64,000 bases of DNA from Sulfurovum sp. (GCA_027063305.1 JAMORY010000014.1:47840-111839); one strand, 5' to 3'. Positions 1 through 64,000 are shown, counted from the first letter of the stretch. Translations and numbers: made by a program. Notes: generated by a model from the sequence alone, not told the origin.

Positions 1-232
1 TGGGTTTTTTACCTAGCTTCTTTTTGGGAGCAGTATATTCTAGTTTCTTTATGATTTTAGGCTGAGAAGGCGAGGCCAAAGAGACTTGAATACGTGACTC
101 ATTCTTTTTGACATAATGTTTTTTATCCACATCACTCCGATGGTTAAAATAAAAGAATAAAGATCCGATCAAAAGCAGATAGATACAAACAGCGATAACA
201 CCCCAGACGGCTTTTAAGAGTATCGGTTTCAT
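1..232 (-). CDS. TolA/TonB-like single-pass membrane protein, N-terminal part only (runs off window)
   Basis: Manual translation from ATG at 232: MKPILLKAVWGVIAVCIYLLLIGSLFFYF...KKKLGKKP (TM helix then Lys/Pro-rich). ATG overlaps the TGA of exbD/tolR. Position follows tolQ/tolR. Confidence 0.65.
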   Translation of the reverse strand, partial: MKPILLKAVWGVIAVCIYLLLIGSLFFYFNHRSDVDKKHYVKKNESRIQVSLASPSQPKIIKKLEYTAPKKKLGKKP

Positions 233-615
233 AATGTAATAAGTGAAACCTTCGTAAAGCCAGCCGCCTTGATGCTTTTAAGAAGATACATCACATCTTT
301 ATAAGACAGACGTTCATCTGCACGAATGTAAACTTCACTCTCTTTATTCATAGTAGAGGAGCGATTACGGAAATCATCGGCAAATGTCACTAAGCTAAAG
401 GTATCATTACCAAGATATACTTTTCTCTCTTTATCCATACGGATCGTAAGGCTTTTAGGTTCTGTCACTTTTCGGGTCTTTGATCCGTCGGGAAGTTGGA
501 TCTGTTCTTGAAATATAATGGTGGGAGCAGTTATCATCAAGATCGCCATCAGTACCAACATCACATCAACCAGTGGTGTGATATTAAGATCCGGATCGTC
601 ATCCCACGAAAACAT
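229..615 (-). CDS. exbD: ExbD/TolR biopolymer transport protein
   Basis: LNITPLVDVMLVL motif and YIRAD..L.Y..V motif. Confidence 0.9.
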   Translation of the reverse strand: MFSWDDDPDLNITPLVDVMLVLMAILMITAPTIIFQEQIQLPDGSKTRKVTEPKSLTIRMDKERKVYLGNDTFSLVTFADDFRNRSSTMNKESEVYIRADERLSYKDVMYLLKSIKAAGFTKVSLITL

Positions 616-617
616 AG

Positions 618-1190
618 CTATGCCTCGTTCTGAGAAAGAATAACTTCAGACTGTGATGCAAGCAAAGAAGAGAGCTCGTACGCCTTTCGTTTCAAAATAA
701 GATGAAAACTGTAAGCAAAGATCGCCACAGCGATCCCCGCCGCTGTCGCGATCAAGGCTTCTGAGATCGCAGGCGCCACAACATTCAATGATGCAGATGA
801 GTCCTTTCCAAGCTTTGAGAAAGTCTCAAGTATACCAACGACCGTACCGAAAAGTCCTATAAAAGGAGAGGTGGATGCGATGATAGAGAGCCAGGTAAGT
901 CCCTTTGTCGAAACTCTGATCGCATCTGATGCGGCAGCTTCCAAGATAGCCTTATTCGGTCTATTCACACGTGCCAGATAAGTAAAAATTAGTGAGTTGC
1001 TCGCCACTGATTTTGACTGACCTGTATAGAGTGCTTTAAGTGATCGTACTTCGGCGGCAATACGACGTGTTAAAAGATAGTATCGATCCAAAAAGATCCA
1101 GAATGTTGCAATGAAATAGAGTGAGAGCACGAGCAGAACGATCATCGTGATCGCACTGCTTTGTGTGAAATAATGTAGTAGAGAACTCAA
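618..1190 (-). CDS. exbB: MotA/TolQ/ExbB proton channel protein
   Basis: IASTSPFIGLFGTVVGI...AISEALIATAAGIAVAI motif. Confidence 0.9.
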   Translation of the reverse strand: MSSLLHYFTQSSAITMIVLLVLSLYFIATFWIFLDRYYLLTRRIAAEVRSLKALYTGQSKSVASNSLIFTYLARVNRPNKAILEAAASDAIRVSTKGLTWLSIIASTSPFIGLFGTVVGILETFSKLGKDSSASLNVVAPAISEALIATAAGIAVAIFAYSFHLILKRKAYELSSLLASQSEVILSQNEA

Positions 1191-1191
1191 T

Positions 1192-1578
1192 TTAGAGAGA
1201 CTTTCCGATCTGTTCTACTTTACTGACCGCTGCGGCAATAACAGTATTGGAAGATTCCGCTTTCTTAAGCAGTTCTTTCGCTTCGTTCAATGCTTTTGCA
1301 AGGTCAGTGTCTTCTCCGGAGAGTGCAACTGCACCGTCAACGATACAAGTGGTCTTCTCTTCGTCCACTTTAACATAACCGGAGTTGATCGCTACTGCAA
1401 CCTCTTTACCGTCCGCTTTGACAATTTCGATCACACCGGTCTCAAGAAGAGAAACCAGTGTTGCGTGTCTTGGAAGCACGCCGAACTCACCTTCTGATCC
1501 CGGTAGTGTCACTTGACGGACATCGTTGTCGAAGATCACACCGTTGGGTGTGACGATTTCAAGCTTCATTAGTTCCAT
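1192..1578 (-). CDS. atpC: ATP synthase F1 epsilon
   Basis: LEIVTPNG...VTLPGSEGEFGVLPRHA. Confidence 0.97.
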   Translation of the reverse strand: MELMKLEIVTPNGVIFDNDVRQVTLPGSEGEFGVLPRHATLVSLLETGVIEIVKADGKEVAVAINSGYVKVDEEKTTCIVDGAVALSGEDTDLAKALNEAKELLKKAESSNTVIAAAVSKVEQIGKSL

Positions 1579-1608
1579 AAGTATCCTTTAGTCAGACAAG
1601 AACTAAGC

Positions 1609-3911
<2,303 letters not shown>

Positions 3912-3923
3912 GATTAGCCTTTC

Positions 3924-5438
3924 TTACGCTGCAAATGAAGCTTTGAAATCTTCGATCGCTTTTCTCAGTTCAGCTTCTGTCTCGTCTGTGATCTTCTTGT
4001 CATTTCTGATCGCATCGAGAACGTTCATGTATTTTGCTTCCATGAATGGCATAAGTTCTGCTTCGAACTTAACAACAGCAGATGCCGGAATATCATCAAG
4101 GTAACCGTTCGCACCAGCAAAGATGATTACAACTTGCTTCTCGATCGGCACTGGAGAGTATGGCCCTTGTTTCAATACTTCGACCATTCTCTGTCCACGC
4201 TCAAGCTGTGCTCTTGTGTGATCGTCAAGATCTGATGCAAACTGTGCAAATGCTTGAAGCTCACGGAATGATGCAAGGTCAAGTCTTAGTGTTCCTGAGA
4301 CCTGCTTAGTCGCTTTGATCTGCGCAGCACCACCAACTCTCGATACAGAAAGACCAACGTTGATCGCAGGTCTGATACCTGAGTTGAAGAGGTCTGTTTC
4401 TAGGAAGATCTGACCGTCAGTAATAGAGATAACGTTTGTTGGAATATATGCCGCAACGTCTCCCGCTTGTGTTTCAATGATAGGGAATGCAGTAATAGAA
4501 CCAGCACCAAGATCATCATTCAACTTCGCCGCTCTTTCAAGAAGTCTTGAGTGTAGATAGAAAACATCCCCTGGGTAAGCTTCACGACCTGGAGGACGTC
4601 TAAGGATCAAAGACATCTCTCTATATGCAACTGCGTGCTTAGAAAGGTCATCATAGAAGATTACTGCATGCCTACCGTTATCTCTGAAGTACTCAGCCAT
4701 TGTTACACCTGCATATGGTGCAAGGAACTGAAGTGCAGAAGAGTCAGCGGCACCGGCATTAACTACGATAGTGTAATCCATTGCTCCATGCTCTTCAAGT
4801 TTTTTTACAGTTGCAGCAACAGTTGATTGCTTTTGACCGATCGCAACATAGATACATACAACATCTTGACCTTTTTGGTTGATGATCGTATCGATCGCCA
4901 ATGTTGTTTTACCGGTTTGTCTGTCACCAATGATAAGCTCTCTTTGCCCACGTCCAACCGGTACGAGTGCGTCGATCGCTTTGATCCCTGTTTGAAGTGG
5001 CTCATGAACAGATTTACGTGCCATGATCCCCGGTGCCTTCTCTTCGATGAATCTATGCTCTGCAGCTTCGATCGCACCTTTTCCGTCAAGCGGCTCACCA
5101 AGTGGGTTAACAACTCTACCCATCATACCGTCACCTACAGGTGTTTTAAGAAGTTCACCGAGTCTTTTAACACTCATCCCCTCTTTGATCCCTGCGCTGG
5201 TACCCAAAACAACAACACCTACGTTCGCCTCTTCAAGGTTAAGAACAAGTCCTCTTGCTCCGTTCTCGAACTCTACAACCTCTCCGGCCATAACATTGTT
5301 AAGACCGTAAACCGTTGTAATCCCGTCCGCGATACCTACTACTTTCCCTACTTCGTTGATGTCAACATCAATCTCGAAGTTCTCGATTCTCTCTTTGATG
5401 ATCGAACTGATCTCATCTGCTTGCAATTTTACTGCCAC
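3924..5438 (-). CDS. atpA: ATP synthase F1 alpha
   Basis: GDRQTGKT; [24 protein letters not shown]. Confidence 0.99.
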
Positions 5439-5466
5439 TGATACTCCTTTCTATTTTAATAGATCA

Positions 5467-5994
5467 CTACAATGATTTCTTAATGAAATCAATAAGCTGT
5501 TCCTTAACTCTCTGTTTGGAGAAGTTAACCTCAATACCCAGATCATCCACAGATACACGCAATCCGTCAAGATCACTCTTCTCTTGTTTCAGGCTGATCT
5601 CAGATCCCGTATATTTTGCCAATGTCTGCTCTAACTTACCAAGCTCTTTATCATCAAGTGCTTTCGCACTCTTAACAATACCTTCGTATTTGTTCGATGC
5701 TTTTTGTAGTTCGGCATTCAATACCTTTGCAATGGCAGGAATTAGGTCAAGTCTTTTGTTCTCACCAAGGATCTTGATGAAGTTCGTCAAAACACCGTCC
5801 GTTTTTTTACCCAATGCAGCAAGGATCATCTCTGTCTTCTTCTCTGACGATACGATCGGAGAAGTAAGTACACTCTTAACCTCATTAGCGGAAATCGCTT
5901 CTGTCAGTACATTCAAAACTGCCGCAACAGAAGTGATATCCTTACTGGCAGAAGAGAGAGCCGTTGCATATCGTTTAGCGATCAATTCTTCCAT
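5467..5994 (-). CDS. atpH: ATP synthase F1 delta
   Basis: IAKRYATAL N-terminus; position in atp operon. Confidence 0.92.
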   Translation of the reverse strand: MEELIAKRYATALSSASKDITSVAAVLNVLTEAISANEVKSVLTSPIVSSEKKTEMILAALGKKTDGVLTNFIKILGENKRLDLIPAIAKVLNAELQKASNKYEGIVKSAKALDDKELGKLEQTLAKYTGSEISLKQEKSDLDGLRVSVDDLGIEVNFSKQRVKEQLIDFIKKSL

Positions 5995-6543
5995 TTACGC
6001 CACCTTCTTTGAAATGATATCAACAACTTTTGCTTCATCAAGCATGATGTCATCTGCTGTGATGTTCTCGCTCAATACTTCATCGATCGCTTCTCTTGTC
6101 GCTTTACGCTCTTCAAGGGCGATCTTTTCAACAAATTGCTTTTCCATCACTTCAAGCTCTTGCGCATTTGATTCTGAGATCTTCTTCGCAAGAACGACTG
6201 CTTCTTTCTTTGCATCTTCGATAATCTGCTCAGCTTTCTGGATGCTTTCATCCAAACGTGCTTGTGCCTCTTTCTTCTCATCTTTTGCCGCTTGAAGCTT
6301 CGCTTCGATCTCTTGTAGCTGAGATGCGATACCCTGACTTCTACCTACAAAGAAATCTTTGATAGGCTTTGCCAAAAGATACCAAGCCAATGCAGCAAAG
6401 ATCGTGAAGTTGACCACTCTTGGCCAAAAGTCACTCTCTCTACCCGTTTGAGCGAGGTAACGACTAGCCTCTTCACCGTGACCACTGCTTGCCAAAAGTA
6501 TAGCCGGCAGTGCAAGAAGAGATAGTAATGCTATTTTTTTCAT
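5995..6543 (-). CDS. atpF: ATP synthase F0 subunit b
   Basis: Start taken at MKKIALLSLL (6543) rather than the track's upstream extension; RVVNFTIFAALAWYL TM then coiled coil. Confidence 0.88.
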   Translation of the reverse strand: MKKIALLSLLALPAILLASSGHGEEASRYLAQTGRESDFWPRVVNFTIFAALAWYLLAKPIKDFFVGRSQGIASQLQEIEAKLQAAKDEKKEAQARLDESIQKAEQIIEDAKKEAVVLAKKISESNAQELEVMEKQFVEKIALEERKATREAIDEVLSENITADDIMLDEAKVVDIISKKVA

Positions 6544-6559
6544 ATCTTTATCCTTTCCC

Positions 6560-6982
6560 TTACAGCTTGCTGAACTTGGCTTTGAGGCTCTCTTTGAAAA
6601 GAGGCATTTGTGAAAGAAGATCATTCTTGAGCTTCTCTTTCTCTTCTGCAAGATTTGCAACGAAATCTGCATACGCTTTGTCCAATTCGGCTTGTTTTGT
6701 TTCGACTTTACTTGCCGCCAAAGCTTTCTCTTCTTCAATGGCTTTCTGTCGGATCGCAGCAGCTTCACTCTTAGCATTGCTAAGATTCTCTTCCGCTTTT
6801 GCATTGAGTTCATCGCTATTGCCGCTCAAACCCTTTGCCGCTTCCAAATCTTTTGCTATGGAACGATCACGATCATCCATGAATTTCAACAACGGTTGAA
6901 ACAGCATACGATTTAAAACGACAAGAAGGGTAAGAAACAACGCAAAGACGAACAACATCAACGATACATGTATGTCAAGCAT
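6560..6982 (-). CDS. ATP synthase F0 subunit b'
   Basis: TM then LLKFMDDRDRSI coiled coil; upstream of atpF. Confidence 0.88.
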   Translation of the reverse strand: MLDIHVSLMLFVFALFLTLLVVLNRMLFQPLLKFMDDRDRSIAKDLEAAKGLSGNSDELNAKAEENLSNAKSEAAAIRQKAIEEEKALAASKVETKQAELDKAYADFVANLAEEKEKLKNDLLSQMPLFKESLKAKFSKL

Positions 6983-7044
6983 TCAAACTCCTCTAGTAAT
7001 TTCGCATTATATTACCATCTTATTGATGAGATAAGGGTTAATTT

Positions 7045-7914
7045 TCAGCGATTTTTGAGGAATGTAAGAAAGTTTGTCAGCTCTTGCGTATTTTTGAAAG
7101 AAATCTCGATGCGGTCGCCTTTGAGCTTATGTGGGAACGGTAGCAGATCTGCAATCTCCTCTTCGTACGGTTGGAGGGAAAAACGCATCTCTTTGGGCTT
7201 TTGGGAAGTATGTGAAGAGATCGAGGCATTCTTTACCATTCTCTCTACGTCTCGTACGCTTAACTTCTGCCCGATAATGGAGTCGATCATGATCTTTTGA
7301 CGCTTCTCATCAAGACCGACCAATACTTTGGCATGTCCTTGCGTGATCTTTCCGTTGACAAGCTGCTCTTTTGCATACTTACCCAGAGCAAGAAGACGCA
7401 TGGTATTGGTGATCTGAGAACGACTTTTGTGAACGATCTTTGAAAGCTCCTCGTGGGTGATCTTATGTACTTCGATCAACTCAGCATAGGAGTTCGCAAG
7501 CTCGATCGCATTCAGATCCTCACGTTGGATATTTTCTATCAGTGCCAGTTCACGGAGGCGGAACTCGTCGATATCGATATTGGCAACGATCGCCTTTATC
7601 GTAGAGAGCCCTGCTAACTTATGGGCACGAAGACGACGCTCTCCTGCGATCAGAAGATAACCGCCCTCTTTCTCGATCACAACGATCGGTTGTAGCAATC
7701 CATGCTCTTTGATCGAGGCACTTAACTCTTGTAGCGCCTTTTCATCAAAATGTTTACGAGGCTGAAAGGGGTTGGGGGATATCTCTTCAACATCTATCTC
7801 CTCCACCCTTGCACCCTGTGCTTCAAGATCGAACTCATCGATGCTGCTAAGGTCTTTTTCGTACGCTTCTTCCACCTCTGAGAGTATCGCTCCCAGTCCT
7901 CTTCCTAATGCCAT
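7045..7914 (-). CDS. parB: ParB/Spo0J partition protein
   Basis: ALGRGLGAIL; NPFQPRKHF; IAGERRLRA. Confidence 0.96.
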   Translation of the reverse strand: MALGRGLGAILSEVEEAYEKDLSSIDEFDLEAQGARVEEIDVEEISPNPFQPRKHFDEKALQELSASIKEHGLLQPIVVIEKEGGYLLIAGERRLRAHKLAGLSTIKAIVANIDIDEFRLRELALIENIQREDLNAIELANSYAELIEVHKITHEELSKIVHKSRSQITNTMRLLALGKYAKEQLVNGKITQGHAKVLVGLDEKRQKIMIDSIIGQKLSVRDVERMVKNASISSHTSQKPKEMRFSLQPYEEEIADLLPFPHKLKGDRIEISFKNTQELTNFLTFLKNR

Positions 7915-7918
7915 AATA

Positions 7919-8707
7919 TTATCCTCTTGCGATCACAGCAGCGAGGTCACGGTATGCCAATGAACCTTTGGATGCGGTGGCATAGGCAGTGACGGGCTTA
8001 CCAAAGCTCGGACTCTCTGCGATCTTGACATTACGCGGAATGACGATACACTCCTTCGAGTTCTTCTTCTTATGGAAGAGCTTATCTTTGAAATGGTGGG
8101 AGAGATCTGCCAAGACCTGCTTGGAAAGATTGTTCTGCTTAGAGTACATCGTAGGCAGGAAACCTTTGATCTTGAGCTTCGGATTGATCGTCTTCTTAAG
8201 CAAGCTGACCGTATTTAAAAGCTGTGCCAACCCTTCAAGTGCAAAGAATTCACATTGGATCGGTATGATGACCGAGTCGGATGCACTCAAAGCGTTGATA
8301 GTGATAGGACCCAGTGCCGGAGGTGAATCGATGATAATGAAATCATACTTATGGGAGACCTCTTTGATCTTCTCTTTGAGTACCAGTTCACGATTCTTCT
8401 TCTTTGGATTGTAGAACTCTTTCTCAATACCGACAAGACCTATGTTGGAAGGAGCAAGATCGAGCTTTTTGATCGCTGTTTTCAAGACCACTTCCGAGAG
8501 TTTCTTGCTCCCGATCAGTACATGGTAGATATTGTATTCATAATCGTTTCTGCTGAATCCCAGACTCGTTGTGGCATTGGATTGCGGATCGATATCGAGT
8601 AGGAGCACCTTTTTACCTTTTTCAGCCAAAGATGCCGCAAGGTTCACTGCTGTTGTCGTCTTTCCTACGCCACCTTTTTGGTTGGCAATACTAATTACTT
8701 CGCTCAT
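7919..8707 (-). CDS. parA: ParA/Soj ATPase
   Basis: NQKGGVGKTTT deviant Walker A; DIDPQSNAT; IPRNVKIAESPSFG. Confidence 0.96.
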   Translation of the reverse strand: MSEVISIANQKGGVGKTTTAVNLAASLAEKGKKVLLLDIDPQSNATTSLGFSRNDYEYNIYHVLIGSKKLSEVVLKTAIKKLDLAPSNIGLVGIEKEFYNPKKKNRELVLKEKIKEVSHKYDFIIIDSPPALGPITINALSASDSVIIPIQCEFFALEGLAQLLNTVSLLKKTINPKLKIKGFLPTMYSKQNNLSKQVLADLSHHFKDKLFHKKKNSKECIVIPRNVKIAESPSFGKPVTAYATASKGSLAYRDLAAVIARG

Positions 8708-9354
8708 CTTCTGCTAAATACCTTTTTCCCGTCAATAGATAGAGAGCCGTCTTCGCATAAAGATGCGTTCTCAAGGCTCATTTTTTCACTTTCAATATGG
8801 GTTTCATACCCTTTACTCTGTTCAAATTCTACCCGATACTCACTAAAAACCTGCTTCCAAGAAGGAAACTCGCACAGCACTTCCAGATACTTTTCCAATA
8901 GTGTTTTTGCACTGATATCCACTTCGATACACCCGTATGGTACAGGTGCCTCTTTCAAGTTAATACCCATACCGCATATTAGTGTATCGCAACACTGTTT
9001 CGTGATCGTCCCTCCAGCTTTCTTCCGACCTACATAAAGATCGTTCGGCCACTTCAACCACACCTCTTGATGATAGGAAGAGAGAAGTTTCTTCATGATA
9101 AAAGAGAAGTAGATCGAGGCTGATGCGATGGGAAGATCTTTAGGAAGCATCGCAATATCTACGGCAAAAGAGGCAAAGAAATTCCCCTTTGACCCTTCCC
9201 ATCGGTTCTCTCTACTACCGATACCGTCATATTGATCTTCCGCCATCACTGCGATCGGTGCCTTCAGTGTACCTTTCGATATCGCATCACTCAAATAGGT
9301 CTGAGTCGAAGGGAGCGAAGAGAAGTGCAGAACAGAGAAAACACAACTAGGCAT
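8704..9354 (-). CDS. birA: Biotin--protein ligase
   Basis: STQTYL; GIGSRENRW; WLKWPNDLY. Confidence 0.92.
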   Translation of the reverse strand: MPSCVFSVLHFSSLPSTQTYLSDAISKGTLKAPIAVMAEDQYDGIGSRENRWEGSKGNFFASFAVDIAMLPKDLPIASASIYFSFIMKKLLSSYHQEVWLKWPNDLYVGRKKAGGTITKQCCDTLICGMGINLKEAPVPYGCIEVDISAKTLLEKYLEVLCEFPSWKQVFSEYRVEFEQSKGYETHIESEKMSLENASLCEDGSLSIDGKKVFSRR

Positions 9355-10279
9355 GGCTTGGAAGCTCTAGAAGCAGATCCCCTATCTTCAACCCTCTTCC
9401 GATCGTATATGCACGTGCGCTCATCGGTTTTTTTGAAACCGGCTGGATCGTTCCTATCTCCAAACTTCCACATCCACAACCGATGATCACGCTCTCCTCT
9501 TCGAACGCAAGGATCTCAAAAGGTCTGTGTAACAACTTATCCTCCACCAAAGAGAGATCATCGAACTTTGTACCGTTTTGGGCAAAGATACCCGGCCACC
9601 CCTCAAAAGCACGATATTTATTATATACTTCACGTGCATCGACCATATGTACCAATCCGTCTTGCTTCTTGATCTTTTTACACAAAGAGGCTTCCGATTC
9701 GTTCTGTACGACAGGAGTGATCTTCTCGTAATCTCTCAGTGTACTTAGTGTTAGGATCGCAGCATCTTTGGTAAGCTGATCCATCAATGCAAAAAGTCTC
9801 ATATCTTCAGGGATCTCAAAAACGATCTTCTCCAACATCGGCCCTGTATCAAGTCCTTCTTCCATCAACATAGAGGTCACACCTGTTACTTTATCTCCGT
9901 TAAGTAGTGCTTGCTGAACAGGTGATGCCCCACGATACTTTGGAAGTAAAGAGGCATGGAGATTGATACATGGTGCGATATCGAGAATCGAATGAGGCAG
10001 TATCTGTCCAAATGCGGCAACTACGATGAAATCCGGAGCTTCATTGACGATCGCTTCATAAACCCCCTCGTCACTTAAGCGCTGTGGCTGCATTACAGAG
10101 ATATTGTGTGCTTGAGCCAGCACTTTTACCGGTGGTGGGGTCATCACCTTTTTTCTGCCTACCGGACGATCAGGCTGTGTCAAGACAAGTCCCACATCCA
10201 TATCATCCGCTTCTATAAGCGTACGGAGGATCTCTTCAGCATAGTGCGGGGTTCCCATGTAAACGATTTTCTTCTTCAT
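9347..10279 (-). CDS. fmt: Methionyl-tRNA formyltransferase
   Basis: YMGTPHYA; INLHASLLPKYRGASP. Confidence 0.97.
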   Translation of the reverse strand: MKKKIVYMGTPHYAEEILRTLIEADDMDVGLVLTQPDRPVGRKKVMTPPPVKVLAQAHNISVMQPQRLSDEGVYEAIVNEAPDFIVVAAFGQILPHSILDIAPCINLHASLLPKYRGASPVQQALLNGDKVTGVTSMLMEEGLDTGPMLEKIVFEIPEDMRLFALMDQLTKDAAILTLSTLRDYEKITPVVQNESEASLCKKIKKQDGLVHMVDAREVYNKYRAFEGWPGIFAQNGTKFDDLSLVEDKLLHRPFEILAFEEESVIIGCGCGSLEIGTIQPVSKKPMSARAYTIGRGLKIGDLLLELPSHA

Positions 10280-10356
10280 TTGATCTCTTCTCTTTCTTGT
10301 AGGATTAATGTGTAACGATCACCATCGATTTTGCGCGAATCATACCAACGGTATGC

Positions 10357-11139
10357 TTAATTCTCTAATCTATACTCTTTCTCATCGGTAAAAAGCGTAC
10401 CTCCCAGATGCTTTTTTTCAAGGAGAAATGACCGAATATCACTTAGGTTAAAACCTGATGCAAGAAACATCGCTCTTTGATGTTTCATCAAGAAGTCTGC
10501 AGACTGCAACTTGGTTACGATACCTCCGGTCGCAAACTCATTATTGGGAGTATGCTCCGCCTCCAACTCCTCTTGGGAGATACTTGTAACCACTTTTCGC
10601 ACCACAGCGTCATCATATCGATTGGGATCTTTATCGTAAAGAGCATCGATATCCGAGAGTATCACAAGCATCTGCGCATCAAAGTAGTGTGTTACATGGG
10701 CAGAAAGCCTGTCATTATCCCCAAAAACCAACTCTTCGATACTGACCGTATCGTTCTCATTGATAATAGGCACCACACCATTGGCAAGCAGTGTATCGAT
10801 CGCGACCTTGGCATGTGCCGTTGCCTTCCGTGAGTCAAAAACCTCCGCACTTAAAAGTACTTGAGAACAGATGATATCACGCTTGGCAAATTTTTCTTGA
10901 TACATTTTCAAAAGAAGCGGTTGACCGATCGCAGCCAACGCTTGACGGTTCGCTACAGATGTACGATCAAGCGGAAGCTGAGTATAACCTGCCGCTACAG
11001 CACCGGAACTGACAAGTATCACTTCATATGCCGCCGACTTTAGATCGGAGACCAGATCAACCAAAGCACGCATTCTCTCTTTTGCGATCGTACCGTTTTC
11101 GGTCAATACATGAGACCCTACCTTGATGACCAGACGCAT
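10357..11139 (-). CDS. proB: Glutamate 5-kinase (no PUA domain)
   Basis: VIKVGS; VSSGAVAAG; PIINENDTV; FGDNDRLSA; TGGIVTKL. Confidence 0.95.
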
Positions 11140-12266
11140 TACGCCTCCTCGCTCTCTTCTTTCTCTTGGGCTTCTACATTCTTGACAAAATCACCCAATG
11201 CATAGCGTAACGCTTCCGTATTGATATGTGCTACAGAGGAGATTGGAAGTACGAAAAGCGGTTCAGTCTCCGGTAACTTCACGCCATGATCGGTCCTAAA
11301 TCCATAACAGACATACCCCATATCCGCTTTATACTGCTTCAACTTATCATTGGCATCAAGCCCGATATCGGCTAAGAACTGTGAGGTCAAAGCATTCACT
11401 TCATCTTGAGATAGAGAATCGATCTTGGTAATGGCAACGGCATGTTTGCGTTTTGCCAGAGTCTCGGAGTATCTCTTCAACTCTACCAATAACGTTTCGT
11501 ACTGGTACTTCATCTCACGGTAGTTGGCAGCATCGATCATTAAAAGCAGGGTCTTGGTACGCTCGATATGCTTTAAAAATTCCAGTCCCAGACCTCTACC
11601 GTCACTTGCCCCTTCGATGATCCCCGGTATATCCGCCATCATGAACGAATCGTAATCACCGATATGTACAACACCCAACTTCGGTGTCAATGTGGTAAAT
11701 TCATAGTTCGCCACTTGAGGGCGTGCATTGGAGAGTGTAGCGATAAGTGTTGATTTTCCTACGTTCGGATACCCTACCAACCCTACATCGGCAATAAGCT
11801 TCATCTCCAGTCTGACATGTTTGGTAATGCCCGGAAGTCCGGGCTGTGCATAGGTCGGTCTTTGGTTGGTCGCACTTTTAAAATGCATATTCCCCAAACC
11901 GCCTTTCCCGCCCTCAAGGAACTTGACGATCGTTCCCTCTTCAACAAGGTCAAGGAGTTCCTCTCCTGTTTCCATATCGATCACGGTTGTACCCGGAGGA
12001 ACGGTAATAGTAACATCCTTCCCTTTGCGACCGTATTTCTTACGCCCCTCTCCCGGACGTCCGTTCTCCGCTTTAATATGATTACGACCCCTTAGACCTG
12101 AAAGGGTATCGGTATTGTTATCGACTTTAAAAAAAACCGATCCACCACGCCCTCCATCACCACCGTCAGGGCCACCTTTAATAACAAATTTCTCCGTCCA
12201 AAAAGAGATGGCACCCGCCCCTCCCTTTCCTGAACTAATCGTTAGTTCTACACTATCTACAAACAT
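11139..12266 (-). CDS. obgE: GTPase ObgE/CgtA
   Basis: Gly-rich Obg fold; GYPNVGKST; DIPGIIEGA. Confidence 0.97.
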
Positions 12267-12385
12267 ACTTTTCTACCTTTATATTAAAAAACGATCTCTT
12301 ATTTAAGGATCATATCAGTGGTGTAATTATATCCAAACTTGAACAATCTTTGATATAATTCTTCATATTAACCAAAGAGGTAACA

Positions 12386-12688
12386 ATGATCCGACTTTAC
12401 TCCCGATATATACTGCTAACTACCGCTACATTCTTTCTCTTAGCGTGTAATATCACTCCTTCCAATATACCCAATGGATTTTACTACCATCATATCTACT
12501 TCGGTCAATCTCTTACGTCAATGCAAAAAGAAGGCATTAAGGACGGATGTGAGACTGCAAGAGGTTTCTATACAAAATCACACTGGAATTTTAACAATAG
12601 ACCCGAATATTACAAAGGATGGTTTCTAGGAAGAAAAAAGTGCCGCTATCTGCTTCGTATCGATGACAATGGTGATTTAATACGCTAA
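12386..12688 (+). CDS. Hypothetical lipoprotein
   Basis: Lipobox LLAC; TGaTATAAT extended -10 at ~12352-12360 upstream. Confidence 0.65.
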   Translation: MIRLYSRYILLTTATFFLLACNITPSNIPNGFYYHHIYFGQSLTSMQKEGIKDGCETARGFYTKSHWNFNNRPEYYKGWFLGRKKCRYLLRIDDNGDLIR

Positions 12689-12704
12689 AAGAAAAAATGA
12701 AAGT

Positions 12705-12726
12705 CCGATCCGGAAGACCGGATCGG
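12705..12726 (-). terminator. Intrinsic terminator after rpmA (possibly bidirectional)
   Basis: CCGATCCGG-AAGA-CCGGATCGG perfect 9-bp stem; T-rich tail on the minus strand. Confidence 0.75.
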
Positions 12727-12737
12727 GTTTGCAGTAA

Positions 12738-12992
12738 TTATGCAGGGATAACAGAAACTCTTTTTTGTGTTCTGCTGTGGTTCTCGAACTGGACAGTCCC
12801 CTCAACAAGTGCAAAGATAGTATGGTCTTTACCCATACCTACACCGTTACCAGGCTTCACTTTTGTTCCTCTTTGTCTGATGATAATGTTCCCAGGGATT
12901 ACTTTCTCACCACCAAATTTCTTTACACCTAAGCGGCGTCCAACGGAATCACGGTTATTCTGGGTAGACCCTTGACCTTTCTTGTGTGCCAT
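12738..12992 (-). CDS. rpmA: 50S ribosomal protein L27
   Basis: [16 protein letters not shown]. Confidence 0.99.
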
Positions 12993-13007
12993 TCTATCTC
13001 CTTATGA

Positions 13008-13313
13008 TTATGCGATTTTAGTAATTCTAACTCTTGTGAAGTCTCTTCTGAAACCTCTTTTTAGTTTAGAATCTTTTCTTCTTCTTTTCTTATAGATAAC
13101 GACTTTCTTGTCTCTACCTTCGTTGATAACTTCACCTTTAACTACAGCACCCTCTACGAAAGGTGTACCTACTGTCAATTCACCGTTATCAATTGCCAAA
13201 ACCTCTTTGAACTCTACAGCCGACTTCGGCTCAAGACCCATTTTGTCAAAACAGATGATATCGCCCTCTTGGACTTTGAACTGCTGACCACTTGCTTTAA
13301 TGATTGCGTACAT
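13008..13313 (-). CDS. rplU: 50S ribosomal protein L21
   Basis: [14 protein letters not shown]; KRGFRRDFT. Confidence 0.98.
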
Positions 13314-13398
13314 TGCAAACCCTTTACTATCTGTGTATTTTAAAAAAGTTCGTGATTATATCGAAACAATGTTTAATATAGTTTTAAATCACTCTACT

Positions 13399-13794
13399 TT
13401 ACCCGAAATCGACCTGTTGATCCGCAAAGGCAATACATTCTATCTCTACCAGTGCATTCTTCGGTAGTGTCTTGACCGCAATCGTACTACGTGCCGGTTT
13501 ATGATCACCAAAGAAGTGTTCATAGATCTCATTGACCTTGGCAAAGTCATCCATATCGGCAAGATAGATCGTTGTTTTGATCACATCATTAAAGCCTGCT
13601 CCCGCTTCTTGAAGAACATAGTAGAGGTTCTTCAATACCTGTTTCGTCTGATATTCGATACCACGCGTCTCCATCGTTCCGTCAGGCATCAATGCGATCT
13701 GACCGGAGGTATAGACCAAACCGTTCGCTACGATCGCTTGAGAGTATGGTCCGATAGCCGCAGGTGCTTCTTTGGTTGCTATTATTCTCATCAT
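13399..13794 (-). CDS. RidA/YjgF enamine deaminase
   Basis: APAAIGPYSQA; PARSTI; LPKNALVEIECIA. Confidence 0.93.
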   Translation of the reverse strand: MMRIIATKEAPAAIGPYSQAIVANGLVYTSGQIALMPDGTMETRGIEYQTKQVLKNLYYVLQEAGAGFNDVIKTTIYLADMDDFAKVNEIYEHFFGDHKPARSTIAVKTLPKNALVEIECIAFADQQVDFG

Positions 13795-13805
13795 AGTGTA
13801 ATCCT

Positions 13806-14147
13806 TTATTTTGTATTTCTTTCGTAGAAGATATAAGAGGTCGAATAGTCAGAGAACTCAAAGTAGACCTTTTTCTCTCCGTCATCCTGTTTCCAGTTAA
13901 AGTTCATGTCATCGATCCCGTATCCGTAACGGTAAGGTCGGCTCTTTCCGTCATTGGTACCGTATGCGGTCGATAGTTTATCGATCTTGATGAATCGATG
14001 TACTAGTTTATCCCCTGCATAGACATCCAATACCCCATTCGTCCCCGTCCAGTTCTGAAGGGAACGGCTCAATGAGTTCTGTGTCTCTTGTGTACACCCT
14101 GTCAATAATGCCGTTACAGCAAGAGAAGCTAAGGTAAAATATCTCAT
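13806..14147 (-). CDS. Hypothetical lipoprotein
   Basis: Start at MRYFTLASL (14147) with AAGGAG RBS; lipobox LTGC. Confidence 0.7.
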   Translation of the reverse strand: MRYFTLASLAVTALLTGCTQETQNSLSRSLQNWTGTNGVLDVYAGDKLVHRFIKIDKLSTAYGTNDGKSRPYRYGYGIDDMNFNWKQDDGEKKVYFEFSDYSTSYIFYERNTK

Positions 14148-14198
14148 ATATATCTCCTTTATCCTCAAATTATACCCCAAAATCATTAATAATATCGC

Positions 14199-14882
14199 CT
14201 ATAGCGTTACCTTTGGCATATTGAACTTCTGCGTAATAAGCTCTCCCTCTTCATTGAAGTAGAGATAGTAAAGCTTATCTTTTACTACCGGTAGTCCGAC
14301 AAGATAGCGCAGTGCCAAGTTCGCTTGTAAAGAAGCAATATGCATGACAATCGGAGCCGCTATGCCTCCGGGTTGGTGGTCGGAGATGTTGAATACTTTA
14401 AAATCCGCATCCTCAAAAAAACAGACTTGTCCATTGAACGACTCTACTGATGCATATATCCACGGTATCTTCCGAGATCTTGCATAGTCATTGATCTCGG
14501 CACGGACAGGAAGGTTATCTGTCGCATCCAAGATCAGATCATATCTCATTCCATGCTCTTTGACCAATAGATCAAAAGGAACGGTATATGCATTCACTTG
14601 CAAGAAGGGATTTTTCTTTTTCAGAAGCGCTGCGGTCACTTCAGCTTTGAACTGCCCTTCATCTTCTAAGGTAAAAGCGACCTGTCTATGGATGTTATGA
14701 AGTGAGACCGTATCGAAATCAACAATATCGATAGTACCGATACCCGATGTCCCTAGAGCCAGTGCCAAGGATGACCCCAGACCTCCTGCACCGATGATCG
14801 CGATCTTTTTATCCCTAAGCGCTCTTTGCTTTTCTTTCCCCCAAAGCGCTATCTGCCGTTTAAAGTAAGCATCTTCATTCAT
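14199..14882 (-). CDS. ThiF/MoeB/HesA family E1-like protein
   Basis: GAGGLGS; DFDTVSLHNIHRQ; DATDN. Confidence 0.88.
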   Translation of the reverse strand: MNEDAYFKRQIALWGKEKQRALRDKKIAIIGAGGLGSSLALALGTSGIGTIDIVDFDTVSLHNIHRQVAFTLEDEGQFKAEVTAALLKKKNPFLQVNAYTVPFDLLVKEHGMRYDLILDATDNLPVRAEINDYARSRKIPWIYASVESFNGQVCFFEDADFKVFNISDHQPGGIAAPIVMHIASLQANLALRYLVGLPVVKDKLYYLYFNEEGELITQKFNMPKVTL

Positions 14883-15685
14883 ACCTCATGCTCCTTAAGC
14901 GCTTTTTCAAACTGCCATGCTTTACGGTGTTCTATCACCTCTTTTTTATCGATCACCTCTACAAGCATCGACTCTTTATCTTCAAGCATCATCTCCACTT
15001 CCCCCTCAGGAGATACAAGCATCGTATCCCCATAGAACTTCCACTGGATCTCTTTGTCACTATACTCACCCAAACGGTTTGCGCGAAGAATAAAACATCC
15101 ATGTAGGAATGCCTTCGTCTTAATAATCTCACGCCATCGGTTATGAGAACTGAAAGTCGATGCAGTAGGAAGAAGGACAAGGTCGACCTTTTTCTCCGTG
15201 ACCTTCTGCCAAAAGGGATCGAAATGCAACTCGAACCCTGCCATGACCATGATCTTAAAGCCTTTAAGCTTAAAGACCATAGGGTCTTTTAGCGGTTTGA
15301 CCTTATTTGCAAAAAAGGCTTTTTCATTCCAATGTTCATAAGGAAGCAGGATCTGCTGTTCATAGTAGCGGGTATTTTTAGGTGTGATCTTGACGATCGT
15401 TTTATAGTAGCCGTCCTTCTTTGTCAAAACGATCGGTGCGATGAAAACAATGTCATATTTAATAGAGAGGGCTTTAAGTAGCTCCAAATGCTTTTTTGTC
15501 TGTGCTTTGACCATACTGCGGGACATGGTAGCAAGGTCTTTAAAGAAATGGTTTAGGACATACTCCCCCAGTAACATCACATGGGCATCACGCTCTGTCG
15601 CCTTTTTGAGATAGAACTCTAACCGTGTTGCATTCATTCCGAGTGTCGGCAGCTGAAGTGCGGCGACAACAAGCTTCTTCCCCAT
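14879..15685 (-). CDS. Carbon-nitrogen hydrolase family protein
   Basis: LLGEY; GFELHF; ILRANRLG; YGDTMLVSPEG. Confidence 0.8.
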   Translation of the reverse strand: MGKKLVVAALQLPTLGMNATRLEFYLKKATERDAHVMLLGEYVLNHFFKDLATMSRSMVKAQTKKHLELLKALSIKYDIVFIAPIVLTKKDGYYKTIVKITPKNTRYYEQQILLPYEHWNEKAFFANKVKPLKDPMVFKLKGFKIMVMAGFELHFDPFWQKVTEKKVDLVLLPTASTFSSHNRWREIIKTKAFLHGCFILRANRLGEYSDKEIQWKFYGDTMLVSPEGEVEMMLEDKESMLVEVIDKKEVIEHRKAWQFEKALKEHEV

Positions 15686-15892
15686 CTAAACCCCTTCGAC
15701 CTGCTGACTCTCTTTATCGATCACGGCGATCTTCATTTTTGCCTCTTCTAGCATATGTTGTGCTTCTTTGATCTCTTTAAGCCCCTCTTCGTAAAGCTTG
15801 ACAGACTCTTCAAGTGTAATATCCGGGTCCATCAGCTTCTCAAGCTTCTCTTTTGCTTGTGCCAATCGCTTTTCAAATGTTTCAGTCTTCAT
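15686..15892 (-). CDS. xseB: Exodeoxyribonuclease VII small subunit
   Basis: FEKRL...ITLEESVKLYEEG. Confidence 0.92.
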   Translation of the reverse strand: MKTETFEKRLAQAKEKLEKLMDPDITLEESVKLYEEGLKEIKEAQHMLEEAKMKIAVIDKESQQVEGV

Positions 15893-15945
15893 TACTTCTC
15901 CCATAAAAGATGGGACTTGTGTCCCCACTCCAATATATCAATGTA

Positions 15946-16002
15946 GCTTTTCGGAGAAAAGCATACCAAAACTCTTTACACTTCACTCTTAATGCTTCAC
16001 TT
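15946..16002 (-). repeat. Heptad-repeat plus GGTAT plus 3-nt-loop hairpin element (copy 1, metX 3' end)
   Basis: Minus strand: AAGTGAAGCATTAAGAGTGAAGTGTAAAGAGTTTTGGTAT-GCTTTTC-TCC-GAAAAGC. Confidence 0.6.
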
Positions 16003-17091
16003 TAGTACATCTCTGATGTGATGCTCAAATTTATCAAGCTCTACCAAGAACGCATCATGTCCATAGTCACTATCAACCTCCATATAGGTATGGGGCTGTC
16101 CGTTACGCTTCAGCATCTTAGCGATATGTGCCATCTCCGAAGGAAAGAAAAGGTAATCCGATGCAAAACTGATCAAATGCACATTCGCCTTGATCCGGCT
16201 AATGGCATCATGCAAAGAGTCATACCCACGGCTCAGATTGAATGTATTGATCGCTTTGACGATGTAAAGGTAACTTAACGGATCGAAGATACGGGAGAAG
16301 TTATTGGTGTTATACTCCATATAACGCTCTACTTCATAACGTCCGAACAGTTCGAAAAGACCGTCGTTACTGACATAGTTACGTCCAAACTTCTCATCCA
16401 TCGACTCAGGAGAGAGGTAGGAGATATGCCCTGCGATACGTCCGATGGCAAGTCCGTCCAAACCTTCTTCTTTAAAGGCATTCTTCTCATAGTTCCCATT
16501 CTTAAAACACGGGTCACGTCGGATCGCCTCCACTGCCACTTTATTGAAAGCTATCGTCCATGGACGGGTCGCATACGTAGCTGCTAGTGAGATAATATCA
16601 TCTGCGAAATTCGGGTAGTCCACTGCAAACTGCAACGCTTGCATCCCGCCCATTGAACCGCCTACGATCGCCCTGACATGGTAGATCCCAAGTTCGGAGA
16701 GCAGGTGCATCTGCGCGCGTATCATATCTTTGATGGTCACAACAGGGAACTTCAACCTATAGGGTTCTAAAGAGGGATAGCTCTCGCTCATCGGTCCCGT
16801 ACTTCCAAAACACGAACCGATCACATTGGTACAGATGACAAAATACTTGGTTGTATCGATCGCTTTGCCGTCACCGATGAGTCCATCCCACCATCCCGGT
16901 TTTCTATCACCTTCATAAAGCCCCGCTGCATGGTGAGAACCACTAAGCGCATGACAGACCAGTATGACATTGGATCTATCCTCGTTAAGCTCACCATACG
17001 TTTCGTAAGCGATCTCATAAGGCTCTAGGATACGTCCGCTCTCAAGGTAGAGCGGCGAACTGAAATGGGCGGTTTTTGTCTCTATTTTCAT
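15997..17091 (-). CDS. metX: Homoserine O-acetyltransferase
   Basis: CHALSGSHHAAG; GGSMGGMQ; YGHDAFLVE. Confidence 0.95.
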   Translation of the reverse strand: MKIETKTAHFSSPLYLESGRILEPYEIAYETYGELNEDRSNVILVCHALSGSHHAAGLYEGDRKPGWWDGLIGDGKAIDTTKYFVICTNVIGSCFGSTGPMSESYPSLEPYRLKFPVVTIKDMIRAQMHLLSELGIYHVRAIVGGSMGGMQALQFAVDYPNFADDIISLAATYATRPWTIAFNKVAVEAIRRDPCFKNGNYEKNAFKEEGLDGLAIGRIAGHISYLSPESMDEKFGRNYVSNDGLFELFGRYEVERYMEYNTNNFSRIFDPLSYLYIVKAINTFNLSRGYDSLHDAISRIKANVHLISFASDYLFFPSEMAHIAKMLKRNGQPHTYMEVDSDYGHDAFLVELDKFEHHIRDVLK

Positions 17092-17351
17092 ATACGGCTT
17101 TTATAGTAAAATCATAGTTTGCCGTATTTTATCAAAATTGGGCTTATGTGTTACGGAGGTCACTTCTTCCTCATCGGAGAGCAAGTACTATTGTATTAGC
17201 AAACACTTGACAAAAAAATCTCTCCTCTCTTTGAGCTTCATATAATAGCTTTGGCACTAGACTATCAAAGCTCTTTCTTTTTTTAGCTGGTTTCAATTAT
17301 CTTTTATAAAACGGATTGATTTCTTTCATTTTACGCATCATCTATTTTCTC

Positions 17352-18590
17352 TCAATAGCTATTATTGTACGCACAATTTGCCGTTTTCAATAGTGCATCT
17401 TGTATTCCGGAAACATTTATCTTTCCACACCGTGTCTTCAATGTCTTAAAATAACTATTATAATGTCCACTAGTAATACGACCATGCTTCAATCCACCCA
17501 TATTTATCAAGAAATTATTCGGATCATCATGTTGAGAATACCAAATTAGACCATCATACGATCCATTGTATAGTACATGACAAGTAATATTTTTCTTCCA
17601 GTCTTCATACTCACATGAATCAACTGAAACCGTACCGTTCGATGATGATGACTGCCGATGCGTACTCAAATATTCGTCTACTTTTCGTTCTATCGAACTT
17701 CTGACGGTTTTGATTCCTTCTATAATCATTATTTTCATATGCCGAGAAGAGATCGTTTCTCTATAGCGGTGGGCTACCTTTTTCTGACAAATAAGGATAC
17801 CTCTTTTTAAACACTTTTGAGCATATACCTCTATGTTTACATCTCCATCCGGCCATCCATCTTTAAAATAACCTTCTATCGAAATATAATCCAAGTATTC
17901 ATCATCTTTAAAAGGAAGCAAGATGCTACCTTTTCCTTCAATATAGCGATTCTTCCCTTGCTCAGAGTACCAACGCATCTTTTTCCTGTCTATCATATTA
18001 TAAAGTGGTAAATCACCTTTTTGTGCATTAAGAGATTTTAAAAAAGATTCCAACTCTGTTTTAATTAATACCTCACCTATAATCTTTCTTGCATCAGAAT
18101 CGTTTAAATAATCATCCGTTACTTCAAAAATAAGATCTGTTATACCGTCACCTATAATAAAATTTTCTTTTTTTACTTTTACATAGAGATTAACCTCAGG
18201 TAAAAATGTATGATACAGATGACTTTTGTTCGTAGATTTCAACTTTTCACAATAAAGCTTAACATATGTGCTAATTTCACTCACCGTATTAAAACTTTTC
18301 ACAAATTTTTTTGACAATCCATAAAGTGTAAAAGGCTTCATACCTTCAGATAAGCGTTCTGGCTTTCGTTTATATAAATAATAGGCACTACCATTTTTAT
18401 CATAACAAATCCAATCAAGTGTTGGATACCCGTAATAACGATCAATAGGAATATAGGTTTGTACAGTACGCGGTGTAACCCGTTTCGTCTTAATATAGTT
18501 TAATCGCTCCTGTGGATATACCTCATATGACGGATCCAAAGAACATCCTCCAATAAAAAAAAGTACTACTAACATTAAAATAAGCCGCAT
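17352..18590 (-). CDS. AT-rich hypothetical lipoprotein
   Basis: 412-aa ORF; lipobox IGGC at residue 16; two sampled 60-nt lines ~28% GC versus ~58% for a sampled metY line. Confidence 0.7.
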   Translation of the reverse strand: MRLILMLVVLFFIGGCSLDPSYEVYPQERLNYIKTKRVTPRTVQTYIPIDRYYGYPTLDWICYDKNGSAYYLYKRKPERLSEGMKPFTLYGLSKKFVKSFNTVSEISTYVKLYCEKLKSTNKSHLYHTFLPEVNLYVKVKKENFIIGDGITDLIFEVTDDYLNDSDARKIIGEVLIKTELESFLKSLNAQKGDLPLYNMIDRKKMRWYSEQGKNRYIEGKGSILLPFKDDEYLDYISIEGYFKDGWPDGDVNIEVYAQKCLKRGILICQKKVAHRYRETISSRHMKIMIIEGIKTVRSSIERKVDEYLSTHRQSSSSNGTVSVDSCEYEDWKKNITCHVLYNGSYDGLIWYSQHDDPNNFLINMGGLKHGRITSGHYNSYFKTLKTRCGKINVSGIQDALLKTANCAYNNSY

Positions 18591-18614
18591 TTTTTCTCCC
18601 TATTTATTTTTAGA

Positions 18615-19877
18615 TTATGCTAATGCCTTTTTTAAATCTTTGATAAGATCCTGCGTATCTTCAAGTCCGACGCTCAAACGGATAAGCCCACCCGGTACAC
18701 CCGCATCGATAAGCTCTTGCGGTGAAAGCTGCTGGTGTGTCGTACTGGCAGGGTGGGTGATGATGGATTTACTGTCCCCAATATTGGTCACGACAGAGAA
18801 AATCTCTACACTGTCTGCGATCTTCTGCGCCATCTCTTTGCTCTCCACCTCAAAGGAGAGCAGTCCACTTGCCATACCGTTCTTGAAATACTTCTGTACC
18901 AATGCATAATGCGGTGAAGATCTCAGTCCTGGATAGTTGACTTTTTTCACTTTCGGATGTGCCTCAAGGAATTCTGCGATCGCCAAAGCGGAATCGGAGT
19001 GTTGTTTCATACGAAGCGGCAGATGCTCCAAGCCCTGGATATGCAGCCATGAATTGAACGGACTTGGCGCCCCGCCAAGGTCACGCAGCAGTGCCAGACG
19101 TACCCTGAGCGTAAAGAGCGGCAGGGGAAGATCTGAGTAGACAAGCCCGTGATAGCTTGGATCAGGCTCATTAAAGTGGTAGTAGCGCACATTGCCTTTG
19201 ATCTTCTCTGCCAGATCCTCACGCTCTACGATGATACCGCCAAGAGCCAGCCCCTGCCCTGTCGTATATTTGCTGGTACTGTGCACAACCAGATTGACAC
19301 CATAAGAGATAGGTTTGCAGAGTATCGGTGTGCCGACCGTATTGTCCACACAGGTAAGAATGCCGTGTTTGTCGGCAATAGCAACGATCGCTTCAATATC
19401 CGCCACATCGATACTTGGGTTGGTAATACTCTCGAAGATGATGATCTTGGTCTTCTCATCGACCAGTGATTCTATCTCGGAAGGGTTAGTCACGTCAAAA
19501 TAGCGTGTCTCGATACCGAAACGTTTGATGGTGTGTCCTGTCAGTGTGGTCGTACCGCCATAGACCTGCTTGGCTACGATGATGTTATCTCCCGCTTCGG
19601 CGACATTGGCAATGGCATAGAAGATAGCCGCCATCCCCGATGCAGTACCGATCGCCGCAATACCACCTTCAAGTGCGGCAAAGCGCTTCTCGAACACATC
19701 CGTGGTCGGGTTCATCAACCTCGTATAGATGTTCCCCAGCTCTTTGAGGGCAAAAAGGTTCGCCGCATGTTCGGTATCTCTGAACTCATATGCCGTACTC
19801 TGGTAGATCGGTACCGCCATGGTTCCTTGTGCATCTTTTTCATATCCGGCATGGATGGCTAAGGTCTGTTCATGCAT
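18615..19877 (-). CDS. metY: O-acetylhomoserine aminocarboxypropyltransferase (sulfhydrylase)
   Basis: PIYQSTAY; IYTRLMNPT; HSTSKY PLP lysine; IRLSVGLE. Confidence 0.95.
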   Translation of the reverse strand: MHEQTLAIHAGYEKDAQGTMAVPIYQSTAYEFRDTEHAANLFALKELGNIYTRLMNPTTDVFEKRFAALEGGIAAIGTASGMAAIFYAIANVAEAGDNIIVAKQVYGGTTTLTGHTIKRFGIETRYFDVTNPSEIESLVDEKTKIIIFESITNPSIDVADIEAIVAIADKHGILTCVDNTVGTPILCKPISYGVNLVVHSTSKYTTGQGLALGGIIVEREDLAEKIKGNVRYYHFNEPDPSYHGLVYSDLPLPLFTLRVRLALLRDLGGAPSPFNSWLHIQGLEHLPLRMKQHSDSALAIAEFLEAHPKVKKVNYPGLRSSPHYALVQKYFKNGMASGLLSFEVESKEMAQKIADSVEIFSVVTNIGDSKSIITHPASTTHQQLSPQELIDAGVPGGLIRLSVGLEDTQDLIKDLKKALA

Positions 19878-20593
19878 TACTCTTTTTCCTTTGTCTTCAC
19901 GATCTCTTTGAGTGCTGTTGCCTGTTCATTCTTAGGCATGGTACTCTCCGTACTCTTAGACTCTTTTTTCTCTTTTTTTTCAACGGTTCTTACCGGATTG
20001 GATGGCTCGTATGTCAACATAGTACCAAGCATCAGACCACCTTCTGATACCTTGATCTTTCTTACCTGCATCTCCCCTTTGACACGTCCGTCCTGATTGA
20101 TCTCAAGAAGCTCGGTCGCGATCACATTCCCTTCGATACTTCCATTGACGATAATATGTTTTCCCATCATCTTCTTGGTAACCACTTTACCGTTCTTGGT
20201 AACATGGATCGTCTCACATTCACTGATGGTCGCTTCTATCTTACCGTCAGAGATGATCTTGTCCGCCATAATGGTCTGACTTAAGGAGCCTGTTTGGGTA
20301 ACTTCTAGTACTTCACAGTTGACATTACCGTTCACTTTACCGCTAACGACCACTTTTTTAGCATGAACATCTCCATTGACAAGCCCCTCTTTCCCGATAA
20401 TCACTTGATCTTCTACACTCAAATCCCCATGGACTTTCCCGTCAATATGAATACTTCCGCACCCTTTAATGTTCCCTAATATCTCCATACAACCTGTAAT
20501 GGTCGCCGCCCCGCCTTTAGGTGCACTCGGGGTACTTGGTGCAGAGAATGGTGCCGCCTCTTTTTCACTTTTACTACTTCCAAAAAAAGCCAT
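19877..20593 (-). CDS. Bactofilin (polymer-forming cytoskeletal protein) with extended beta-helix
   Basis: HIDGKVHGDL...IIGKEGLVNGDVHAKKVVVSGKVNGNV repeated as IIVNGSIEGNVIATELLEINQDGRVKGEM. Confidence 0.82.
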   Translation of the reverse strand: MAFFGSSKSEKEAAPFSAPSTPSAPKGGAATITGCMEILGNIKGCGSIHIDGKVHGDLSVEDQVIIGKEGLVNGDVHAKKVVVSGKVNGNVNCEVLEVTQTGSLSQTIMADKIISDGKIEATISECETIHVTKNGKVVTKKMMGKHIIVNGSIEGNVIATELLEINQDGRVKGEMQVRKIKVSEGGLMLGTMLTYEPSNPVRTVEKKEKKESKSTESTMPKNEQATALKEIVKTKEKE

Positions 20594-20714
20594 AGCTTTC
20601 TCCTTTTCCTTGTTCTTATACGATGAATTTATTTTACTATTGTATCTTATTGGGATTTAAAACTATACAGAAATGGAAGAAAAAGAGAGAAATAAGAAAA
20701 AAGAGAGATAGTCA

Positions 20715-20737
20715 GGTAGATGCAAAAAGCATCTGCC
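20715..20737 (-). terminator. Hairpin downstream of guaB
   Basis: GGTAGATGC-AAAAA-GCATCTGCC 12 nt past the stop; T-rich tract further downstream on minus. Confidence 0.5.
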
Positions 20738-20748
20738 CTTCAAAAAGA

Positions 20749-23561
<2,813 letters not shown>

Positions 23562-23573
23562 CCTCTATCCTCG

Positions 23574-23699
23574 CTATTTGATATCAAACTTCTTTTTATA
23601 GTATGCCACAACGGCAAGCCCAACACCTACCAGTCCCAAAATGAAGATGATCGATCCGATGATCACACTCATCGAAATAGGCTGGCTCATATCGAACAT
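23574..23699 (-). CDS. 41-aa single-TM small protein (not in ORF track)
   Basis: MFDMSQPISMSVIIGSIIFILGLVGVGLAVVAYYKKKFDIK*; ATG overlaps the ileS stop (TAATG); ends just before the gatA RBS. Confidence 0.65.
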   Translation of the reverse strand: MFDMSQPISMSVIIGSIIFILGLVGVGLAVVAYYKKKFDIK

Positions 23700-26452
23700 T
23701 ATGCCACAACCTCGGCACATCTGCTACAGAGAGAATCTTCAGATTCGCTGGTGAATCTCCAGCATCTCGGACACTTATGTGCAGTTGCTTTGTGTACCGT
23801 AAAGGTTTTTCCCTCTACTTCAAAGGAAGCGACCTGCTCACCCTCACTGCTTGTTTTAACCGCAGAGACCACGAACCAGTCTTCAAGGTCTTTATTGCTC
23901 TTAATTGGGAATAGCTCTCTCTCACCTGCAATCTCAAGTTCAAGTGTCGCTTTAATGACCTTCTCTTTTTTGAGTGAGTCGATCGCTTCGGAGAACTTCT
24001 CACGTGCTTCAAGTAAAATGGTATCTTCGAAACTCGGTGCCACTTCAGGTACCTCTTCATAGAGAAGATCGAAGATCGTTTCCATCTCACCTTTGAATAT
24101 GTTCGGTGCATACTCCAGTATCTCATCTGCAGTATAGGTAATGACCGGTGCGACCAGTCCGAGCATCGCTTTGGAGATGAGCATCATTGCAGACTGTGTC
24201 GCACGTCTGACATCGGAGTCTTTGGCTTCACAGTAGAGTCTGTCTTTGGTAATATCCATATAGATACCGCTTAGCTCGTTGGTAATGAAGTGGTTGAGCG
24301 TTGCAAAACCTTTGAGGAAGTCGTTGGCATCGAAACTCGCTTTGACCGATGCAAAGACCTCTCTTGCTTTGGTAAGGATCCATCTATCAAGCTCACCGTA
24401 GGCTTCCTGCACGACCAGTGCATCCAGATCGTTGACGTTGGCAAGAAGGAAACGGAACGTGTTACGGATCTTTCTGTACTGCTCCGCCGTTTGCTTTAAA
24501 ATACCGTCACTGATCTTCAGATCGCTTTGGTAGTCCGAAAGCGCAACCCACAATCTCAAAATCTCCGAACCGTACTGCTTGATCACCTTGTCCGGAGCAA
24601 CGACATTCCCTTTGGACTTACTCATCTTCTCACCCTTCTCATCGACGGTGAATCCGTGGGTAATGAGGTTCTCATACGGTGATCTTTGATGTACAGCACT
24701 GCTTAAAAGGAGTGAAGACTGGAACCACCCTCTATGCTGGTCACTTCCCTCAAGATAGAGCGATGCCGGGTAGTTCCCCGCATCATAGTTACCGCTGCTA
24801 AGTACAGAGTTCCATGTAGATCCTGAGTCAAACCATACATCGAGGATATCTTCGATCTTCTCAAGGTCATCAGGGTTGTACTTGCTGCCTTTGGGAAGGA
24901 GTTCGGCAATGCTCATGGAGTACCATGCATCCGCCCCGTGCTCGTCAAAGAGTGCCGCTACATGCTCAAGCACATCCTCATCGAAGATCACCGCTTTGGT
25001 GCTCTTGACACGGAAGAAGGCAATAGGCACACCCCAGCTTCTTTGACGTGAGATACACCAGTCAGGTCTGCCTTCGATCATCGGCTTGAGTCTGTTCTTT
25101 GCCGATGCCGGATAGAAATCGACATCTTCAATGGCATTTAGTGCCGACTCTCTGAGTGTTTTGTCTGAACCTTCCGGCTTGTCATCAATAGAGATGAACC
25201 ACTGGTTAGTCGCTCTGTAGATGAGCGGTTTCTTCGTTCTCCAGCAGTGCGGGTAGGAGTGAACGAACTTGCTTACTTTCAGCAAACTGTCACCAAGAAG
25301 CTCAAGGATCTTCTCATTGGCTTTGAAAATGTGCATACCGACAAACTCTTCCGGGTTCGGAAGCAGGTTCAATCCTACGACCGACTCATCATAGAGTCCC
25401 TTTTCATTCACAGGCATCACCACTTCAAGTCCGTACTTGAGCCCTACTTTGTAGTCATCTTCCCCGTGTCCCGGAGCGGTATGAACACATCCCGTACCAC
25501 CGTCCATCAAGACGTGATCACCAAGAACAACTTTGGAAGGTCTGGAGTTTAGCGGGTTGATCGCAAGCAATCCTTCAAGCTCGGTTGCAGCGATCTTTCG
25601 TGAAGCGTGACCGCTGACGACACCCTCTTCGATCATCGCATCGTAACGCGCTTCTGCCACAATGTGACCATCATCTGTCAACACATACATCTCTTCAGGA
25701 TTAAGAGAGATACCGGTGTTTGCCGGCAGTGTCCACGGTGTAGTCGTCCAGATGACAAGTCCTGCTTTTTCATGAATATCCAGTTTCTCTTTGGCTGCAT
25801 CACTGAGCTCAAAGTGAACGTAGATAGAGTAATCCTCTTTGTCCTCATACTCCACTTCCGCATCTGCCAATGCCGTCTGTGCCGCCCATGACCAGAAGAT
25901 CGGCTTATGACGTTCTACCAAGAGCCCACGTTTAGCCACTTCACAGAGTGTACGGTAGATGTTGGCTTCAAATTTGAAGTCCATGGTCACGTACGGGTTT
26001 TCCCAGTCGGCCATAACACCTAAAGACTTGAACCCTTCTCTTTGAATGTCGATGAACTTCGCCGCATGCTCTCTACAAAGTGCTCTGAACTGCTCAGTAG
26101 GCATCGCCTCTTTCTTGGACTTGCCAAGCTTCTCTTCGACCTTCTGCTCGATCGGAAGTCCATGACAGTCCCATCCCGGTGTCATACGCACCGCTTTCCC
26201 TTGGAAGTAGTTGTACTTCAAGATGATATCTTTGAGGATCTTATTGAGTGCATGACCGATATGAATATCACCATTAGCGTAGGGAGGTCCGTCATGAAGC
26301 GTGAACATTTCGGCATTCTCACGTTTTGCCTTCATCTGTTCGTACATATTGGCATCAAACCATGCTTGATATTTTTTGGGTTCGTTGGTGGGGAGATTTC
26401 CACGCATCGGAAAGTCCGTTTTCGGAAGAAGTAGGGTCTCTTTGAAATCCAT
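23699..26452 (-). CDS. ileS: Isoleucine--tRNA ligase
   Basis: HDGPPYANGDIHIGH (HIGH); KMSKS; C-terminal Zn finger CPRCW. Confidence 0.98.
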   Translation of the reverse strand: MDFKETLLLPKTDFPMRGNLPTNEPKKYQAWFDANMYEQMKAKRENAEMFTLHDGPPYANGDIHIGHALNKILKDIILKYNYFQGKAVRMTPGWDCHGLPIEQKVEEKLGKSKKEAMPTEQFRALCREHAAKFIDIQREGFKSLGVMADWENPYVTMDFKFEANIYRTLCEVAKRGLLVERHKPIFWSWAAQTALADAEVEYEDKEDYSIYVHFELSDAAKEKLDIHEKAGLVIWTTTPWTLPANTGISLNPEEMYVLTDDGHIVAEARYDAMIEEGVVSGHASRKIAATELEGLLAINPLNSRPSKVVLGDHVLMDGGTGCVHTAPGHGEDDYKVGLKYGLEVVMPVNEKGLYDESVVGLNLLPNPEEFVGMHIFKANEKILELLGDSLLKVSKFVHSYPHCWRTKKPLIYRATNQWFISIDDKPEGSDKTLRESALNAIEDVDFYPASAKNRLKPMIEGRPDWCISRQRSWGVPIAFFRVKSTKAVIFDEDVLEHVAALFDEHGADAWYSMSIAELLPKGSKYNPDDLEKIEDILDVWFDSGSTWNSVLSSGNYDAGNYPASLYLEGSDQHRGWFQSSLLLSSAVHQRSPYENLITHGFTVDEKGEKMSKSKGNVVAPDKVIKQYGSEILRLWVALSDYQSDLKISDGILKQTAEQYRKIRNTFRFLLANVNDLDALVVQEAYGELDRWILTKAREVFASVKASFDANDFLKGFATLNHFITNELSGIYMDITKDRLYCEAKDSDVRRATQSAMMLISKAMLGLVAPVITYTADEILEYAPNIFKGEMETIFDLLYEEVPEVAPSFEDTILLEAREKFSEAIDSLKKEKVIKATLELEIAGERELFPIKSNKDLEDWFVVSAVKTSSEGEQVASFEVEGKTFTVHKATAHKCPRCWRFTSESEDSLCSRCAEVVA

Positions 26453-26580
26453 GCTGATAATACCTTCAAGTAGTTTACGGGACACTTTCAACTCTTATTT
26501 AAAACCGGTCTAAAAGCGCCTATATATCGGGGGATTATATCTAAATGTCCATTAGAGGCTACTTTTGCTATAATGATTGT

Positions 26581-27078
26581 ATGAAAAAGATAGAAGAACT
26601 CACAAAAGATATCATCCAAACCTTGGCTTCCGAGAAAAGGAGCATCACCTTTGCAGAAAGTTGTACCGGGGGAAGGATCGCAGCGACTTTTACTGCCATA
26701 CCCGGTGCTTCGGAGGTACTCAATGGCGCGTGCATCACCTACTCCAACAAGATCAAAACCCAATGGCTCGGTGTTGAAGAAGAGATACTCCTTACAGAAG
26801 GTGCAGTAAGTCAAGCATGTGTCGACCAGATGCTTAGTGGGATCATCAAAATGGCAAATGCCGATTATGCCATTGCCGTTTCAGGGATCGCAGGGCCTGG
26901 AGGCGGTACACCGTTAAAACCGGTAGGAACGGTATTTATCGGCATCTCAACTCCATCACAAAAAGAGATATTTCACTGTCACTTCAGCGGTGATCGAGAG
27001 CAAATACAACAATCCTCCGTCGATTTTGCCATTACACAGCTGGCCAAATTTCTCTTACTTTACTCCCGTAACGAGTGA
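26581..27078 (+). CDS. CinA C-terminal/PncC family (NMN amidohydrolase)
   Basis: FAESCTGG; GAVSQ; AVSGIAGPGGGT..KPVGTV. Confidence 0.92.
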   Translation: MKKIEELTKDIIQTLASEKRSITFAESCTGGRIAATFTAIPGASEVLNGACITYSNKIKTQWLGVEEEILLTEGAVSQACVDQMLSGIIKMANADYAIAVSGIAGPGGGTPLKPVGTVFIGISTPSQKEIFHCHFSGDREQIQQSSVDFAITQLAKFLLLYSRNE

Positions 27079-27175
27079 TAAGACAAGATCGCGGAGATCT
27101 GATTTGTGCATTTATATACTATAAAAATGGATATTGGGAAAATATTATTTTTTTTCATTTTTTTTCAAAAAACTC

Positions 27176-27204
27176 TTGACAAGTATCTCTGTCTTGGCTA
27201 TAAT
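27176..27204 (+). promoter_or_regulatory. Consensus sigma70 promoter of tRNA operon
   Basis: TTGACA (27176-81), 17-nt spacer, TATAAT (27199-204); A/T-rich upstream element. Confidence 0.85.
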
Positions 27205-27242
27205 TCCGTCCACTTATTCACAATAAACGAATAAGAAGATGT

Positions 27243-27318
27243 GACCCGTTAGCTCAGTTGGTAGAGCAACTCCCTTTTAAGGAGTGGGCCCTAGGTTCGA
27301 ATCCTAGACGGGTCACCA
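27243..27318 (+). tRNA. tRNA-Lys (TTT)
   Basis: GACCCGT/ACGGGTC acceptor; CTTTTAA loop; TTCGAAT; CCA. Confidence 0.95.
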
Positions 27319-27339
27319 CTATTTTTAGTATATAAATGT

Positions 27340-27416
27340 GCGGCGGTAGTTCAGTTGGTTAGAATACCTGCCTGTCACGCAGGGGGTCGCGAGTTCGAGT
27401 CTCGTCCGCCGCGCCA
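27340..27416 (+). tRNA. tRNA-Asp (GTC)
   Basis: GCGGCGG/CCGCCGC acceptor; CTGTCAC loop; CCA. Confidence 0.95.
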
Positions 27417-27436
27417 TTTATCTGCACTCTATTTGT

Positions 27437-27512
27437 GACCCGTTAGCTCAGTTGGTAGAGCAACTCCCTTTTAAGGAGTGGGCCCTAGGTTCGAATCCTA
27501 GACGGGTCACCA
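27437..27512 (+). tRNA. tRNA-Lys (TTT), copy 2
   Basis: Identical to 27243-27318. Confidence 0.95.
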
Positions 27513-27534
27513 CCAAATTTAGTTTCAAATATTC

Positions 27535-27610
27535 GGTCGCTTAGCTCAGTTGGTAGAGCGCTACCCTTACAAGGTAGATGTCACAAGTTCGAGTCTTGTA
27601 GCGACCACCA
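27535..27610 (+). tRNA. tRNA-Val (TAC)
   Basis: GGTCGCT/AGCGACC acceptor; CTTACAA loop; CCA. Confidence 0.95.
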
Positions 27611-27639
27611 TTGAAACTTATGACTGTTTGGATCTAGAT

Positions 27640-27715
27640 GACCCTTTCATCTAGTGGCCAAGGATGCTACGTTTTCATCGTAGTCACAGAGGTTCAAATC
27701 CTCTAGGGGTCGCCA
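27640..27715 (+). tRNA. tRNA-Glu (TTC)
   Basis: GACCCTT/AGGGGTC acceptor; TTTTCAT loop; CCA. Confidence 0.93.
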
Positions 27716-27739
27716 ACATAGCACTGTTATGTTTTCTAT

Positions 27740-27815
27740 GGTCGCTTAGCTCAGTTGGTAGAGCGCTACCCTTACAAGGTAGATGTCACAAGTTCGAGTC
27801 TTGTAGCGACCACCA
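27740..27815 (+). tRNA. tRNA-Val (TAC), copy 2
   Basis: Identical to 27535-27610. Confidence 0.95.
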
Positions 27816-27878
27816 TGAAATTAAGCTTCACAAAAGCTTTTTTCAGTAAAATCTTATCAACCTTTCTAAGGTTACGGT

Positions 27879-27955
27879 GCGGCGGTAGTTCAGTTGGTTA
27901 GAATACCTGCCTGTCACGCAGGGGGTCGCGAGTTCGAGTCTCGTCCGCCGCGCCA
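27879..27955 (+). tRNA. tRNA-Asp (GTC), copy 2
   Basis: Identical to 27340-27416. Confidence 0.95.
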
Positions 27956-28070
27956 CTTCTTTTTATGATCCTCAAACACATTCAAATGATAAAAAACCAA
28001 TACAGTTCGATAGTTATTATGATTAAGATGACGAACATAAAGATGTTCAAGAAGATAAACTAGCGCACTA

Positions 28071-28445
28071 TTACAGTGCTCTAGCGATATAGCGATTCCC
28101 CTCCATCAAAGATGCGCTAAGGTCTGAGAGTTTCTTGCTGTTGCTCGAAGAGTATGGTTTTTTCAATACACGTTTAGCATCCACAACACATAGATTAAGA
28201 TACTTTAGCAGATTGTCAAGCTCTCTACTGCGTACACCGCTCTTTAGCTTCTTTTGCCCTACTTCCAACTCTTTAATGAGCGCCATTGCTGTTGCACTGT
28301 TCTTATGTTTATACTCTTGCATGATCTTTTGAGAAAGCTTTACATGCTTACTTGCCAACTGTGCAAGTTGTGCATTGCTTCCAAAGAGGCTACTCGCCCC
28401 AAACCCCAACATCATACATAGTATAAAAAGATGTTTTCTTTTCAT
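28071..28445 (-). CDS. Hypothetical exported helical protein
   Basis: Signal-peptide-like MKRKHLFILCMMLGFGASSLFG; GGAAGGAAG RBS. Confidence 0.7.
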   Translation of the reverse strand: MKRKHLFILCMMLGFGASSLFGSNAQLAQLASKHVKLSQKIMQEYKHKNSATAMALIKELEVGQKKLKSGVRSRELDNLLKYLNLCVVDAKRVLKKPYSSSNSKKLSDLSASLMEGNRYIARAL

Positions 28446-28640
28446 TGTCTTCCTTCCTTGTTTCTTTTTCCTTGTCCTATATGAAATAATATCAAGAAGA
28501 AACTTATTTTAAAATTAAAAAATATTGAAAAACTTCCTAAGGAAAATGAATAGAAAAAGTGTGAATTAAGGATAACGTACGGAGATAAGGGGCTTTGTGG
28601 AGAATAGAGGGGGGGAGATCCCCCATATAAAAATAGATGT

Positions 28641-29930
28641 TTATTTTAAACGGATACGCACACTCTCTTCATGTGCGGTCAATCCTTCCGTATTGGCAAT
28701 GAGTGCACACTGCTCTCCGATCTCTTTGATCCCCTCTTTACTCATGGAGATAATAGAGGATTTTTTCAAGAAGTGTTCTACGCTAAGCGGAGAGTAAAAC
28801 TTTGCCGTACCACCGGTAGGAAGCGTATGGTTAGGCCCTGCGATATAGTCACCGATAGGTTCAGGGGTATTTTCACCTAAGAAGATCGCTCCGGCATGTT
28901 TGATCTTATCAAGTAACGACATAGGATCTTTGGTTACTACCTCAAGGTGTTCAGGGGCGATCTCGTTCATCAGATCGATCGCTTCATCCATATCGGATGT
29001 CACAATGATCGCACCACGCTCTTCTATGGACTTTCTGGCGATCTCTTCACGGCTGAGCGCGCCAAGGAACTCTTCTACTTTATCACTTACTCTGTTTGCC
29101 AATTCACTCTCTGTCGTAATAAGAATAGAACTCGCCATTTCATCATGCTCTGCTTGAGAGAGCAAGTCGATAGCCAAATAGTCCTCTCTTGCACTCTCAT
29201 CTGCCAAGATACCGATCTCGGAAGGTCCTGCGATCATATCGATATTCACTTCACCGTAAACCAGCTTTTTGGCTGTTGCAACAAAGATGTTACCAGGTCC
29301 GGTAATAACATCGACTTTAGGAATACTCTGAGTTCCGTACGCCATCGCACCTATCGCAGATGCACCGCCTACCTTAAATACTTTACTCACACCACACAAG
29401 TGACACGCAGCCAAAAGCAGTTCGTTCAGCTCGTTATCCGGTGCCGGCGTACATACTACGATCTCTTCAACCCCCGCAACCTGTGCAGGGATGACGTTCA
29501 TCAAAAGCGAACTTGGATATGCCGCTTTACCTCCGGGAATATAGAGCCCCGCTCTATCGACCGGTGTTACCTTCTGCCCAAGGATCGTACCGTTAGCCTC
29601 TTTATCCATCCATGTCTTTGGCATCAACTTCTCATGGTAGGTTTTAATACGATCATAAGCAAGCTTCAATGCATCGCGCAGCTCAGCATCGATCGCATCA
29701 TACGCCTTTGCCATTGCCTCGGTAGAGACCATCAGCTCGGCATCCTCTTTGGGCTCCCAACGGTCAAAACGTGCGATCTGTGCTTTGAGCGCACTGTTAC
29801 CTTCGGTCTGTATCTCTTTAAGAAGCCCTGCAACGATCCCCGTCACACCCTCGATATCCATCTTTCCACGCTCCAAAAGCGCATTGAAGTTCGCTTCGAA
29901 CGTATCATCACTGCTGTAAAATATTTTCAT
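28641..29930 (-). CDS. hisD: Histidinol dehydrogenase
   Basis: GLYIPGGKAAYPSS; IDMIAGPSE; SQAEHD; APEHLE; GPNHTLPT. Confidence 0.97.
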   Translation of the reverse strand: MKIFYSSDDTFEANFNALLERGKMDIEGVTGIVAGLLKEIQTEGNSALKAQIARFDRWEPKEDAELMVSTEAMAKAYDAIDAELRDALKLAYDRIKTYHEKLMPKTWMDKEANGTILGQKVTPVDRAGLYIPGGKAAYPSSLLMNVIPAQVAGVEEIVVCTPAPDNELNELLLAACHLCGVSKVFKVGGASAIGAMAYGTQSIPKVDVITGPGNIFVATAKKLVYGEVNIDMIAGPSEIGILADESAREDYLAIDLLSQAEHDEMASSILITTESELANRVSDKVEEFLGALSREEIARKSIEERGAIIVTSDMDEAIDLMNEIAPEHLEVVTKDPMSLLDKIKHAGAIFLGENTPEPIGDYIAGPNHTLPTGGTAKFYSPLSVEHFLKKSSIISMSKEGIKEIGEQCALIANTEGLTAHEESVRIRLK

Positions 29931-29954
29931 CGATCTACCTTTTCTCTGATAAAA

Positions 29955-30011
29955 GCTTTCTGAAAGAAAGCATACCAAAACTATTCACTATTCATTATTA
30001 ACTATTCATTC
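29955..30011 (-). repeat. Heptad-repeat plus GGTAT plus hairpin element (copy 2)
   Basis: Minus: AATGAATAGTTAATAATGAATAGTGAATAGTTTTGGTAT-GCTTTCT-TTC-AGAAAGC-TTTT. Confidence 0.6.
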
Positions 30012-30898
30012 GCCATTAACGGATACTTCCGTTGATAACGCGGCAACATACTTTCATTCCCAAGTATGCCGCCTTGATGAATATAAAGCAATGGTGCCTC
30101 TTCATAGACTTGGGGATGAGCCAATAATGTACGCCATCCCAAAGGGTCGTAAAGCAAGTCGAACACCACGCCCGTTTGTTCGTGTAATTTTAGCCAAATT
30201 TCGTAATTTTCTCTATAAAGTTTACCAAAATGGTGTTTTTTCTCTAAAGCAAGAATGGTCGGATGGTATTTTTCATCCGCTTCGAGCATGGAGAACTGTT
30301 CTTTCAGATACATATCATCTCCCACACATGCACATGTGTATACCGTAGGTTGGGGTATCCCTACCCCGACAAAAGCTTTTTGCAAATATAAAGCAGTGGT
30401 TCCTGTACCGGAGGGGAGAAAGATATTCAGTTTTTCGATTTTCTGCTCTTTTTGCCAGAAGCTGATCTCTTCTGCAAGGATCCTGATCCCATACTCCGCC
30501 TCTTTCTGCCTACCACCTTCTTCGATAAAAAGCATATTTTTTGTCGGGGTGGGGATACCCCGACCTACAATGAGATGCATATCGTTTTTCAATGCCGCAG
30601 CATAATTCCCATGCGGATTTTCTCTCAAGTAATCAGCTATATGATCCACATAATACTCAAACTCCCACCCCTTCATCTTTGCCAGAACAGAGAGTGAGTA
30701 CATCGCATTGGACTGTACAGAACCGTAAGAGACAATCTTTTTGATATAAGGAAAGTCATTTTTAAGATAGTAGTAAAATTTTCGCGCCTTGTTCCCTGAG
30801 AAATCAGGATGGATAAGATCATCACGTTTAAGAAAAAAAGTGTGGTTTTGAAACCGGATCGTTTCAATGGGAGAAGTAAGTTGAAAGTCTGTCATCAT
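30002..30898 (-). CDS. PLP-dependent ACC deaminase/D-cysteine desulfhydrase family protein
   Basis: LKRDDLIH...SGNKARK; PSGTGTT; LYIHQGG. Confidence 0.85.
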   Translation of the reverse strand: MMTDFQLTSPIETIRFQNHTFFLKRDDLIHPDFSGNKARKFYYYLKNDFPYIKKIVSYGSVQSNAMYSLSVLAKMKGWEFEYYVDHIADYLRENPHGNYAAALKNDMHLIVGRGIPTPTKNMLFIEEGGRQKEAEYGIRILAEEISFWQKEQKIEKLNIFLPSGTGTTALYLQKAFVGVGIPQPTVYTCACVGDDMYLKEQFSMLEADEKYHPTILALEKKHHFGKLYRENYEIWLKLHEQTGVVFDLLYDPLGWRTLLAHPQVYEEAPLLYIHQGGILGNESMLPRYQRKYPLMANE

Positions 30899-30900
30899 TA

Positions 30901-30962
30901 AAAAGTCGCAATCAAAGATTACGACCTTCTCTCAACGCTCAGCGCTAAACGCTAAACGCTTC
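30901..30962 (-). repeat. Heptad repeat (AGCGTTT-like) plus terminator-like hairpin after fbaA
   Basis: Minus: AAGCGTT TAGCGTT TAGCGCT GAGCGTT then GTCGTAATC-TTT-GATTGCGAC-TTTTT. Confidence 0.6.
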
Positions 30963-32036
30963 TTAATTACGTCCCACGCAATTAAGATCCTCAAACGCCT
31001 GCTCAAGACGTTTGACCATAGAGAGTTCACCCTCTCTAAGCCATTTACGCGGATCGTAATAGCTCTTATTAGGCTTATCTTCACCCTCAGGATTCCCGAT
31101 CTGTGCTTGAAGATAGTCATGGTACTTCTCGACATAACCGCGTACACCATCCCAAAATGCCCACTGCGTATCGGTATCGATGTTCATTTTGATCACACCG
31201 TAACTGATAGCATTACGAATATCCTGAAGCTCGGAACCGCTTCCTCCGTGAAATACGAAATCTACAGGTTTTGCATCCGTATTGAACTTCTCTTGGATAT
31301 ATTTTTGAGAGTTATCCAGGATCTCAGGACGCAAGATCACATTCCCCGGTTTATAGACCCCATGAACATTTCCAAAAGATGCTGCGATCGTGAACTTATC
31401 GGAAACCTTCATCAACTCTTCATACGCATAGGCAACCTCTTCCGGTTGGGTATAGAGCAGTGCATTGTCTACATCGCTGTTGTCAACACCATCTTCTTCT
31501 CCTCCGGTAATACCGAGCTCGATCTCAAGGGTCATTCCCATTTTGCTCATACGCTCAAGATAACGTTTACATGTTTCGATATTCTCTTCAAGCGGCTCTT
31601 CGGAAAGATCAATCATATGAGAAGAGAAGAGCGGTTTTCCACTGCTCTTGAACTGCGCTTCACTTGCATCGAGCAATGCATCGATCCACGGAAGAAGCTT
31701 ACGTGCCGCATGGTCGGTATGCAATACGACCGGCACACCGTAAGCCTCCGCTAGTGTATGCACATGGATCGCTCCGCTGATCGCTCCGAGTACCGCTCCC
31801 TCTTTACTATCTATCCCTTTTCCTGCATAGTATGCCGCTCCACCGTTACTGAACTGTACGATCACCGGTGAGTTCACTTTTTTTGCCGACTCCATTACCG
31901 CATTGATCGATGATGTGCTGACAACATTGACCGCAGGGATCGCGAACTCATTGGCTTTTGCGATCTTGAAAAGTGTCTGAAGATCATCTCCAGTAACCAC
32001 ACCCGGTCTAATAGAATCCAATACTTTTGTAGACAT
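30963..32036 (-). CDS. fbaA: Fructose-bisphosphate aldolase class II
   Basis: VLHTDHAA; SSHMIDLSEE; ITGGEEDGVDN; GNVHGVYKPG; YDPRKWLR. Confidence 0.97.
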   Translation of the reverse strand: MSTKVLDSIRPGVVTGDDLQTLFKIAKANEFAIPAVNVVSTSSINAVMESAKKVNSPVIVQFSNGGAAYYAGKGIDSKEGAVLGAISGAIHVHTLAEAYGVPVVLHTDHAARKLLPWIDALLDASEAQFKSSGKPLFSSHMIDLSEEPLEENIETCKRYLERMSKMGMTLEIELGITGGEEDGVDNSDVDNALLYTQPEEVAYAYEELMKVSDKFTIAASFGNVHGVYKPGNVILRPEILDNSQKYIQEKFNTDAKPVDFVFHGGSGSELQDIRNAISYGVIKMNIDTDTQWAFWDGVRGYVEKYHDYLQAQIGNPEGEDKPNKSYYDPRKWLREGELSMVKRLEQAFEDLNCVGRN

Positions 32037-32050
32037 TTACTATTTCCTTC

Positions 32051-33082
32051 TTATTTAAGTTTAATATGTGCTTTTTTTATCAAACTTTCAACCACTTTCT
32101 CTTGTGCTATCTGCATCTTGAGTGTCGGCGTAAGCTCTTCTAAACTTGGTACTTTTTTCTTTGAACGTTTTTTGATCTTTGCATAACGCCGCTTGATCTC
32201 TTTATCACTGACGTCTGTCTGTTCGATCTGTTTTTGCATCCAAAAGTTAGAATAGACTGTGTCTTTCTCCTCTTGGCTTAGATCGTTCTCTGCAGAGAGT
32301 GCAATGAGTTTATTAGGTGCAAGCATCTCAAGGAGACGCTTCTTCTCAGTGGGAGGTAACGTGTTCCACATCATTTTCCCTTGCGTCATCTTCTCTAGTG
32401 CATGATTTGCCTCTTCAACACTGATAGGAAGCATCCCTACATACCCGGAAATATTCTGAGATTCAGGCTCTACACGTACTTCAACACCCCGCATTAAGTT
32501 TGCAATGATCTTCTGCTCTACAAGCTGCATTTGGATACGTCTTTTGATCTTCTCCAAAGGCGGTACTTGAGCCAATGCACTCTGTGCTTGCGCACGGGCT
32601 TTAATACGTTCATAGGCAGATACGATCTCTTCATCCGATATCGTTACTTCTTTAGCTGCTTTTTGCATCCAAGCACTGGAAAGAACACCCTCTCTCTCTT
32701 CTTGAGTCAACTCCTTTTTTGCAACTTTTGCCAAAATTTTAGGAATATAGATCTCTTTTAAAAGTGCCATCTGCTGCTCTTTAGGAAGAAGGTCAAAATC
32801 AGATACCTTTCCTTTTGTTCGCTGCTTAAGGTAGCTATCAACCTCTTTTTTACGTACTTTATGTCCGTCAACGATCGCAACTACTGCTTTAGAGGAGCGA
32901 CTTTTAGGCACTGCCGGCTGTGCAGCTGACATTCCTAATGTATTAAGGTTTACCATTGAGGGGATTTCATCTTTTTGGTGAAGCATACCAGAAAGGCTAT
33001 TTTTGAGAGCATCTGCCGTTGCAGGCTGAGCAAAGAGTGTCAAAACCCCTGCTGCCGCAATTACATTTTTTAATCTTTTCAT
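32051..33082 (-). CDS. Exported protein with two PEB4/SurA-like chaperone-domain repeats, no parvulin domain
   Basis: Signal peptide; repeats VDGHKV...WMQK...TISDEEI and VGMLPI...WMQK...DVSDKEI resemble the neighbour's VNGKNI...WMKK...VVSDSEA. Confidence 0.6.
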   Translation of the reverse strand: MKRLKNVIAAAGVLTLFAQPATADALKNSLSGMLHQKDEIPSMVNLNTLGMSAAQPAVPKSRSSKAVVAIVDGHKVRKKEVDSYLKQRTKGKVSDFDLLPKEQQMALLKEIYIPKILAKVAKKELTQEEREGVLSSAWMQKAAKEVTISDEEIVSAYERIKARAQAQSALAQVPPLEKIKRRIQMQLVEQKIIANLMRGVEVRVEPESQNISGYVGMLPISVEEANHALEKMTQGKMMWNTLPPTEKKRLLEMLAPNKLIALSAENDLSQEEKDTVYSNFWMQKQIEQTDVSDKEIKRRYAKIKKRSKKKVPSLEELTPTLKMQIAQEKVVESLIKKAHIKLK

Positions 33083-33100
33083 TGCATATGGTACAATATT

Positions 33101-33949
33101 TTATTTGGCAGATTTTGCCGTCTCTTTTTCCATATCGACGATCTTTGCTTTACTACGTAGTTCGCTTACCACTTCCGATACTTTCTTTGCGAACTCTTGT
33201 TGTTTCAATGTTGCGATAATCTTATTTTTTACTTTATCGTAAGAGACTGCCTGTGCAGGATTTTTAGACTCAAGATAGATCACATGGTATCCAAACTGTG
33301 TTTTAACCGGTGTTTTGGTCACTTCACCCGGTTTCAAACTCCATACCGCTTGAGAGAAAGCCGGAACCATTTGTCCTTTTTTGAATGTTCCGAGATCACC
33401 ACCCTTAGACTTTGAAGGACCGATCGATTTTGATTTTGCAAGAGAGATGAACTTTTGCTTTAGCGCATCACCCTTAAGCCCTTTAAGTTCAGAGATGATC
33501 TGCTTCGCCTCTTTTTCACTCTTTACAAGGATATGTCTTGCATGAACTGTTTCGGGCATAAGGAACTTCGCTTTATTCTTTTCATAGAAGTCTTTTGCTT
33601 CGGAATCACTGACTACAGCACTATCCATCTGTTTTTTCATCCACATATTCACCATAAGTTCATTGGCGATCTTCTCAAGGTTCTTTTTGAATTCAGATGT
33701 TTTGTCGATCCCCTCTTTTTTTGCGAGGTCACTTAAAAGCGCTTTTTCGACTAACGTCTTTTTTACCAACGCTTTTTGCTGCGGAGACAACTGTTCGTAG
33801 TGTGCATTGGGTGCAGTCGCACTTACAAATGCCTCTGCGTCTTGCTTCGTAATATTCTTCCCGTTCACGGTAACAATGATGTCCGAAGCGACAACCGACG
33901 TCGTAAGAAGTGCCGCAGCGATAAGTGATGTTCTTGCAAATTTTAACAT
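33101..33949 (-). CDS. PEB4/Cbf2-type periplasmic parvulin PPIase-chaperone
   Basis: VHARHILV; GGDLGTF..GQMVPAF; KTQFGYHVI. Confidence 0.9.
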   Translation of the reverse strand: MLKFARTSLIAAALLTTSVVASDIIVTVNGKNITKQDAEAFVSATAPNAHYEQLSPQQKALVKKTLVEKALLSDLAKKEGIDKTSEFKKNLEKIANELMVNMWMKKQMDSAVVSDSEAKDFYEKNKAKFLMPETVHARHILVKSEKEAKQIISELKGLKGDALKQKFISLAKSKSIGPSKSKGGDLGTFKKGQMVPAFSQAVWSLKPGEVTKTPVKTQFGYHVIYLESKNPAQAVSYDKVKNKIIATLKQQEFAKKVSEVVSELRSKAKIVDMEKETAKSAK

Positions 33950-34086
33950 TATGTGAATATCCTTTTGATAGATTTTAGATTATAATGGATAGCAGTATAT
34001 CGATTCTTGTTAAACAAATCATTAACAAATGGAGGTTATGCTAAGATTTCTTTCTATAAAATTATTGATCAAGGAGCCTTTTAGCC

Positions 34087-34740
34087 ATGGCAAAACGTAT
34101 CAAACAAGCAACCAAAACAAAGATCGAAGAGATCAAACAACTGTTTCTCGAACACTATCCAGATTCCATAACGGAATTGGTATACCGTAACGTCTACGAG
34201 CTGCTTGTTGCCGTGATGCTATCGGCCCAATGTACCGACAAACGGGTCAACATCATCACTCCCGCTCTTTTCGAAAAATACCCTGACCCTGTTTCTCTTG
34301 CCAATGCGAATCTTGATGACGTCAAAGCATTGATCCAAAGCTGTTCGTTCTTTAACAACAAAGCGAAGAACCTCATTAAAATGGCGCAATCGGTCGTAGA
34401 GAACTACGGTGGCGAGATACCATTAGATAGAGATGAACTGGTCAAGCTTGCCGGTGTAGGACAAAAGACCGCCAATGTGGTCATGATCGAGTACACCGGT
34501 GCGAACTTGATGGCGGTCGATACGCACGTGTACCGTGTCGCTCACCGGCTGGGTCTCTGTGACGCTTCCACCGCACTGAAGTGTGAAGAGCAGCTGACAA
34601 AAAAGTTCAAGACCGATCTACACCGTCTGCACCAGGCGATGGTACTCTTCGGACGATATCACTGTAAGGCCGTCAAACCCGAATGTAACGACTGTTTTAT
34701 GAAGCCTTACTGTAAAACGACGGAGACATTCAAGGTGTAA
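34087..34740 (+). CDS. nth: Endonuclease III
   Basis: LSAQCTDKRVN; LAGVGQKTANVV; AVDTHV; CKAVKPECNDC..C FeS motif. Confidence 0.96.
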   Translation: MAKRIKQATKTKIEEIKQLFLEHYPDSITELVYRNVYELLVAVMLSAQCTDKRVNIITPALFEKYPDPVSLANANLDDVKALIQSCSFFNNKAKNLIKMAQSVVENYGGEIPLDRDELVKLAGVGQKTANVVMIEYTGANLMAVDTHVYRVAHRLGLCDASTALKCEEQLTKKFKTDLHRLHQAMVLFGRYHCKAVKPECNDCFMKPYCKTTETFKV

Positions 34741-34793
34741 TCATGGGTAGTGGGTAGTAAACTCTCCTTAATTACTCCTTCCCCCCCCTTGCA

Positions 34794-36065
34794 CTATATT
34801 GACTGTATGATTCGATCAAGAACATCAAATGTCTTCTCTACCGAATCAAGTTTCACCATCTCCCGTGTCGAGTGCGGATAGCGGATGGCCGGTCCGATGG
34901 AAGCAAACTTCATATTGGGGTATTTTTCGGCAATGACACCACACTCCAACCCCGCATGGATCGCCATGAGCTTACTTGTACCGAACACCTCTTTCATTTT
35001 TTTATCGACCAGTTTGGTAAAGTCCGTTATATCCGGTTTCCATGCGGGGTACTTGTCTTCTACCTTTGTCTTGAAACCATAGTTCTCAAACAAGCTAACC
35101 GTCTCCTGTGTCAAGCTATCCAGAGAGTCCATATCCATCGCACGTGTACTTGTCTCGATGGCTATACCACCTTTTTCATCGGCATTGATGATGGCAAGGT
35201 TGATACTGACATCCGGAATACCCAGCTCTTCATTCATACGATGTACACCTTGTTTGAAAGTGTTGATAAGATCAATAACTTTCTCACCCTCTTTCAAGAT
35301 ATCCGGTGATTCATTCAGCACACGTGCCGTTACATCCCCTTCACTCACCAATAGTGTTTCGCTTCGCACGATCGCTACGGCATTTGCAGGGATGGAGTTA
35401 CGGCGCTCTCCGGCATAGATGCTTACAAGCTGTGTCACACCTTTGTCTTTCAGGTATGCACCCAGTACTTTAATAGCAGAAGGGATACCTTTGTCAATAT
35501 CCACTCCCGAGTGTCCTCCCACAAGCCCCTTGACCGCCACTTCATAACACACACCCTTACCTTCTACATAACTGTCCTGCTTCAATGCCGTAATATCCGC
35601 CCCGCCGGCACACCCAATGTAGACTTCTGCCTCATCCTCACTGTCAAGGTTGAGCATATAGTCTGCTTTCAGATCGAACGCCAACTGATTGGCACCAATA
35701 AGCCCTATCTCTTCATCGGAAGTGAGCAGGTACTCAAGCACCCTCCCCTCATCCATCAACTGCATCATCATCGCGATCGCCATCCCGTTATCCGCCCCCA
35801 AAGAGGAGTCCTTAGCCTTCATCCATCCCTCTTCCACATAGGTCTCGATACTCGGCGCTTTCCCCATACACACCATGTCATAGTGCGCCTGCAAGCAAAG
35901 TCTCGGTGCTCCTTTGCGAATATAGATATTCTTTGCCTCATCCACCTCAACCTCGTACCCTCTCTCCCTGGCAAACCCCACCAAAAAATCACAAAGCCCA
36001 TCCGCCTCTTTGGAACAGTGCGGTATCTGTGTCAGCTGTTGAAAATATTCGATTATTTTTGACAT
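34794..36065 (-). CDS. pepD: Aminoacyl-histidine dipeptidase (M20 family)
   Basis: LQAHYDMV; LGADNG; DEEIGLIGA; GGHSG; IHAGLECG. Confidence 0.88.
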   Translation of the reverse strand: MSKIIEYFQQLTQIPHCSKEADGLCDFLVGFARERGYEVEVDEAKNIYIRKGAPRLCLQAHYDMVCMGKAPSIETYVEEGWMKAKDSSLGADNGMAIAMMMQLMDEGRVLEYLLTSDEEIGLIGANQLAFDLKADYMLNLDSEDEAEVYIGCAGGADITALKQDSYVEGKGVCYEVAVKGLVGGHSGVDIDKGIPSAIKVLGAYLKDKGVTQLVSIYAGERRNSIPANAVAIVRSETLLVSEGDVTARVLNESPDILKEGEKVIDLINTFKQGVHRMNEELGIPDVSINLAIINADEKGGIAIETSTRAMDMDSLDSLTQETVSLFENYGFKTKVEDKYPAWKPDITDFTKLVDKKMKEVFGTSKLMAIHAGLECGVIAEKYPNMKFASIGPAIRYPHSTREMVKLDSVEKTFDVLDRIIQSI

Positions 36066-36085
36066 ATTTGTTTTCCTTTTAAAGT

Positions 36086-36131
36086 GGTAGGCTAAAGTAC
36101 CCTAAGGGCACTTCCTTACGGGGCGCCTACC
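36086..36131. repeat. REP-like element A, GGTAGGC...GCCTACC termini; inverted copy at 38064-38110
   Basis: Its reverse complement matches 38064-38093 exactly over 30 nt (GGTAGGCGCCCCGTAAGGAAGTGCCCTTAG). Confidence 0.8.
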
Positions 36132-36155
36132 TTACATACAAATTAAAGTTTTGTA

Positions 36156-36373
36156 TTACTTTTGCACTTCTCGTGCAGATGAGAAGCGTTAAGCAAATGT
36201 GAACTGCTTCACATTTGTAGCTTCGGAACCGAAGTGGTCGGAGTGCAGCGAAGCCACGGAGGCAATAAACATCATCCGCACGATTGCAAAAGTAACGCTT
36301 TTGGCTCCACCTTTTCTTTTGTGAAGTGAAACGGTTTGCGACAGCAAATCACTCTCTTTGAGAAAAAGGTGGA
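36156..36373. repeat. Multi-hairpin intergenic element (MITE/BIME-like mosaic)
   Basis: TTACTTTTGCA/TGCAAAAGTAA 11-bp IR enclosing three hairpins, then TCCACCTTTTCT/AGAAAAAGGTGGA IR. Confidence 0.55.
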
Positions 36374-36431
36374 AACACACCATAATACGAAAGAGAAGTA
36401 TAGTATAATCCACAAAAAATCAGGATTAACC

Positions 36432-36650
36432 ATGTGCCTCATCATCACCATCCTCTTTCTCGTCATGGCAGTACAAAGCTTCATAAACAGTGACTACGCC
36501 AGCGGATCACTCTACCTCATCATCGCTCTGGGCTTCGCCTTTATGCTCTGGAGAAACATACAACTAACACGATGTGAAAGAGACGGCAACTGCAGCGGAT
36601 GTACCTTGCCGACATGGATGACCAAATGGTTTACCAAAGAGAAAAAATAA
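36432..36650 (+). CDS. Small membrane protein with C-terminal Cys motif
   Basis: TATAAT at 36404-09, CAGGA RBS, two TM helices, C-x4-C-x2-C. Confidence 0.6.
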   Translation: MCLIITILFLVMAVQSFINSDYASGSLYLIIALGFAFMLWRNIQLTRCERDGNCSGCTLPTWMTKWFTKEKK

Positions 36651-36832
36651 TGGAACACTTTTTTGACTGCCCCTACTGCTGGGAACGCATATCCATGGTA
36701 CTTGACCCCAGTGAAGAGGAGAGCGACTACATCGAGGACTGCGAGGTCTGCTGCCGTCCTATCGAGATTTTGTTCAGATTTGAAGGTGAACGGCTTGTTC
36801 GGTTCAAAGTTCAAAGAATCGAAGGAATTTAA
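36650..36832 (+). CDS. CPXCG-motif cysteine-rich small protein
   Basis: CPYCWE...YIEDCEVCCRPI; TAATG coupling. Confidence 0.85.
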   Translation: MEHFFDCPYCWERISMVLDPSEEESDYIEDCEVCCRPIEILFRFEGERLVRFKVQRIEGI

Positions 36833-36840
36833 ACCCATTC

Positions 36841-36938
36841 GCGTAGGTCGTATTGTCCTCAATACGACACTCTGTTATCTACTCGAATAGTATGATGTGT
36901 ATTAAAGCTGTGTCGTATTCGGGGAATACGACCTACGC
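36841..36938. repeat. REPIN-like inverted pair of GTAG-REPs
   Basis: GCGTAG-GTCGTATTG-TCCT-CAATACGAC-AC and inverted GCGTAG-GTCGTATTC-CCC-GAATACGAC-AC, 39 nt apart. Confidence 0.8.
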
Positions 36939-37145
36939 ATACAAAAACTGAAAACGATCAACCATCTCCCCGTTTACCTCTACCTTTTGGGCAAACATCC
37001 CAAGCGGACGTACCCAGTATCCGTATTCTCCGTATAAAGCACGATACACCACCATCTCCTCTTCCGTTTCACTGTGTTTTGCAACAGTGATCACTTCATA
37101 CTCATTGCCTTTGTAGTGTCTGTAGATACCTTTTTGCACTTCCAT
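36933..37145 (-). CDS. DUF1653 family protein
   Basis: GIYRHYKGNEYEV...HSETEEEMVVYRALYG...WVRPLGMF. Confidence 0.9.
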   Translation of the reverse strand: MEVQKGIYRHYKGNEYEVITVAKHSETEEEMVVYRALYGEYGYWVRPLGMFAQKVEVNGEMVDRFQFLYA

Positions 37146-37205
37146 TTCACACTCCGTTGATATTGATATGCTACTATAACGAAAATCAACACAAAAAAGG
37201 AACGA

Positions 37206-37790
37206 TTGATGCAAAAATGGAGTTTGAACTTTAGACTATGGCACTGGATACATGCAGCCATCATTCTCGCTCTTCTTGGCACGGTATTTCTGAGAAAAAC
37301 CTTCCTGAGCTGGCGTACCAACAGTGAGATCATTGTTACAAAACTGACAGAACAAGGCATCGATGTCACGGCAGAAGAAGCGAAGATCGTTGCCAAAGCC
37401 ATTCGTGCACCTATGTGGGAGTGGCACATCATTCTTGGTTACGGGCTGACTGCACTGGTCATCTGGCGTATTGCCCTCCTCTTTACCCAAAGCGGAAAAC
37501 GGAATTACCAAGACCTCAAGCGTGAAACTCTACACAAAAAAGCCGTCAAAATAGGCTACATCGTTATTTACGGCGTGATTGCTTTCATGGCAGTCAGCGG
37601 ATTGATGATCCATTTTTATGACACATTAGGACTTACCAAAGATGCTGCTCATGATATTAAAGAACTGCATGAGTTCATGTACAATGCCCTGCTCATCTTC
37701 GTACCGCTGCATATTGCAGGCGTGATCGTTGCCGATGCAACGGAAGAGAAAGGCATCGTCTCCGATATGATCAACGGCGGGAAAGTATAA
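37206..37790 (+). CDS. Cytochrome b/b6-domain (Ni-hydrogenase cyt b/YceJ-like) membrane protein
   Basis: RLWHWIHA; WEWHIILG; ELHE; LHIAGV...DMING (four His heme ligands). Confidence 0.85.
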   Translation: MMQKWSLNFRLWHWIHAAIILALLGTVFLRKTFLSWRTNSEIIVTKLTEQGIDVTAEEAKIVAKAIRAPMWEWHIILGYGLTALVIWRIALLFTQSGKRNYQDLKRETLHKKAVKIGYIVIYGVIAFMAVSGLMIHFYDTLGLTKDAAHDIKELHEFMYNALLIFVPLHIAGVIVADATEEKGIVSDMINGGKV

Positions 37791-37800
37791 ATTCAATTGC

Positions 37801-37859
37801 GTAGAGGCAATCCCTTGTGGTTGCCCGAGCAGAAGAGTACCCACAAAGGGCATCCCTGC
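37801..37859. repeat. Degenerate GTAG-REP doublet
   Basis: GTAGAGGCAATCCCTTGTGGTTGCCC ... GAGTACCCACAAAGGGCATCCCTGC (imperfect inverted partner). Confidence 0.5.
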
Positions 37860-37861
37860 AT

Positions 37862-38047
37862 CTATCTTGCTATCTGAATGACAAAGTTGATGAGATACAA
37901 TACCGCGATGGTCGTTACCGTCCAGATCATCGCTCTTTTGACGTTCATGGAGGGATTCAGCGTCCCACAGTGGGGACAGCGTTTTGTACCTGTGGTAACC
38001 GGCTGTTTACAGTAGCGGCAAGGGACTTCGTTTTTTTTGTTTTCCAT
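37862..38047 (-). CDS. Small double-CxxC zinc-ribbon protein with C-terminal TM
   Basis: CRYC...CPHCG then hydrophobic helix. Confidence 0.7.
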   Translation of the reverse strand: MENKKNEVPCRYCKQPVTTGTKRCPHCGTLNPSMNVKRAMIWTVTTIAVLYLINFVIQIAR

Positions 38048-38063
38048 TTTACTTTCTTTCAAG

Positions 38064-38110
38064 GGTAGGCGCCCCGTAAGGAAGTGCCCTTAGAGGTACA
38101 ACTGCCTACC
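38064..38110. repeat. REP-like element B (inverted copy of 36086-36131)
   Basis: 30-nt identity plus shared GGTAC and GCCTACC end. Confidence 0.8.
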
Positions 38111-38176
38111 TTCTTAAACCATTGTTTTATATAGGGCTTTCGCCATAAGCTGTGACCGTATGCATATTCCCTCTCA

Positions 38177-38199
38177 GGGTGGGCAATTGCCCACCCTAC
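38177..38199 (-). repeat. Single GTAG-REP palindrome
   Basis: Minus: GTAG-GGTGGGC-AATT-GCCCACC; perfect 20-bp palindrome GGGTGGGCAATTGCCCACCC. Confidence 0.65.
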
Positions 38200-38208
38200 A
38201 GACAAAAA

Positions 38209-38264
38209 GCATTGCAAAGCAATGCATACCGACACTATTCACTATTAATTATTCACTCTTCACT
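38209..38264 (-). repeat. Heptad-repeat plus GGTAT plus hairpin element (copy 3, metH 3' end)
   Basis: Minus: AGTGAAGAGTGAATAATTAATAGTGAATAGTGTCGGTAT-GCATTGC-TTT-GCAATGC-TTTTT. Confidence 0.6.
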
Positions 38265-38273
38265 TGCGGTATA

Positions 38274-41200
38274 TCACACCGCATAATACGTCGCCTTCGG
38301 ATGATGCACCACCAACGCTGTCGTACTCTGCTCCGGATGGATCTGGAACGTTTCACTCAGTTCGATGCCAAACTCTTCAGGTCTAAGCAGGTCAAAGATG
38401 ATGCGGCTCTGCTCAAGGTCGGGGCATGCAGGATAACCAAATGAGTAACGTGCACCTCGGTAGCGGTTCATACGTACATCACGCAGGGTTGCTCCCTCAT
38501 CTTCACGCAGGATGTTCAAGTCCATACGTATCTGCTTGTGTGCCACTTCTGCAAGTGCTTCTGCAAGTTCGACCGAAAAGCCGTGTACCATATTGTACTC
38601 AAGGTATTTCCCTGCATCGTAAAGCTCTTTTTCATACGCTGAGAACTTCGGCCCCGCACTCACACAGGTAATGGGCAGTACATCATGGCGTTCATGTCTG
38701 AAAAAGTCACTCAGCGCACGGTGTGGCTTTCTGCCCTGTCTTGGGAAGCTAAATACATACTCCGCACGCCCGATAATGTCATCAAGTGGTTCACGGTTGG
38801 CATTGGCATCGACGTTCCACCCTTCTATCTCAGGGAAGACAAGCAGCTCTTGGTCATTACTACGTACCGGGTAGTACCCGTAAATGATGGTCGGTTCAAA
38901 AAGATCTTTTTCGATGAACTCACGTTTAAGCCGCTCATAGGCAGGATAGACCTTCTCTTCAAGCATTTTTTCATATTCGGCTTTGTCCATCTTGCCTTTT
39001 TTGTAACCCCAATGCATTTTGATGACGGTTTTTTTGTTCACCCAGTCAAAGACCATGTCAAGATCAAGATCGGCTTTTTGTAGCACACGTCTGCCCCAGA
39101 ACGGCGGGGTGGGGATGTCGACAGGTTCTGGCATCTCTATCTCCTCAAACGGAGGAATGATCACCTCTTTCTTCTCTTTTTTCTCATGTTTGACCATATC
39201 TCCCGCCATACGGGTATCGAGCACAGCATCGGGGTTTGTTTTCACCTCTTCATTGTACTTCTCAATACGGCTCATCGCGATCACCCCGTCAAAGGCATCA
39301 CGGCAGTAGAAGATCGGCCCTTTGTAGATAGGTCTACAGAAGTCGTCCACAAAGCTGCGTGTCAATGCCGCACCGCCAAGCAGAACCGGGATATCCAATC
39401 CCATCTCCGCCATTGTCTCAAGGTTATCCTTCATCACCGCTGTTGATTTAACCAGCAATCCACTCATCCCGATGGCCTGGATGGACTTCTCTTTCATCAC
39501 ATCAAGGTAGGTCTCAAGCTCAGTTTTGATACCGACGTTAATAACCTTGAAACCGTTATTGGAGAGGATGATGTCTACAAGGTTCTTTCCGACATCATGC
39601 ACATCCCCTTTGACCGTCCCGATAACCAGTGTGGTATCGGTCTCTTTCTCCTGCTTGGTCAGATAGGGGTTGAGGTAATCGACCGTTGCCTTCATGGTCT
39701 CTGCCGATTGAAGTACGAACGGAAGCTGCATCTCACCGCTACCGAAAAGTTCACCTACCACCTTCATGGCATCGATGAGAATTTCATTGACGATACGGTC
39801 GGGGTGTATCTCGTGACGCGCCTCTTCGACCAGCGGGATCATCCGCTCTTTGTCTCCGTCCATCAACAATCTGGCGATCTTCTCTTCGGTATTCATCGCC
39901 TCGTACGCTTCATCGTTGGCTTCAGTATCCACCTCTTTGCCTGAGAAATGCTCGATGAACTTGAAGAGTGACTGGTCATCAGGGTGAAAGAGCAGCTCTT
40001 CACACACTTCGATATCCTCTTTGCTCATCTTGTTAAGCGGAATGATATGCTTGACATTAATGATGACAGAGGTCAGTCCCGCTTCCAAACAGTGGTGCAA
40101 GAAGACGGAGTTAAGGTACATACGCGCATTCTTATCTAGCCCGAACGAGATATTGCTAAGCCCCAAAGTCGAGCCTACTTCCGGATGACGCTTGTGCAGT
40201 TCTCTGATCGCTTCAAGCGTCTGGATGGCGGCATCACGGTACTCCTCGTCTCCCGAACCGACCGTAAAGGTCAGTACGTCAAAAATAAGGTTGTGCGGTG
40301 CAATGCCGTGACGGTTGACACACAGATCATAGAGACGTTCGGCTACAGCGATCTTCTCCTCTTTGGTCTTTGCCATCCCCTTCTCATCGATGGTCAGACA
40401 GACCAGCGCGGTACCGTACTTCTTGGCAAGTCCACAGATAGCATCGAGCTTCTCTTCTCCATCTTCAAGGTTGACCGAGTTGATGATGGGCTTTCCACCG
40501 ATGCACTTAAGCCCCTCTTCCATCGTCTTGACACGGGTGGCATCAGGCATGAGAGGCAGTGGGATCTTCTGGTTGTACAGTTCCATGACCGCTTGCATGT
40601 CTTTGGCACCGTCGCGTCCGGCAAACTCGACATTGACATCAAGACAGTGCGCTCCGTCACGTACCTGTGCCTGTCCTACCGTCAGTGTCCCCTCATAATC
40701 TCCGGCAATAATGAGTTCACGGAAAGCTTTTGAACCGGTGGCATTACTTCTTTCCCCTATAAGCAGAGGTGCAGGCTCTTGGAAAAGCTCTACCGAGTTA
40801 AAGAGCGATGCGATGCTTGGCTTGATACTCCCTGTCGGTTTTTTAGGTTTGATCGTACACACTGCTTTCTCTAATGCTTGAATATGCTGAGGGGTCGTTC
40901 CACAGCATCCCCCCAGAAAACTCACCCCGTCAAACTCCGTGAACTCCAGCTGCTTGGCTGTAAACTCATCGGGTCCCATCGGGTAGTAGGTGTATCCACC
41001 ACGATTCTGCGGCAATCCCGCGTTGGCATGGATAGAGAGCGGGATGTTACACAGCTCGCTGAGTACCTTTAAATGCTTCTTCGCCTGATCGGGGCCCGTA
41101 CCACAGTTGAGTCCCAAAGAGAGAATATCGAACGGCTCTAAAATGGTCACGATCGTTGCCGCATCGGTACCAATGAGCATCGAACCGCTCAGCTCAATGG

Positions 41201-41792
41201 TTACAGAGACCATAATGGGCAGTTCTGTACCTCTCTCTTTATTGGCATCCTGACACGCATGGAGTGCGGCTTTGATCTGTAGCGGATCTTGACAGGTCTC
41301 AAGCAAGAAGATGTCACATCCACCATCTATAAGCCCCTCTGCAACCACTTTATACCCTGCGTACATCTCATCGTAGTGAATATGTCCGAGCGAGGGCAGT
41401 TTGGTTCCAGGGCCAATGGATCCGAGTACAAAACGTGGCTTTTGGGGAGTCGTGTATACATCACATACCTCTTTTACAAGCATCGCCCCTTTCTTAGAGA
41501 GTTCATAGGCACGATCACCCATCTGATACTCGTCCAGTACCCACGGCATCGTTCCGAAGGTATTGGTCTTGATAAGATCCGCACCCGCCATCGCATAACG
41601 CTTATGAATACGTTTAATAAGGTCCGGAGCCGTATCGATAAGGAGTTCGTTACACCCCTCTTGCTCACGTCCTTCATGATCTATCCATGCCTCTTTGGGA
41701 ATATCAAGATCCTGTATCTGCGTACCCATGGCACCATCGATAACCAATATGCGTTCATCGATCAATGATCGTATCTTTTCTGTGGTAGACAC
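38274..41792 (-). CDS. metH: Cobalamin-dependent methionine synthase
   Basis: DGAMGT; GGCCGT; IGERSN; GDVHDVGKN B12 motif; YPACPDL. Confidence 0.97.
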   Translation of the reverse strand: MSTTEKIRSLIDERILVIDGAMGTQIQDLDIPKEAWIDHEGREQEGCNELLIDTAPDLIKRIHKRYAMAGADLIKTNTFGTMPWVLDEYQMGDRAYELSKKGAMLVKEVCDVYTTPQKPRFVLGSIGPGTKLPSLGHIHYDEMYAGYKVVAEGLIDGGCDIFLLETCQDPLQIKAALHACQDANKERGTELPIMVSVTIELSGSMLIGTDAATIVTILEPFDILSLGLNCGTGPDQAKKHLKVLSELCNIPLSIHANAGLPQNRGGYTYYPMGPDEFTAKQLEFTEFDGVSFLGGCCGTTPQHIQALEKAVCTIKPKKPTGSIKPSIASLFNSVELFQEPAPLLIGERSNATGSKAFRELIIAGDYEGTLTVGQAQVRDGAHCLDVNVEFAGRDGAKDMQAVMELYNQKIPLPLMPDATRVKTMEEGLKCIGGKPIINSVNLEDGEEKLDAICGLAKKYGTALVCLTIDEKGMAKTKEEKIAVAERLYDLCVNRHGIAPHNLIFDVLTFTVGSGDEEYRDAAIQTLEAIRELHKRHPEVGSTLGLSNISFGLDKNARMYLNSVFLHHCLEAGLTSVIINVKHIIPLNKMSKEDIEVCEELLFHPDDQSLFKFIEHFSGKEVDTEANDEAYEAMNTEEKIARLLMDGDKERMIPLVEEARHEIHPDRIVNEILIDAMKVVGELFGSGEMQLPFVLQSAETMKATVDYLNPYLTKQEKETDTTLVIGTVKGDVHDVGKNLVDIILSNNGFKVINVGIKTELETYLDVMKEKSIQAIGMSGLLVKSTAVMKDNLETMAEMGLDIPVLLGGAALTRSFVDDFCRPIYKGPIFYCRDAFDGVIAMSRIEKYNEEVKTNPDAVLDTRMAGDMVKHEKKEKKEVIIPPFEEIEMPEPVDIPTPPFWGRRVLQKADLDLDMVFDWVNKKTVIKMHWGYKKGKMDKAEYEKMLEEKVYPAYERLKREFIEKDLFEPTIIYGYYPVRSNDQELLVFPEIEGWNVDANANREPLDDIIGRAEYVFSFPRQGRKPHRALSDFFRHERHDVLPITCVSAGPKFSAYEKELYDAGKYLEYNMVHGFSVELAEALAEVAHKQIRMDLNILREDEGATLRDVRMNRYRGARYSFGYPACPDLEQSRIIFDLLRPEEFGIELSETFQIHPEQSTTALVVHHPKATYYAV

Positions 41793-42035
41793 AAGACTCC
41801 TTTTTTGGGTCGCTTCACCCGCAATATCTTTCGTAATTGTATCAAAGTATCGTTAAAGCCGAAACAGGATACACCATTTTGTCGTTATTCTCATATTTTG
41901 TTGTATTTGTGTTATATTCTTGTGCTATCGTATAAAAGTATAGAGATACGGAATATAGCATATAACACATCAGCTATTCCCGTTGAGGATTTATTAACGG
42001 AAAGATGCTATACTTCTGCTTAAATCTAAAGCCAG

Positions 42036-42123
42036 ACTGTAAATGAAAAAGCCAAACCCTGCTGAAAAGAGGGGACGGAAAGCCATGGGTCTTTGAAAAG
42101 AGATCGCCAGGTTGCCATACAGT
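42036..42123 (+). ncRNA. c-di-GMP-I (GEMM) riboswitch
   Basis: P1 ACTGTA..TG/CA..TACAGT; AAAAG-CCAAACCC...GAAA tetraloop...GGGACGGAAAGCC; P3 closing CCAGGTTGC; G20, A47 and C92 equivalents present; TGcTATACT promoter at ~42006-14. Confidence 0.8.
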
Positions 42124-42163
42124 TATCTAAATACCCTATCTATTTGGATACCTCTTTTTCTTT
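42121..42163 (+). terminator. Putative riboswitch expression-platform terminator
   Basis: TATCTAAATA/TATTTGGATA stem followed by CTCTTTTTCTTT. Confidence 0.45.
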
Positions 42164-42196
42164 ACCTGGACTTTACCGCAAAGGAATGGAAAAGAT

Positions 42197-42652
42197 ATGG
42201 GAAAAGTTATTAAAAATGTTATTACCAGCAAAGAGATCGTCAAACCGGATCCTATTGATGAAGAGATTCCGTTTGACGGTGGTGTGATGATCACCGAGAC
42301 CGATACTGCCGGTATCATTACCTACGCAAACCGTAAATTCCGTGAAATGACCGGATACTCCAAAGAGGAGCTTATCGGTGCACCACACAGCATCAACCGA
42401 CATCCCGATATGCCAAAGGCTGCATTCAAAGGTTTATGGGACACTATTAAGGCCGGTGAGTACTGGGAAGGGCTTGTAAAGAATATGAACAACGAGGGGA
42501 AATACTACCTTGTTATCGTATGGATCAAGCCGAAATTTGATGAGAACGGAAATATCGTAGGGTATATCGCCGGTCGTAAAATACCTGATAGAGAAGCGAT
42601 GAATGCTGCACTTGAGCAGTATAAGAAGATGAAAGCCGAAGAAGAGAAATAA
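42197..42652 (+). CDS. Stand-alone PAS domain protein (Aer/NifL-like)
   Basis: ITETDTAGIITYANRKF..MTGYSKEELIG.PHSINRHPDMP...LWDTI..G..WEG.VKN. Confidence 0.9.
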   Translation: MGKVIKNVITSKEIVKPDPIDEEIPFDGGVMITETDTAGIITYANRKFREMTGYSKEELIGAPHSINRHPDMPKAAFKGLWDTIKAGEYWEGLVKNMNNEGKYYLVIVWIKPKFDENGNIVGYIAGRKIPDREAMNAALEQYKKMKAEEEK

Positions 42653-42670
42653 CTCTCTTCTCTTACGGGC

Positions 42671-42901
42671 TTAAAGCGTTACTTTAGCCTTCTGCAATGC
42701 ATCGATCACTGCATCGATGTTCTCCTTTGGAATATGCACTTTCCAATCAGGCTCGTTTGCATCCGAACTTAGTGTGATACCGATGCTTGCGACACTTTCA
42801 CTCCCTTCACCGTAAGGCGATTCAATGGTCGTTACCGTGATCTTTCCGTCATTGCTTCCACTTAGATCCATTTGTGCGATCTGGGTTACCTTTCCACTCA
42901 T
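42671..42901 (-). CDS. Conserved-looking hypothetical protein
   Basis: 76-aa ORF with AAGGAG RBS. Confidence 0.65.
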   Translation of the reverse strand: MSGKVTQIAQMDLSGSNDGKITVTTIESPYGEGSESVASIGITLSSDANEPDWKVHIPKENIDAVIDALQKAKVTL

Positions 42902-42946
42902 ATCGAACTCCTTTAAAATTGCTTTGATCGATTATAACATAAAAGG

Positions 42947-43903
42947 TTAACGCTTCTTAACCAAACGCATCAAAACCGCCTGAAGCCTTCGCCACTGCTT
43001 GATCTCTATCGCAGGGAAGCCGGCATAGGTCTTACCGCCCTCCAAAGACTTGGTCACGCCGCCCTTTCCTGCAATGGTAGCGAAAGCTCCGATCTCCAAG
43101 TGTCCTGCGGTGGCACTCTGTCCACCCATGACCACATTACGTCCAAGTGTAGATGAACCGGCAAGTCCGACCTGTGCCGCCATGAGTGTATGCTCCCCTA
43201 CCTCACAGTTATGTGCGACCTGAATGAGGTTGTCCATCTTCGTTCCTTTACGGATATGCGTTGCACCGAACACCGCACGGTCAATGGCACAGTTAGCACC
43301 GATCTCGACATGGTCTTCTATAATGACATGACCGTTCTGATAGATCTTCACGTGTTCGCCTTGCTTTGTATGGGCAAAACCGTACCCGTCACACCCAATG
43401 ACCGTACCGCTGTGAATGATACATTCGCTTCCTACTTTCGTGCCGTGGTAGAGTGTGACATTGGGGTGAAGCAGTGTGTTATCGCCTACAACCACATCAT
43501 CACCTAAATAGCATCCTGCCATGATGGTGACATTCTCACCCAACACGACATTGTTGCCAAAACGAACCGAGTCGGCAACTTGACACCCCTCACCCATCCA
43601 TGGTGTTCCCTCTTCAACCGTAAGCGGATGGGCAAAAAGCTTGGAGGCTTCGGCAAGCTTCAAGTACGCCTCATCGGTAATGAGCGCCACCGTTGTCTCG
43701 GGTAAAAACTTGGCATTGGCTTCATCGACCAGTACCGCTGCCGCTTTGGTCGTAGGAAGCTGCGAGAGGTATTTGGCATCGTTAAAAAAACTGAGCTGAG
43801 AAGGTGTTGCTTCTAAGAGTGTATGGATACCCTCTATCTCGATATCGGTACCGTTAAATTCAAGGTTGAGTTCTTTTGCGATCTGGGAGAGTTTGTAAGT
43901 CAT
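42947..43903 (-). CDS. lpxD: UDP-3-O-acylglucosamine N-acyltransferase
   Basis: Hexapeptide repeats; IGCDGYGFA; IDRAVFG; MDNLIQVAHNC. Confidence 0.96.
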   Translation of the reverse strand: MTYKLSQIAKELNLEFNGTDIEIEGIHTLLEATPSQLSFFNDAKYLSQLPTTKAAAVLVDEANAKFLPETTVALITDEAYLKLAEASKLFAHPLTVEEGTPWMGEGCQVADSVRFGNNVVLGENVTIMAGCYLGDDVVVGDNTLLHPNVTLYHGTKVGSECIIHSGTVIGCDGYGFAHTKQGEHVKIYQNGHVIIEDHVEIGANCAIDRAVFGATHIRKGTKMDNLIQVAHNCEVGEHTLMAAQVGLAGSSTLGRNVVMGGQSATAGHLEIGAFATIAGKGGVTKSLEGGKTYAGFPAIEIKQWRRLQAVLMRLVKKR

Positions 43904-43915
43904 AGGTCATCCTTT

Positions 43916-44005
43916 GGGCTTCGGCAGGTCAGCCACCAAAATATCATGGAAAATAAAAAAGAAACTCAAGAAACATATATAATGTTCCCTGAGCCTGTCG
44001 AAGGG
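43916..44005. repeat. REPIN-like inverted pair (CTTCGACAGGCTCAG type)
   Basis: GGGCTTCGGCAGG-TCAGCCACC ... TTCCCTGAGCCTGTCGAAGGG; arms are imperfect reverse complements. Confidence 0.6.
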
Positions 44006-44009
44006 AAAC

Positions 44010-44489
44010 TTATCTTTCGATCGCCACAACACCGCCGCGAACGATCTCGCACGGATTGTAACGCTGTGCCGCTTCGATGAAGTGTTTCACACGTTTAGGC
44101 TCGTCCGCTACTTGTGCAACAACCATCTCTTTGCCGACATTGACGATACCGCCGTTATAAGCAGCTGCCAGTGCGGCAATGTCACTGAGGTTCTCGGCAA
44201 TAGGGAACTTCACCAGTACCATCTCTTTTTCGACCATCTCTTCATGCTCAATGACCTTATAGACAGGAATGAGCTTGTGCAGCTGCTTGGTGATCTGCTC
44301 CATCACTCTGGCGTTCCCTTTTGTCTCAATGGTAATGTGCGACATATCCGAGTTGGGGATAGGGGCAACGGTCAGAGACTCGATGTTATACCCACGACCG
44401 GCAAAGAGTGCGGTAACACGTGCAAGTACGGAACTCTCATTCATCACCACAACGGAGATGACACGTCTTTCATTGGTTGTATTAGGCAT
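44010..44489 (-). CDS. ilvH: Acetolactate synthase small (regulatory) subunit
   Basis: VLARVTALFAGRGYNIESLTV; QITKQLHKLIPV. Confidence 0.95.
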   Translation of the reverse strand: MPNTTNERRVISVVVMNESSVLARVTALFAGRGYNIESLTVAPIPNSDMSHITIETKGNARVMEQITKQLHKLIPVYKVIEHEEMVEKEMVLVKFPIAENLSDIAALAAAYNGGIVNVGKEMVVAQVADEPKRVKHFIEAAQRYNPCEIVRGGVVAIER

Positions 44490-46198
44490 TACTTCTCCTC
44501 CCCGTTATTTTCGATCTTCGGCGGCAGCATCATGTTAAAGAGCGCTCCGCCCGCCGGTACCATCGGTAGTACGTTCTCAAAACGGTTGACCGCAACGTTC
44601 ATGAAACAGACCTTGTCCTTTTCTATGGCATCTTTGAGTGCCGCATCGAACTCCTCTTTGGTCGTCACATCATACCCGATCCCGCCACACGCTTCTACCA
44701 GCATCTTCCAGTTTGGCTGGAATGTCAGATCGGTCTCGGAGTAGCGCTTCTCATAAAAAAAGGTCTGCCACTGGCGTACCATACCAAGGAAGTGGTTGTT
44801 CAAAATAACGTTGATGACCGGCGTTTTGTACTCAGCTGCCGTTACCAGCTCTTGGACGTTCATCAATATAGAACCGTCTCCGGTAATGTTGATAACGGTC
44901 TTTTCGGGACAAGCACGCTTCGCACCGATCGCGGCAGGAAGTCCGAACCCCATCGTTCCAAGACCACCGGAGTTGATCCACTGGCGAGGTCTGTCGAACG
45001 GATAGTGCTGTGCCGCCCACATTTGGTGTTGACCGACATCCGAAGTGATGATCGCCTGTTCACCGACTAATTCACCGATACGTTCGATCGCCCACTGCGG
45101 TTTAATGACCTCATCGCTGTCTTCATACGATTGCGGGTGAAGTTCATCATAGCGCTTCAAGATCTCTCTCCATGCCTGATAACGGTCGGGGTTGACACCT
45201 TCAAGGAGCGGGATCATCTTCTCAAGCACTTGTGTGATGTCGCCAACGATCGGATAATCGACATCGACAAGTTTGGAGATGTTCGCAGGATCGATATCAA
45301 CATGGATCACATCGGCATACTTGGCGAACTCACTCAATTTTCCCGTTACACGGTCATCAAAACGCGCACCAAGGGAGATGACAAGGTCGGTCTCGCTCAT
45401 CGCCATGTTCGAAGCATAGTTCCCGTGCATTCCAAGCATCCCAAGAAGCAATGGGTTCTTCGCACCCATGACACCCCTTGCCATCAATGTCTCAACTGCC
45501 GGGATCTGGGTTTTCTCAGCCAATTCTCTTACCAGTTTGTAGGCATTGGAGGCAACCACACCACCCCCAAGATAGAGAAGCGGTTTTTTCGCTTTCTTGA
45601 TCGCTTCGACCGCCTTTTCGATCTGACGGTTATTCCCTTTGTAGGTCGGTTTGTAGGTTGGGATATTCACACTCTCAGGGTACTTGAACTCACCGATCTC
45701 CACAGTAATATCTTTAGGGATATCGACCAGTACGGGACCTGGTCTTCCTGTTCTAGCAAGATAGAACGCCTCTTTAAGAATACGCGGAAGCTCTTCAAGC
45801 GAGCGTACGAGGAAGTTGTGCTTCGTACACGGTCTTGAGATACCTACCGCATCGATCTCCTGAAACCCGTCCGTTCCGATAAGTGAAAGCGGTACCTGCC
45901 CCGAGATGACCACCATGGGGATGGAGTCCATGTAAGCGGTCGCCAATCCTGTCACCGCATTGGTAAAGCCCGGTCCCGATGTGACCATCGCCACGCCTAC
46001 TTCACCTGTTGCTCTTGCATATCCGTCAGCCGCGTGTACGGCCGCTTGTTCATGACGGTTAAGAATATGTTCAAAACCGTTCTGCTTATAAATTTCATCG
46101 TAAACGTGCATGATCGCTCCGCCGGGGTAACCGAAAACGGTCTTCACACCCTCGGCGATAATCGCCTCACACACCATCTGTGCACCACTCATCTGCAT
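44489..46198 (-). CDS. ilvB: Acetolactate synthase large subunit
   Basis: FGYPGGA; RHEQAAVHAADGYAR; GDGS TPP motif; LGMVRQWQ. Confidence 0.96.
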   Translation of the reverse strand: MQMSGAQMVCEAIIAEGVKTVFGYPGGAIMHVYDEIYKQNGFEHILNRHEQAAVHAADGYARATGEVGVAMVTSGPGFTNAVTGLATAYMDSIPMVVISGQVPLSLIGTDGFQEIDAVGISRPCTKHNFLVRSLEELPRILKEAFYLARTGRPGPVLVDIPKDITVEIGEFKYPESVNIPTYKPTYKGNNRQIEKAVEAIKKAKKPLLYLGGGVVASNAYKLVRELAEKTQIPAVETLMARGVMGAKNPLLLGMLGMHGNYASNMAMSETDLVISLGARFDDRVTGKLSEFAKYADVIHVDIDPANISKLVDVDYPIVGDITQVLEKMIPLLEGVNPDRYQAWREILKRYDELHPQSYEDSDEVIKPQWAIERIGELVGEQAIITSDVGQHQMWAAQHYPFDRPRQWINSGGLGTMGFGLPAAIGAKRACPEKTVINITGDGSILMNVQELVTAAEYKTPVINVILNNHFLGMVRQWQTFFYEKRYSETDLTFQPNWKMLVEACGGIGYDVTTKEEFDAALKDAIEKDKVCFMNVAVNRFENVLPMVPAGGALFNMMLPPKIENNGEEK

Positions 46199-46278
46199 GA
46201 TCACACACTCCATTGTATTTTAATTTTAACCCCGATTATAGCAAAAAATTATTAGAGTGGGACGTTAACATCTTAAAT

Positions 46279-46295
46279 AGGAGTAATTTTCTCCT
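46279..46295 (-). terminator. Hairpin directly after caspase-gene stop
   Basis: AGGAG-AAAATTA-CTCCT on minus; short stem. Confidence 0.35.
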
Positions 46296-47051
46296 TTATT
46301 GTACCTCTTTGGGTACGATCACTGCCGGTATTTGTGCTCGCTTTGCCATGCGTCGGTTCAGACATATTTGAAGTGAGGATATATTAAGCTGTTTAGTTGA
46401 ACATACAGCCAGAACCGGTGCGAATATGCCACTTTGTGCCTCTGTAATGGAAGAAGCGATGTAGATCAAATGTCGGTAGGGATACCCCCTGTTCTCCGTT
46501 AGCAAGAATGGTGTTAAAGGCTCTTTCCCCTCCGCACCCCGCACGGTCGTCTCGGCAAAACAGGCATCGAATACCACCACGCCTTCTGTTATCTTCACAT
46601 CAATACGCTCAAGGATCGGTCGTAGATCACGTTTACCTATGATAACGCTCTTAGAGATATCCGCAGGTGAAAAGTCATAAGGCAAAAGCGCACCGGAATC
46701 TCGCATCCACTCCGTCAGCCCCGCCTCTTGGAAACGTGCACTGTAGAGTGGATCGTAAAGGCTACTTCCATGACCCGAAAAGAAAAAAAAGAAGCGATCA
46801 CCCTTTTTGATATGCGTAGCGATATGAGAGAGTTTCTGCAAAACAGCCTCTTTTGTTGCCAGCGCATTATGCAATATATCGATCTTTGTCGCACCCCACT
46901 TTCGGGCTATCTCCCGATAGTAACGCTGCTCCTGTTCCATTTTGGAAGGCCCCTGTATATGCGCATACTTCCCAACGGTCACGATCAAAGCATAGCTTTG
47001 CGATGCCAAAACTATTTTCCCTAGCACAAAAAGCCATACGAAAAGACGCAT
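46296..47051 (-). CDS. Caspase-family (peptidase C14) protease with signal-peptide-like N-terminus
   Basis: YALIVTVGKY; ATKEAVL; FFFFFSGHGS (catalytic His); VVVFDACF (catalytic Cys); N-terminus MRLFVWLFVLGKIVLA. Confidence 0.85.
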   Translation of the reverse strand: MRLFVWLFVLGKIVLASQSYALIVTVGKYAHIQGPSKMEQEQRYYREIARKWGATKIDILHNALATKEAVLQKLSHIATHIKKGDRFFFFFSGHGSSLYDPLYSARFQEAGLTEWMRDSGALLPYDFSPADISKSVIIGKRDLRPILERIDVKITEGVVVFDACFAETTVRGAEGKEPLTPFLLTENRGYPYRHLIYIASSITEAQSGIFAPVLAVCSTKQLNISSLQICLNRRMAKRAQIPAVIVPKEVQ

Positions 47052-47052
47052 T

Positions 47053-47763
47053 CTATCTCTCCTCCTTATACTTTAGCAGGTATATCGCAATGTCATAACG
47101 CAAAAGCTTTTTATACTCCTCGATCCCCTCTCTTACTTCACGTGCCTCTCGATGGGCCAACTGCATCAAACGGTAGTTCAGTACGATCTGCTGCTGCATA
47201 CGCAATTTGGTATCCTTGGTATGACGGATCGTGATCTGGGCTTTTTTGTAGTAGATACGTGCCTGTTCGAATGCACCTTGTGCTGCCAACCTCATCGCTT
47301 TGGCATAATAAGGCACACCATCCATCGATGTACGCTTCACGATGTTTTGAAGTGCCGTATCCATATCTATCTGTTCGGAGGCAGGCACATTTACCGGTGC
47401 TGACTTATAGCCCGAATCCATCCAAACCTGTGCAAAGGAGTATTTTCCAAGAGAGAGGTCACTCTCTTTACCAAGCGGTACTACGAACAAGAAAAGCAAA
47501 GATGCGGCCAATGCCAATGCCGCTCCTGCCAATGCCTTCAAGGAGACATTACGTAAATAAGGTCTTTTTGACTTTGTCTCAAGCGATACATAACGTTGCA
47601 TACAGGCCTCACACTCCAATAGATGAGAGAACACCTTCTCTTTCTCCTTTGGCAAAAGGCTCTGCTTACGAAGTGCCTCTAAAGCGGCAGGTTTTAAATG
47701 TTGCTCCTCTTCTATAGTGACAGGCTCCATCAATCGCTCGATATAGCGTAGATCTTCTTTCAT
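47053..47763 (-). CDS. Putative transmembrane anti-sigma factor (zf-HC2/ZAS)
   Basis: HLLECEAC = HxxxCxxC; [21 protein letters not shown]; TPR-like external helix pair; ATGA overlap with the sigma-like gene. Confidence 0.72.
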   Translation of the reverse strand: MKEDLRYIERLMEPVTIEEEQHLKPAALEALRKQSLLPKEKEKVFSHLLECEACMQRYVSLETKSKRPYLRNVSLKALAGAALALAASLLFLFVVPLGKESDLSLGKYSFAQVWMDSGYKSAPVNVPASEQIDMDTALQNIVKRTSMDGVPYYAKAMRLAAQGAFEQARIYYKKAQITIRHTKDTKLRMQQQIVLNYRLMQLAHREAREVREGIEEYKKLLRYDIAIYLLKYKEER

Positions 47764-48971
47764 GATATTCTCTTTAGTTTTTTCTTGGCATTCTCTATTT
47801 TTTTATCTATCTGCTTGGCTGTTCTACCGAATATCACACCGATCTCCTTTGCACTCAAGGGTTCGCTATAGACCAATTTCAGATAGATCTCTTTTTTTGC
47901 ATCATCCATATATTCACTATACGAATACGACTGTAGTTTCTCCCTCTCTTTGGAGAGCTTTTTTGAGATGGATGCTTTGATGCTCGGAACATCCAATGCA
48001 GACATTTGAGGCGTGTCATCTTTAAGGTCGTACCGTGTTTTTAGCTGAACATAGAACTTCTCCTCACTACTTAGGCATGAGAGTAACTTATCATCCCGGT
48101 AGTCAAGACGTGCAATGACCTCCAGAAACTCGGCATTTTCAAGCCTAAAGCCATATTTTAGCTTGTAGATCAGCTGCTGTTCATCATTAAGCGGTGTAAG
48201 CAAAGTGATATCTTCCGCATCTTGCTCCTCTACTGCTTCACAGACTTCAGGTTCATCCAATATCTCCTTGCTATAAGTACTGCTACGGGTAAAATCGATA
48301 AGCCTGTTCTTTAATGCACGGGAGATATAGACACTAAACTTCTCACACCCGATAAGCTCTTCGAAGATATAAGGTTCAAGCTGCTTAACTTTCGATCCAT
48401 CATAAGCAACACATGCTTTAACCAGCACTTCCAATACCAAAGGAACATCATAGAAACGATACCCAAGCGCATGGTGCAAGGTGTGTGCATGATGATACGG
48501 ATCGAAGAAAAAGAGTGCGTTCTCGACGATCGCAGCCGCTTTTTCAGGCACGGTAGCGGTTTGTGTATAGCGTCGTCGTATTTTATTGTAAAAGTGGATC
48601 GCACTCTCCTCTTTGTTCATACACACCTCATCTTGAAGCATTGCGCGTACTTGTGTAAAGAGTGCGGATTCCTGTGAAACATCAAACGCTTCTATCTGCT
48701 GAGGGAGTCGTGAGAGAAGGTAGTCCGTACAGGCATCTCGCTTACTGTAACAACTTCGGCATACCTGTATACTTTTTTGCTCGGCAAAAGTGTAGTAGAG
48801 CACCCAGAAGCGATTCTTCTCTACACGGTTATAGGCTTGTATGCATTGAACGAGTGACGCTTCGTCACTATTGTCCACACAGTGCACTTCACAGCGTTCT
48901 TGTGTCGTTTTGAACAGTGCTTTGCAGTGTATTCGACATAATTGCTGTAGTAAAGAACTTTTCTCTTTCAT
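47760..48971 (-). CDS. Atypical sigma-70/ECF-like factor with Cys/His-rich N-terminal extension
   Basis: Region-2-like FSVYISRALKNRLIDFTRS; region-4 HTH EIYLKLVYSEPLSAKEIGVIFGRTAKQIDKKIENAKKKLK; adjacent to a ZAS gene. Confidence 0.62.
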   Translation of the reverse strand: MKEKSSLLQQLCRIHCKALFKTTQERCEVHCVDNSDEASLVQCIQAYNRVEKNRFWVLYYTFAEQKSIQVCRSCYSKRDACTDYLLSRLPQQIEAFDVSQESALFTQVRAMLQDEVCMNKEESAIHFYNKIRRRYTQTATVPEKAAAIVENALFFFDPYHHAHTLHHALGYRFYDVPLVLEVLVKACVAYDGSKVKQLEPYIFEELIGCEKFSVYISRALKNRLIDFTRSSTYSKEILDEPEVCEAVEEQDAEDITLLTPLNDEQQLIYKLKYGFRLENAEFLEVIARLDYRDDKLLSCLSSEEKFYVQLKTRYDLKDDTPQMSALDVPSIKASISKKLSKEREKLQSYSYSEYMDDAKKEIYLKLVYSEPLSAKEIGVIFGRTAKQIDKKIENAKKKLKRIS

Positions 48972-48995
48972 TACTCCTCCCGTTATGAGGAGTAA
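48971..48995 (-). promoter_or_regulatory. RBS-occluding hairpin of sigma-like gene
   Basis: Minus: TTACTCCTC-ATAACGG-GAGGAGTAA; the 3' arm holds the SD and the A of ATG. Confidence 0.6.
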
Positions 48996-49022
48996 TTATA
49001 ATTGATTTATCGTTACACTTTC

Positions 49023-49581
49023 CTACTTCTTCTTCAAAAGTGTCACGAAACGCGGATCCATAATAATGTCGTTGATAAGTTTTCGTACCGCTATAGGAAG
49101 TGTTGTGCGCATCTTATAGCAGGCAGCATCGGCAGAGAAACTCGAACTGTACTCATAGCGCGAACGTACTCTGAAGCTTTTACCGTTAAAAGATCTTACC
49201 GTAATATCGAACTCCCAGTAGGCATCTCCTAACGTGGTACTGCTTTTAACACTGTTCAAGTTTGCAGAGATGATTGTTTTAGGGTCATGGCTGAACATAC
49301 CCGAGACAATAAGCTCTTTTCTAAACGCGTTCTTGATATAGTCTGCAAAACTCTCTCCGTTCGGTGTCTCCATCGGGGTACTCAGACGACAGGTCAAGGC
49401 ATTGCCGCTATTACTGGAGTCGGTAAAAGTACCGATTCCCACACTTTGACTATGTGCCAACAACCCCCCGTAGAACCTGCACGTTGTCCGAAGAGACCGA
49501 ATAACGTTGCATCTTCTGTGCACACCCACTCAAACCTACCATAACTGCCAATGCCGCAAAGGCTATTGTAAATCGTTTCAT
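49023..49581 (-). pseudogene. Lipoprotein frameshifted in a G6 tract (phase-variable, pseudogene or assembly error)
   Basis: ATG 49581 gives MKRFTIAFAALAVMVGLSGC (lipobox)...VLRGVVGT* (TAG 49450-52); deleting one G of the tract at 49464-49469 joins it to the 49023-49529 frame, giving 185 aa. Confidence 0.75.
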
Positions 49582-49671
49582 TCTTTGTTTCCTTTACTAT
49601 CGTAAATATGCAATACGCTTGTATTGCTTACCCTCTATACGAAGTAAAAAAAACATTCCCCCCCTATTTTT

Positions 49672-50553
49672 TCAATATTTCCAAGGATGTTCTCTTATTT
49701 TTATCGCTTTTTGACGATAATATGCCGCTTTTTTCTCATCTACTTCACCTGCCATCCCTAAAAGAGAGAACGCCTCCATCCATATACAAGATACCCAATC
49801 GTTCATCTTGCACCCTTGTTCTAAATAGTATCTGGCTTGATGATAGGCAATGGATGTATCGCGCCCCTGCAAGTAGAGTATTCCTACCTCGGCACAAGCA
49901 CCGGCATAGCCCTTTTTACATGCTTTTCCATAGTAGCGTGCTCTTACAACATTGTTTTGAGCAAGTCTCCCCAGATAGAAACACCCTCGTCCTTCTCCTA
50001 AACGGCATGCATGCTCTAGGTAATGATATGCTTTAGCAAGGTCTCTTTCTTTTCCTGTCATACCGATAAAATAATGCTTCCCTACAATAAGACAATCTTT
50101 GGCACTTCCTTTTTTACATGCATGCTCCTGACGACCTGTTTGCGATACGATACGATGATGCATCTCATCCTCAAACTCCCGCTGTGTTCGGATATAGTCT
50201 CCTCTAGGAGACTCTCCTGTAAGCTCTTTTCCCATACTCTCAACCGTGCTTTTTTGACCATTTGCCTTACGCTTTAAACGTACCTCTTCCTCTTTTGAAG
50301 GATCAATGTCGGAATGTTCAAGCTCCAAAGGCAAACCTACTTTTTTTGCCATAGTATTCCATACATGCACCTGCTCTTCAAGCGGCCTGTCTGCAATATC
50401 TTCAAAGTTGAACACCTCTCCTGATGGAAGCTTCATCTCGAACTTGCCGTTTTGCTCATAGATCAACTTCGCTATACCGAAGTTCACCCCGCCAAGCTCT
50501 CCTCGACCCCATGCCAACATACAGCAAAATGCCAGTAGCACCACCTGATTCAC
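49672..50553 (-). CDS. Exported Sel1-like (Hcp-type Cys-paired) repeat protein
   Basis: Signal-like N-terminus; CKKG...C..VG..Y..G...ERDLAKAYHYLEHACRLG..RGC repeats; GTGA overlap with the CHAT gene. Confidence 0.8.
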   Translation of the reverse strand: MNQVVLLAFCCMLAWGRGELGGVNFGIAKLIYEQNGKFEMKLPSGEVFNFEDIADRPLEEQVHVWNTMAKKVGLPLELEHSDIDPSKEEEVRLKRKANGQKSTVESMGKELTGESPRGDYIRTQREFEDEMHHRIVSQTGRQEHACKKGSAKDCLIVGKHYFIGMTGKERDLAKAYHYLEHACRLGEGRGCFYLGRLAQNNVVRARYYGKACKKGYAGACAEVGILYLQGRDTSIAYHQARYYLEQGCKMNDWVSCIWMEAFSLLGMAGEVDEKKAAYYRQKAIKIREHPWKY

Positions 50554-53402
50554 TGTACCACTCCTTTCTGATATAAAATAAAACTTGCCCAGTAGTAGGG
50601 ATGGGATACCCCCTGTTCTATGAGTTTTCGTTTCATTTTAGCCAACGATAGCGCATATCCCGTACCGTCATGTACATTCGTATAGAACAGTGCCATTGCT
50701 TTTGCAGCGATCGTATCATTAACCTGCCATAAACTTACAACGACCCGTCTTGCACCTGCTTGAAAAAAAGCTTCATAGAGTCCGAGTACTCCTTCTCCTC
50801 GCTCTATTTTCCCCAAGGCGCTCTCACAACAAGAGAGTGTTACAAGCTCCGTACCGTAGAGGTTCATCCCCGCCAAAGACACACCCGATACCTTTTTCCC
50901 CTTTGCAAGTACGATCCCCACATCTCTTAGACGATAACGGTCTTTTGCAGGTGTGAAGTAACCATGTGCACCAATATGCAGAAAACGGGGATGCCGTTGT
51001 TTCAAAAGTGCCTCTGCCGTTGCTTTATCTTGACTGAAACGCTTTAGGTCACCAAACAGTTCACCAATCGCATCCGCCTCTTTTCGTGTTCCTTGAAGAG
51101 AACGATAAGAGAGATCTGCATCTGAATAGTCAGGGTCATCGAAAACCACATAGGTTTGTGACTTAGATGACGTTTTAGAGAGAGTGGCTAACATATCTTT
51201 AGCCGAAGCAAGATAGTAGAGAGTATGGTGTTCGACCAGATAAGACTTTCCGTCATACAGCGCTTCAAAAGGTAAAAATGCCAATATGCCATCAGGAGAG
51301 ATAAGCAAAGAGTCTGTTTGAGGCACACCTTCAGGGAAAAGCTTACGGTAGAGAGCACCATAGCTTCGCTTCGCTTCGAAAATATCGGCAAACCGTTCTC
51401 CTTTGGCTATCTTCTTTTGCATCTGACGTATTGACCCTATATCTTCTTCGACCGCTTCTGTGGTATGTGCATCATAATATTTCACCTCCACCCCACGCTT
51501 ATGACTCAAGATAAAACGAAGGTAATTCTTTTCTACATAAGCGAAGTCTATATAGGCACTCTCTTTAGGAAGATGTGCCAAAAAGCCTTCGATATCTTTG
51601 GGGATCTTTGGAGAGGCGAGATGATAACGCTTCATCAATGCCGCTACTGCTATACTCTGTTGGTGCATCTGCTCCTGAAGATACTTCAGTCGTTCACTAC
51701 TTCGTTCTTGCTGTTGCCAATAACGGTCGTACTGTTTACGAAGATCCCTAAAGTGATCGATTACCTTCCTCTCTTTTATAGAAGCGCGTTGATAAAGTAA
51801 AGACAACGTATCGAAAGAGCCGTTGACCATATGTTTATAACGACTCCAGATAAGGAAAAGTCTTTCGAATACCGCTTCTTCCTCTACCTTATCATCACTG
51901 TTGATATAGGCAAATGCCGTGATGCTCAAAAGTGAGAACAACCCGTCATGTGCCGTTTTAATACCAAGCTTTTGTATGGTATCACTGATCCCAAAGTACG
52001 CTTTCTCATAGGCAAAGAAGTGGGCCATAGACTCTAAAGCCGAATCGTACGCCTGCTTAACTTCCTGCTTCTTTAAATAGAGTGAGGCGAGATTTCCGTA
52101 TGTCCAGATATAAAGAGGTTCCAACATATCTGTTTTAGTCTTTTGCAACACATCCAAGCCCTTCTTCGCATAACATAGCGCTTTGTCATACTCACCCATC
52201 TCACCCAATATATTCGAAAGCTTCAAATAACTATAGACAAGGTCAGGATGCTCTTTCGAAAGAAGGGTTTCTTTAATCTTTAGTGAATCATCCATATATT
52301 TTCTTGCTTGATCAAAAAGTCCAAGATCTGCATAGATATCAGAGATCGTTGCATCGATATATGCATATTCCAAATGCTTGGAAGAGATGCATGAACGTGC
52401 TTTTTTGGCATATTCGAGTGCCTTTTCATATGCACCAAGTTCTACATAATAGTCTGCATAGCTCTGAAAAACAAGACCCTCAAGTACCTTGGGCGGTTGT
52501 ACTAAATGCCCATAGGCTTCATATGCCAACGAGAGATAGGATCTTGCACGGGGAAGATCGTGTAGTGCCAACTGCAACCTAAAGAGTGCCAAGGATGTTT
52601 TGACCATGCTTTTTCCCTGTCTCTTCTTATACCACTGCATCGCTTTTTGCAAATGCACATTAGCAGACTCAAGACTATTGGACTTCATATAGGTAACCCC
52701 GATAATATAGTGTAATGAGGCGATGAAGGCTTCTGGCATGTTTATCTGCTTTGCCTCTTGCAAGACTTCATTTTGCACATCAAGCGCCTCCTCATAATCC
52801 CCCTCTTTCATCTTTACCGTACCCATATTCATTTTACTCTTGAGTGCCTCTTGTCTCATACCATATGCATAGAAATAGTCGTATGCTTTTCTGGATGCTT
52901 CCCATGACCTTTTTACGTGCATATTTTCCAGTTCTGCGGCACCTAAGATATTGTAAAGTATCGCTGAAGTCCGGTTCTTCTCCCCATACGACTGAGCGAT
53001 CAAAGAGAGCGCTTTTGACGCGAACCGTGCCGATCTTTCATACTCCCCTCTCTCCAATAGCTGTTGGCTTAAAGAAGCATATATCGCTATAAGTGCTTGG
53101 TGGTTCTGTTGAAGAATATAACGCGCATCCACTTCCGATAAGCGATCAAGCCACACCAACGCATTCTCTCTATCTCCTACTTTTAAGGAGAGTTCGGAAG
53201 CTTTCAGGTAGTAACTCACTTTTTTCGTAACGTTCTTCTCTTCCTCGATCATCTTCTCCAACAGCGTTAATGCTCGGGTATGATCCTCTCTCCCAATCGC
53301 CGTACGAAATGCCAAGATCTCCGCAGATCCCGCACCATTCAATACTTGTGTAAGTATGCATAAAGACAGAACGATCAAACTGCGTAAATATTGAACAACC
53401 AT
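50550..53402 (-). CDS. TPR-repeat + CHAT domain protease with signal-peptide-like N-terminus
   Basis: TPRs (e.g. EHPDLVYSYLKLSNILGEMGEYDKAL); LLISPDGILAFLPFEAL; FLHIGAHG (His); LVTLSCCESALG (Cys); AGARRVVVSLWQV.D; HPYYWASF. Confidence 0.92.
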   Translation of the reverse strand: MVVQYLRSLIVLSLCILTQVLNGAGSAEILAFRTAIGREDHTRALTLLEKMIEEEKNVTKKVSYYLKASELSLKVGDRENALVWLDRLSEVDARYILQQNHQALIAIYASLSQQLLERGEYERSARFASKALSLIAQSYGEKNRTSAILYNILGAAELENMHVKRSWEASRKAYDYFYAYGMRQEALKSKMNMGTVKMKEGDYEEALDVQNEVLQEAKQINMPEAFIASLHYIIGVTYMKSNSLESANVHLQKAMQWYKKRQGKSMVKTSLALFRLQLALHDLPRARSYLSLAYEAYGHLVQPPKVLEGLVFQSYADYYVELGAYEKALEYAKKARSCISSKHLEYAYIDATISDIYADLGLFDQARKYMDDSLKIKETLLSKEHPDLVYSYLKLSNILGEMGEYDKALCYAKKGLDVLQKTKTDMLEPLYIWTYGNLASLYLKKQEVKQAYDSALESMAHFFAYEKAYFGISDTIQKLGIKTAHDGLFSLLSITAFAYINSDDKVEEEAVFERLFLIWSRYKHMVNGSFDTLSLLYQRASIKERKVIDHFRDLRKQYDRYWQQQERSSERLKYLQEQMHQQSIAVAALMKRYHLASPKIPKDIEGFLAHLPKESAYIDFAYVEKNYLRFILSHKRGVEVKYYDAHTTEAVEEDIGSIRQMQKKIAKGERFADIFEAKRSYGALYRKLFPEGVPQTDSLLISPDGILAFLPFEALYDGKSYLVEHHTLYYLASAKDMLATLSKTSSKSQTYVVFDDPDYSDADLSYRSLQGTRKEADAIGELFGDLKRFSQDKATAEALLKQRHPRFLHIGAHGYFTPAKDRYRLRDVGIVLAKGKKVSGVSLAGMNLYGTELVTLSCCESALGKIERGEGVLGLYEAFFQAGARRVVVSLWQVNDTIAAKAMALFYTNVHDGTGYALSLAKMKRKLIEQGVSHPYYWASFILYQKGVVQ

Positions 53403-53420
53403 TCACCATCTCCTCTAATA

Positions 53421-53433
53421 TGATATAATTATA
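53421..53433. promoter_or_regulatory. Overlapping divergent -10 boxes
   Basis: Plus TGaTATAAT 53421-29; minus TATAAT 53433-28. Confidence 0.4.
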
Positions 53434-53510
53434 CTCATTTCGATGAAAAAAAGACCAATTTATTGATATAAATCATCTCATATATCCCATTTACAAACTA
53501 TACTTTGCCT

Positions 53511-55034
53511 ATGGATTTTACAACAGCAATAGAGATCGCTGATCGGATCTGGTGGGTCGGTATGTACCTAAAGAACGATCCTTTCCAGTGCCACCCTTAC
53601 CTTATTCAGAACGGCAGGAGCTCCGTACTCATCGATCCAGGCTCCATGCTGGAGTTCGATGCCGTGATCAGTAAGATTCGCAGTGTGATCGACTTATCCG
53701 ATATCAAATATATCATCCTTCACCATCAAGACCCTGACCTTGCTGCATCCGTTCCCTATATAGAGCAAGTGATCGCAAGGGATGACCTTCAGATCGTGAC
53801 ACATTCACGTATGGTGCCGCTGATCAAACACTACCTGATACGTTCTGCATATTATAAAATAGACAAACATGACTACAAGCTAGAAGATGGTAACTTGGCA
53901 CTACAGTTCCTTACCACCCCCTATTGTCACTCACCCGGAGCTTTTGTAAGCTATGAGCCAGATACAAAGACCCTCTTCTCAGGTGATATATTCGGAGGGA
54001 TAGAGGAGTCATGGGAGTTCTATGCAAAAGATGACTATTTTGAAAAGGCCAAGCAGTTCCATGCCGAATATATGCCAAGCCGAGACATCTTCAACTATGC
54101 GCTCCACAAGATCGGATCTCTCGATATCGATCTTATCGCACCACAACACGGATCGATCATTCAAAAAGCACAGATACCCGATCTTATCGAACAGATGAAG
54201 CAACTGGAATGCGGACTCTATATCGAAGAGTCCTACCGTCACGATCTACTATATACCATCGAAGCATTGCGGCAGAAGGATCAGGCACTAGAGAGATCAC
54301 TTCGTTCTCTTCAGGAGAAAGAGGAGTTCCTTTTCCAAAAAGCGAAAATGGCCGATATGGGAGAGATGATAGGAAATATCGCTCACCAGTGGCGACAACC
54401 TTTAGCGATCAATACAACTATCCTCTCTATCTTAAAAGAGAAATCCCGGATGAACATCCTATCTCAAGAAGAGATGCTGCAAAAGTTCGAAGATATGGAG
54501 AACAATATACATTATATGTCAAAGACCATTGATGATTTCATGCGTTTCTATCATCCCGATAAAAGAAAGACCGTTTTTAATATCTCCGATGTCATAGAGC
54601 ATGCCATTACCATCATGGATCCGATCATGAAAAAAGCGAAGATACAGATGTATTTCGAACACTGTAGCGATGCGTATGTCAAAGGCTACATGAACGAATA
54701 TACACAGGTTGTCGTATCGATCCTGACCAATGCGAAAGATGTTTTAATTCAACGCAAGATAGAAGATGCTATGATCGATATAGCATTACGTAAGATCGGG
54801 AACAGAGTGGAACTTACGATCAGTGATAATGCAGGTGGCATAGAGGAGCGTCATCTTAAACGTATTTTCGATCCTTATTTCACGACCAAGCACCAATCCA
54901 TGGGTACAGGACTTGGACTCTACATTTCAAAAATGATCATTGAAAAGAATATGGGCGGGACCCTTCATGTAAAGAATACCTCTGAGGGTGCTCAGTTCAA
55001 TATAGTATTGGAGTATATCAATGTTGACAAGTAA
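53511..55034 (+). CDS. ODP-type metallo-beta-lactamase-fold (di-iron) sensor fused to histidine kinase
   Basis: HHQDPDLAAS; CHSPG; FSGDIFG; IAPQHG; EMIGNIAHQWRQPL (HisKA); DNAGGI, FTTK, GTGLGL (HATPase). TTG 53505 is an alternative start. Confidence 0.85.
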   Translation: MDFTTAIEIADRIWWVGMYLKNDPFQCHPYLIQNGRSSVLIDPGSMLEFDAVISKIRSVIDLSDIKYIILHHQDPDLAASVPYIEQVIARDDLQIVTHSRMVPLIKHYLIRSAYYKIDKHDYKLEDGNLALQFLTTPYCHSPGAFVSYEPDTKTLFSGDIFGGIEESWEFYAKDDYFEKAKQFHAEYMPSRDIFNYALHKIGSLDIDLIAPQHGSIIQKAQIPDLIEQMKQLECGLYIEESYRHDLLYTIEALRQKDQALERSLRSLQEKEEFLFQKAKMADMGEMIGNIAHQWRQPLAINTTILSILKEKSRMNILSQEEMLQKFEDMENNIHYMSKTIDDFMRFYHPDKRKTVFNISDVIEHAITIMDPIMKKAKIQMYFEHCSDAYVKGYMNEYTQVVVSILTNAKDVLIQRKIEDAMIDIALRKIGNRVELTISDNAGGIEERHLKRIFDPYFTTKHQSMGTGLGLYISKMIIEKNMGGTLHVKNTSEGAQFNIVLEYINVDK

Positions 55035-55710
55035 AATTGAAGATATCACCGTTCTTATCGCCGAAGATGAGGAGAAGCTTCTTGAACCGATGGTGGAGTA
55101 CCTCCAACTCTTCTTTAAACATGTCTATGGTGCGGTGGATGGAGAAAGTGCACTGGAACTCTACAAAACACACCGTCCCCAGATCATGATCGTCGATATC
55201 TTAATGCCGAAACTCGACGGCTTGGGACTGATCCGAAAGATCAGAGAGACAGATAACACGACTCGAATGATCATAACGACCGCATACTCCGACAGAGAGA
55301 AACTTCTTCAAGCCGTTGAACTGAGACTTGAAAAGTATTTGATCAAACCCATTCAAAGCAACGAGCTCAAAAAACTTCTCTTTGAGGTAGTGGAGGATAT
55401 ACGGAGCAAACAGACCATCATTCCTCTAAAGAGCGGATATAACTGGGACAAAAAACATCAAAAGCTACTTTATAAACAAGAGGAGGTAGGATTGAACTAC
55501 AAAGAGAGAAAGGTACTGGCACTACTGATACAAAGGTCCGATACTGCTGTATCTGCGATCGATATCTACAACTGCATCTATGCTGAAGAGCCAGAAAGAG
55601 ACTACTCCTCCTATGCCGTCACTTCTCTGATAAAACGTCTAAGACAGAAGCTTCCCAAAGGGATGATCAAAAGCGTTTATGGGAACGGATATATTTTTAC
55701 ACGAAATTAG
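55021..55710 (+). CDS. OmpR-family response regulator
   Basis: LIAEDE; VDILMPKLDG; YLIKP; winged helix IKRLRQKL...YGNGY. Confidence 0.92.
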   Translation: MLTSKIEDITVLIAEDEEKLLEPMVEYLQLFFKHVYGAVDGESALELYKTHRPQIMIVDILMPKLDGLGLIRKIRETDNTTRMIITTAYSDREKLLQAVELRLEKYLIKPIQSNELKKLLFEVVEDIRSKQTIIPLKSGYNWDKKHQKLLYKQEEVGLNYKERKVLALLIQRSDTAVSAIDIYNCIYAEEPERDYSSYAVTSLIKRLRQKLPKGMIKSVYGNGYIFTRN

Positions 55711-55721
55711 ATAAAAGTTAT

Positions 55722-55744
55722 AAATTTGACAAAATTTGACAAAA
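55722..55744 (+). promoter_or_regulatory. 10-bp tandem direct repeat AAATTTGACA x2 upstream of TATACT
   Basis: Seen directly; 10-bp period fits an OmpR-type binding site (inference). Confidence 0.45.
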
Positions 55745-55764
55745 TCTTTTTGTATACTTCATAT

Positions 55765-55914
55765 TAAGAGGTGATTAGGTAGCTACAATATCTCCCCCTC
55801 CCCCCTCTGATTTGTAGCTTCACCTCTCTAAAGCCATACCGGGCTGTAATCTCTTTGCAAAATTAGTCATTGTCTCTATCTTAATTCTTCTTTTGTATCA
55901 AGACCGGTATGGTT
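55765..55914 (+). ncRNA. Candidate sRNA with C/U-rich hairpin loop
   Basis: Stems GAGGTGA/TCACCTC and AGCTACAA/TTGTAGCT enclose TCTCCCCCTCCCCCCTCT; second stem AGCCATACCGG/CCGGTATGGTT; TATACT at 55753-58. Confidence 0.5.
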
Positions 55915-56824
55915 ATTTAGTCATATACTCCTGACACCACCGTAAAGCCACCCCTTCACGTAATCCGTCATCAACTACAATACATTGCTCTGTTTCAAGA
56001 ATATAATAAAGATGCTCAAATATCAAAATACCCGCAGCGATCAGGTCACTACGTCCAACCCCGACCATGACCTCCCTCTGGCTAAAGGGAAGTGAGAGAA
56101 GTTTTGAGAGATAGTAGGAGAGTTCTTCCTCTTTCAGTATCGTACCGTTCACCCTTTTGGCATCATAGGTTTCATAGGTCAGTCCAAGCTTCATTGCTGC
56201 GACCGTTGTCGGTGTACCTGCTGTTGCGACACATATTTCAATCTCTCCTCTGGTAGCGAACATTTCAGCCGCGAACTGCTGCATAGCCAGCATTTTATCA
56301 GGAAGTGCCTCTTTGATCCTCTCCAACGTGCCGTAGGTCTGTGCGATCGTAACGATCCCGACAGGAAAGCTCCGACTGACAACCTCCGAACCATAGACAA
56401 AGACCATTTCGGTCGACCCGCCACCAATATCGACCAATATAAAACGATCGGCCTTAAGAGAGAGCCTCTTAAGTCGATGCCGTACCGCTATCAGAGTCAA
56501 GGCTGCCTCTTCCTCACCATTGATCGTACGGAACATCACCCCTGTTTCTCTGTAAATACGTGCCAGTACATCTTCTGCATTGGTAGCACGTCTGAGCGCC
56601 TCTGTCGTGACTGCGTCCACCTCTTGCCCTTCAAAGTCCATCAACACCTGTGCCTCTTTGATCGCATAGATGACACGATCGACCGCTTCATGGTCTATAA
56701 CTCCGGTCGAAGCCAACTTATCAGCAGTCTTGACGATCTTTTCAAACTCTGCCGTTGCACGGGCATATCTACAGTCATACTCCAATACACGAAGCGTATT
56801 GGAACCTAGGTCAATTGCGATCAA
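55913..56824 (-). CDS. Ppx/GppA family phosphatase
   Basis: IDLGSNTLR; TEALRRATN; INGEEEA; DIGGGSTE; GLREG. Confidence 0.92.
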   Translation of the reverse strand: MIAIDLGSNTLRVLEYDCRYARATAEFEKIVKTADKLASTGVIDHEAVDRVIYAIKEAQVLMDFEGQEVDAVTTEALRRATNAEDVLARIYRETGVMFRTINGEEEAALTLIAVRHRLKRLSLKADRFILVDIGGGSTEMVFVYGSEVVSRSFPVGIVTIAQTYGTLERIKEALPDKMLAMQQFAAEMFATRGEIEICVATAGTPTTVAAMKLGLTYETYDAKRVNGTILKEEELSYYLSKLLSLPFSQREVMVGVGRSDLIAAGILIFEHLYYILETEQCIVVDDGLREGVALRWCQEYMTK

Positions 56825-56847
56825 AACATCCCCGATTTCTAATTTTA

Positions 56848-58059
56848 TCAGTGCTCTTCTCGGAACACAAATCCGCCTTCTGTAAGCTTCTGACGGATCA
56901 ACGCCTGATGCTCGACCCCTTTGGTCTCCAACGCTACACTGACATGGGCATCACCGAACTCCAGATCAATAGAGGTACGGTCATATCCTATCTGTACGAT
57001 ATTCGCACCTACATCGGTCAATATCTGGGTAAAGGATTGTAACGCACCCGGTTTATCGACCAGTGTTACCATTAGTTTCATCTTTCTAGCAGATTTCATC
57101 AACCCTTTTTCAATAATAAGAGAGAGCATCGTCACATCGATATTCCCACCACTGAGCACAATACCGACCTTGCTCCCTTTGGGCAGGTCTATTTTATGGT
57201 GAAGCAGTGCGGCAACCCCTACCGAACCCGCCCCTTCGACCAATAGTTTTTGGCGTTCTAACAAAAAGAGGATCGCCGAAGCGATCTCATCTTCGCATAC
57301 CCCCTCGAAAGCATCGACATGATCCAAGATATATGAGAGCGTCTTTTCAGAGGTATCACGTACGGCAATACCGTCGGCAATGGTACGCACAGATGTGGTG
57401 TCAATCGCTTTTTTCGCCATGAAGGAGCGGCGCATCGCCGGTGCCCCTTCAGCTGAGACACCGATAATGCGGATATCGTTGCGGAGTGCTTTTGCCGCTA
57501 CCGCCATACCCGATATCAATCCGCCACCGCCTACGGGAATGACCATCGCATCCAACCGGGGTACCGTCTCAAGCATCTCCAGTGCGACCGTTCCCTGCCC
57601 TGCCATTACCTCATCATCGGTAAACGGATGGACGAAAGCGTAGCCTTTTTGTTTACCGAATTCTACTGCATAGGCATAGGCTTCGTCATAATTGCTTCCA
57701 TGCAGTATGACGTTCGCCCCAAAATCTTTGACTCCCTGTACCTTTGTCAAAGGGGTTGACTCGGGCATTACAATGGTCGCTTCGATACCGAAATGATTCG
57801 CCGCAAAAGCCACACCTTGGGCATGGTTCCCTGCACTCGCGGCAACGACCCCGCCCTTTTCTTCCGCTTCGATCAATGTTGCGATCTTGTTAAAAGCGCC
57901 TCGCAGCTTGAACGCACCCGTTCTTTGCAGGTTCTCTTTTTTCAAATAGACCTCATAGCCACTCAATTCACTTAGAATAGGTGCATAGGAAAAAGGGGTA
58001 TGGTGTACCACCCCTTCGAGCCTCTCGTACGCTTTTTTGATCCGGTTTAAGTCCAACAT
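56848..58059 (-). CDS. ilvA: Threonine ammonia-lyase with ACT domain
   Basis: KKENLQRTGAFKLRGA; ASAGNHAQG; PVGGGGLI; SGGNID; VDKPGAL. Confidence 0.93.
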   Translation of the reverse strand: MLDLNRIKKAYERLEGVVHHTPFSYAPILSELSGYEVYLKKENLQRTGAFKLRGAFNKIATLIEAEEKGGVVAASAGNHAQGVAFAANHFGIEATIVMPESTPLTKVQGVKDFGANVILHGSNYDEAYAYAVEFGKQKGYAFVHPFTDDEVMAGQGTVALEMLETVPRLDAMVIPVGGGGLISGMAVAAKALRNDIRIIGVSAEGAPAMRRSFMAKKAIDTTSVRTIADGIAVRDTSEKTLSYILDHVDAFEGVCEDEIASAILFLLERQKLLVEGAGSVGVAALLHHKIDLPKGSKVGIVLSGGNIDVTMLSLIIEKGLMKSARKMKLMVTLVDKPGALQSFTQILTDVGANIVQIGYDRTSIDLEFGDAHVSVALETKGVEHQALIRQKLTEGGFVFREEH

Positions 58060-58111
58060 TATCTTTCCTAAGTAATAATTGCCAAAATTATATCAAAATA
58101 AAGGATAAACC

Positions 58112-58537
58112 ATGGAGTGTGAATTTCCAACGGTCAATAGCAACAAAGAGGAGATCAGAGCGATCTTCGAAAGTGTCAAGACCATTGCCGTGCTCGGACT
58201 CTCTCCCGATGAGAGCAAACCCAGCCACCGTGTTGCCAAGTATTTGCAAGAAGCAGGCTATAAAATCGTACCGGTCTACCCCAAAGAGGAGACGATCCTA
58301 GGAGAAAAGGTCTACCGTTCACTTGCCGAGATCCCTTTTGAGGTCGATATGGTCGATATCTTTAGAAAACCCGCAGCGTTCGATGCCGTCGCAGACGCAT
58401 GTATCGCACGTGGGGATGTGAAGGTATTCTGGGGACAGCAGGGGCTTGTCAATAATGCTGCTGCGCAAAAGGCAAGAGATGCGGGTATGACCGTAGTGCA
58501 GAACCTCTGTGCCATGGTCGAACACCGCAATATGTAA
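58112..58537 (+). CDS. CoA-binding protein (YccU-like)
   Basis: IAVLGLSP...PSHRVAKYL; PVYPK; VDMVDIFR. Confidence 0.9.
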   Translation: MECEFPTVNSNKEEIRAIFESVKTIAVLGLSPDESKPSHRVAKYLQEAGYKIVPVYPKEETILGEKVYRSLAEIPFEVDMVDIFRKPAAFDAVADACIARGDVKVFWGQQGLVNNAAAQKARDAGMTVVQNLCAMVEHRNM

Positions 58538-58547
58538 AGAGGCGTAC

Positions 58548-59666
58548 TTAGGTGCGCTTGCGTAAAAAGACCCCGCTCTCAATATGATCGGTATGCGGGA
58601 ACTGGTCGAAGATCGCAGCTTCATGCACGTCATGGGTCTGCGTCAATGTCTCAAGATCCCTCGCCAAAGTCTCAGGATTACATGAGATATAGATAATATG
58701 CTCCATATCCGCGATCAGCTTTGCCGTTCCTTCATCCAACCCTGCACGCGGCGGATCTACCAGTACACAGTTAAAGCGGTAGGTATCCAAGTCCACCTCT
58801 TTTAAACGACTAAATGCTCTCACCCCTTGAAGCGCCTCTGTCAGCTCTTCGGATGCCAAGCGCACAAAAGTGATGTTCTCAATAGCATTAAGGATGCAGT
58901 TCTTTTGTGCGGCATAGATGGAACGCTTAGAGATCTCCGTTGCCAGCACTTTGTCAAAATAGCGCGAAAGCGGCAGTGTAAAGTTCCCTAATCCGCAGTA
59001 GGCTTCCAGAAAATCACCGCCACCGACCTTTTTAGCCTGCTTAATCGCCCACTCGATCATCTTGACATTGACCGCAGGGTTTGGCTGGGTAAATCCGCTC
59101 TCATACTCTATATAGGTATAGGTTCGACCGTCAATATCGAGCTTTTCGGTCACGAACTCATCGGAGAGCACCACTTTCTGTTTACGGCTTCGCCCCATCA
59201 CTTTGGTACCAAGCAGACTCTCCAGCTCTTTAGCTTCCGCCTCCCACGCTTCATCCAGTTTTCGGTGGTAGAGTAAAGTAATAAGACACTCATCCGTAGT
59301 AGTCGCCAAGAACTCCACGGCAAAGAGCTTACGTTTGAGTACCTCTTGCGAAGCGTTGACCTTCTCCAAAAGTTTCCACATACGCTTCTTAATAGGCTCG
59401 ATGACCTTAGGGCACTCCTCGATACTTACAGCCCCGTTTCTCTCCATATTCCCCATCGCATAGTCACACCGATCACCCTCATGCCAAATACGGAACTCCG
59501 CTCTGGCACGGTAGTATGCATCCGGAGAGTCGAACACTGCCATCTCCCCCTGATAGAAAGGGTCCAAAAGCCCTGCCACCTTCTGCTTTTTCTGTTCCAG
59601 CTGTGCCGCATAATCCAATGCATACAGACCACATGATCCACAGCTTCCGAAATGTTTACATGTCAC
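58548..59666 (-). CDS. trmA: tRNA/tmRNA (uracil-C5)-methyltransferase
   Basis: YRARAEFRIWH; FTQPN; LEAYCGLGNF; VDPPRAG; YISCNP; DQFPHT.H.E. Confidence 0.93.
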   Translation of the reverse strand: MTCKHFGSCGSCGLYALDYAAQLEQKKQKVAGLLDPFYQGEMAVFDSPDAYYRARAEFRIWHEGDRCDYAMGNMERNGAVSIEECPKVIEPIKKRMWKLLEKVNASQEVLKRKLFAVEFLATTTDECLITLLYHRKLDEAWEAEAKELESLLGTKVMGRSRKQKVVLSDEFVTEKLDIDGRTYTYIEYESGFTQPNPAVNVKMIEWAIKQAKKVGGGDFLEAYCGLGNFTLPLSRYFDKVLATEISKRSIYAAQKNCILNAIENITFVRLASEELTEALQGVRAFSRLKEVDLDTYRFNCVLVDPPRAGLDEGTAKLIADMEHIIYISCNPETLARDLETLTQTHDVHEAAIFDQFPHTDHIESGVFLRKRT

Positions 59667-59735
59667 ATTCTTGCCTTGTATTGTGTTGTGCGTATTTTAG
59701 CAAAGTTGCACAGATAGACAGCTTTTTGAGCATAT

Positions 59736-60209
59736 CTATATAAATATCTCCGGAGGGAAAGAGACTGCTATCGGTGCATGCAGCTGCATGGTAACATTAC
59801 CGCTGTCACTGTTTTGATAGAGCTGATACGGTACATAAAGGAACCGTGCGCCAATCTTGTCCCCTCTTTTTTCACGCTCTTCAAGATGCACCCGGATACC
59901 ACTCTTGGTCTGCGCCTGATACGCTTCAGGGATCATCACTCTTGTCACGATCACCAATCCGGCGATATCTGCTTCTTTGTCCGTTTTTTCACGCAGGTGC
60001 GTTATCAGCTTCTCATATTGACTGTCATGATCGGTTTCATTGACCGTGTCGATACTCCTGATGATCCCCTCATCATAGAGAAGCATCGCAAAAGGACTGA
60101 GTTCCTTTCCCTTTTCAATCTCTTCCTTCGCAAACATTACTGCCTCGTTCACCATATCAAACAGTGCCTCTTCATCCATCACCATTCCTTTATCTATCCG
60201 TTTTGACAT
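59736..60209 (-). CDS. Hypothetical protein
   Basis: 157-aa ORF with plausible composition; no motif recognised. Confidence 0.65.
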   Translation of the reverse strand: MSKRIDKGMVMDEEALFDMVNEAVMFAKEEIEKGKELSPFAMLLYDEGIIRSIDTVNETDHDSQYEKLITHLREKTDKEADIAGLVIVTRVMIPEAYQAQTKSGIRVHLEEREKRGDKIGARFLYVPYQLYQNSDSGNVTMQLHAPIAVSFPPEIFI

Positions 60210-60344
60210 TCATGAAGTATTCTAACGTAGTGAAGCTGACAAGGTATGTTATTTCATTGCACAGATAAATATTTTTCCACTCCTTAAACCCATTTGGGTA
60301 TAATCACGTTAGTTATTGACACTCTATTCTATGAAGGTTTAAAC

Positions 60345-61637
60345 ATGTCCATCTCCGTTGTTATTCTCGCTGCCGGTCAAGGTACGCGAATGAAATCCAC
60401 CAAACCCAAAGTCCTGCATGAGATCTCGGGAAAGCCGATGCTCTTTCACGCTATCGATGCGGCACAGCAGATCAGTGATGACATTGTCGTGGTCCTCTAC
60501 CACCAGGCCGAACGTATTCAGACACAGATCGAAGAGGTGTACGAGGGTGTCCGCTTCCATATGCAAGACGCTCAGCAGTTCCCAGGTACAGGCGGTGCGA
60601 TGAAAGGGGTCACGACCAGACACAGCCGTACGCTCATTCTCAACGGTGATATGCCGCTTATTACCAAAGCCTCGCTCGAAGCGCTTACAAGTGGTGATGC
60701 CGATATCAATATGTCCGTGATTGAACTTGAAAACCCCAACGGATACGGTCGTGTCATCATCGAAGAGGGCAAAGTGCTGGAGATCGTTGAGCAAAAAGAC
60801 TGTACTCCGGAGCAACTGGAGGTCAAAACGGTCAATGCCGGTATCTATGCGGTCAACACCGCTCTTTTGGAACGCTACATCCCACAACTTGACAACAACA
60901 ACGCCCAAAAAGAGTACTACCTTACCGATATTGTCAAAATGGCAGTAGAGGAAGGCAGAACCGTACATCCTGTCTATGTTGCCGAAGAGGAGTTCAAAGG
61001 GGTCAACTCCAAGCTTGACCTTGCACACGCAGAAGAGATCATGCAACGACGCATCAAAGAGGCGCTCATGATGCAAGGGGTCATCATGCGTCTGCCCCAG
61101 ACCATCTATATCGACTGCCGTGCAGAGTTTGAAGGGGAGTGTATCTTGGAGAACGGGGTCAGCATCCAAGGAGAGAGCCGTCTTGTCAATGCGCACATCA
61201 AAGCAGGCTCCGTTATCGAAGATTCGCATATCGAAGATTCCGACGTTGGGCCTATGGGACGCATCAGACCCGGGACGACCCTCAAAGGAACCCATATCGG
61301 GAACTTTGTCGAGGTTAAGAAGTCAACACTTACAGGTGTCAAAGCGGGACACCTTGCATACATCGGAGATGCAACGGTAGAAGAAGGCTCCAACATCGGT
61401 GCAGGGGTCATCACCTGTAACTACGACGGCAAGAAGAAGTACCAGACCAAGATCGGTAAAAATGTCTTTGTCGGTTCCGACACACAACTTGTTGCCCCGG
61501 TGACCATCGAGGATGATGTCATGATCGCGGCAGGAAGTACGATCAATAAAAATGTAGAGAAAGGCGCTTTGGCTATCTCCAGAGCCCCGATGAAAACAAT
61601 CAAGAACTTCTTCTATAAATTTTTCGGAGCAAGCTGA
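60345..61637 (+). CDS. glmU: Bifunctional UDP-GlcNAc pyrophosphorylase/GlcN-1-P acetyltransferase
   Basis: ILAAGQGTRMKS..PKVLH; EYYLTD; GNFVEVK; TCNYDG. Confidence 0.97.
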   Translation: MSISVVILAAGQGTRMKSTKPKVLHEISGKPMLFHAIDAAQQISDDIVVVLYHQAERIQTQIEEVYEGVRFHMQDAQQFPGTGGAMKGVTTRHSRTLILNGDMPLITKASLEALTSGDADINMSVIELENPNGYGRVIIEEGKVLEIVEQKDCTPEQLEVKTVNAGIYAVNTALLERYIPQLDNNNAQKEYYLTDIVKMAVEEGRTVHPVYVAEEEFKGVNSKLDLAHAEEIMQRRIKEALMMQGVIMRLPQTIYIDCRAEFEGECILENGVSIQGESRLVNAHIKAGSVIEDSHIEDSDVGPMGRIRPGTTLKGTHIGNFVEVKKSTLTGVKAGHLAYIGDATVEEGSNIGAGVITCNYDGKKKYQTKIGKNVFVGSDTQLVAPVTIEDDVMIAAGSTINKNVEKGALAISRAPMKTIKNFFYKFFGAS

Positions 61638-62905
61638 TGCACGTTGATCTTAGCGGAAAATCCGTACTTCTTGGAGTAACCGGCAGTATCTCTGCTTACA
61701 AAGCATGCGACCTTGCCAGACTTTTCGTCAAAGCCGGTGCCCGTGTGCAGGTGGTCATGAGCCCTGCTGCACAGCGTTTTGTCTCGCCTCTGACCTTTGA
61801 AGCGCTTACTCGAAATCCTGTATTAACCCAAGAGAGTGAGAGCTGGAGCAGTACGCTCAACCATATCGAAACGGCAAAAGCGTGCGATGTATTCGTTATT
61901 GCGCCGGCAACGGCAAATACCATCAACAAACTCTCCAAAGGGATCGCGGACAACATCCTTCTTCAGACCGCACTCGCATGTGCCAAACAAATGCTCATCG
62001 CTCCGGCCGCCAATACGCAGATGCTTGCCAACCACTATACCACCGGCTCGATCAAGATGCTCAAGGTCAATGACATAGAGATCATCGAACCTCAAAGCAA
62101 ACGCCTTGCCTGCGGTGATGAAGGGAACGGCGCGCTCGCAGAAGTAAACGAGATATTCTTTGCCACTGCACGCACACTGCTAAAAGAGCCTTTCTGGGAG
62201 GATAGACGCATCGTCGTTACCGGAGGCGGTACACGAGAGAAGATCGATGAGGTGCGCTACATCTCCAACTTCTCTTCTGGAAAAATGGCAAAAGCGGTCT
62301 CTTTGGCACTCTACCTCAAAGGTGCCGATGTCTGCTACATCACAACCATGGGGAACGAGGGACTGCCGCAAGACCTCTACACCATCGATGTCGAAGATGC
62401 CAAAGAGTTGTACGACTACACTGTCGATGCGATCCGTGTTGCCAAAAAAGGGAAAATGAGCAAAACCTCCATGAACAACACCGATGCACCGCACCTTATT
62501 CAAAAAGAGCCATACCTCTTCATGGTCGCTGCCGTAGCCGACTACACACCTGCCTATCCGCAAAAAGGCAAACTGAAAAAATCGATGCTCGGCGACACAT
62601 GGCAGATCGAGCTTAAACAGACCACCGATATTCTCTCCAATATCAACAAGGACGGGCTCAAGAGTGTTGCATTCAAAGCAGAGATGAACTCTCAAGAGGG
62701 CTTGGAAAACGCCAAAGCCCTACTCGATGCCAAAGGGGTCGATGCCGTCTGCTACAACCTGCTCCAAGATGCCACCAGCTTCGGTGGGGATGAGAACGAG
62801 ATCACCTTCATCACCAAAGAGAAGAGCATCCCACTAGGCAGAGCCGACAAGCTCACCCTCGCTCAGCGTATCATCTCCCATGCCAAGGAGTTAAGCGATG
62901 CCTAA
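61637..62905 (+). CDS. coaBC: Phosphopantothenoylcysteine decarboxylase/ligase
   Basis: GVTGSISAYK; APATAN; PAANTQM; RYISNFSSGKM; AAVADY. Confidence 0.94.
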   Translation: MHVDLSGKSVLLGVTGSISAYKACDLARLFVKAGARVQVVMSPAAQRFVSPLTFEALTRNPVLTQESESWSSTLNHIETAKACDVFVIAPATANTINKLSKGIADNILLQTALACAKQMLIAPAANTQMLANHYTTGSIKMLKVNDIEIIEPQSKRLACGDEGNGALAEVNEIFFATARTLLKEPFWEDRRIVVTGGGTREKIDEVRYISNFSSGKMAKAVSLALYLKGADVCYITTMGNEGLPQDLYTIDVEDAKELYDYTVDAIRVAKKGKMSKTSMNNTDAPHLIQKEPYLFMVAAVADYTPAYPQKGKLKKSMLGDTWQIELKQTTDILSNINKDGLKSVAFKAEMNSQEGLENAKALLDAKGVDAVCYNLLQDATSFGGDENEITFITKEKSIPLGRADKLTLAQRIISHAKELSDA

Positions 62906-63587
62906 AGCCACCTTAAAACATCTGGCGATCATCATGGATGGCAACGGCAGATGGGCAAAGGCACGCGGGCTTAACCGTACCAAGGGACATGAGAAGGGCA
63001 TCGAGGTCATCCGTGACGTCACGACCTACTGTGCCAAACACCCTACTGTAGAGAGCGTTACCTTCTACGCATTCAGCACGGAGAATTGGAAACGCCCCAA
63101 GTATGAGGTCGATTTTCTCATGCGCCTGCTTGATCGCTACCTGGAGGAGGAGTTGGCAACCTACCATGCCAACAATGTCCGTTTCCAAGCTATCGGGAAC
63201 ATCGATGCACTCTCCCCAAAACTCCAAGCACGTATTCGCAAGACTGAGGAGGAGACACGCCACCATACCGACCTCACACACATCCTTGCACTCAACTACG
63301 GCGGCCGTGCCGAGATCACCATGGCTGTCAACAAGCTTATTTACGAGGGAAAAAGAGAGCTTGACGAAGCGGATATCTCCCATGCGCTCCAAACCCCCTA
63401 CAGTGATATCGACCTGCTTATCCGTACCAGTGGGGAGGAGAGAGTATCGAACTTTCTTCTCTGGCAGATCTCCTATGCGGAGTTCTACTTTTCACAAACC
63501 TACTGGCCCGATTTCAACAGAGACGAACTCGATGAGATCATCACCGATTTCGAACAGCGTACCAGACGCTTTGGAGGACTCAAATGA
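62898..63587 (+). CDS. uppS: Undecaprenyl diphosphate synthase
   Basis: HLAIIMDGNGRWA; AFSTENWKRP; IRTSGE.R.SNFLLWQ. Confidence 0.97.
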   Translation: MPKATLKHLAIIMDGNGRWAKARGLNRTKGHEKGIEVIRDVTTYCAKHPTVESVTFYAFSTENWKRPKYEVDFLMRLLDRYLEEELATYHANNVRFQAIGNIDALSPKLQARIRKTEEETRHHTDLTHILALNYGGRAEITMAVNKLIYEGKRELDEADISHALQTPYSDIDLLIRTSGEERVSNFLLWQISYAEFYFSQTYWPDFNRDELDEIITDFEQRTRRFGGLK

Positions 63588-64000
63588 CACAAACAGTGAT
63601 CCTACCCTTGATCATATTTATTTTCGGCGCCATGATCGGCTCATTCTTGAACGTGGTCATCTATCGCATCCCTAAAGGCGAGAGCATCGCTTTTCCCGCT
63701 TCGCACTGCCAACACTGCAACACACCGCTGAAGTGGTACCACAACATCCCTATCCTCTCATGGCTCTTTCTTGGAGGAAAATGCGCTTTCTGTCAGGAGC
63801 CTATTGCCAAGCAATACCCCATTGTCGAGTTCATCACGGGTATGATCTTCGTACTGCTCTACCTTAAACTCGGACTTGTCTGGTATCTGCCATTCGTTGC
63901 ATTCTCGTTTGCCGCTCTCTTTGCACTTGTAATGATAGACTTCAAATATATGGCAGTACCTGACAACGTCAACTTCACAGCACTCATCTTTGCGCTTGTA
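63584..64000 (+). CDS. Prepilin peptidase (A24), N-terminal part (runs off window)
   Basis: Manual translation: FGAMIGSFLNVVIYRIPKGESIAFPASHCQHC...WYHNIPILSWLFLGGKCAFC; ATGA overlap with uppS. Confidence 0.9.
   Translation, partial: MTQTVILPLIIFIFGAMIGSFLNVVIYRIPKGESIAFPASHCQHCNTPLKWYHNIPILSWLFLGGKCAFCQEPIAKQYPIVEFITGMIFVLLYLKLGLVWYLPFVAFSFAALFALVMIDFKYMAVPDNVNFTALIFALV

Follow-up and report, generated by a model that had tools for sequence, protein, structure and literature searches.

A sigma-like factor, a ZAS-type membrane protein and a predicted exported caspase form the conserved core of a possible extracytoplasmic proteolytic switch in Campylobacterota

The window, that is, the whole 64,000-nt stretch of DNA that was analysed, carries six co-oriented minus-strand open reading frames that span exactly positions 46296 to 53402. 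Both the genes and the list of parts proposed in a sequence-only reading of this DNA (TPR-CHAT, Sel1, lipoprotein, sigma-like factor, ZAS-type transmembrane anti-sigma, C14 caspase) are borne out, and the features are as follows, with their basis in brackets.

50550..53402, minus strand: predicted exported TPR-CHAT protease, 950 aa (Pfam, conserved dyad, predicted signal peptide)
49672..50553, minus strand: predicted exported Sel1-repeat protein, 293 aa, GTG start (Pfam near cut-off, orthologues)
49023..49581, minus strand: lipoprotein gene "lipoB", disrupted (three-frame translation and orthologue alignment)
48970..49000, minus strand: TATAAT box and hairpin (recurrence across loci, folding energy)
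47760..48971, minus strand: sigma-like protein, 403 aa (remote profile homology)
47053..47763, minus strand: ZAS-type single-pass membrane anti-sigma candidate, 236 aa (motif and transmembrane conservation)
46296..47051, minus strand: predicted exported C14 caspase, orthocaspase-like, 251 aa (Pfam, PADLOC, invariant residues)

The tight coupling first attributed to these genes is true of three of the five junctions. The CHAT and Sel1 genes overlap by 4 nt (GTGA, 50550-50553), as do the sigma-like and anti-sigma genes (ATGA, 47760-47763), and a single nucleotide (position 47052) separates the anti-sigma gene from that of the caspase. It does not extend to the other two, because gaps of 90 nt and 51 nt lie between Sel1 and the lipoprotein and between the lipoprotein and the sigma-like gene, respectively, the latter with the TATAAT box inside. 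The reported lack of CRISPR components also stands: no CRISPR-like array was found in the whole window, the ORFs tested included no cas gene, and the ten large flanking ones were all housekeeping genes. The host of the locus is a hydrothermal-vent Campylobacterota chromosome, and the lineage proposed earlier was confirmed.

Comparison across loci replaces the notion of a uniform six-gene operon with that of a conserved core and exchangeable partners. The invariant unit comprises the genes for the sigma-like protein, the ZAS transmembrane protein and the C14 caspase, which are found in all related loci (at least 14 distinct ones, with sigma-like identities of 23-90 %) and in at least four chromosomal contexts. 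That every related locus repeats this order puts the arrangement far beyond chance. The co-occurrence check thus upheld the core and only in part the remainder: CHAT, Sel1 and lipoprotein genes are frequent but replaceable. About 12 loci have sufficient flanks, and TPR-CHAT is linked to the core in 8 of these. CHAT may lie upstream, upstream with intervening genes, or downstream (in L022 it is upstream of the core with Sel1 downstream, and in L023 it immediately follows the caspase gene). It is missing from L005 and L024 and is therefore not essential for the core; at other loci WD40 lipoprotein genes or caspase-OmpA fusions replace it. Extra exported caspases, one of them fused to an OmpA peptidoglycan-binding domain, adjoin the core in L005, L006 and L024. 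Between CHAT and core in L004, L007 and L008 lie PKD, AAA_14/DUF4143, PemK/PhdYeFM, CSD and OmpA genes, and toxin-antitoxin modules, ATPase or PKD genes interrupt the partner genes at some loci.

Both proteases of the window retain their catalytic dyads, as had been noted. The CHAT protein consists of a signal peptide, a TPR array (about residues 30-620) and a CHAT domain (682-944), with Pfam E values of 4.1e-61 for CHAT and 1.3e-25 for TPR_12; Pfam found TPR and CHAT only and no SAVED domain, and a PDB sequence search matched the TPR part alone. Its dyad, the His of IGAHG and the second, conserved Cys of LSCC, is kept in the orthologues of L001, L003, L004, L008 and L023. The caspase has a signal peptide followed by a fold that begins at YALIV, and its invariant residues are H94 (SGHG), D162-A-C164 and the Cys pair C217/C230. 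It scores 24.4 bits against Peptidase_C14 (cut-off 21.4) and E 3.9e-10 against the PADLOC caspase model, and its family profile matches PDB 3bij (GSU0716) and the metacaspase MCA2. The caspase gene follows the ZAS gene at every locus.

Signal peptides, assigned by eye and hydrophobicity, are conserved in the orthologues of CHAT, Sel1 and the caspase and back the envelope location suggested earlier; proteolysis would therefore be periplasmic. The n-h-c signal of CHAT is conserved across its orthologues, with a lipobox in that of L023, and the WD40 protein and extra caspases likewise carry signal peptides or lipoboxes. The invariant Cys pair of the caspase and the four C-x7-C pairs counted in the Sel1 translation are consistent with an oxidising compartment. 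Such C-x7-C pairs are also a feature of the Helicobacter cysteine-rich (Hcp) Sel1-like repeat proteins. Pfam Sel1 matches it in two stretches at 30.5 bits (cut-off 30.7); orthologues are present in L001 and L003, and Sel1 proteins occur also at L008, L014 and L022, the Pfam-tested ones reaching E 4e-114.

The lipoprotein gene is present, as had been claimed, with an intact signal peptide and lipobox (LSGC), but its reading frame is broken. Translation from the ATG at 49581 gives MKRFTIAFAALAVMVGLSGC... and ends at a premature TAG (49450-49452), and the remainder of the product reads on in a different frame. Judged by three-frame translation and alignment against the intact 185-aa orthologue (L003:8008-8565), the lesion is a +1 frameshift caused by an extra G in the G6 run at 49464-49469. 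A second, independent assembly from the source sample repeats this G6 (word depth 33), and the related populations X3 and X6 have one base fewer at the run. The product has no Pfam or NCBIfam match. In L007 the CHAT and caspase genes are both split; together with the broken lipoprotein gene, this marks parts of the system as dispensable or in decay.

The second core protein has the layout of a ZAS anti-sigma factor: a cytoplasmic N-terminus with H22...H47-x3-C51-x2-C54, a transmembrane helix at about residues 75-96 and, beyond it, the bulk of the protein, a helical domain (about 140 aa, one TPR-like motif) that is predicted to be periplasmic. H47, C51 and C54 do not vary, and conservation extends to the hydrophobic segment and to a [YWF]-[KR] motif (K120) about 25 residues beyond the helix. 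Profile matches are weak (Pfam zf-HC2 at only E 0.34 for the window protein; ChrR and the DdvA N-terminal domain, in the expected region, at E 0.69 and 0.77), and precomputed PF13490 matches exist for 4 of 35 family members.

The assignment of the 403-aa protein as a sigma-like factor stands by homology and fails at every curated threshold. The protein, twice the size of an ECF sigma, has a helical N-terminal extension of about 115 residues with five invariant cysteines (C12, C16, C27, C71, C81), and then a sigma-2-like region that ends near residue 230. A disordered, acidic linker (235-253) joins this region to the C-terminus, which is sigma-4-like and interrupted by an insertion of about 50 residues. 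Pfam finds Sigma70_r4 at only E 0.05 and no Sigma70_r2, and all Pfam and NCBIfam sigma models remain below cut-off. TIGR02937 matches over profile positions 50-163 (E 4.5e-4, 19.9 bits, cut-off 42.9) and recurs in 20 of 22 family members. Profile-profile comparison links the family to small ECF-type sigmas, the closest being P0034 (hhalign 97.9 %, E 4.2e-13; E 6.5e-8 library-wide for small ECF-type sigmas), in an alignment that includes a region 2.3/2.4-like helix (EKFxxYIxxxIxSRFIDFTRS) and not the helix-turn-helix alone. In P0034 itself Sigma70_r4 exceeds its cut-off and r2 falls just short (23.5 bits, cut-off 24), and its gene is followed by one for a ZAS transmembrane protein. The structural check was similarly divided: AF2 models (pLDDT 80.9 and 76.4) gave Foldseek lists with sigma factors dominating the top matches, none of them significant (best E 0.43), and a PDB profile search returned no match up to E 10. 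The family is rare, with 21 matches in 5.8 billion proteins and 23 in 1.84 billion representatives. Taken together, remote homology, and that only, supports the view that this is probably a sigma factor.

The TATAAT box upstream of the sigma-like gene (48995-49000) has counterparts in 12 of 14 loci when the window is included, 25-45 nt before the start codon; this recurrence speaks against simple autoregulation. The Shine-Dalgarno GGAGGAG and the start codon's AU are paired within a 10-bp hairpin (48970-48996; -13.8 kcal/mol, z -6.0), with compensatory changes in L001, L008 and L022. A transcript starting at this TATAAT would be without the 5' arm of the hairpin.

We propose, with a probability of about 0.5, that the locus works as an extracytoplasmic proteolytic switch with a sigma/anti-sigma pair at its centre, whose binding and cleavage steps we infer throughout. 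At rest, the single-pass anti-sigma would keep the cytoplasmic sigma-like protein at the membrane through its zinc-binding N-terminal domain. The periplasmic domain of the anti-sigma would be cut by the exported C14 caspase that is always encoded alongside, and might tether this protease as well. Cleavage after Lys or Arg is suggested because the D-x-C pocket is metacaspase-like, with K120 as a candidate site. After this site-1 cut, an RseP-type intramembrane protease and cytoplasmic proteases would free the sigma. The exported TPR-CHAT protein, aided by Sel1 and the lipoprotein, may act as the sensor of an envelope or extracellular protein cue, and would then activate the caspase, as SAVED-CHAT does PCaspase, or itself cut the anti-sigma. 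The sensor position of CHAT may be held by a WD40 lipoprotein or by caspase-OmpA proteins in lineages other than this one.

The direction of this pathway could be reversed, with the proteases as outputs. The ZAS protein would then sense a cue itself, by means of its periplasmic domain or by zinc/thiol chemistry, oxidants being able to act on ZAS domains (PMC11506125), and the freed sigma would raise the co-transcribed caspase and CHAT, which would attack envelope or foreign proteins (remodelling, killing, abortive infection). The single transcription unit of caspase, sigma-like and ZAS genes would suit such an arrangement, as would the extra exported caspases accumulated beside some cores and the broad substrate range and abortive phenotype of PCaspase (bioRxiv 10.1101/2023.06.23.546230). 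However, the core is preceded at most loci by a TATAAT box of housekeeping type and not by an ECF-type promoter, the CHAT gene of the window has its own TGnTATAAT, and the strict 1:1 pairing of small caspase and ZAS protein better fits a dedicated partner than a general effector; we regard this reading as unlikely. It is somewhat harder still to see CHAT-Sel1-lipoprotein and sigma-like/ZAS/caspase as two independent modules that are neighbours in a variable ppx-ilvB spot. The cores without CHAT, the unrelated genes that separate the two sets in three loci, and the separate promoter-like boxes and wide gaps of the window would all be expected of such modules, but inherited synteny leaves unexplained why CHAT accompanies the core in other contexts and orders (L022, L023).

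The 403-aa protein might also be a helix-turn-helix regulator or scaffold with a borrowed sigma-4-like domain, for which the ZAS-like protein would be the membrane tether. Its subthreshold sigma scores, Cys-rich extension, sigma-4 insertion and empty PDB profile search are what such a protein might show; yet the P0034 match reaches beyond the helix-turn-helix, P0034 itself scores as a sigma factor or nearly so, the TIGR02937 match covers profile positions 50-163, and a ZAS partner is typical of sigma factors, which leaves this improbable. Finally, the literal form of the first analogy, a cytoplasmic cascade of Craspase-like or PCaspase-like type whose CRISPR sensor has been lost, echoes the parts and order of the Haliangium ochraceum cluster (CHAT, sigma, inhibitor, kinase, caspase) but is very improbable given the conserved predicted cleavable signal peptides or lipoboxes of CHAT and caspase, the lack of a Pfam SAVED match in the CHAT protein and of a CRISPR-like array in the window, and a ZAS protein that lies mostly beyond its transmembrane helix.

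Regulated intramembrane proteolysis of anti-sigma factors is canonically represented by RseA/DegS/RseP and RsiW/PrsW/RasP. The proposed switch would share with these pathways a single-pass anti-sigma, an outer-side site-1 cut and a subsequent intramembrane cut, but its site-1 cut would be made by a cysteine protease of the caspase family, not by a serine or metallo protease, and a second protease may act upstream. The closest known system is DdvA-DdvS, and the window looks like a split form of it with two proteases. DdvA of Myxococcus xanthus is a periplasmic TPR-CHAT on a ZAS-type transmembrane anti-sigma that undergoes RseP-dependent proteolysis; DdvA-like proteins are reported from Myxococcota and one Comamonas species, and the ddvS operon also has a clan-CD (C25-type) peptidase (PMC11506125). 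Common to both are a cytoplasmic zinc-type anti-sigma domain, one transmembrane helix, a periplasmic TPR-CHAT His-Cys dyad and a partner sigma, and for each of them regulated intramembrane proteolysis started by a protease is proposed. DdvA fuses ZAS, helix and TPR-CHAT in one polypeptide. In the window, by contrast, TPR-CHAT is predicted to be exported as a protein of its own, the anti-sigma has only its periplasmic domain of about 140 aa, and the invariant partner is a separate C14 caspase. The sigma differs from DdvS in its 403-aa length, Cys-rich N-terminal extension and subthreshold ECF scores, and the locus, of Campylobacterota lineage, is without a nearby CBASS or CRISPR regulon.

The earlier account of the CRISPR-linked cascades agrees with the papers (PMC10028731; bioRxiv 10.1101/2023.06.23.546230), but those systems are cytoplasmic, and both proteases here are predicted to be exported; DdvA, absent from that account, is the closer precedent. 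The type III-B/CBASS cluster of H. ochraceum (SAVED-CHAT, PCaspase, PCc-sigma, PCi) shares a CHAT protein, a C14 caspase, a sigma and a similar order, and the two-tier idea of CHAT acting on caspase is taken from it. That cascade is cA3-triggered via SAVED, its SAVED-CHAT activates PCaspase, which cleaves the sigma factor itself (bioRxiv 10.1101/2023.06.23.546230), and its further parts are an inhibitor and a kinase, not a ZAS transmembrane anti-sigma; in the window the sensor part is TPR, and with exported proteases the sigma cannot be a direct substrate. Type III-E Craspase (Cas7-11, Csx29, Csx30/Csx31, CASP-sigma; PMC10028731) likewise links a TPR-CHAT to a sigma and a cleaved sigma-binding protein, but it is RNA-guided, cytoplasmic and CRISPR-linked, and the window is none of the three. 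The ECF54 group, with CHAT, subtilase or carboxypeptidase neighbours, shares the association of CHAT with an ECF-type sigma and a proposed proteolytic control; it is described without an anti-sigma (PMC8999054), whereas the ZAS partner is invariant here, and the sigma-like protein is too divergent for assignment to any ECF group.

The sequence-only reading had named envelope signalling or defence as candidate roles of the cascade, and defence is no better supported than ordinary envelope signalling. Protease and substrate would be separate proteins, and the proposed switch is therefore directly testable.

The constant part of this locus is a core of three genes, encoding a 403-aa sigma-like protein, a membrane-bound ZAS anti-sigma candidate and a C14 caspase. 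The sequence-only reading had described six same-strand genes here, and an ORF listing returns six minus-strand frames with exactly the same limits:

50550-53402, minus strand, TPR-CHAT protein, 950 aa
49672-50553, minus strand, Sel1 protein, 293 aa
49023-49581, minus strand, lipoprotein gene lipoB, disrupted
47760-48971, minus strand, sigma-like protein, 403 aa
47053-47763, minus strand, ZAS anti-sigma candidate, 236 aa
46296-47051, minus strand, C14 caspase, 251 aa

The tight coupling claimed for these genes holds at the GTGA and ATGA overlaps and at the 1-nt gap, but not around the lipoprotein gene, which lies 90 nt from one neighbour and 51 nt from the other. Consensus scans of 46100-53600 gave background numbers of sigma-70 promoters (18 sites versus 14.1 +/- 3.4) and of terminators (5 versus 5.0), and are uninformative on operon structure. 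The ten large flanking ORFs tested in the window are housekeeping genes. Among such genes lies a 412-aa ORF (17352-18590, minus strand) with no Pfam match at E up to 1e-5, and 27243-27955 (plus strand) carries seven tRNA genes (Lys, Asp, Lys, Val, Glu, Val, Asp), with a 194-bp repeat unit present 1.8 times.

The sigma-like family is rare, with 21 clusters among 5.8 billion proteins, none of which carries a Pfam domain, and it occurs in only 3 of 185,579 species-representative genomes, all of them Campylobacterota MAGs (Sulfurimonas, Sulfurovum and Campylobacteraceae). Three related loci came from the scan of the genome collection and six from a metagenome scan, and most of the context was obtained by exact-protein look-ups. 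Co-occurrence of the genes in other genomes had been named as a check on the system, and it separates the core from the rest: the order sigma-like, ZAS-TM, caspase of about 250 aa is found in every one of at least 14 distinct loci with recovered context, whereas a TPR-CHAT gene is present in only 8 of the roughly 12 loci with enough flank to judge. In one locus (L014) Sel1 genes and a gene with TerB and DnaJ domains are inserted before the caspase. The CHAT gene lies upstream at the same ppx...ilvB site in the window and in L001, L003, L004, L007 and L008; it is upstream in a different context in L022, where Sel1 is shifted downstream, and it directly follows the caspase, as a lipoprotein, in L023. 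In other loci the core has different neighbours: L005 has a 915-aa WD40 lipoprotein, an LPP20 protein and one more caspase, a lipoprotein, and L024 has caspase-OmpA, VWA-OmpA and a further caspase. Small lipoproteins and Sel1 proteins appear repeatedly across the loci, and in some genomes the stretch that separates CHAT from the core contains toxin-antitoxin pairs, an AAA_14 ATPase, or PKD, CSD or OmpA proteins. The invariant order of the core and its exchangeable neighbours argue that the core is a tight functional unit, and that CHAT, Sel1 and the lipoproteins are a frequent but exchangeable outer layer.

A divergent histidine kinase/response regulator pair next to the locus (53505-55710, plus strand) was considered as a further part. 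It is found only in the window and L003, and is absent from L001, L004, L007 and L008, where CHAT adjoins ppx directly; this restriction to a single lineage makes the kinase and its OmpR-type regulator probably not part of the system. The N-terminus of the kinase is an ODP/metallo-beta-lactamase-like domain, as judged by its 71 %-identical L003 orthologue. In L007 the CHAT gene (L007:3113-6087) is split just after the catalytic His into 848 and 139 aa, and the caspase (L007:10719-11461) into 73 and 197 aa; these interruptions reflect either a decaying copy or an assembly error. Downstream of its core (L006:3240-11599), L006 encodes another exported caspase (455 aa), a membrane protein of 781 aa, a DUF4407 protein and a DUF4011/AAA_11/AAA_12/DUF559 helicase that exceeds 1475 aa, a neighbourhood that looks like a defence island.

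The assignment of the 403-aa protein as a sigma factor with sigma2 and sigma4 domains did not reach curated cut-offs. Sigma70_r2 was not matched at E up to 1 by the window protein or any of 22 family members; Sigma70_r4 gave 13.5 bits against 24.1 (E 0.05) and r4_2 11.6 against 25.7, with sub-threshold matches in 7 and 5 of the 22 members, respectively. TIGR02937 scored 19.9 bits (cut-off 42.9) on the window protein and matched 20 of the 22, all below cut-off, with a best E of 1.5e-6. What does support the assignment, besides the breadth of these TIGR02937 matches, is remote profile homology. Searched exhaustively against 1.84 billion representatives, the family profile found only 23 proteins; those beyond the family itself are small proteins of 168-192 aa (E 6.5e-8 to 4.6e-4), including small sigmas at E 6.5e-8 and 1.5e-5. 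Sigma70_r4 is above its threshold in three of these small proteins, and Sigma70_r2 comes close in one of them (23.5 bits versus 24). The best of them, the small ECF-type sigma P0034, aligns with the family by hhalign at 97.9 %, E 4.2e-13, over a region 2.3/2.4-like helix (EKFxxYIxxxIxSRFIDFTRS), which is the only sigma-2 part covered, a 4.1-like helix and the 4.2 HTH. Since the P0034 gene is followed by one for a 129-aa ZAS-TM protein, the sigma-like family has canonical-looking small cousins.

Structural comparison gave no significant match. AlphaFold models of the sigma-like protein are all-helical (pLDDT 80.9 at full length, 76.4 for residues 118-403), with an acidic disordered linker at 235-253. 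Foldseek with the model of residues 118-403 places mostly sigma factors in the top 50 (SigA, SigW, CnrH, RpoE, SigL, sigma-32), at a best E of 0.43 and with low TM scores; the whole-chain model found nothing in the PDB below E 1.5, and the family profile matched no PDB sequence at E up to 10. The N-terminal helical domain (residues 1-115) holds five invariant cysteines (C12, C16, C27, C71, C81), which could form a metal or Fe-S site; the only relative detected for these 115 residues is the 230-aa protein P0036, recovered in the profile search. N-terminal extensions are known from ECF sigmas, e.g. BldN (PMC7826278). Taken together, the 403-aa protein probably belongs to the sigma-70 superfamily, in a divergent and enlarged form, and is a putative sigma factor.

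In the ZAS protein H47-x3-C51-x2-C54 is invariant, with a further His (H22, consensus HPSD) 25 residues earlier in 6 of 7 aligned sequences, and the same motif is present in L017, L018, L020, L022, L023 and L024. A hydrophobic segment at about residues 75-96 is conserved. The protein falls below the gathering score of Pfam zf-HC2 (PF13490; 11.5 bits versus 22.2), for which 4 of 35 family members have a precomputed match, and weak profile matches to ChrR (E 0.69) and to the N-terminal domain of DdvA (E 0.77), the Myxococcus xanthus anti-sigma, fall exactly on the ZAS region. Its gene overlaps the sigma-like gene by 4 nt in the window and is adjacent to it in every locus, and the two are predicted to be co-transcribed. 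The N-domain would putatively bind zinc and the sigma-like protein. The juxtamembrane stretch is variable except for a conserved [YWF]-[KR] (K120). The most divergent loci encode the membrane ZAS protein and also, just upstream of the sigma-like gene, a short soluble product of 58-62 aa that consists of the ZAS part alone (HPxxxxLxxFID...HLxYCxEC) and has no TM helix (L018:364-546, L020:330-518 and L021:166-342); it may be a second, soluble anti-sigma.

Both proteases had been said to keep their catalytic dyads, and the conservation of these residues among orthologues bears this out. The caspase exceeds the Pfam Peptidase_C14 cut-off (24.4 bits versus 21.4), a precomputed PF00656 match exists for nearly all family members, and the family profile matches PDB 3bij (GSU0716) and the Trypanosoma metacaspase MCA2. 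H94 (SGHG), D162, C164 (DAC) and a Cys pair do not vary among 7 orthologues, and the mature protein begins directly at the first beta strand (YALIV). Its D-x-C pocket corresponds to that of the Arg/Lys-specific metacaspases, as known from the MCA2 structure. The large protein reaches 207.4 bits with PF12770 (gathering score 24, E 4.1e-61, residues 682-944), preceded by TPR_12 repeats, and on sequence grounds its CHAT identity is unambiguous. Its dyad, IGAHG and LSCC, aligns with HG and LS(S/A)C in L001, L003, L004, L008 and L023, the catalytic residue being the second Cys of LSCC, which is conserved among orthologues. Against PDB sequences it matched kinesin-light-chain TPRs only; with no CHAT structure among these matches, the search established no direct link by sequence to DdvA, separase or Csx29. 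The Sel1 protein scores right at the edge of PF08238 (30.5 bits versus 30.7, two stretches), and Sel1 proteins in L008 and L014 are far above the cut-off. The window protein has four C-x7-C pairs, which we take to be a signature of the Helicobacter cysteine-rich Sel1-like proteins.

The lipoprotein had been listed among the six genes, and its gene is broken here: the lipoB frame from ATG 49581 encodes a signal peptide and a lipobox, LSGC (MKRFTIAFAALAVMVGLSGC), and reaches a stop at codon 44, the rest lying in another frame. Compared with its intact 185-aa orthologue on a metagenomic contig of 90 % relatedness (L003), the gene has one G too many in the G6 run at 49464-49469 (minus strand), a +1 frameshift that truncates the product after 43 codons, so that the lipobox of a bacterial lipoprotein is present and the intact frame is not. 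The source run, a hydrothermal vent metagenome with 99 % of the sampled words of the locus, was also assembled independently, and that assembly reproduces the G6 at a word depth of 33; two related populations lack the extra G and, like L003, have the gene intact. The gene in the window is either a pseudogene or contains a length-variable homopolymer. Phase variation was considered and set aside: the run is short and the source assembly has a single form, which makes a fixed frameshift more likely, though minor variants may go unseen in contigs. L003 (7499-7996), L011, L001 and L022 have another small lipoprotein gene, lipoA (165-171 aa), between Sel1 and lipoB; the window does not have it at this point (49556-49602). 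In the related run X3 a 556-bp contig of lower depth (16 versus 44) bridges this point, which suggests a presence/absence polymorphism of lipoA within one population.

Signal peptides with n-, h- and c-regions are found on CHAT, Sel1 and caspase; their position, not their sequence, is conserved among orthologues, often with AxA-like ends (LFA|KD, VEA|SR), and lipoboxes mark the WD40 protein, the L023 CHAT protein and several extra caspases. From the conserved signal peptides and the lipobox we infer a periplasmic TPR-CHAT protein, and the Cys pair of the caspase and the C-x7-C pairs of Sel1 are in line with an oxidising compartment. No signal peptide is seen on the sigma-like protein, so the proteases would face the periplasmic domain of the ZAS protein rather than the sigma. 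In 12 of 14 loci TATAAT stands 25-45 nt before the start codon of the sigma-like gene, which suggests a housekeeping-type promoter belonging to the core itself. In the window clade the box precedes a 10-bp hairpin (-13.8 kcal/mol, z -6; box and hairpin span 48970-49000 of the window, minus strand) in which both the Shine-Dalgarno sequence and the start codon of that gene are base-paired, with compensatory changes in L001, L008 and L022. Because a transcript started at the box would not include the 5' arm, any effect of the hairpin may be limited to transcripts reading through from upstream.

These features can be combined into an envelope mechanism of proteolytic sigma release, to which, as a whole and as read from sequence, we give a probability of about 0.5. 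At rest, the ZAS N-domain would hold the sigma-like protein at the membrane. An envelope cue would be read by exported proteins rich in repeats, namely TPR-CHAT together with Sel1 and lipoprotein, replaced by WD40 in other lineages; CHAT would then activate the dedicated caspase, cut the ZAS ectodomain, or both. The caspase would make the site-1 cut, with the [YWF]-[KR] at K120 as candidate site, and an RseP-type protease and cytoplasmic proteases would subsequently release the sigma. No recognisable target promoter was found for it.

How does this arrangement compare with known systems? In DdvA, the ZAS, TM and TPR-CHAT parts form one polypeptide, whereas here ZAS-TM (47053-47763) and TPR-CHAT (50550-53402, with its own signal peptide) are separate; as with the periplasmic TPR-CHAT of DdvA, which is proposed to start regulated intramembrane proteolysis, the TPR-CHAT protein would lie outside the cytoplasm. 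Type III-E Craspase loci contain Cas7-11 and a CRISPR array; in agreement with the earlier claim, no array occurs in the window, and PADLOC gave no significant Cas match, the sole Cas model listed being Cas12b on the 236-aa ZAS protein (E 0.0014, 14.8 bits). The SAVED-CHAT/PCaspase locus of type III-B/CBASS shares with the window the clustering of CHAT, C14 caspase and sigma, but there SAVED is fused to CHAT, whereas Pfam found no SAVED domain in the present protein, whose N-terminal part is TPR. Both Craspase and SAVED-CHAT/PCaspase are cytoplasmic, unlike the predicted export here. Given that the defining DdvA fusion, Cas7-11 and SAVED are all lacking and that the locus plausibly works like these systems, we regard it as a variant of a known protease-sigma kind. 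CHAT proteins are also known as neighbours of ECF54 sigmas (PMC8999054). Literature searches brought up no account of an exported C14 caspase that always accompanies a ZAS-TM anti-sigma and a Cys-rich sigma-like protein of 400 aa, nor of such a set in Campylobacterota, and no paper on extracytoplasmic function with Peptidase_C14 or on Sulfurimonas with metacaspase.

Whether the locus serves in conflict (defence) or in housekeeping can be argued both ways. A role in conflict would be in keeping with the very patchy distribution, the exchangeable partners, the decay of some copies, the mobile-type neighbours (TA modules, the DUF4011 helicase of L006), a G+C of 0.43-0.45 that is lower than in the adjacent ilvB (0.51) and ilvA-like (0.49) regions, and precedents in the literature. 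Against it, the window flanks are core metabolism genes with no known defence gene linked, and PADLOC assigned no defence system, returning only a generic caspase model (E 3.9e-10 on the window caspase) and a TPR model. A more specific form of the sigma-release mechanism, which we consider tentative and rather doubtful, is a periplasmic two-tier caspase cascade in which TPR-CHAT would sense a protein cue at the envelope (e.g. from phage or predator contact) and activate a dedicated orthocaspase that is the site-1 protease of ZAS, freeing a hitherto unrecognised class of large, Cys-rich sigma.

The release of sigma factors by proteases has come up repeatedly in studies of bacterial immunity and stress signalling (Craspase, CalpL/T/S, SAVED-CHAT/PCaspase, DdvA). 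For DdvA, a caspase-like site-1 cut of the anti-sigma was described by its authors as not yet testable, with protease and substrate in one chain and the signal unknown (PMC11506125). Here TPR-CHAT, caspase and anti-sigma ectodomain are separate small or medium-sized proteins, which makes that site-1 hypothesis directly testable. The locus also brings to light two families without a curated profile, the sigma-like proteins of about 400 aa with five invariant Cys and their ZAS-TM partners. To our knowledge, the best-studied Campylobacterota, Campylobacter and Helicobacter, have no ECF sigma factors. The system would put exported caspase-family proteases into bacterial envelope signalling and, if the two-tier cascade is true, would represent an extracytoplasmic, caspase-driven early-warning pathway in vent Campylobacterota.
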